Assembly: GCA_000934665.2 (NCBI GenBank)
Contig: JYFJ02004220.1
Span: 1-33,847, forward strand
Source: Catajapyx aquilonaris
Taxonomy: Eukaryota
DNA length: 33,847 bases
Direction of reading: 5' to 3'
Position 1 is the stretch's first letter, and each line of letters opens with the position of its first letter. Shown piece after piece: positions 1 to 33,847 of this stretch. Made by a program: the position numbers and the translations under genes. A model generated the notes under the pieces. The model searched no databases and had not been told where the DNA came from. It saw only the letters and a list, made by a program, of their open reading frames with translations.

Positions 1-379
1 ACAACACTGGTGAATAAGATCGTATAGTGTCCAGGCGTGATCCTGAGGCCATCTATGTGACCCTCCTCTCATACATACGCAGTGGAACCTCTCAAATGCA
101 AAACGAGGTGGCGCAGATGGGTTTGTTTCGTGCCTACTCCAATTTTTTGTCACTCTGCTTGATTGACAAAAATTATCGGTATGTAGCCTTGGCACCTCTG
201 AAAAAAGCCATACACAAGCACATAGCATGAATTTTGAGAAACACACGAGTATAAACATCCTTCAGCAACAGCTATTCAAAAGGCGCGAGGGGGAAATGTT
301 CCCTACAGCCACACGAAGGCCGGCGTTGAAGTGCGCAGACTCCCGGCAACTGATTGTTTATTTATTTTAAAACTATTGA

Positions 380-709
380 ATCATCTTTTGCACTAATTTT
401 AGGGTGGAATCTCTTGAGGAGGTTTGGGGGCAACTAGGTATGCCAAAAATTTGCCGGTCAAGGTCGGATTTTTTTTTTTCGAAGTTTTTTTTTCAGAGGC
501 AGCAAAAAGATGATTTCTTTCAAGTTAATTTGGTTAATCCGGTTTATTTATGCACGATTTTGTGGTCCAAAACGCGCCATTTTTTACGCGACAGAAAATT
601 AAAAAAGCCACACAGAAACCACGTTACATAGTGGGAAAACGCTATAGTTTCGCCAGCAGAATTTTTTAAAGCCACTGTCACAGCATGTGTGACGCCCGTC
701 TTATTAGGG
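380..709. mobile_element. Right end of a possible piggyBac-like non-autonomous element (left end not found)
   Basis: Ends ...gtcacagcatgtgtgacgcccgtcttattaGGG|TTAA (707-713), the same terminus type as other TTAA elements here. No partner TIR seen and the start coordinate is approximate. Confidence 0.3.
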
Positions 710-787
710 TTAATAATAATAATTATTATTCTTATTATTAAAACTGCCATCTTTCTCCTTCCCTGCCCACATTTGCATGGTATGTTT

Positions 788-1169
788 CAGCCCCCGGTCA
801 CTTGCCCTCTTTTTGCGTGAGCTTACCTGATGCCCCCCACCGAGGGGGATTGGCCACGGTTGGCGCTTGAGTCATTTGCATAAATGGTCACGCCTTACCT
901 AGCAGGGCAATTCTGAACCATTAGGGTCGACTCCGATTGGCTGGCCTCCTTGGGCCACAACATGGCGCTCCACATGAGGCCTTTAAGACTCCAGCCAATC
1001 GAAGTCGACCCTAATGGTTCAGAATTGCCCCGCCAGGTAAGGTGTGACCATCTATGGGATTCTATGCAAATGACTCTAGCGCCGACCGTGGCCAATCCCC
1101 CTCGGTGGGAGATATTAGCTAAGTTCACGGGGGTAGCAATGTACTGGTATAGGAAGTGACTGGGGGCTG
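788..1169. mobile_element. Foldback/MITE-like long inverted repeat
   Basis: Arms about 817-945 and 990-1128 are reverse complements (gggcaattctgaaccattagggtcgact / agtcgaccctaatggttcagaattgccc). Outer pair cagcccccggtcactt / aagtgactgggggctg. No clear TSD. Confidence 0.75.
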
Positions 1170-1867
1170 GTATGGCTTGTGCACATATACATAGTACATG
1201 ACTGGCACATGTGATTAACCCCTTCGCTACCAGATACGCCCAAACCATGTAGATTTTCAGTTAATTAATACTTCGAAGATACGCACACGATATTTGACAA
1301 ATTATTAATAACAGCTATACTTACCACGTTCAGGAAAAACACTATGAATGTGTCTGGAATAATTTTCTTGTCTAGAAGTCCCTAAATTAAAGCCCTAAAA
1401 ACTGGAAATCCAAGTACTACTGTCCAACTGTTAGGCTGTTTAAATTATGAAATGCATTATAATATGTGGAATAACAACCTTGAGAACCATGACAGATGAA
1501 TTTGCTTTGATTGTCGCTCTTTGCCAAATATAAATAAATACTTATTTGTGGCTGTCTTGCACTTCACGAGAAGCAAATAACTTCTGGAGTTTTTGGAAGT
1601 GTCAGAAGCTGCAAGTAAGTATTAATTTATATCTCGCAAAGTACGACGATCAAAGCAAATTCGTCTGGCATGGTTCTCAAGGTTGTTATTCCGCATATTA
1701 TAAAGCATTTCATAATTTAATCAGCATAACAGTTGGCCGGCAGTACTCGGATTTCCAGTTTTTATAGCCTTTTTTTGGAAATTAATTTAGGGACTTGTAG
1801 ACGAGTAAAATTGTTCCAGACACATTCATAGTGTTTTCCCTGAACGTGGTGAGTATAGCTGTTATTA

Positions 1868-2157
1868 CCGAAGCAGTAGTGGTGTAGTGGTATGGTGTCC
1901 GACTGCTAATCGGGAGGTCCTGGGTTCGAATCCCGGAGGCCGGCGACCCTGATCATGGTTTTCTGTGGTTTCCCATGGTCATCGCAGGATAATTCCGGGG
2001 TCGTTACCGTAATTATAGGCCACAGCCGCTTCCTTCCTTACCTATCCTTGCCTCAATTCCGATGAAAAGTATAGTAAAAATGGAAAGAGTTCCTGACAAA
2101 GAAATTGGGAGAAATCCCCCCCTAATAAAGCCTAAAGGGCTGATAATGGGGTATCAA

Positions 2158-2218
<61 letters not shown>

Positions 2219-2222
2219 TTAT
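1868..2222 (+). mobile_element. tRNA-derived SINE, full length
   Basis: A box (tggtgtagtgg), B box (ggttcgaatcc), core ggttttctgtggtttccc, 3' stem-loop and (ATT)n tail. Perfect 14-bp TSD tatagctgttatta at 1854-1867 and 2223-2236. Confidence 0.9.
2158..2222 (+). repeat. (ATT)n microsatellite forming the SINE tail
   Basis: About 20 ATT units; explains the poly-Ile ORF 2062-2259. Confidence 0.95.
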
Positions 2223-3153
2223 TATAGCTGTTATTATTTGCAAAATATCGTGTCCGTAACTTCGGAGTATGCGTAAGTCAAAATCTACGTGGTTCGGGCC
2301 TATCTGGTAGCGAAGGGGTTAATAATCTGTCATTTCAAGCAAACATTGCTTTCTGACCAAATCTCATTTAAATTTGCTTACACATGCATGTGCATTAAAG
2401 GCATAATTCTGGGAGTCATCTGCTATCGCTTTTAAATAATAGCCAAAAATGTTTCAAGAAATCAGGCTCTATTGCGGTAAGGTGTGGTCCTTTAAAAATG
2501 TTGCCATGGGATGTTACCAAACACCTTGTCTAATTTCACTTGCATAAATTTCCATACAAGTTACTTTTCTCTTATTAACTAATTTTTTGTACCTAATTCC
2601 ACTAATTTTGTGACTTAAGATATTTGCACGCAGATCCAGAAATGTCGATTCTGATGTACACCCCTCATGCAGTGAGTTGCATTTATTTGGGTCCTTTTAG
2701 TTATCTCATGTTTTGCCCCAAGTTCCCATTTTTGTGCAGCTCTTTGTGCCTTGAACGAGTTGCTTAATTATATCCAGGCTGGTCGAATATAGCAGCTGCT
2801 CTAGAGCGGTAACCTCAATCGTATGGTACAGCTTAAGGTCTTATGTGGGCCTGCCTTGTTTCAGTACTTTCATTCAGCCGCGGAGGTCTTACTACCCTTT
2901 TATCACTGACGGGAATGTTTTTGCTCTTATTATTATTAGATGCAGTAGTGGGGCAGAGTTGTCTGGAAACACTGAAAATCTGCTGAAGTGTTGGCCAGTT
3001 CTGAAGTCAATCGGAAGCATCTGGAAGGAATTTTTTGAACCTACTTACCTACACCCTTGGACCTACACCTGAATCTGCTCAGTGTGGAAGTTAGTGGTAA
3101 GTACGACCACTATCATTTCTATTCCCATATATCATATGCAAATCCATTACTTA

Positions 3154-3363
3154 GGCCCCTGCCACACTAGACGAAATTTTCGCGACGGAAATTCCGCTAA
3201 AAAGAAAATCAACACATTGTAGTAAACGGGATTCCGTCGGACGGAAAAACCGTCGTGTGTGTCACCTCCCGGCCGAATCCCGTTTACTTCCACGTGTTTG
3301 ATATTTTGAGCGGAATGCGACGGAATTTCAGTCGCGGAAATTTCGTCTAGTGTGGCAGGGGCC
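3154..3363. mobile_element. PIF/Harbinger (Tourist-like) MITE, 210 bp
   Basis: TIR ggcccctgccacactagacgaaattt / aaatttcgtctagtgtggcaggggcc; TTA TSD at 3151-3153 and 3364-3366. Confidence 0.9.
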
Positions 3364-3895
3364 TTAAATACTGTAATTGTTGAATAAGAGGACATCCAAC
3401 ATCATAGTTTCTAAGGGCCTTGTCATCACTTATATCCATTTCATCATCATCCTGTCCATTATACCCTCTACGTGGCCTGACCAGTCACTGGAGGATCCAT
3501 TGTAATGGTCGTATGTGATTACCAGGTGAATGTACCTGGTCATTGCTGGCAACCACATTTCGGGAAAATGCCGTGATTGTGTGTGTGTAGATGCAGTCAA
3601 GAATTCTGAATACGCCATTCTTAGGAGAATTAGGTATATATGTAACCCCAACTAAAACAAATATACAAATTCATAGTTATGTTCGAAAATGGTGACCATT
3701 TGAGACATGCTGCAAGTCATCATACCCAGTTGACCCTACACTACTGTACACTAAGCATCACACAAGCTTGTTCCCAATATTCTAGCCCCATACTTGTGCA
3801 CCACTGTTCATAGCAAACATGAATGTACCAGAAAAACCGCACTGTCATTCTAAACCGGCATAGCGAAAAATCACCTGTAATACCGTGGAATACTA

Positions 3896-4066
<171 letters not shown>

Positions 4067-4499
4067 CTAGTCCGCTGCCCTCTTCAGCGGGAAGCTGGAA
4101 CCAGAAGCAGAACCGGAAGTCACCTAGTAAACCATCCGACTCATCATCCGTCGCTTTTAATTTACTTTTACCTGCATGTAAACACTCTATTTACACATTT
4201 AAAATTTCGATTTATAAACTTTCATATTAAATATTTACTGTGTCTTTATTTCCAATAAGTTGTTAATAGTCTAACGGTGTAATTAGCTTTCTATATTAGC
4301 TTGTTACTAAAAATACGGAGCACTTGTTAGCTCTATTTCCCAGTACACACCCATGCCAAGAGTAGTTTAATTGCTAGAGTGCTGCAGTCCTATCCCCGCC
4401 TTGTTGATCGCTTATGGGGGGGCGGGCGAGGGGTGAGGGGCGGGTTGCGGGTTGGTGGGGGGCTACTTACCACCACTGCCGATGAGGACGCGACGGTCG

Positions 4500-4569
4500 T
4501 ATAAAATCGAATAATCGGTTCGTAATAAATCGATATATCGATTTAACCGATACGATATGCCCATCTCTA
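4500..4569. mobile_element. hAT-like MITE end fragment
   Basis: Clustered atcga/ccgat subterminal motifs ending in gcccatctcta (reverse complement TAGAGATGGGC). Other end not identified. Confidence 0.4.
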
Positions 4570-4917
4570 TTCGAAATTCGAATCTCAGCAATTCTGAAGA
4601 AATTGAGTGTGCTGTTCCAGGCTGTCACAAGACGAATGCTCAAAATCCCGAGTTAACTTTCTTCAGAGTGCCTTCTGATGCCAAGAGGTAATAAGTGGAG
4701 TGTATGGGACTATCACAACTGCCCATTTTTCTGCCACATAGCTTGTAGCACTTTCTGGATGTAGTGTAGCATTGATAGTCACCATTATTACTAAGTTATA
4801 TCTTACAGGTGTGATGAATGGCTGAATGCAGCTGAGTACAGTGCCCTACTGCAACACCAGGGGTCATCCATTCAAGTGCACAAGAATGAATGCAAAATGA
4901 ATGTAATGAATGTATGA
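4557..4917 (+). pseudogene. Truncated, spliced THAP zinc-finger remnant, probably transposon-derived
   Basis: Exon to 4687 encodes CAVPGCHKTNAQNPELTFFRVPSDAKR. GT-AG intron 4688-4808, then CDEWLNAAEY. This matches the THAP CxxxxC...FFxxP...R...W pattern but the CxxHF half is missing; stop at 4915-4917. Confidence 0.6.
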
Positions 4918-5518
4918 ACTTATTTGGGTTTCGATAATATTTTGTAAGGGCAGTAAAACACTACATGTTTCTTTCAAATACACAACGGAAAAATAAACCA
5001 GGTTTAATTTTCAACTATTGTCATTCCTATTTCCCATTCGCCGATTCACACCTTTCAGAGCACGCAGCAGAGCCAAGCAGAGCAAAATGGATAAAGGGGT
5101 ACCGTATTCTATGGAACGTGTTTCAGAGTATCGTAATTTACTGTTGGCACTGCATACGGGATTGGTATCATTGGAGCGAAGGTAGCGACGCCATCCGCAG
5201 TGGTGAGAAGTATAATGCCCCTGAAAACGGGTTTTACGCCAAGTGACACACTCTAGCAATTAGACTACTCTTGCCCATGCACTATGCACACCGGTGCACA
5301 CACCTATTAGTATTTTGAGCAAATTTTCTACCATGTTCCTTTGGTTCCTTTGTGAACTGTTCTGAGCTAGTTGAGTATTCGCGTTATTTAGCTCAAACTA
5401 ACCGCTATGCTACGAAATTAACCGACTTGACTGTAGCAACATGGCTGTGTTTTAATCTGACCCTGAATTTGACTATAAAGAAAATACATACAAAATCCTT
5501 GCATTATTGCCTTGAGGA

Positions 5519-5803
5519 AAGATGGCGCCAACTGACCTAGTCAGTTTGACCGCCCCGATGAATTTGCGATAAAAAATTGCAATTTCAGAGGTTGGCTAAA
5601 GGGGGCGGAGACCGGAGACCTTATCAGTCGAATGTGAATGACGTTTTTTTAAATAAGACCCTTTAGGGGAGTGACACGTGTTACCGTGGAGGCGACGTAT
5701 TATCGGCTGCTATTTACATCACCTCAATACTGGAGGTTGATGTTAATATGTACGGCGTCAGGGCGTCCAGGTTGACAAATGACACAGCGTGTCTCACTAG
5801 AAG
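5519..5803 (+). promoter_or_regulatory. Probable Ero1L promoter and non-coding first exon
   Basis: CpG-rich. YY1/Pho-type AAGATGGCG at 5519, GC box near 5602, Inr-like TCAGT, strong donor AAG|GTGAGT at 5803/5804. A matching acceptor ttttcctaaag ends at 8701, 14 nt before the ATG. Confidence 0.55.
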
Positions 5804-8715
5804 GTGAGTACAAGACCAAGTGTGTGTAGTTGTAGTTGCAGTGCAGCAGGTGCAGGTCAGCTTGTGGTCAAGTGACGTCACTATTGTTGCATTAAATAGT
5901 GAGCGAAATCTGACTGGGATTTAGGCATGCTGATATTTAACAGAGTATTTAGACACAATTTAGTGACCTGGAGGTTAATGAAGGGTTACTCATGCAGTGG
6001 GAATGTGAACAGGTGATGCCATATGTTAGTCCAGATTTTATCTATGCAGCAGCTGGTGTTAGAAATCCAGCAATATGTGATTGACAATGAAGAAATTCAG
6101 GCGTTAGTACTTGCTATTACTGTATCTGTATGTCCATTTTAGCCCATTTATTTATATATATTTTTGGCAGATTTATATTGCTCTAATTGCGCATGTGACA
6201 CTCATTTCATGTCTTTCCAGTGCCATGTCCTGTTCAAAATGAAATTTCAGCATTTTATACAAGCATACATGAGATTTTACACAGCAGTCATCATTTGGGC
6301 ATATTTTGTTGAATAATAACGCTACATTTCCAAAATGCTAAGAAATTATTAGAAGCAGTAGAACTAGGCCTATCTTGATTGTCGGATATCAAGACTGAAA
6401 ATATATTTTACTTTCAATATTTTATTCTGCATTTACGGCATTTTTCGACCCTCCTAGGATATTTCCATTTGGTTTTTAAATTTAAATAAGTACTATCTCT
6501 CAAAAATATGAGACGATTTTTATTGAAACCAAATGCAAAATCGTCGTCATCTTTTTGAGCACCTAAAGTACGTAGAGTATTTAAAAGATTATTGATACCG
6601 CACAAATTCGTCTGGATACAATCACATTGTAAGTAGCATCAAAACAATGCCACAGGAGGAGTAAGTCTGGCAGAGTCTACAAGTAATGGTTTCCTGGAGT
6701 GGGCCTTATTGCTTTAAAAGATGAAGAAGATTTTTATATACTTAAAATAATAATCTGTTAATTCCAAGGGCTTGACCCAATGGGTTGACCCCCAAGAAAT
6801 AGTCTTATATCTTGTGGTGACCATTCTGACTGGGGTATATTCCCGTGGGTTGTTTACCCCCGAACTACGATGTAAACAATGAGCGGGGCTCGTCACCGCA
6901 ATTTTTAAGACTGATTTGGTAATGGGGGAAGTCAATTAAAGTTATTGTGAAATTCTGCAACGTGTGTTTTGTGTGTGTGTGTGGGGGGGGGNGAATTCAC
7001 AAACAGAAGTATGCGACCTTGTTTATGTCGCCATTGGTGGCAGTGCGAAATGCACGTTCCTGATTGGTCCGTCAGACTCCACCGTGCAGTCATCCGTATG
7101 ACGTCCGCTGAATGTACTTTACGTCATTTTAACCAGATATTGACATTTTAAAATCGGACAGCCAACATTTTCGTACTTTACGAGAGGAAATCAGGGAGAT
7201 TTATTGGGTATTATTTTCATGAGATGTTTGCTTGCGAAAAAATACGATAAAATTACATTGCATCCTCCTGTAAACACTGTGACATTGCATAAATAAACAA
7301 TATTGGAAAATTATCCTGGAGTTAACTCTCACCCTACTGAAGTGGTAAGGGCTGGGATGTAGAATGAATAAAATAAAATTTAAAAAATATGATGACACGA
7401 ATGACATGAGTAGCAGAGTAGGCAAAAAGGGCCCCTTATGCAATAGATATCTACTACATGAGCTGCCGATAAACAGTGAAGTCAGCTATCTTAGTAATCA
7501 TGGTTCCATACTTGCACAGTGCACTGTATCGCACTTATCATGTTCTTACACTATACCCATGAAATGACATTGATGAAATAAAATCAAATAGAAAATGAAA
7601 ACTATAACATTTTCGATAAATGTTTAATGTTATTATGTTATATGGAAGTGTACGTGTGATGTGATTATTCACTCGTGAAAGATTACAAAACCTGAGATGC
7701 ATGAATTGCATTCGTAATATTGCATGACTGATTTGGGTAGATTGCATGATCTGCTAAGTGCTCATGAGTATTGATGAATATAATTTATTGTATATCAGGA
7801 CAGCATATGCTCAAGAATGTAAAACAAAAGTGAGGAACTAGAGTCAGAGAGTTGAAACAATAGCTTTATTCTACACATGACGTTGACCATATAATTTACC
7901 TCACGCAACATGTGGTTTGAATACTGACATGCAATCACTGTAATGATGCAACCTTTGTTTTCTGAAGCATTTATATTAGTCATAGTTTGTGGGCTCATTT
8001 AATGCCATGCGGCCTAAAGTTTTGTTTGTGATGTGCACATGTGCTTCTATTCTTGACTAGAGCAGTAGAGATGATAATTGGAATCGAGAGATTTGGGTGA
8101 TTTGGATGATTTTTGGCATTTTAAAACTCCTGCCAGTGACAGTGTCCCACATTTGAATAGGACAAGGCCTTCTCCCTGATCCTTTTTAAATCCCCTCACC
8201 ATAATAGCAACCCCTGGCCATTTTTAGAAAAAATATCATTTGTAAACACCCCACTATATTAAATTTACATTATTAGGCTGGATTGTATCAATAGCTCTAA
8301 AGTTTTGAGCGTTACCATTGTTACTAATTGTGTGGTAAACAATCAATGTTGAAAATGTAGACTGTTGGAATGCAGACATTTATAAATAATTCCAGCCTAA
8401 ATGTGCCAATTTCTGACGATGTTTTTAAAAATTTCAACGTTCAAATTTGACATCACAGACCATCCCTTCCATGTCATGATGCATAACATTGATTTTAATC
8501 CCTCCTACCTATGTCAGCTTGATGTCATATTTGGACGCCCCATTCGTCGAAGTACCCACCCTACTCAAACATCTGTTTCTGCAAAATTAATGAAGGCCAA
8601 TCCAAGATAACGATTGCATGTATAACGACAGCCTGTTGCTAAGAAGCCAACTGTTTAAATATTTATATTCCATTGATTGTCACTTGTTCATTTTCCTAAA
8701 GGTTTTCCAACTAAG

Positions 8716-9338
8716 ATGAGGGTGCTGAGAATACTTCCAGTGCTCTTGCTGGTGCCAGCAGTAATACCAGATGACAGCTCATCCTGCTTCTGCGAGCTTC
8801 AAGGAAAGGTCGATGACTGCACCTGCCATGTTGACACAGTGGACCACTTCAACAATGCAAAGGTCTACCCCAGACTTTCAAGTCTGTTGTTGTCGGACTA
8901 TTTCCGCTTCTATCATGTGAATCTTTATCGTCCATGCCCATTTTGGGAAGATGACAGCAAATGTGCATTGAGATCGTGCCATGTTCAGTCATGCCCAGAC
9001 GAACAGGTTCCTTTCCCAATTAAGGCATCACAGTTCACACCTATTAGTGAGCATAGCAATCCATCATACAAATATAGTAAGGATGCCCAGTCTGAGCATG
9101 ACTGCAATGACGAGCTGGGCTTCCTGAACACCACTATAAGTGAGTCCACCTACGAGGAATTTGAGAAGTGGAAAGCCCATGATGATGCTAGGGATGATAG
9201 TTTTTGTGAGCCAGAAGATGAGCTGGCAGCAGAAATGGCGTATGTAGACCTGCTGCTGAACCCGGAGAGGTACACGGGTTACAAGGGACCATCGGCACAT
9301 CGTATTTGGAACAGCATTTATCAGGAGAACTGTTTCAA
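8716..9338 (+). CDS. Ero1L: Ero1-like ER oxidoreductin, coding exon 1
   Basis: Signal peptide MRVLRILPVLLLVPAVIP, CFC..DDCTC, CPFW..CALRSC (outer CxxxxC), YVDLLLNPERYTGY, IWNSIYQENCF. Donor AA|gtaaga. Confidence 0.96.
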
Positions 9339-9457
9339 GTAAGACATGCTTGAATGTGTTCCTGGAATAATTTGATTTTAGATTGATGTGTGATTGATTC
9401 CATGTAGTTCCTCATTGGCATCTTACTTATGGAAGTGGTTACTCTTAGATATGGATA

Positions 9458-9631
9458 CAGTGAAACCTGTGTATAGCAAGCATTGCATGGGACCAATTTT
9501 TCTTCCCATAGTAGATAGGTTTCTGCTGTATCCATCAAAAATGCATTGCATGTCCTATGCCTATTCCCAGAAATAATTCCACAATAGACAAGTTTCCACT
9601 AGAATCAGGGGCCATTACGGACAAGTTCACT
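9458..9631. mobile_element. Degenerate pogo/Tigger-like MITE
   Basis: Starts TA|CAGTGAAACCTGTGTA; decayed right end ggacaagttcact. Confidence 0.45.
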
Positions 9632-9797
9632 CATAATTTTGGGGCTGTGGAAGGGTGTATATGATCGCTGTTTATGATAGACCATTAAAATTGCATGGTT
9701 AAATTTACAGCTCTGGTTACATGCAGTGAACCTAACTGTCTATTCAGATCTCTCACATCACACCTGTAAGGAAATGGATGTAGTCTAGCTTGCTTAA

Positions 9798-10081
9798 CCC
9801 TTAACTAGTGACCTGGAAAATCCTAACACTCACGGTGACCTGGGTTGTGTAAAGACCCGAGGGGATTTTTAAAATATAAATTGCCTTTAATGATAAATAT
9901 TTGCTTTTTAATTCTTTTACACAACACCTGCAACTGTTTTCTACAATTTGGTTTAATTTTCAACTCTCTAGCTGCCGTAGAACGGAATTTAAAAAAATCA
10001 TATACCCAACTACAATTAAACATTTTATAACAAAAAAATTGCACCTGGGGTGTTGAAAGACCCCAGGTCACCAGTTAAGTG
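9798..10081. mobile_element. piggyBac-like MITE in an Ero1L intron
   Basis: TTAA at 9794-9797 and 10082-10085; TIR cccttaactagtgacctgg / ccaggtcaccagttaagtg. Confidence 0.8.
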
Positions 10082-10359
10082 TTAACACGAACTAAATGTA
10101 AAAACTAGTAAGCTCCCATATGCCACCAGCTCCGGCTCAGTGTAGTTGTTCATGTTTTAAGCAGTAGCCAGTAGGTGATGACAAATGTACACTAACACAT
10201 TTCATCCAGCTCATCACCTGTTACCTTGTTTCTAAATGCTTGCCCATAGGCCAGTATGGATTAGCTACTGACCACCTTGATTGTGCCCCAAAAGCGTCCT
10301 GGAATGTTTATGTTGAATCCTTGAGCCATGATGTGTAACTAACAGTTCATTATTTTCAG

Positions 10360-10406
10360 ACCTCAGCGAGGGTTTGGCCCTTACCTTGACTCTTCCAATG
10401 TCGGAG
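10360..10406 (+). CDS. Ero1L: Ero1L coding exon 2 (47 nt)
   Basis: Acceptor tattttcag, donor G|gtaagt. Encodes (K)PQRGFGPYLDSSNVG and is needed to bridge phase 2 to phase 1. Confidence 0.88.
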
Positions 10407-10472
10407 GTAAGTCTAAACTGCTTGTGCTGTATGTGAGAGTGCAAGTCTAAACTTATCCCGTTGTTGCTTCAG

Positions 10473-10487
10473 GGAAATTTGGTGAAG
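10473..10487 (+). CDS. Ero1L: Candidate 15-nt symmetric microexon of Ero1L (GKFGE)
   Basis: ttgttgcttcag|GGAAATTTGGTGAAG|gtgagc; phase 1-1, no stop, flanking introns 66 and 84 nt. Confidence 0.55.
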
Positions 10488-10571
10488 GTGAGCATGACAA
10501 TACCTCTGTTCTTCGTTGCATGCCTGCGCTGTTTGATGACGCCTCCCTGACACAGTATTTGGGTTTTTTAG

Positions 10572-11232
10572 ACATGTGCCTGGAAAAACGGGTGTTCTAC
10601 CGTGCCATATCTGGCATGCACGCCAGCATAAACATCCATCTGTGCGCTGAATACTTCACGCCTGGAAAGTCAAATCCCCTTGGATTGGATACATCTGAAG
10701 CAGAGAAGGGCAGCTGGGGGATGAATTTGACTGAGCTAAAGCGGCGGTTTGGACCTGAGAGCACAAATGGTGAAGGTCCACAATGGCTGCGAAACCTGTA
10801 CTTCCTATTCATGCTTGAGCTACGTGCACTTGCAAAAGCAGCACCGTATCTGAAGCGTGAGTTGTACTTCACATCAGAGGCTGAATCAGGCAACGTACGT
10901 GAGGCAGTTGAGGACTTGCTGAATGTAGCAACATCCTTTCCACACCACTTCAACGAGAGCACCATGTTCTCCTCACATGGGCGTAACCAGGAAGACTGGA
11001 AGCTGAAGGAAGAGTTCCGCATGCATTTCCGCAACATTTCCCGCATCATGGACTGCGTGGGATGCGATAAGTGCAAATTGTGGGGCAAGTTGCAGGTCCA
11101 GGGTCTGGGAACAGCCCTGAAGATTCTTTTCTCTGGAGAAAGCACCAGCAGGATGCCAAGAGGCCCGTCACTTCCTGTGAAGTTTCAATTGCGCAGAAAT
11201 GAGATTGTAGCCTTGTTCAACTCCATAGGGAG
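10572..11232 (+). CDS. Ero1L: Ero1L coding exon 3
   Basis: Acceptor ttttttag. Encodes MCLEKRVFYRAISGMHASI and FRNISRIMDCVGCDKCKLWGKLQ (CxxCxxC). Donor AG|gtatgt. Confidence 0.96.
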
Positions 11233-11878
11233 GTATGTGCAACCTGGTTTTTAAAATGTTACAAAGGATAGTTTCAAAACTCTGAAAGTGCAGTTGCAGG
11301 AGAGAAAATTAAACTACAGAATGAGTAATCACACATTGAAAGAAAATTGACTACATTATCCTCGTTATTTTTTTTACGAGAGTAAGGCTATGCTTTCCAA
11401 AGAGGATTCCAAAGCAGGATCAGAAATATTGAATATGTATTCCATTTGAAACTGATGTTTTTATCTTCATGTTGTATGATCTCATAACTAACAAGGGGAG
11501 TGCATTGGGTCACCTCGTGCTTTCGATTCAAACCTGGTGGGTCAGATAGAGCAGGAGATGCTGTATCTAGCAATGTTCCTGAGCTGCCAAAGTTTTGCAG
11601 ACTAGGGAGTATTTAACAGGCCCAAAAATTAAAATTGCATTTTAAAAAATGTGATTTTCAAAAAGCATGCCAATTAAAGTCTGAAAATTTTTGATGCTCG
11701 AAATAGGAGGTATGAATTTTTCAAGTTTGAAACATATGACCACTCATGACACCATTAGTATCTTCACTTCAATAATGGAGACTGCCTGACTGTAGACTAT
11801 TGGTGGCCATTTCTGTCCAGTATACAGACTGTGACACCAATCATGCATATAATCAGCAACATAATTTTCCACTTCCAG

Positions 11879-11930
11879 GTTATCAACCAGCATTTATGAA
11901 CTCGAGCGCTTCAGACAACTGCTCCGGTGA
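11879..11930 (+). CDS. Ero1L: Ero1L terminal coding exon
   Basis: Acceptor ttttccacttccag. Encodes (R)LSTSIYELERFRQLLR-stop, a typical Ero1 C-terminus. Total CDS 1383 nt. Confidence 0.92.
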
Positions 11931-12280
11931 GTCCCATCCATGCCACCAAACAATGGGACCATTTGAATGGCTCAAGAACCGCATAATATCCAAACCAATG
12001 AACAAAAATGTGCAATACCAAGATTCCAATGAGAAGGAAATGGCCTGCATTTTCCCACCTCAATATCAAGAAAAATTCATCACAGTAGTTTACATAACTG
12101 CACTTACTTCATGGCATTGTTAAGACCACACTATAGAAATTTTTACAACTGTGTAGATATTGTAAATGTTTATATTTATACATTGGTGGTGGGTAGAAGA
12201 GAAATTTAATTTATGGTCGGGGTGGTTGATAATGAATTCTAAATCTGGTGTTTGAAGAAGAGAATCTCAACACTGTTGCA

Positions 12281-12286
12281 AATAAA
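12281..12286 (+). terminator. Candidate Ero1L polyadenylation signal
   Basis: First AATAAA seen after the stop, about 350 nt downstream. Confidence 0.5.
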
Positions 12287-12399
12287 TGAGTTATACACAT
12301 TGAGCCATTTTATTCCTTTGGATGGGTTTTCCCCAGGCAGGGGGAAATTATCAAATTCCAGTGTACGAATTGGAGCCTCTTTTTTATTATGTTTTTAAA

Positions 12400-12730
12400 T
12401 GTCATCCCCATGTTACAAATAGTAATTTCATTTTGCTGGGTGAACTCAAAATTAACAAGATGGTGAACATTGCATCTGGCCTCAGGGTGAGAGTTTACTA
12501 GTATTTTCATAATTGGGATTTGTCCAGTAACTTCTGTTGGGTGGAACTCAAACTCAAAAGGTACAAGTAGATGAAATGTAAGGGCTCAGGATGAAAGTTT
12601 ATTTAATATTCTTAAAAATTCCATCCCCATGATACAAATGATAAGTAATAATTGCATACTGCTGGGTAGAACTCAACAGTTACCAGATGACCACCATAAG
12701 ATATCTCGGATCATCAGGTTAAAGTTCAGG
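12400..12730. repeat. Degenerate tandem repeat, about 3 units of about 110 bp
   Basis: Recurring g(c/t)tgggt..gaactcaa near 12436, 12536 and 12661, each followed by tcagg..(a/g)agtt. catccccatg.tacaaat occurs near 12403 and 12622. Confidence 0.7.
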
Positions 12731-13452
12731 CTAGAAGAAACGTTCATCATTGAACTTTTTTTTGTCCTTTAAAAAAAAAAAAACTCTTGAATGTACTTTA
12801 CAGAATAGTTGTCGGAAATCGGCATACACTGCAAGGTCTGATGCAAGCCACGCTAAAATCTTGGCCTCCGTAACTTACTCCTTGACTGCAATAAGTGTTT
12901 CATAAAACTTCCCAACAGATTTTAACCACCATTGCCCTTCTCTTAACCCAATTTGTCACCTGCTTCAGATTTTGTTGCAGCAACTGTAGTAGGGGGGGTG
13001 TCAGGAACAAAATGACACAGGCATGAGACATGTTTCCTTCCTTTTGTTTAAAATCTATACTTGCATACACCCACTTACGCTTGGGATCAGTGTATTAATT
13101 TGCATCAGGGAAAAAAGCAATAAACCTTGGAGTGCACAAAAAATGGCATTGGACAGATAAAACAAAAAATGTGTGCAGTTTTCAACAATGGTCACCCTTT
13201 TCACAAACTAGATAAGTCAAAACTACCTACATTAATATTCGAAGGATGGAGTAGGGGCCCAAAATATTATTTTAAAAAATTCTGTTTTCTGGCTGTGAAG
13301 GCAAATATGTAAAACAAAAGTTTTAGGCCTAGTTCCATCAACCTTCTTAACAACCACGAAGTAGTTTGTTAGCCAATCCCTCTGTCACTGTTTCAGTCCC
13401 CGATGAGAAAATATGTATGACCAAAGCTTAGTGGTTCGAAAAAGGTCCTGCC

Positions 13453-13470
13453 AGAGAGAGAGAGAGAGAG
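13453..13470. repeat. (AG)n microsatellite
   Basis: 9 AG units. Confidence 0.9.
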
Positions 13471-13867
13471 TCTTACTTTCCATAATGACTGCCTACGACT
13501 ACTGATTTAAGACATGAATGATTTTTTTTCTGCTTGATTCGTGGAGATAACACATCTCAGTTATTATATAGTTGTCCATGTAATCCATCTTGGAAGAACA
13601 CAATCATATTTAACTGGGACTAAACAGCTGTTAGATCTTAAGACGGGTTTAAAAGGTTGGTGGAACCAGGCAATACTTACAACTGGGAAGGAAAAGCAAA
13701 AATATATAACAAAGAGAAAACTCTGGTTCCTCTTCAATCCTTGTCGTTTAAAATACCCACATAATTTGGGATGGAAGTGAAAATTGTAGAACAAAGAAAT
13801 TTTACAGCGATGCATTGAAAACTGAGGTGGGGGCAAATATGCATACCCAAGGAGTTAAAAAGTTATA

Positions 13868-14374
13868 CAGGTTGTTTCATAATTTGACTGACAAAATTCC
13901 AGGGTGAACTCCTGGGCACCAGTGGATTGCTCTATGATGTCTTCATCATCATCCTTCACGGCTTTTCCCCACAAGATGGGTTGCCAGCGGATAACCAGGT
14001 CCTTGCTACCCTCACATAACCATTATAAAAAAATTCTGGAGACTGGTAAGGTACTCGCAGAAATGTAGAGGTGTAATTTGGTGTCTGCAGCCTAGTTAGC
14101 TCAATAGCCACAGTTGGCTCCTTCCCAATCAAAAAGAAAATGTGCCATTTACCCTGTAGCATATAATATCCTGGTAGGTTTACATCCAACCACACACAGT
14201 GCGCATCCATGTTTGGTCAAATGCAAACCTTCCAGAATGCTACACTAGGTTATAAATAGCCCACTATGTTGGTAACTTGGATGCAGAGCCCAAACAACAC
14301 CTCTACATCAAGGGATCAACTGGTACCCATGATTTCACCATACAAGTTTGATGGTCAAATTATTAGACACCCTG
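13868..14374. mobile_element. Tc1/mariner-type MITE
   Basis: TA|CAGGTTGTTTCATAATTTGAC ... GTCAAATTATTAGACACCCTG|TA. Confidence 0.7.
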
Positions 14375-17269
14375 TACATGTATAATAATTATCTGGGGGG
14401 TGGGGCAATAACGTACAAAAGAACGTTTTAAAACAATACATACAAAAATTCTCACGAGTGGGGGCAAAAATAAAGATAGATCATGACATTTTAATGACAC
14501 TTGCATGATTGTAGAAGGAAGCAATTTTTAGGATGATCATAAGTTTTCCACATAGGTTTCATTTCAAAATGAAATATTCTCATACAGTCCTTTAAAGTAA
14601 AGAATGATACGATGTCACACCAGCCGTTTTTTCTGAGCATGTGCAGCAGTATGCTTGCAGAGCGATTCGGGGACATGATAAGAGGCAAGAGCAGGGTGGA
14701 GGCAGGCTGAGTGACATCATATCATTCTTTGGTTTAACGGACTGTAACTACAGCAAGTAGAAGCTTGGCAACAATTCATTTGAAAGCTTATATATTCAGC
14801 CTTTAATACTATATTGGTCGGTATCTGCTTTTAGAGCACTTTTTCCACTTCGTGGCCGTATCTTCCAACAGGTGCAATGTAATATCTTGAGACTTGCATC
14901 ATAGAGGTGCCTGTCATATTGGACTTGGATGATGAGATATACCTGCATATGTGAAGCTATGTGATTTACAAAAGCCTAACAACAACTTCTTGGCATGGCA
15001 GATGAAGTCTCACAAGTTCCCTAGTTAGGCTGGAGAACACAATTTTGAGAGGGGCACATCACATTGTGCAAATTACATATTGGACACTCCTTGACTGTTC
15101 TCAGTAATACTGTGTGTTAGTACTGTGATATGTATGCACTCAAGGCAGGGACAAATCTAAATACCGATTGAATGTCAACAATTGGTACTGACAAAGGATT
15201 TTAAATCCTGCTTCTCATGTACTGTACGTGAAAACTTCTCCTTGCAGAGAGAAATAGAACCGTGACACATGCCACTGGATGCACCCCATCAGTGAATATG
15301 GGACATTCTTACATGGGCACAAAATCCCATCCCTTTCATTCTCATTTTGAAGTTTTCTCTGGATAAAAGAGCATGGGCTATAAACAACGCCAAAGGCTGG
15401 TATAGGCATACTTCCATAAGGCCTTGTGTATTTGGATATAGGAAACCTCAGTTATAAGATACTGATTTCTGCAGCCCCTGATTTCCATATTTCATAGATT
15501 CACATACCATCACAAATGTTTCGAATCAAACAGAAAGTTCCAAGTTACCCTTGTGTGTAAGTCAAAAATGTACATCAATTAAATTATCAGAGGGGTGTCA
15601 TCACCTTGTGCCTAACCAAAACCAATAGAAAACCAATCTATGATTACTCACTGGTTTTAAAGTTTCAACTGGTGCAGATTGAGACTACTACCCTTCTCCC
15701 AGCTGTTGGTAATTATGGTAGACACTTATGAAAACAATCAAGTCATTATAACAGGTCAGTCAAAAATTCAATTGCACACTTATTAAAAGCTTGGGCCATT
15801 CATGTAGGCATGATTTCAAAAGAGTATCAGACATAATTGGTATGAGAGGCTGAGGTCTACCCTCCAAATGAAGTTGTTTCCAAGTTCATATCTACCATGG
15901 CTTGTAAAATATTGCGTTTCGAACATTGCATGGGGTGGTTAGAAACTTCCCAACCACCCTGTACAGCTTTTGTAGAAAATGGTGCGTATGTTTTTGTTAA
16001 GTTCTACACTTTAGTGACCCCTGCTTTTTATGTCTTTCCTTTGTGGAAAATGTTACGGAGATGGGGGGGGAGGAGGAGGGACATTTTTTTGTACTACAAA
16101 AATCCATTTTTAAACACATCCTACCAGACTTCTTCAGTTCCAAACTCAGAAAATCATAACACAAATGGGATGGATTGAAAATAAAAGCTACATTACAAGT
16201 AGTGAGGGAGGGGGTGAATCCCATCATAAACTGGGCAGAAATTCCTCTTCTGCAATTTCCAACAACAAAAGGATGGGATTATCTGTGGGGAGGATTTACG
16301 ATAAGCACACAAAATGATTTTTATGAAGATGCTCCTTCAACGCTCCTCCATTCTTTAAAAAATTTTCACGTGATTCTACAATGTGACCAGTGTGGAGTTG
16401 CTTTTCTTTTCATAATTTTTTTATCCTTAAGGCAAAATTTGTGGTTCCACCACTTTTAAGGTGAGAATGGCGATGGTTGGGGACTGGGGAGGGGGGAGGG
16501 TGTAGTTCATTAATTACAACACTGTGCCCATGCTTCAAGCACCCCTGCAATGTATTTCCAGCCCCTTCCGTGAGCACTCATCCACCAGAAGTTTCCAAAC
16601 CAAATCCCGTTAAGAATTAATTTTGTCCTTGTTCTTATCTGACTACTCACTAAACCTGGCATGGAAGCTTTTCAGCCAAGAATTATAGCCTCCTTAATAA
16701 CATATTTAGCTGCGGTTCTGAAGAACCTTGTCCCTAATATAACAAAAAGTTGGAAACCAACCTGTGCTGGGAATTAACCTAGATTGGAAACATGTGCAAT
16801 TCTTATGGTATAAATTGTATCACTATCAACAAATAAAAACTCCATCCTGCTGGTCATTGAAACCTGGGCCCAAACTGGTTAGATAACCAAGTAGTCAATA
16901 TGATTTATATTTAATGTGTCAAGGACACATGCTATGGTAGATGACATAATTAGCTGCAACTCTGGGTACATCTTGCTCTATATCAACAAAAGAAAAAATG
17001 CTCCAGAAAACTTAGTATGCTTGCAGATCTCGCATCATTTCAAAACTGTACATGAACTATTTAAAACATTTGCCTGTATGGCACACCACATACAGGGGCT
17101 GGAAAAACATTGCCCAACCAAGGGGAAGAAAACTGTGATGCAACTGGTCACATGGACGCAACAGTCCATATATCTTTAAAAATGCTTTGACCCACATCCC
17201 CCTCTCTTAAAGGACCCCACAAGAGAAAACAAGTTCGCACAAATTGCCCTCAAGTGGTGGCCCTCCCTA

Positions 17270-17677
17270 CTAAAAGCGTGCACGTATGTAAACGGCTGAC
17301 ACGTCATGCTCCCCATACCCCAGCCTCTTGGCGTGCTTGAAGACCTCATTGGCAGAAGCAGTCAGAGGCAGAGGCTGCTCCAACTGGTCCCCCATGGACA
17401 GGCTCAGCTTCAGGTCTTTCTGCATATGTTGCAGAGGGAGGTGGGTGGGGAAGCCTCCTTCAATGATGGCTCTCCCCTTCTCTACAATGGTGGGACATGC
17501 CAGAGAGGTGAGTTCCAAAATTTCCAAAACATCTTTTTGCTGAAGTCCAGCCCGGTCTGCCAGGGCCATCCCTTCTGCTAAGCCGGCCAACGTCACGCCA
17601 GCCATCAGCTGGAGGACCAGGTTCATTTTGGATGCATTTCCAACCTCCCCAAGATAGAAGGAGTTCTTTCCCATTGC
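17270..17677 (-). CDS. GLYR1: GLYR1/N-PAC/NDF terminal exon (helical dehydrogenase-fold domain)
   Basis: Acceptor tccttccag. Encodes AMGKNSFYLGEVGNASKMNL...QHMQKDLKLSLSMGD...DVSAVYIRARF, ending TAG TAG. Confidence 0.95.
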   Translation of the reverse strand, partial: AMGKNSFYLGEVGNASKMNLVLQLMAGVTLAGLAEGMALADRAGLQQKDVLEILELTSLACPTIVEKGRAIIEGGFPTHLPLQHMQKDLKLSLSMGDQLEQPLPLTASANEVFKHAKRLGYGEHDVSAVYIRARF

Positions 17678-19184
17678 CTGGAAGGAGAGCAGATATGATA
17701 CTGTCTAGTCAACTAACAAAATATCACGGCTAGCCCAAATTTACCACTACACCGCCATGCTGACCTATTAGATAGCCCATGCCTACAAAATTCTCTTGAC
17801 CTTCGCTGGTATAAGCACCATCGTCATCATGGTATGGTTCTCCTGGCCATATATAAACGAGCGCACGTGTGGATCAAATGGTTTTTAAATTGCAGTTTAT
17901 TTCTCGAACCTGCAATTTTTTCAGGCTGGATTTGGGCCCTTGTTCTACAGTATTGGATCATTCAATTACATATATCCTTCTTTTAGATGACATCTTTCAT
18001 GCACCATAGCAATCAAATCTTAATTTCCAAACCAAAAAATGGCATTCTGTACATCAGCAGACAATTCTAACCTTGCAGTGGAGTCCCCCCCTACTCCCTT
18101 CTCCCTTCTAATCCTGGAAGACTAAATTATGCTGCAGTAACACCTTTTTGGAAGATCAGCACTTCCACTCACAACTAAGCTTACTATTTTTACTCCCCTG
18201 AATTTTTGAAATGCTTTGCCTTTTCTAAATCTGCTTGGCCTATAGTGTTGTGCAAACATCACCTCGGCTGCTAATGCAGAGGCGCAACTAGGTTCTTCAT
18301 CCCCGGGGCAACCTAAGATTATGCACGCCCCCCCNCCCCTCCCCACCACCACACCCACCCGGGGACACAGAATTGGGGGTTAAAAGGTACATATTTTGTG
18401 GTGTTTTTTTTTGGTTTACGAATGGAAAAATATGAAATATTTGCATGGGAAGTTGCAGACAAATTATACCACTTCCACAGAAGATGCAAAAAATCATTGA
18501 CTTAATGGATGTTTTCTAAACAGTTTTATTCTGACTAAATACACCCATTGAATACTTCAGGTATCCAAAGATGAGCTTTTTCGCAACAAAAAATCTTTCT
18601 CAAAATTTGGCAAGCATTCTTTCCTACATTTTGTTACCTGAGCTTATAGTCATTTTGAAGGGATTTCAAGAGTATTCTTACAAATTTCTGTCATAACCAG
18701 GAGAGCTAGGGAGAAATTAAAAATAACAAAACAATCTAAAAATAAACACATCATTGCAACACACTGATCCAAACACACTACACTCTTCTTTTGTATTATT
18801 TTAGTTATGAATTGTGACACAGGGAATGTTGTGTAGATAGCCTATTATTACTGTCCGTGGGAAAATATTGGAAATTTTTGAACCTATCACATTCACAGAT
18901 ATAATTATGTCTTGTTTGACGCCAAATCACTTTATGCCTCTACCAAAGGTGACAAATGATGCTACTTGGGACATGTGTTAAGTGTTCTAACCAGTTTTTT
19001 AATGTATTTTTCAGGCATGTTTTCTCATATGACCATACTTTGACCAGGTGTATCTCTTCTTTGAATGCATATATTAATGATATTATTTGTGCTTACAACA
19101 TGCCCTTTAACAACGTTGTACATAATTGGTTTCATTTGTATAACCTTAATAATAACTCCATAATAAATTGCGTACTAAGTGAAT

Positions 19185-20381
19185 TTTCAGCAAAACAAGC
19201 CCTTTTGGCGATTTTTTTGAAGATGACTGTACCAGTAAATTACGGAATTGTGCATGCCGAATTTTGATATAATTTTATAATAGAACCCATGCTACTTTGT
19301 TATACAAAAAATAACGATTAAATATTTAAAATGGCTTCTTCGAGAAAATATTTATATGAAGTGTGCTATATTGTAGCACAATGACGAAATTTGTCATCTG
19401 AAAAAAATTTGTTATCTCACTTACAAAAGGTATGCACCAGGTTTTGACACTACTTCATTTTAAAACCTGTCTGTCCGTGTAAAATAAAAAAATAAAAAAT
19501 AAAAATAAAAAAAAGGCTTTTTTGAGAAAATAATTTTTGAAATATGCGTGTTTTCGCTTGTTGCCATATTTTCACCTCGCATATCTCAACTACACGCGGA
19601 GCTAGCAAAGGTTTTATTGCATAGCCTTTAGGGGGTCACCGAGTATATCACAAAATATAATCAGCATAACCGTCACGTTAACCATAACGCCGTAATAAAT
19701 TGCGAAATATGCGAATTTTGGCCAAAACATGCAATGTTGGAGATTTTTTTGCAGGTGACTGTACCATTAAATAAGGTAAATTTATGCATTGCATAACAGC
19801 ATGTTATTCCAAAAGCACGAGTTTAAAATTTCATGTTGGTTTTCAGAACGGTTCCCGAATTATACCCATTGAAAGCAATGGAAAAAGTGCACCTTCCCGT
19901 GAAGGTTATTTTGGTACCCCTAGAAAGAAATATTAATATCTCGATAACTAAATTTAATCTCGTAAAACTGATTGCTCCATAAGGGTTCAATTGGATGTGG
20001 GTTTCACATATATTTAAAAAAAAAAAATCGAAGACCATGACTGGGCACCCTCTGTCTGGATTGAAATGAAACCAGCCCGCTAATTCAAAATAAACATGCA
20101 CTTCCTGTTATACCTTCTTTTAAATGGGAACAGTTCATTTTTGTAGTGCAGAGTTTTCTTTCACGTATGCCGGAAACCGCATGGATCCAAAAACTACAAC
20201 CTATCTACATTTTGGTAGGCATGAAAATTATGAAACCAGATTGGATCCATGAAATGATTTTTTTTAAAAGGAATACACGAAGTTTCAGGTCATTATCATT
20301 TCAAGGTCACTGATTGCGATTAATTTTACATTTTTTTACTTTCTTTGGGGTCCTAAAAGACCCCACGTCCCGGTTCCACGG
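19185..20381. mobile_element. Longer relative of the 26869-27154 TTAA element (left boundary uncertain)
   Basis: End ggggtcctaaaagaccccacgtcccggttccacgg|TTAA. 20079-20116 is the reverse complement of 26972-27010. Internal direct repeats at about 19185-19262 and 19717-19792. Confidence 0.6.
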
Positions 20382-20754
20382 TTAACCCTATGCCCACTGG
20401 GGTCATTTTGGTGCTGTGAGTTTTAAAAACTTTTTCAATATTTCATGTCACTTTGGTTGTGACTTGATCACCGTAGCCTTGGGTATATAAATAAATTATA
20501 CCCAACCAACATTTCTTACCTTCTGCATATGTGTTTGTCAGTCACAATATTTACCAACTGAGAAAAGAATTCCATGATGTAAGCAAAGATTAATAGGGGT
20601 CTTCACACATCATATAGATTTTGTCATCAGATGATTTTTATTGTTATTGACGCCAATGGTAAATAACAAAAAACATTACCTAATTATGAAAGTTATATTA
20701 AATGTGAATGGTCCTAATGCCATGCAGAATTCACATGCCATGAAGGAAGCTTAC

Positions 20755-21216
20755 CTGGAAACAAGACTGGCAGTCGTCAAACAAAGACCGGTCTCCTGCA
20801 GCAAGGATGACCAGTGTGCCCTCTTCAGCTTGAGTCTTACTCCCCTGGATTTGAGCCTCCAGGTACCTCCCCCCTTTGGCCCCAATTGCTTCTGCTATGT
20901 CTTGGCTCGTTTCCGCATCGACACCAGTCATCTCCACATACCCTTTGGCCCCAGTCACCTCTTGCAGAACCCCACAATTCCCAAAAACCATGTCTTTGGC
21001 TGCTTGGGGATCTGCCACGCAGCTGAAGGTCACATCTGCTGCTAGAATAACATCTGAAGGGGTCATCCCCAGCTCTGCTCCAGCCTTGACAAAGTCACGG
21101 CACTTCTCTGGAGTACGGTTCCATACCACCACAGAATGGCCAGAGTTTAACAGATTTTTGACGATGCCGGAGCCCATCAAGCCGAGGCCTAGGAATCCAA
21201 ACTTCAGTCCAGAAGG
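20755..21216 (-). CDS. GLYR1: GLYR1 coding exon 3 (Rossmann NAD(P)-binding domain)
   Basis: Acceptor ttcaatttag. Encodes PSGLKFGFLGLGLMGSGIVKNLLNSGHSVVVWNRT. Donor CAG|gtaagc; 462 nt, phase 0-0. Confidence 0.95.
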
Positions 21217-22175
21217 CTAAATTGAACAAAAGAACAAGTTATGGCACACCTATGTCATGCAGCTGAACTGGCCTAGACCAGGCAAGTCAACATTAACCTA
21301 TTGTATGCATAAAATCCCCCCCCCCCCCTCAAAAACCNCAAAAACCTATGACTGACACAGTAACCTGAATTCCTCTGTTGCCAGAGAGAAAGCAGCTGAT
21401 GTATAAAAGGTATATCATGTGGATCAAGAACATGTAATTCCCAATGGCAGGGCCAAAACCAGTAGCATTCTTAAAGCTAAATAATAATAAAACCAAAGAA
21501 ACAGTGGGAAACAAGTCATTCCAAACTTCCAAAAAATTTATGAAGCTGAAATTGGAAATTTTCTACCACAGAATGATGTGCTTTCTGGGTGGCTTTTCCA
21601 CTTCAATACGGTACCACATCACAACAGTCACACTTTTTCAGAATGAATGGCCATTCTGAATTTTTTTGCCCCTTGAAATAAACCTAGAAATTCCTGCTGA
21701 CCTATTCAATCTGGCTTTGGCATGGACAGTTGCTCCCACTGTTGCAAAATATCCTGCCCTAAAATTAGTTAACATGACTGTTTTTATTATTCAATATAAT
21801 TGCCGTTAATTGCAGGTAAGTCTTCAAAGAGACCCACAGCTGTAATGATAGCTGCCTATGCATTGCCAATGACATTCACCTCCGGCCAAGGGTGATGACC
21901 TCTTCTACAATGAAACTTTTTTAAAGTATGTGCAAGCTGTAATACAGGTTGCTAAAATTCCAAATGAACACATTTTAAAAATAATATGTAATAAATAATT
22001 GGACGCACCGTGATAGGCCTAGTGGAGCCAAATGGCTTCAATTTACTTCTTGTTTGTGAGGAAAACCGGAATGTCCCATAATTTGAAATGCACAGCAGTC
22101 AGTGCTGATGACTAGCAGCAAAAAAAAGCAACTACCTGCAGACTTGGTGGGAAATCAAGGGAAAACACCCTACCC

Positions 22176-23222
22176 CAGGGCTATTCAACTGGCAGACCGC
22201 AGTGCAATTTTGTCCGGACCTCATTGATGTACAGGACATCATAGAGGACGAAAATGTTTTAATGAGGGGTGCTCTTCCATAACGAGGTAAGTGCCAAAAA
22301 TGAAATTTTACAGGGGAAGCTTTTTTCCATTTTGTGAGGAAACTTGTGTACCTTGAGGACTACAATTTTTATTTCAAAAACCATACAACAATACTAACCA
22401 AAATAACACTTCAAATTATGCTTGTATTAAAACGCATAGTAGTAAAAAATTTGCAAAAACAGAAAAAGTTCCAAAACGAGGTAAGTGCCACATTGGATTG
22501 CAATGAGAATCAGTATGTTAAATTAAGATGAGAAACTAAAGGAGGTTTGCAAGTTGAAAGAGAGTTGAAAAAAGCGTGAAAGAGCTTTGCTCTGTGTCTT
22601 GTAGCAAGTGAGTGGCATTTACATGATATCTGTAATTATTTAATTATTATATTAGTGGCTATAACCGTGGCATACAAAATTGCTGTTCATGCATTGTTGT
22701 GGAATCATGCGAGCTGCAGACCTCTTATTTATATTTTGTCCACATTTTATAAAAGTGTGGAGGATGATACTAATTATGTAACAGAGGAATAAAACGTGGA
22801 GCAATGTCCTCCATCTCTCTTGGCATTTGCCTCGTTCTGACCCGTTGTATGAGTGATGGCTGAAAACTTTCGGTATTGATACTTTTGGAACGGAGGCTCA
22901 TAGGACAGCCACATTTTTAGGGCAACTGCAGGGTGGCATTTGCTGCGAGAAAACACAAAAAAATGATTTTCCGCATAAATGGCACTTACCACGTTATGGA
23001 AGAGCACCCCTCATATGTTCTGTCTTGATAGGCCCTTCAACCCTTTCTGCACGAGTTTTCATTTCCAAGAAATGAATCCTACTTGAATGGCCTGGGCAGT
23101 CCTTGGTAGGAATGCGGTACCATATGGAATCCATTTCCTTACCCGCGCCAGGGGGTTCAGACCTTCCATGCCCCAGGAAAGGTAAATACTGGACCTTGTC
23201 ATAAACTAGTTGAATATCCCTG
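22176..23222. mobile_element. hAT (Charlie-like) non-autonomous element hosting a nested MITE
   Basis: TIR cagggctattcaact / agttgaatatccctg; 8-bp TSD ccctaccc / cgctaccc (7 of 8 match). Confidence 0.7.
22263..23013. mobile_element. mariner-like MITE
   Basis: 34-bp TIR tgaggggtgctcttccataacg.ggtaagtgcca and its complement, with TA on the right. An internal copy of aacgaggtaagtgcca lies near 22475. Confidence 0.8.
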
Positions 23223-23649
23223 CGCTACCCTTTCACCTGCTGAGGATTTCATAACCAAAGATCCCAATGATCTGGAATGTGCACCTACATGAATACCCAT
23301 ACCTCAAAAATGAAAATGTCATGTGCACTGGTGGATCAGAACTGTAGCTTGTATAATACCACACTCCAGAACAGCCCCTCCTACCCTAGCCTGATGGAAA
23401 CCCCCCCAAACTTGGTTGATCTCCACCACCCCTAGTTTGGCGCTGCAGGTGCTCCACGGTACCCAGACAGATTGGGTGGACGACTTCCTAACCAACCCAA
23501 ACCATCCTTTCCACTGCAGCTGGGTCCAGAGCACATTCACACAGTCCACTTCCAGCTGCCCGAACTGTTTGGGAACAGCAGAGTGCCAAACTAGAGGTGT
23601 AGAGATCAAGTTCCGCAAAATGGGAGGGAGTTACAAGACCTGAGCATTA

Positions 23650-23729
23650 AGCCCAGTCCACACGAGCGAGTTTTCTCGTCCATGAGGCTTCCAAAGGCTC
23701 CGAGAAAACTCATTCATGTGGACTGGGCT
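23650..23729. mobile_element. 80-bp PIF/Harbinger mini-MITE
   Basis: agcccagtccaca..gagttttctcg / cgagaaaactc..tgtggactgggct; TTA on both sides. Confidence 0.8.
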
Positions 23730-24017
23730 TTAGACCTTGCTCCACAACTCAACTCTGTTGGTCCAATCCAGCTGCATCCTAAGAAGAGTGTGGTGCATGG
23801 GGTTCTGCCTATCCCCAAACCCACCTATCTTACATCCTTCCCTCCCGTTGTAGGTGCGTGGGACCAATGCCACATTTATTGCCACATAATCATGGCATTG
23901 GTGTCACAAATCCATTCCCACACTCAAATATACCACTACATCCTAGCATGAAACTGTAATGCAACGTCACTGGAAACACTAGTCATGCAAGGAGAAACAA
24001 ATGAGCCACCTCCTCAC

Positions 24018-24353
24018 CTGGATATTTTTATCTCGAAGAGTCTGAGAAACACTTTCAACATCCAGTGGAACTGCATCTGGTTTGCTGATCCCCGTAGGAC
24101 GGTCAAGGAAGTTGGATACAACTCCAGGCTTACGGTATCCACTGTGGTTGGTAAGTGCTGCTCCCTCTCCTGACCCACTGGGCAGGCTGTCCACCTGAGA
24201 AGCATCTGCTGACGTGGACCGACGGGGCTTCTTTGTGGGTGGAACAGGTGGCGTTGTGGCCATTGCCCCATTGTTAGATGTGTTTGGGGCACTGGTGCTT
24301 GTTTCTGAGTTGGACCTCTTACCAGATGACTTGGGCCGACGCGGCTTCTTCTC
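24018..24353 (-). CDS. GLYR1: GLYR1 coding exon 2 (basic, low-complexity linker)
   Basis: Acceptor tctccag. Encodes EKKPRRPKSSGKR...NFLDRP...LDVESVSQTLRDKNIQ. Donor CAG|gtgagg; 336 nt, open, phase 0-0. Confidence 0.88.
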
Positions 24354-24477
24354 CTGGAGAGTTGGTTAGACAAATGTTATTTATTGTAAGAGTGAGGCCA
24401 GCACGTCATGCAATAGGTACATGAAGGCTGCCCCTTAATTTGCTTACCCTCACAGGCCATAAAGCAAGTTCAATTAC

Positions 24478-24873
24478 CTTCGCAGTTACCTTTGGTTCCG
24501 CAGGCGTCTCATTCTGAACTTTTTCCTGGTCTAGCTTCCATCTCCCGCCACTCAGAGCCCCGAAGAGCGTTTCGTCATCCAAACTGGGATCCGCCTCCTT
24601 TCTCCGAATGTACTCCTCAATGGCTTCCACTGCATCTCTTAATGTTCCCGACTTGTTCTTTGTAAACTGCTCTTTAAATTCCAGGTAAGGCTTGATGTTA
24701 TTCTCTTCTATCCATGCGTAGTTGTCGGTTCCAAAAAACCAAATACAATGTATATTCTTTTTCTGGGTTGGCCGCTTCAACTCCTTGGGCTGCTCCACAG
24801 CCTTCCCAGGCCAGGGTGGAAATCCTTTCATCTTTGCCCACACGAGGTCACCAACCTTGACCACCCCTGACAT
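24478..24873 (-). CDS. GLYR1: GLYR1 coding exon 1 (PWWP domain)
   Basis: Encodes MSGVVKVGDLVWAKMKGFPPWPGK...IWFFGTDNYAWI. Donor choice is ambiguous (exon end 24490, 24478 or 24448). Upstream acceptor tcacag at 24905. Confidence 0.93.
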
Positions 24874-24949
24874 TGTCCTCACTTAGGGTTGACAAAACTC
24901 ACACCTGTGACAACCTTTCCCACTAACTCAACTACACTGGTGGCGCCCA

Positions 24950-25240
24950 CTTGCTATGTCGGCGCGGCTCTGTGTTGGCTGGGCTACTACGGGACGGGGG
25001 CAACTTGTGGCTCCCTTCCGCGTACTTTCGGACCTCACCACCTACCGCTCATTTGCCATTAACATACTACCACAGGACCAGGAGAGGATCGGCCTCATTG
25101 AAGCCAGTGAAAAAAAATTATGTGCAGAAAAGGCGGCTTCTCCCGCTCCATCCGAAAGATGGCGTCGTTTAGATGGCGTCCACACAGTTGGGAAGCGCGG
25201 AATGGAGAGGGGGTTACAGAGTGGGTGGGTTGGTGGGTGG
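24950..25240 (-). promoter_or_regulatory. CpG-rich GLYR1 promoter and probable non-coding first exon
   Basis: High CpG density just upstream of the first coding exon; tandem YY1/Pho-type AGATGGCG at 25157 and 25171. Confidence 0.6.
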
Positions 25241-25644
25241 TAGGCTGTGGGGGGAAGCAGCTGTTTGGCATTTTCCTAGCAAAGTTGGATAGCTGTTATT
25301 TGCAGTTATTAGCTGTTATGGAGCTAGTTGGGGAAAGTGGGGGGCAATTGAAAACATAAGCACATATTTTATTCAATTTGAAGAAAGTTGATTCGTGTAT
25401 GTAGGACTGATAATTACATATTTCTGATGCGATTGTGCTGAAAGCCGTTTGGGATGAATAAATAGCGAATAACGCAATCAGAATAACGCGTCTTCGTTAT
25501 ATGCACCTTTCCTACATGTCAGATACGCAACATGTCGGGATTGACTTAATGGCAATGTAAATGAGTGTGATACAGCAAAATGAGACGTACATGTAGAGGC
25601 ATAAAATGTCATACCGTATAAGTGACTATAACTGGGTATACACT

Positions 25645-26077
25645 CAGGGCCGCATTATCCACAATAAGGCTATATATGCTGAAGCCTAGGAACCCACCAA
25701 AAGCAGGGGCCCATCGCCCATGCAAGTGTGCAACTTTTTTTTTTTAAGTGTTACTTGAACCCCCCAAAAAATTTCGCCTGCGGCGGGCCCTCTCTTATTT
25801 GTAAAAGTTTCAGGGGATCACTGAGAGAGAATACACGGATATGCAGAAAACCGTCGCTTTTTGACAATTTTCTGCCTTTACCTTTTTGCCTGATTTTTCT
25901 GCCATGAAACCATTTTTGTTATATTCTGCACATAATTTTGCTCCAATACATTCCATTTCTACCATGTATCTACCTATATCTGCAAGAGCGTACTTATGTT
26001 GAAATAACCTCAACGAGCAACGACACAAGTCACTTAATTTTTGGACTATGCATATACAGTGTAGCCTAGATAATCGT
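25645..26077. mobile_element. Degenerate hAT-like element
   Basis: Starts cagggccgcattatcc...aggctata; decayed complement gtgtagcctagataatc. No TSD seen. Confidence 0.35.
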
Positions 26078-26868
26078 TATTTTAATTACTATTTCTGAAA
26101 GTGTTATGTAGTTGGAGGAATAGCCGTTATTTCCAAGTAGCTGCTTTTGTATCATTCCGGAGGCGCGGGAAATACTACTCAATGGAAAATCCCCCCACGC
26201 TTACCAACGTTGGTCCGTACATGGCCGCAGAGCGGCGCTGATACGCGCCCCATCACGCGAGTACAACTTCAGAGAACGTGAGTCATCTATATTACTCAAC
26301 AAGTCCAAGTTATCAACTTGTTTTATTAATTTTATTATTTACTAAATTAATGGATAATAATACAATCACCACGAACTGGCTTTTCCTTCCGCGCTTGGTG
26401 AATTGTCCAATATCCGGCGTTGCCGATCATTTAGGGCGGGAACTGGAATAGGCGTTGCCGTTGTTAATTATTGACATATTTATTATTAAACGAATCAAGT
26501 CAATCAAGTTATAAACGTGCCTATAAAAGTAGTATTTAATGAAGTTTATTTAAAAATAAATAGAAGAAGCTGCCGGCTTTTTTTCCAAAATGGATCTGGC
26601 AATTTTAAAGATGGCGACTTCCATGCTACTGATTTATTTCTGAAGCGTGGAATGTGTTTCCCAGGTCGCCAGGTGGAATTTTTGTATTTCACGTTACTTG
26701 TGTGTATACGTACATGGGAAGCATGGTGGTAGAAACTAATGGGCAAACTAATGCTGATTTTGGAGCGTTCTAGGGCCATACGGGTATCTTTTCAAAATTG
26801 AGGGAAATATACTGGACAGTGTACTTGACCCCCGTGATAGTTCTGGGGTAGTTGTCTGCAATTATTAA

Positions 26869-27154
26869 CCCTGGAACCGTGCCGTGGGGTCTTTTCGGAC
26901 CCCAAAGGAATTAAAATGCATTAAAAATACAATTAGACCTACAATGAACTGTTTGCCATTTTTTTAAAGTACGGTATATAACAGGAAGTGCATGTTTATT
27001 TTGAATTAGCGATTATTTTAGGCATTGTTCAAAGAATGATTGCATATAGTCAATACATTGAAAAGTATTATATAGAAATTCATAAAAATTAAAATATGGC
27101 GTGGGGTCCTAAAAGACCCCACGGCGTTACCCCAGGCATGGGACGGTTCCAGTG
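26869..27154. mobile_element. piggyBac-like MITE
   Basis: TTAA at 26865-26868 and 27155-27158; TIR ccctggaaccgt / acggttccagtg; subterminal ggggtc...gacccc palindromes. Confidence 0.85.
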
Positions 27155-27170
27155 TTAACTCAGTTGTAGC

Positions 27171-27451
27171 CAAGGGATTGCCCACTCTCTCCTAAAAAGT
27201 GTACACCATGATTACCATATGAGTACCCTAGAGTACCTTGTGATTACACATTATTACCCTATATTACCTTATGAGTACCAGGTGATAACCAAGATTACCT
27301 TATGATTATCATGATTACCTATAATTTCTATATGAGTATCATGATTACCTATAATTTCTATATGAGTATCATGATTACCTATAATTTCTACATGATTACC
27401 AGGATTAACAAACAAAGTGTACACTAGATTACCACAGTGGGTAACCCCTTG
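27171..27451. mobile_element. P- or hAT-type MITE with internal minisatellite
   Basis: Perfect 8-bp TSD gttgtagc; TIR caagggattgcccact / agtgggtaaccccttg. Confidence 0.8.
27301..27390. repeat. 30-bp x3 tandem repeat built from 10-bp subunits
   Basis: tatga(g/t)tatcatgattacctataatttcta x3, within a wider atgattacc-type array at about 27208-27408. Confidence 0.95.
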
Positions 27452-27732
27452 GTTGTAGCCTGTTATATTTGCACTGAAAAAATATGCTATATTTCCATAA
27501 CCCAAAGTGATTCAAAAGTTGAAGTATTGGTTGTTCAAGTACATTTTAATTTCATCAAATATTGGACTTTAAATGGGTTCCCATGAGCGTGATGAACTGA
27601 AATCGAGCGAAACGGACTGAAATCGAGCGAAACATCGCTCTCTTATGAGACTCTTTCCAGAGATTAAAAAGGATGGGTATATGCAACCAAACATTAGCAG
27701 CTATTACTTTTCATAACCACCAAAAGGTACTA

Positions 27733-28046
27733 CAGTCGAACCCTGATTATCCGTCACCAACAGGACTGGGGCATTGTCAGATAACTGAAAAGGTCAGATC
27801 ATCCAAGGATTTAAAAACTAATAAAACACAACAAAAATACTTAAAACATGAAATAACATACAATATTACAGTTTTCTAAGAAATAGTTTTACACACACAC
27901 TACTGTAGGCCCTACTGTATTTACAATTTAACTACTGCAGAACAAACAAATGTGTAGAACATTACAATATTTCATGAAAAAACAGATTTATTGCCGGAGT
28001 GGGACAGTCGGATAAACTGAGAAGTCGGATAATCGGGGTTCTACTG
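27733..28046. mobile_element. pogo/Tigger-like MITE
   Basis: TA|CAGTCGAACCCTGATTATCCG ... CGGATAATCGGGGTTCTACTG|TA. Confidence 0.85.
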
Positions 28047-28353
28047 TATTCAAAAGCAATTGCTTAAAAATAAGTAGCTCAATGCCAAAAATAGTTAACT
28101 AATACATACCTTTCAACTGGAAAACCTCAATATGGAATGTTCACGCATCTCCCATCAGCATGAAAAAGAAATCCTGCCCATATGAATGACCATTACTGGA
28201 AATTTACAAAAAATATATAGTCAATTCCTGTAAAGGCTCAGGTCTTCAAATTTTAAAATATACACCATGACTTTCATGACTACACTTTCTCATAAAGTGG
28301 ATTTTTTTCTGATTTCTGCAATGCTTTTAGGAGTGTTTTCTAGTGACAAAGGA

Positions 28354-28456
28354 TGGAATTTTGGTCCCACTGCTAGTTCCAGCTAACTTAACAGTACCAG
28401 TGCAGTACAATGGTACTGCTAAGTTAGCAGTAAATAGTAGTGGGATGAAAATTCCA
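28354..28456. repeat. About 100-bp imperfect palindrome
   Basis: tggaattttggtcccactgcta...gctaacttaacagtacca / tggtactgctaagttagc...tagtagtgggatgaaaattcca. Confidence 0.8.
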
Positions 28457-29019
28457 CCCAAACACTATTTTTTTCTCAATCACAGGCAAATTTCTTACCT
28501 TGATGTGAACTTAACCTGTGAATCATTGAACTGAAAGTAATGTTTTGCTATGTTACTGTTATAGCAATCCAGAAAGCCTATATTTAGCCAAATAATATTT
28601 AAATTTTCTGCCTCGGAGCACACTCAATAGAAATATCTGGGGTGCTTAACAATTATTATATTGCATTTCCCCCCTCCCTGGTAGTTTTATTGATATTAGA
28701 ATGGGAACGTTCCCAAGGAAAGGCAATTTGCAAACCATCTTAATCCATGCCTCTTTTTTTGTAGTGGCAGGCTAAGAATTGAGAGCAAGTCTGCTTTGAC
28801 ATGGTGAAGAAAAGCATAATGAAGCACGAAAAGTAAAGCTGACCAGGACCAAGATCTGAATCGCAGAGATCCTCGTCGACGGGCCAGTGGCACAGGTATT
28901 CCCTCAGGTATCATCTTCATCATCCCATTGCATTTGCAGAGAACAGAGACCTTGTTGGGGGAGAAGGAGAGGAAAGTTATTTTCTTTTCTCACTTTATTT
29001 TTCTCAAACAGGAATAATA

Positions 29020-29207
29020 AGGAAGTAAGGAAGGAAGGAAGGACGAAGGAAGGACGCAAACACTTGTGGCCTTTTTGACAGATCATCCTGGAATTGACCT
29101 GGATTCAGGGAAACACAGAAAACCCAGGTCAGGAGGGCTGGCACTGGGATTTGAACCATGACCTGTGAATGGCTGTCTGATGTCTAACTGCTAGATTAGA
29201 CTGCTTC
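29020..29207 (-). mobile_element. Old tRNA-derived SINE related to the 1868 copy
   Basis: Reverse complement reads gaagcagt...ggttcaaatccc...ggttttctgtgtttccc...aattcc...aggccaca...ccttccttcc, colinear with 1870-2040. Confidence 0.75.
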
Positions 29208-29620
29208 AGAGCATGACATGCAGTGTAGTAATTGTGGAGGTATGTAGTATGTGGGAAAAAGCAACATTGGCTGATCAGTTACCAGAGAGGAGAGTGGTGT
29301 TAAAATGTCCATCCCACACATTGTTTGAAGTGGTCCCACCACCACATCAAGGTGGATATACCATTGCATTGGTGGGGATTTGGGTATAGTTTATCCAGCA
29401 TGTTCCAATTGGAGTGTCCATAGAAGTTAGCATTCTTTTGGCACTTGCTTAATATTAGTCAGTAACTTTTAAACATTATAAAATATTAACTGCTAATTTT
29501 AGGTTTAATGGAAAGCATTACTGTTAGAATGGGCTTGGACGTGTTCCCTACTGCTGGGGACCACTTGCTCTGGAACACCCTGCAGCAACCCCCTGACACA
29601 CATATGATACGGTTGTTTAA

Positions 29621-30485
29621 CCCTTTGTCTCCAGCTTGATTTTGCACTGTACATGTGGGGGTTTAAAAAGAGCACCCTAGGTGAAAATCGCTGGATCTGG
29701 CACCATTGGTTTCTCTCTCGATTCATGCACAAGAGGGGGCTGAGCATTTCCAGACATACCCACCTACGCTGCATATCGAGAGAATGCAGCAACCGCCTCA
29801 TTTTTTTAGTATGCACAAGACGGAGACGTCATCCTAAATATTGCTTCATCTACGCTGTTGTTTAAAGGCGGCTTCTACCCATCTAAAAAATCCAAGATAA
29901 TTCTATATGGTTGCCCAGTCTGTCTGATGTGAAAACATTAGTCTCAGTTTAAAAAATTTTAAAGGTCCGGTTTAAAAGGAAGTTATGCGATCCACCAGGT
30001 GCAAAAAGAGCCAGTTCAGGTGGCGAGCGGACAACGCCCAGAGCTCCGAGCAGTCCACCCGGCCAATTAGGTGCGAGGATGCATTTTACGACCAAAATGG
30101 CGCCTGGGGAGATTGCCCATCCTTCACAGATCGTTTTGATATTTCCCTGGCGAAAAGTAAGTCGCCGAATTTCGGGAATTTTTTTATTGTTTTCAGCTGC
30201 ACGTCCACATACCGGGAAATATGTGGCAGGGAGCTGTGTGTATTTAAATTCGTGAAGTAAGTGTTTGTTTCTGTGGTTTTAAATGAAGGAAACCTTTGGC
30301 CTATGACATCGTGCCATTAAAAATATCACGCAAGTGGCGTAAATACTCGTGAACATAGAAACTATGAACATTTCTTAAGGCTATGGTGAAAGAAATTTCC
30401 GTCGGGGTTATACCAGTGAATTTTGAAAAATTATTTTGGTTAGTTGTATAATTTATACAACCAAATTGGGCGAAGGAGACAAGGG
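29621..30485. mobile_element. piggyBac-like non-autonomous element
   Basis: TTAA|ccctttgtctcc ... ggagacaaggg|TTAA. Confidence 0.6.
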
Positions 30486-30489
30486 TTAA

Positions 30490-30693
30490 TATAAAAGTCT
30501 CCGCCATGCGGGGGATTTGGCGCTGGCATGCCCCCACAGGCATCTACCGCTACCAGCCACCTGAATCCTAGTCTGCAACTCCCTCCGTGGAAAGGACGAC
30601 GTGGATTGGTTCAGAAGGCGGACAACCCGAACCGACCCCCCAGTAGATGCCTGTGGGGGCACGCCAGCAACAAATTCCCCGCAGACTTTTATA
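30490..30693. mobile_element. Foldback MITE flanked by TTAA
   Basis: tataaaagtct...gctggcatgcccccacaggcatctac / gtagatgcctgtgggggcacgccagc...agacttttata; TTAA at 30486-30489 and 30694-30697. Confidence 0.8.
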
Positions 30694-31320
30694 TTAACTG
30701 CCGTCAACACAGGCCTAGGCTGGATGTGTGCCCTGCAGTGACTATTTCAAATAAATGAATCACCCAAGATTGGTGCAAATAACAATGGATATTTATCTTC
30801 AGACCTAGAAACGAGGTAAAGTTCTGGAGTGAAAACTGGGATATGTATTGTTTGACCTATTGTTTTCTGAAGTCACAGGTTGAACCTGATCTTTTTTGCC
30901 TGCCAGAACTTCCCTGCACTGGCGGGAATGATTTCTGTACAGCCTAATATGAGAAGTTAATACTTTCATTGAGCTAAAACCTGCTTTATTTTACCATTTT
31001 GATAATGGCAGGAGGTGATAAAAGTAATGCTCTTCGCACTTGTGGTAGGGATGGATTTTCAGGAATCATAGACTAACGAAAATTACAGCTGCATGTGAAA
31101 GTGAGTAGATCTGAGGAAATTGATTTTTTTCAGGTAGAGACTGAATGGACTTACTAAATGAAAAAGAAAATTATTTTAGTTTTGGGAATAGAAATATCTG
31201 GGAAAATAAATGTACGAGGGTCAGTCGGAAAATAAGTTTCATGATGCTACAGGTTTAGACGTCATGTGATGGGCAAGGTAAAGACAAGCATGAGCAGGTA
31301 CATTGATCCTTCTGGTACTA

Positions 31321-31809
31321 GGACAGGTAGGGACCATCTTGAAGATTATGCACAGGTGCGGCAGTCATCAGACTAGACTGAGTGCCGAGCGGTGCGTGCC
31401 CGCCCACATTCCGCCAGGAAAAGCCATGGCAGACAGAAGTGTGTTGGTCATACGGACTGAGACAGACGTGAGGGCCGTTGTTCACTACGACCGGTCGACA
31501 TTCGACATACGACATGTGGCATTCATTGCCGCCAGTGGAGGTGTATGATCTGGATGTCACGTCTGAGCAAATGGTGCGATGATATGGTGCCAGTAATTCC
31601 GTAATGGGCTCGTGAGCGTGAAGGACAACCAGAGACAACCAACAGTATCCTCAAGTGTCTTAACTACTGCCTTAGTCCATGTGACAAACACATGTCTGTC
31701 TGCCATGACTTCTCCTGGTGGAATGTGTGGACATGCTCAGCTCAGCACTCGTTCTCGTCCGACGGCTGCCACGCCTGCACATAAGCTGCAAGATGGCACC
31801 TACTCGTCC
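31321..31809. mobile_element. Foldback element with about 160-bp diverged arms
   Basis: 31321-31480 is complementary to 31640-31809 (ccacattccgccaggaaaagccatggcagacaga / tctgtctgccatgacttctcctggtggaatgtgtgg); TA on both sides. Confidence 0.8.
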
Positions 31810-31998
31810 TATAATAATATAAATATAATAATAATCGGAGTAGTGCTTGGCCTCTGAGGTATGTAGCACGGACCTTTATTTATACCATTGTAGTGCGATA
31901 CATACTGGAACCTTGAATGAACCGCCCAGGCGGCAGGAATGGTGACTGGGAGGGGATGTGCAATGTGCAGTGCAATGTCTCAATAGTGGTACATTTTG

Positions 31999-32260
31999 AG
32001 GGCGACACGGTGGCGGATGGGTTAGCGCCGCAGCCTTCCACCTCTAAGGTCCCGAGTTCGATCCCCGGGTCGGACGGAGGATTCTTATGTGGATAGAGTT
32101 TCGATGGGTTCTCTCCGTGTTCGCTGGGTTTTCTCGGGGTTCTCCCGTTTCCTCCCGCTATCAAAATCCATCACAGCGCAGGCAATGATTAAAGTCGGTT
32201 AAATAAAAGATGATCCCCTAAGAGGCCCAAGGAGGCCTAGCACGGGGTATCCATTATTAT
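31999..32260 (+). mobile_element. tRNA-derived SINE with V-domain-like core
   Basis: A box tggcggatggg, B box agttcgatccc, core gggttttctcggggttctcccgtttcctccc, tail ggggtatcc(att)n. 15-bp TSD tagtg(g/a)tacattttg at 31984-31998 and 32261-32275. Confidence 0.85.
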
Positions 32261-32275
32261 TAGTGATACATTTTG

Positions 32276-32438
32276 TGAACTCCCCCGGGTGGATTAGCCT
32301 ATCAGAGATTCCACCCAAGACTAAGCCAGAGATGACCCAACTCTGCACGAGATGAAGGGGGGAGGCCCCGGGCTGGGATCTAACCCGGGCCCCTTCCATC
32401 CGTGGGCACATACGTTACCACAGTGCCACTCTGCCTCC
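32276..32438 (-). mobile_element. 5' part of a third tRNA-derived SINE family
   Basis: Reverse complement ggaggcagagtggcactgtggtaa (A box) ... gggttagatccc (B box). Confidence 0.6.
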
Positions 32439-33016
32439 GCCTCCCCTACCCGTCCTATAAAGTACCGGAAGAATCGATGTACCTACTCATTCTTGTCTTT
32501 ACCCTGCCTGTCACATGGCGTTGAAACTGTAGCAGTGCAGAACTTATTTTCTGGCTGACCCTCACATTCCATTTCTGAATCATGGCAAAAGCAGAGAGAG
32601 CAAAAGACACAGATAGTCCTAGGAAATTTGTAGTTTTTAAATTTAATATTTTGAAATTAGAGACCACTAAAATAACATGAAGGGTCAGCTTTCTCACATA
32701 TTACATAAGAATCTGCAGCAGCTGGGTGTAGGAATATGAATATACGCCTTTAGTGGTGTCGGTACAACTATAGGTGTCTAGGTGTCTAGATACCGATAAC
32801 AATACACCAAGATGCATAGTTGTACCGTCAGGGTCGCTAGTCGCTATGGCTGCAGCGAGTTCTGCAGCGGGATTCCATTGCAGATATACTAGCGCCAATG
32901 CGGGATGGGTTAACAGCACGCAAGATGGTGGCAAGTGTCCCGACCTATTCTTCTAAGACCGTGGTCTAATCAATAATTATCTAGTATACAGAATATGGCA
33001 GGTAACAAACCCAATA

Positions 33017-33767
33017 TGTAGGTTGTTTCATAAGTCATGGCGCGTATTTTTTAATTCAAAAACAGTAACACATACGGAGATGACCTTTGCTGAGTTTTGA
33101 AGATCTGGCGATTACAATTTGATCTGGCCTGTAGATGTCGTGCATATCGCAAGAGGGGCCTGAAAAAGAAGGGGATCGTGACCCTCCACTGCGCCATCGC
33201 CCTAAGCCTGACGCTCTTGGAGCTGTTGAACTTTGAATGTGGGACACTCGGCGACAGACAACACAGGAGCTTGATTTCACGTGTGGGACAAGTGAGAGCA
33301 TTATGCCTAGGACTCTGAAAGACTGAACGGTCTTAGGAAGTTGGAGTCCTCATTGGCTTTCTCGCCATCTCTCTGATGCGCAAAGTTGATGCCACTTTGC
33401 CCTTGCCGAAACATATTGGAACTCGGGCTCAGTGAGGGCGATGGTTTTCTTGAACGGCATGTGGAGATGGATGGCACATAGTGCTCTGACTTGTCCCACA
33501 CTCGAAATCAAGGTCCTGTGTTGTCCATCGCCGAGTGTCCTGCATGCAGCGTCCAATAGCTCCAAGAGCGTCTTCGGGCGATGGTGCAGTGGGGGGTCAT
33601 GATCCCCTCTTGTTTGCCCGCTCCCATGCGATATGGGTGACGTCTACTCGTATATACCAGATCAAATTGTAATCGGCTGATCTTCAAAACTTAGCAAAGG
33701 CAATGTCTGTATGTGTTACCGGTTTCGAATGAAAAAATACGCACCATGACTTATGAAACAACCCACA
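33017..33767. mobile_element. mariner-derived foldback MITE with about 290-bp arms
   Basis: tgtaggttgtttcataagtcatgg / ccatgacttatgaaacaacccaca. Complementarity continues to 33307/33473; TA on the left. Confidence 0.85.
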
Positions 33768-33793
33768 TGTACATAATTCTATCATTTTTGGTA

Positions 33794-33847
33794 GGGGGTC
33801 GTGCAAATACCATGTGACCTATTTTAGGCCACTTTTTGACCCCCCCC
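33794..33847. mobile_element. Possible left end of a Harbinger-like MITE running out of the window
   Basis: ggggtcgtgcaaatac...ttttgacccccc resembles insect Tourist-like ends; no second end is visible. Confidence 0.35.

Follow-up and report, generated by a model that had tools for sequence, protein, structure and literature searches.

The Ero1 gene and its transcript

The window analysed here, a stretch of 33,847 nt from Catajapyx aquilonaris, contains an Ero1 gene with four coding exons (Table 1), read from an ATG at 8716 into a product of 460 residues. The locus was the sole copy found in the genome assembly. Its assignment to the Ero1 family was supported by PF04137, which was carried by 120 of 120 homologues among the best listed, and the hallmarks of the family, namely the inner active-site CxxC and the distal cysteine pair, were present. 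The closest relatives found reached a best identity of 63-65%. In the gene tree, the sequence fell among pancrustacean-like rows, belonging to none of the insect, branchiopod or malacostracan groups, and no starred set contained it; this placement, drawn from a single gene, hints weakly that the owner of the gene may be a non-insect-like arthropod.

Evidence of expression was provided by X1, the sole public run containing the gene, for which the kind of library is unrecorded and which is stored as contigs from which rare forms are dropped. An X1 contig of 2,072 nt, with a depth of 58.5, joined 9338 to 10360, 10406 to 10572 and 11232 to 11879, and ended in poly(A) at 12303. As this contig is both spliced and poly(A)-ended, X1 was read as transcript-derived. 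Its junctions indicate that the 165-nt intron between the second and third coding exons is real, and that the form which skips the candidate exon described below is expressed.

Intron 1 of the gene also harbours an element of about 290 nt (window positions 9793-10085) with imperfect terminal inverted repeats bearing 44-nt arms, which looks like a MITE-type repeat; a second X1 contig matched it with 8 substitutions plus gaps.

Table 1. Positions in the window of the Ero1 exons, the candidate exon and the neighbouring splicing elements
Feature	Position	Strand	Basis and remarks
Ero1 first coding exon	8716..9338	+	ATG and ORF, X1 junction 9338/10360, PF04137 homologues; 3' end past ENCF, Cys206 = human Cys208
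47-nt Ero1 exon, 16-residue base loop	10360..10406	+	Joined on both sides in X1; donor at the 87th percentile
Sub-intron A, 66 nt	10407..10472	+	11-nt repeat; no AG over 10446-10470; CAG acceptor (15th percentile) with UGC at -8 to -6
Candidate 15-nt cassette microexon, adding GKFGE	10473..10487	+	Phase 1-1, splice scores; skipped in X1; inserts of other taxa at the same junction
Sub-intron B, 84 nt	10488..10571	+	Donor ranked at the 92nd percentile; stop-free in frame; CTGAC at 10547 fits CURAY
UGCAUG, Rbfox-type motif	10517..10522	+	30 nt downstream of the microexon donor
Ero1 exon starting DMCLEKR	10572..11232	+	X1 junctions, alignment of a relative to 3AHQ; Cys matching human Cys241, inner active-site CxxC
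Ero1 last exon and 3' UTR	11879..12303	+	X1 junction, poly(A) end at 12303; stop codon near 11928-11930 (translation)

Splice signals and candidate regulators

The initial annotation had proposed that the 165-nt intron (10407-10571) hides a short frame-preserving exon. The sequence bears this architecture out: a CAG acceptor, the 15 nt of 10473-10487 and a GTGAGC donor divide the intron into sub-introns of 66 and 84 nt, with phase 1 on both sides and no stop codon. Translation likewise agrees with the predicted insertion of GKFGE upstream of DMCLEKR, which would lengthen the protein from 460 to 465 residues. With a cassette microexon defined as an exon of 3-27 nt with AG/GT borders, a preserved reading frame and spliceable flanking introns, 10473-10487 corresponds to this definition on every point.

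Splice sites and intron lengths were compared with 39 reference introns inferred from this genome's myosin genes, identified by HMM matches and retained only when adjacent matches joined in frame. Using weight matrices built on these introns, the 10488 donor ranked at the 92nd percentile, in agreement with the strong donor claimed at the outset, and the candidate acceptor (10472) ranked at the 15th, on a par with the proven acceptor at 10572. The lengths of the reference introns peaked at 56-64 nt, 19 of 39 being no longer than 66 nt, 30 no longer than 84 nt and 37 shorter than 165 nt. Sub-introns of 66 and 84 nt are thus usual in this genome, whereas an undivided intron of 165 nt exceeds 37 of the 39, which favours a cassette exon.

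Chance occurrence was evaluated in two ways. In a background of 360,000 nt scored with the weight matrices, no element matched the candidate at both sites, and 12 reached the lower quartile of real sites. A rule set, written after the candidate had been seen (YAG and a pyrimidine-rich, AG-free acceptor region, with a GTRAG donor 3-27 nt away), retrieved 8 elements from both strands of a 359,876-nt background and was matched in 0.3% of 20,000 shuffles of the 165-nt intron; when the exon was further required to end in AG, none was found in either the background or the shuffles. Scaling from 8 per 360 kb, about 1.5 elements of the loose level are expected by chance per 34-kb window, both strands included. 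Because such loose matches are expected window-wide, the signal of the candidate counts mainly since other evidence singles out this intron.

Some of the signals initially cited fared less well. The ctaaac, a branch-point look-alike, corresponds neither to CUAAY, from which it departs by one mismatch, nor to CURAY. It belongs to an exact 11-nt direct repeat (10409-10419 and 10443-10453), the second copy of which supplies it, and it may be a by-product of local duplication. No CURAY was found in sub-intron A. The UGC named there as frequent next to the 3' splice site of neural microexons is indeed present, and as evidence it is weak, the same triplet being found in 7 of the 39 ordinary acceptors. 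The segment before CLEKR, described as variable, does vary in sequence, but its length is constant, at 16 residues in 85 of the 104 loops that could be parsed from the first 120 homologues. A GC-type donor look-alike, for the use of which no evidence was found, also arises from the repeat copy at 10441-10453. Recursive splicing at the 10472 acceptor was considered and rejected, as this acceptor is followed by GGAAAT and not by GT.

The regulator named in the initial annotation, Srrm234 with an eMIC exon, was found in the genome, with cwf21 and SRRM_C on one contig. In this locus (contig C584, 66820-81900), cwf21 lies at 66820 and SRRM_C scores above the cut-off at 80185; a proximal non-eMIC exon at about 80433, with tandem TAG/CAG acceptors and an AATAAA-type signal at 81012, precedes a distal exon at about 81776. 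The latter contains ARKRPIPY, which we take to be the eMIC motif marking the distal exon of Srrm234. This 3'-end layout is the same as in the fly, and a proximal non-eMIC exon followed by a distal eMIC exon is stated for holometabolous insects at least, in the accessible part of the source (PMC8797185), whereas the genome studied here does not look insect-like.

According to the same accessible part, fly eMIC exons show enrichments, as opposed to strict rules, in short introns, a weak acceptor, UGC and a strong upstream donor, and further enrichments in strong CUAAY branch points, a UCUC-rich tract and a weak donor of their own (PMC8797185). The candidate shares the former features, with introns of 66 and 84 nt, UGC at -8 to -6 of an acceptor that ranks at the 15th percentile, and an upstream donor at the 87th percentile. 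By contrast, it departs from the latter: its own donor stands at the 92nd percentile, no UCUC lies upstream, and CUAAY is absent from both sub-introns. In Table S2 of that work, within the part available, Drosophila Ero1L appears only with a 264-nt HighPSI exon, and no microexon is listed for it (PMC8797185).

Another putative regulator is suggested by the UGCAUG of sub-intron B, a motif that 156 of 4284 background tiles (84 nt each; 3.6%) contain; a further GCAUG (10492) overlaps the microexon donor. In the accessible part of a mammalian study, UGCAUG is enriched downstream of alternative micro-exons (PMC4317164). The candidate, a short exon that keeps the frame, resembles such RBFOX-enhanced exons in having UGCAUG close by in the intron downstream; it differs from them in its arthropod host.

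The loop in other animals

The position of the insert in the protein was determined by aligning a relative to PDB 3AHQ and counting positions by hand. A three-residue offset of the 3AHQ chain, taken from its length, was assumed. On this basis, the insert is flanked by the equivalents of human Cys208 and Cys241, two cysteines that showed no variation across an alignment of 56 Ero1 proteins (56 of 56). The two cysteines and their flanking motifs align with those of human Ero1-alpha, but the spacing between them is 33 residues in the human protein versus 20 or 25 in Catajapyx. In the accessible parts of the corresponding reports, the human Cys208-Cys241 disulfide restricts the access of O2 to FAD, is opened by PDI and communicates with other regulatory disulfides, the loop recruiting PDI and GPx8 (PMC4683387); on the other hand, the C208A/C241A mutant is described as unstable, with 43% activity, and the role of this bond as the last regulatory disulfide is doubted (PMC6238587).

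The same junction was then considered in 17 same-species isoform pairs, which we picked from cluster listings. A short insert of 3-6 residues at this junction is the only or main difference in seven of them, all RefSeq pairs: six residues in Pollicipes, Penaeus chinensis, P. japonicus, P. indicus and Oratosquilla, five in Mytilus californianus and three in Lingula. No insert was seen at the junction in the other ten (four insects, two chelicerates, Nematostella, Procambarus, Panulirus and Artemia), every insect and chelicerate pair among the 17 being insert-free there. The crustacean pairs, such as those of Pollicipes (XP_037085536/XP_037085550), P. chinensis (XP_047474440/XP_047474441), P. 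japonicus (XP_042855998/XP_042856006) and Oratosquilla (XP_076029531/XP_076029532), are like the candidate in having an optional in-frame insert at the same junction, before xxCLE[K/E]R, with a first residue that fits phase 1. They differ from it in that their inserts measure 18 nt, encode ADPFLM, ANDFLK or VHNYLK and come from automatic annotation, whereas that of Catajapyx measures 15 nt and encodes GKFGE. In the Logan assemblies, from unspecified tissues, the penaeid insert form was found on 72 contigs, versus 39 for the commonest skip form.

In a redundant set of 373 proteins, not restricted to arthropods, the loop from the NCF motif to xxCxExR measured 16 residues in 208 of the 351 proteins that could be parsed, and the skipped form of Catajapyx also has a 16-residue loop. 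Neither GKFGE nor a close match to it occurred in any of these 351 loops from relatives. Mytilus combines loop modules of 5 and 9 residues, and the loop of Triops is four residues longer than that of Lepidurus. The first insert module starts with G, A or V in nine of nine distinct cases, which is what a phase-1 junction demands when the exon before it ends in G; this count omits a cross-species snail case in which the module starts with R and the upstream base is different. Several insert modules share with GKFGE only an aromatic residue third from the end, a link which is only suggestive. The position of the exon is common to inserts of other taxa and its sequence is not; judging from these protein isoforms, the inserts of other species may be cassette exons or the result of shifted splice sites. 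At the genomic level, a metagenome scan retained 80 of 449 loci, including only three arthropod-type genomic loci with this intron, all cladoceran-like. The position of the host intron and its phase 1 were the same in all three, and their introns of 61-62 nt leave no room for an exon.

Loop isoforms have also been reported in molluscs. In the accessible part of PMC6275033, the Ero1 isoforms X1 and X2 of Conus geographus and those of Aplysia and Biomphalaria present short indels in the Cys208-Cys241 loop, and regulatory differences between them are proposed by the authors. Both Conus forms were cloned from the venom gland, and the longer X2 failed at expression (PMC6275033). Like the two forms considered here, these isoforms differ only by short indels in a flexible loop; unlike GKFGE, the Conus insert comprises 7 residues, and the accessible text does not contain the string 'splic' (PMC6275033). 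In vertebrates, fish ERO1B records show loops of 16, 20 and 28 residues, of which the short ones may be prediction misses. These lengths suggest that the human loop could consist of a 16-residue base plus modules of 4 and 9 residues, and vertebrate Ero1 may carry exons of 12 and 27 nt in the same slot.

Other departures from the usual loop were observed in passing. The loop measures 60 residues in Lycorma X3 and 33 in Lingula, in Artemia the base exon is also annotated in an alternative form of 28 residues, and the stick insect Bacillus rossius has isoforms without the segment carrying the second cysteine.

Inclusion, competing readings and other features of the window

The splice-site scores, together with the seven isoform pairs out of 17, make an alternative frame-preserving microexon at the 10406/10572 junction likely, as had been proposed from the sequence, and we consider it probable that the single Ero1 gene does use 10473-10487 as an alternative cassette microexon. 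In X1, a single contig spans this junction and skips 10473-10487, and no inclusion contig was found among contigs that drop rare forms; the missing inclusion contig is not evidence of absence. By default, as X1 shows, the strong 10406 donor is spliced to 10572 and the microexon is skipped. Certain cell types would instead use the weak CAG acceptor at 10472 together with the strong 10488 donor, inclusion being aided by Srrm234-eMIC, through the upstream UGC, and/or by an Rbfox protein, through the downstream UGCAUG. With such help, neurons and/or muscle would be the likeliest sites of inclusion. Inclusion of GKFGE would widen the spacing of the distal cysteines from 20 to 25 residues. From a mechanistic point of view, we infer that this lengthening changes Ero1 activity: in what is the least certain step, a longer, glycine-rich loop may alter the opening of the disulfide or the docking of partners, which in turn may tune the oxidase rate and H2O2 output. 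An AlphaFold2 model of the penaeid insert form, with a pLDDT below 50 over 219-234 and a low-confidence helix across the insert, is too weak to carry this mechanism.

A narrower form of this explanation, a neuron-only exon dependent on Srrm234-eMIC, seems doubtful to us, despite the eMIC exon and the fly-like last-exon layout present in the genome and despite short flanking introns, a weak acceptor, a strong upstream donor and a UGC that all fit the fly code. The exon's own donor is indeed strong, the UCUC tract and CUAAY are absent upstream, and UGC is shared with 7 of 39 ordinary acceptors. Moreover, the Conus venom gland yielded both loop isoforms (PMC6275033, accessible part), the penaeid insert form lies on more Logan contigs (72 versus 39, from unspecified tissues), fly Ero1L is listed only with its 264-nt HighPSI exon (PMC8797185, accessible part), and the downstream UGCAUG points to an alternative regulator.

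It is unlikely, in our view, that the element is a pseudo-exon, that is, a chance or decayed splice-like pair included below useful levels. Such a pair would agree with the skipping-only pattern of X1, with the lack of a sequence counterpart in relatives, with the roughly 1.5 loose-level chance elements per 34-kb window and with the location of the branch-point look-alike in a local repeat. However, the chance of finding such an element in this single intron is about 0.001-0.006, the isoform pairs of other taxa independently single out the same intron, both sub-introns are usual in size, and an additional UGCAUG, found in 3.6% of background tiles, is present. Far less probable still is the use of the CAG at 10472 as an alternative acceptor combined with retention of sub-intron B, which would add 33 residues and one extra cysteine instead of five residues. 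An open frame does run from 10451 across sub-intron B into the next exon, and long inserts occur at the same place in Lycorma X3 and Lingula (loops of 60 and 33 residues). Against this, the 10488 donor ranks at the 92nd percentile, sub-intron B is of usual length and contains a CURAY, simple arithmetic gives a chance of about one in four that 84 nt hold no stop in a given frame, and no piece of an X1 contig covers 10405-10569, an absence which weighs little.

Beyond the cassette exon itself, the Ero1 intron may act as a slot which different lineages fill with different short inserts. A wider version of this idea, which we would not bet on but think worth stating, is that the intron preceding the Cys241 equivalent is an old microexon slot, refilled with exons of 9-27 nt across arthropods, molluscs, brachiopods and vertebrates, and that splicing sets the length of the O2/peroxidase loop and thereby a cell-type set-point, here by means of eMIC and/or Rbfox. 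The lineages concerned would be this arthropod, barnacles and malacostracans, notostracans, molluscs, brachiopods and vertebrates. Such a multi-phylum slot is our own synthesis, and it is built on protein isoforms as opposed to genomic alignments. If it were true, Ero1 in excitable or secretory cells would work at another set-point of oxidase activity and H2O2.

Work on the regulation of Ero1 has dealt with redox switches formed by cysteines. Should the length of the Cys208-Cys241 loop be set by short exons, splicing would act as a second control, specific to the cell type, over the production of disulfides and the release of H2O2 in the ER. In a search of mainly openly readable literature, no paper linking Ero1 to microexons was found. 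The term 'ero1' was absent from the supplementary files of PMC12626424, from those of PMC7821500 (the tables of which may use Ensembl ids) and from the accessible portions of the supplements of PMC4317164 and PMC7935315; it occurred in promoter rows only in the accessible portion of the PMC13281805 supplement, and the accessible portions of PMC2845084 and PMC11046445 held nothing on Ero1 splicing. The loop isoforms themselves are not new, as they are published for molluscs (PMC6275033) and annotated in RefSeq for crustaceans. Natural pairs with and without an insert (penaeid +6, mussel +5/+9, Catajapyx +5) are well suited to testing the role of Cys208-Cys241, which is disputed between the accessible parts of PMC4683387 and PMC6238587.

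Elsewhere in the window, a multi-exon gene on the minus strand (about 17270-24882) combines a PWWP-like N-terminal ORF with a 3-hydroxyisobutyrate-dehydrogenase-like C-terminal part, and presumably resembles GLYR1/NP60. An X1 contig spanning 12375-13443, just beyond the poly(A) site of Ero1, possibly represents the 3' UTR of this minus-strand gene.
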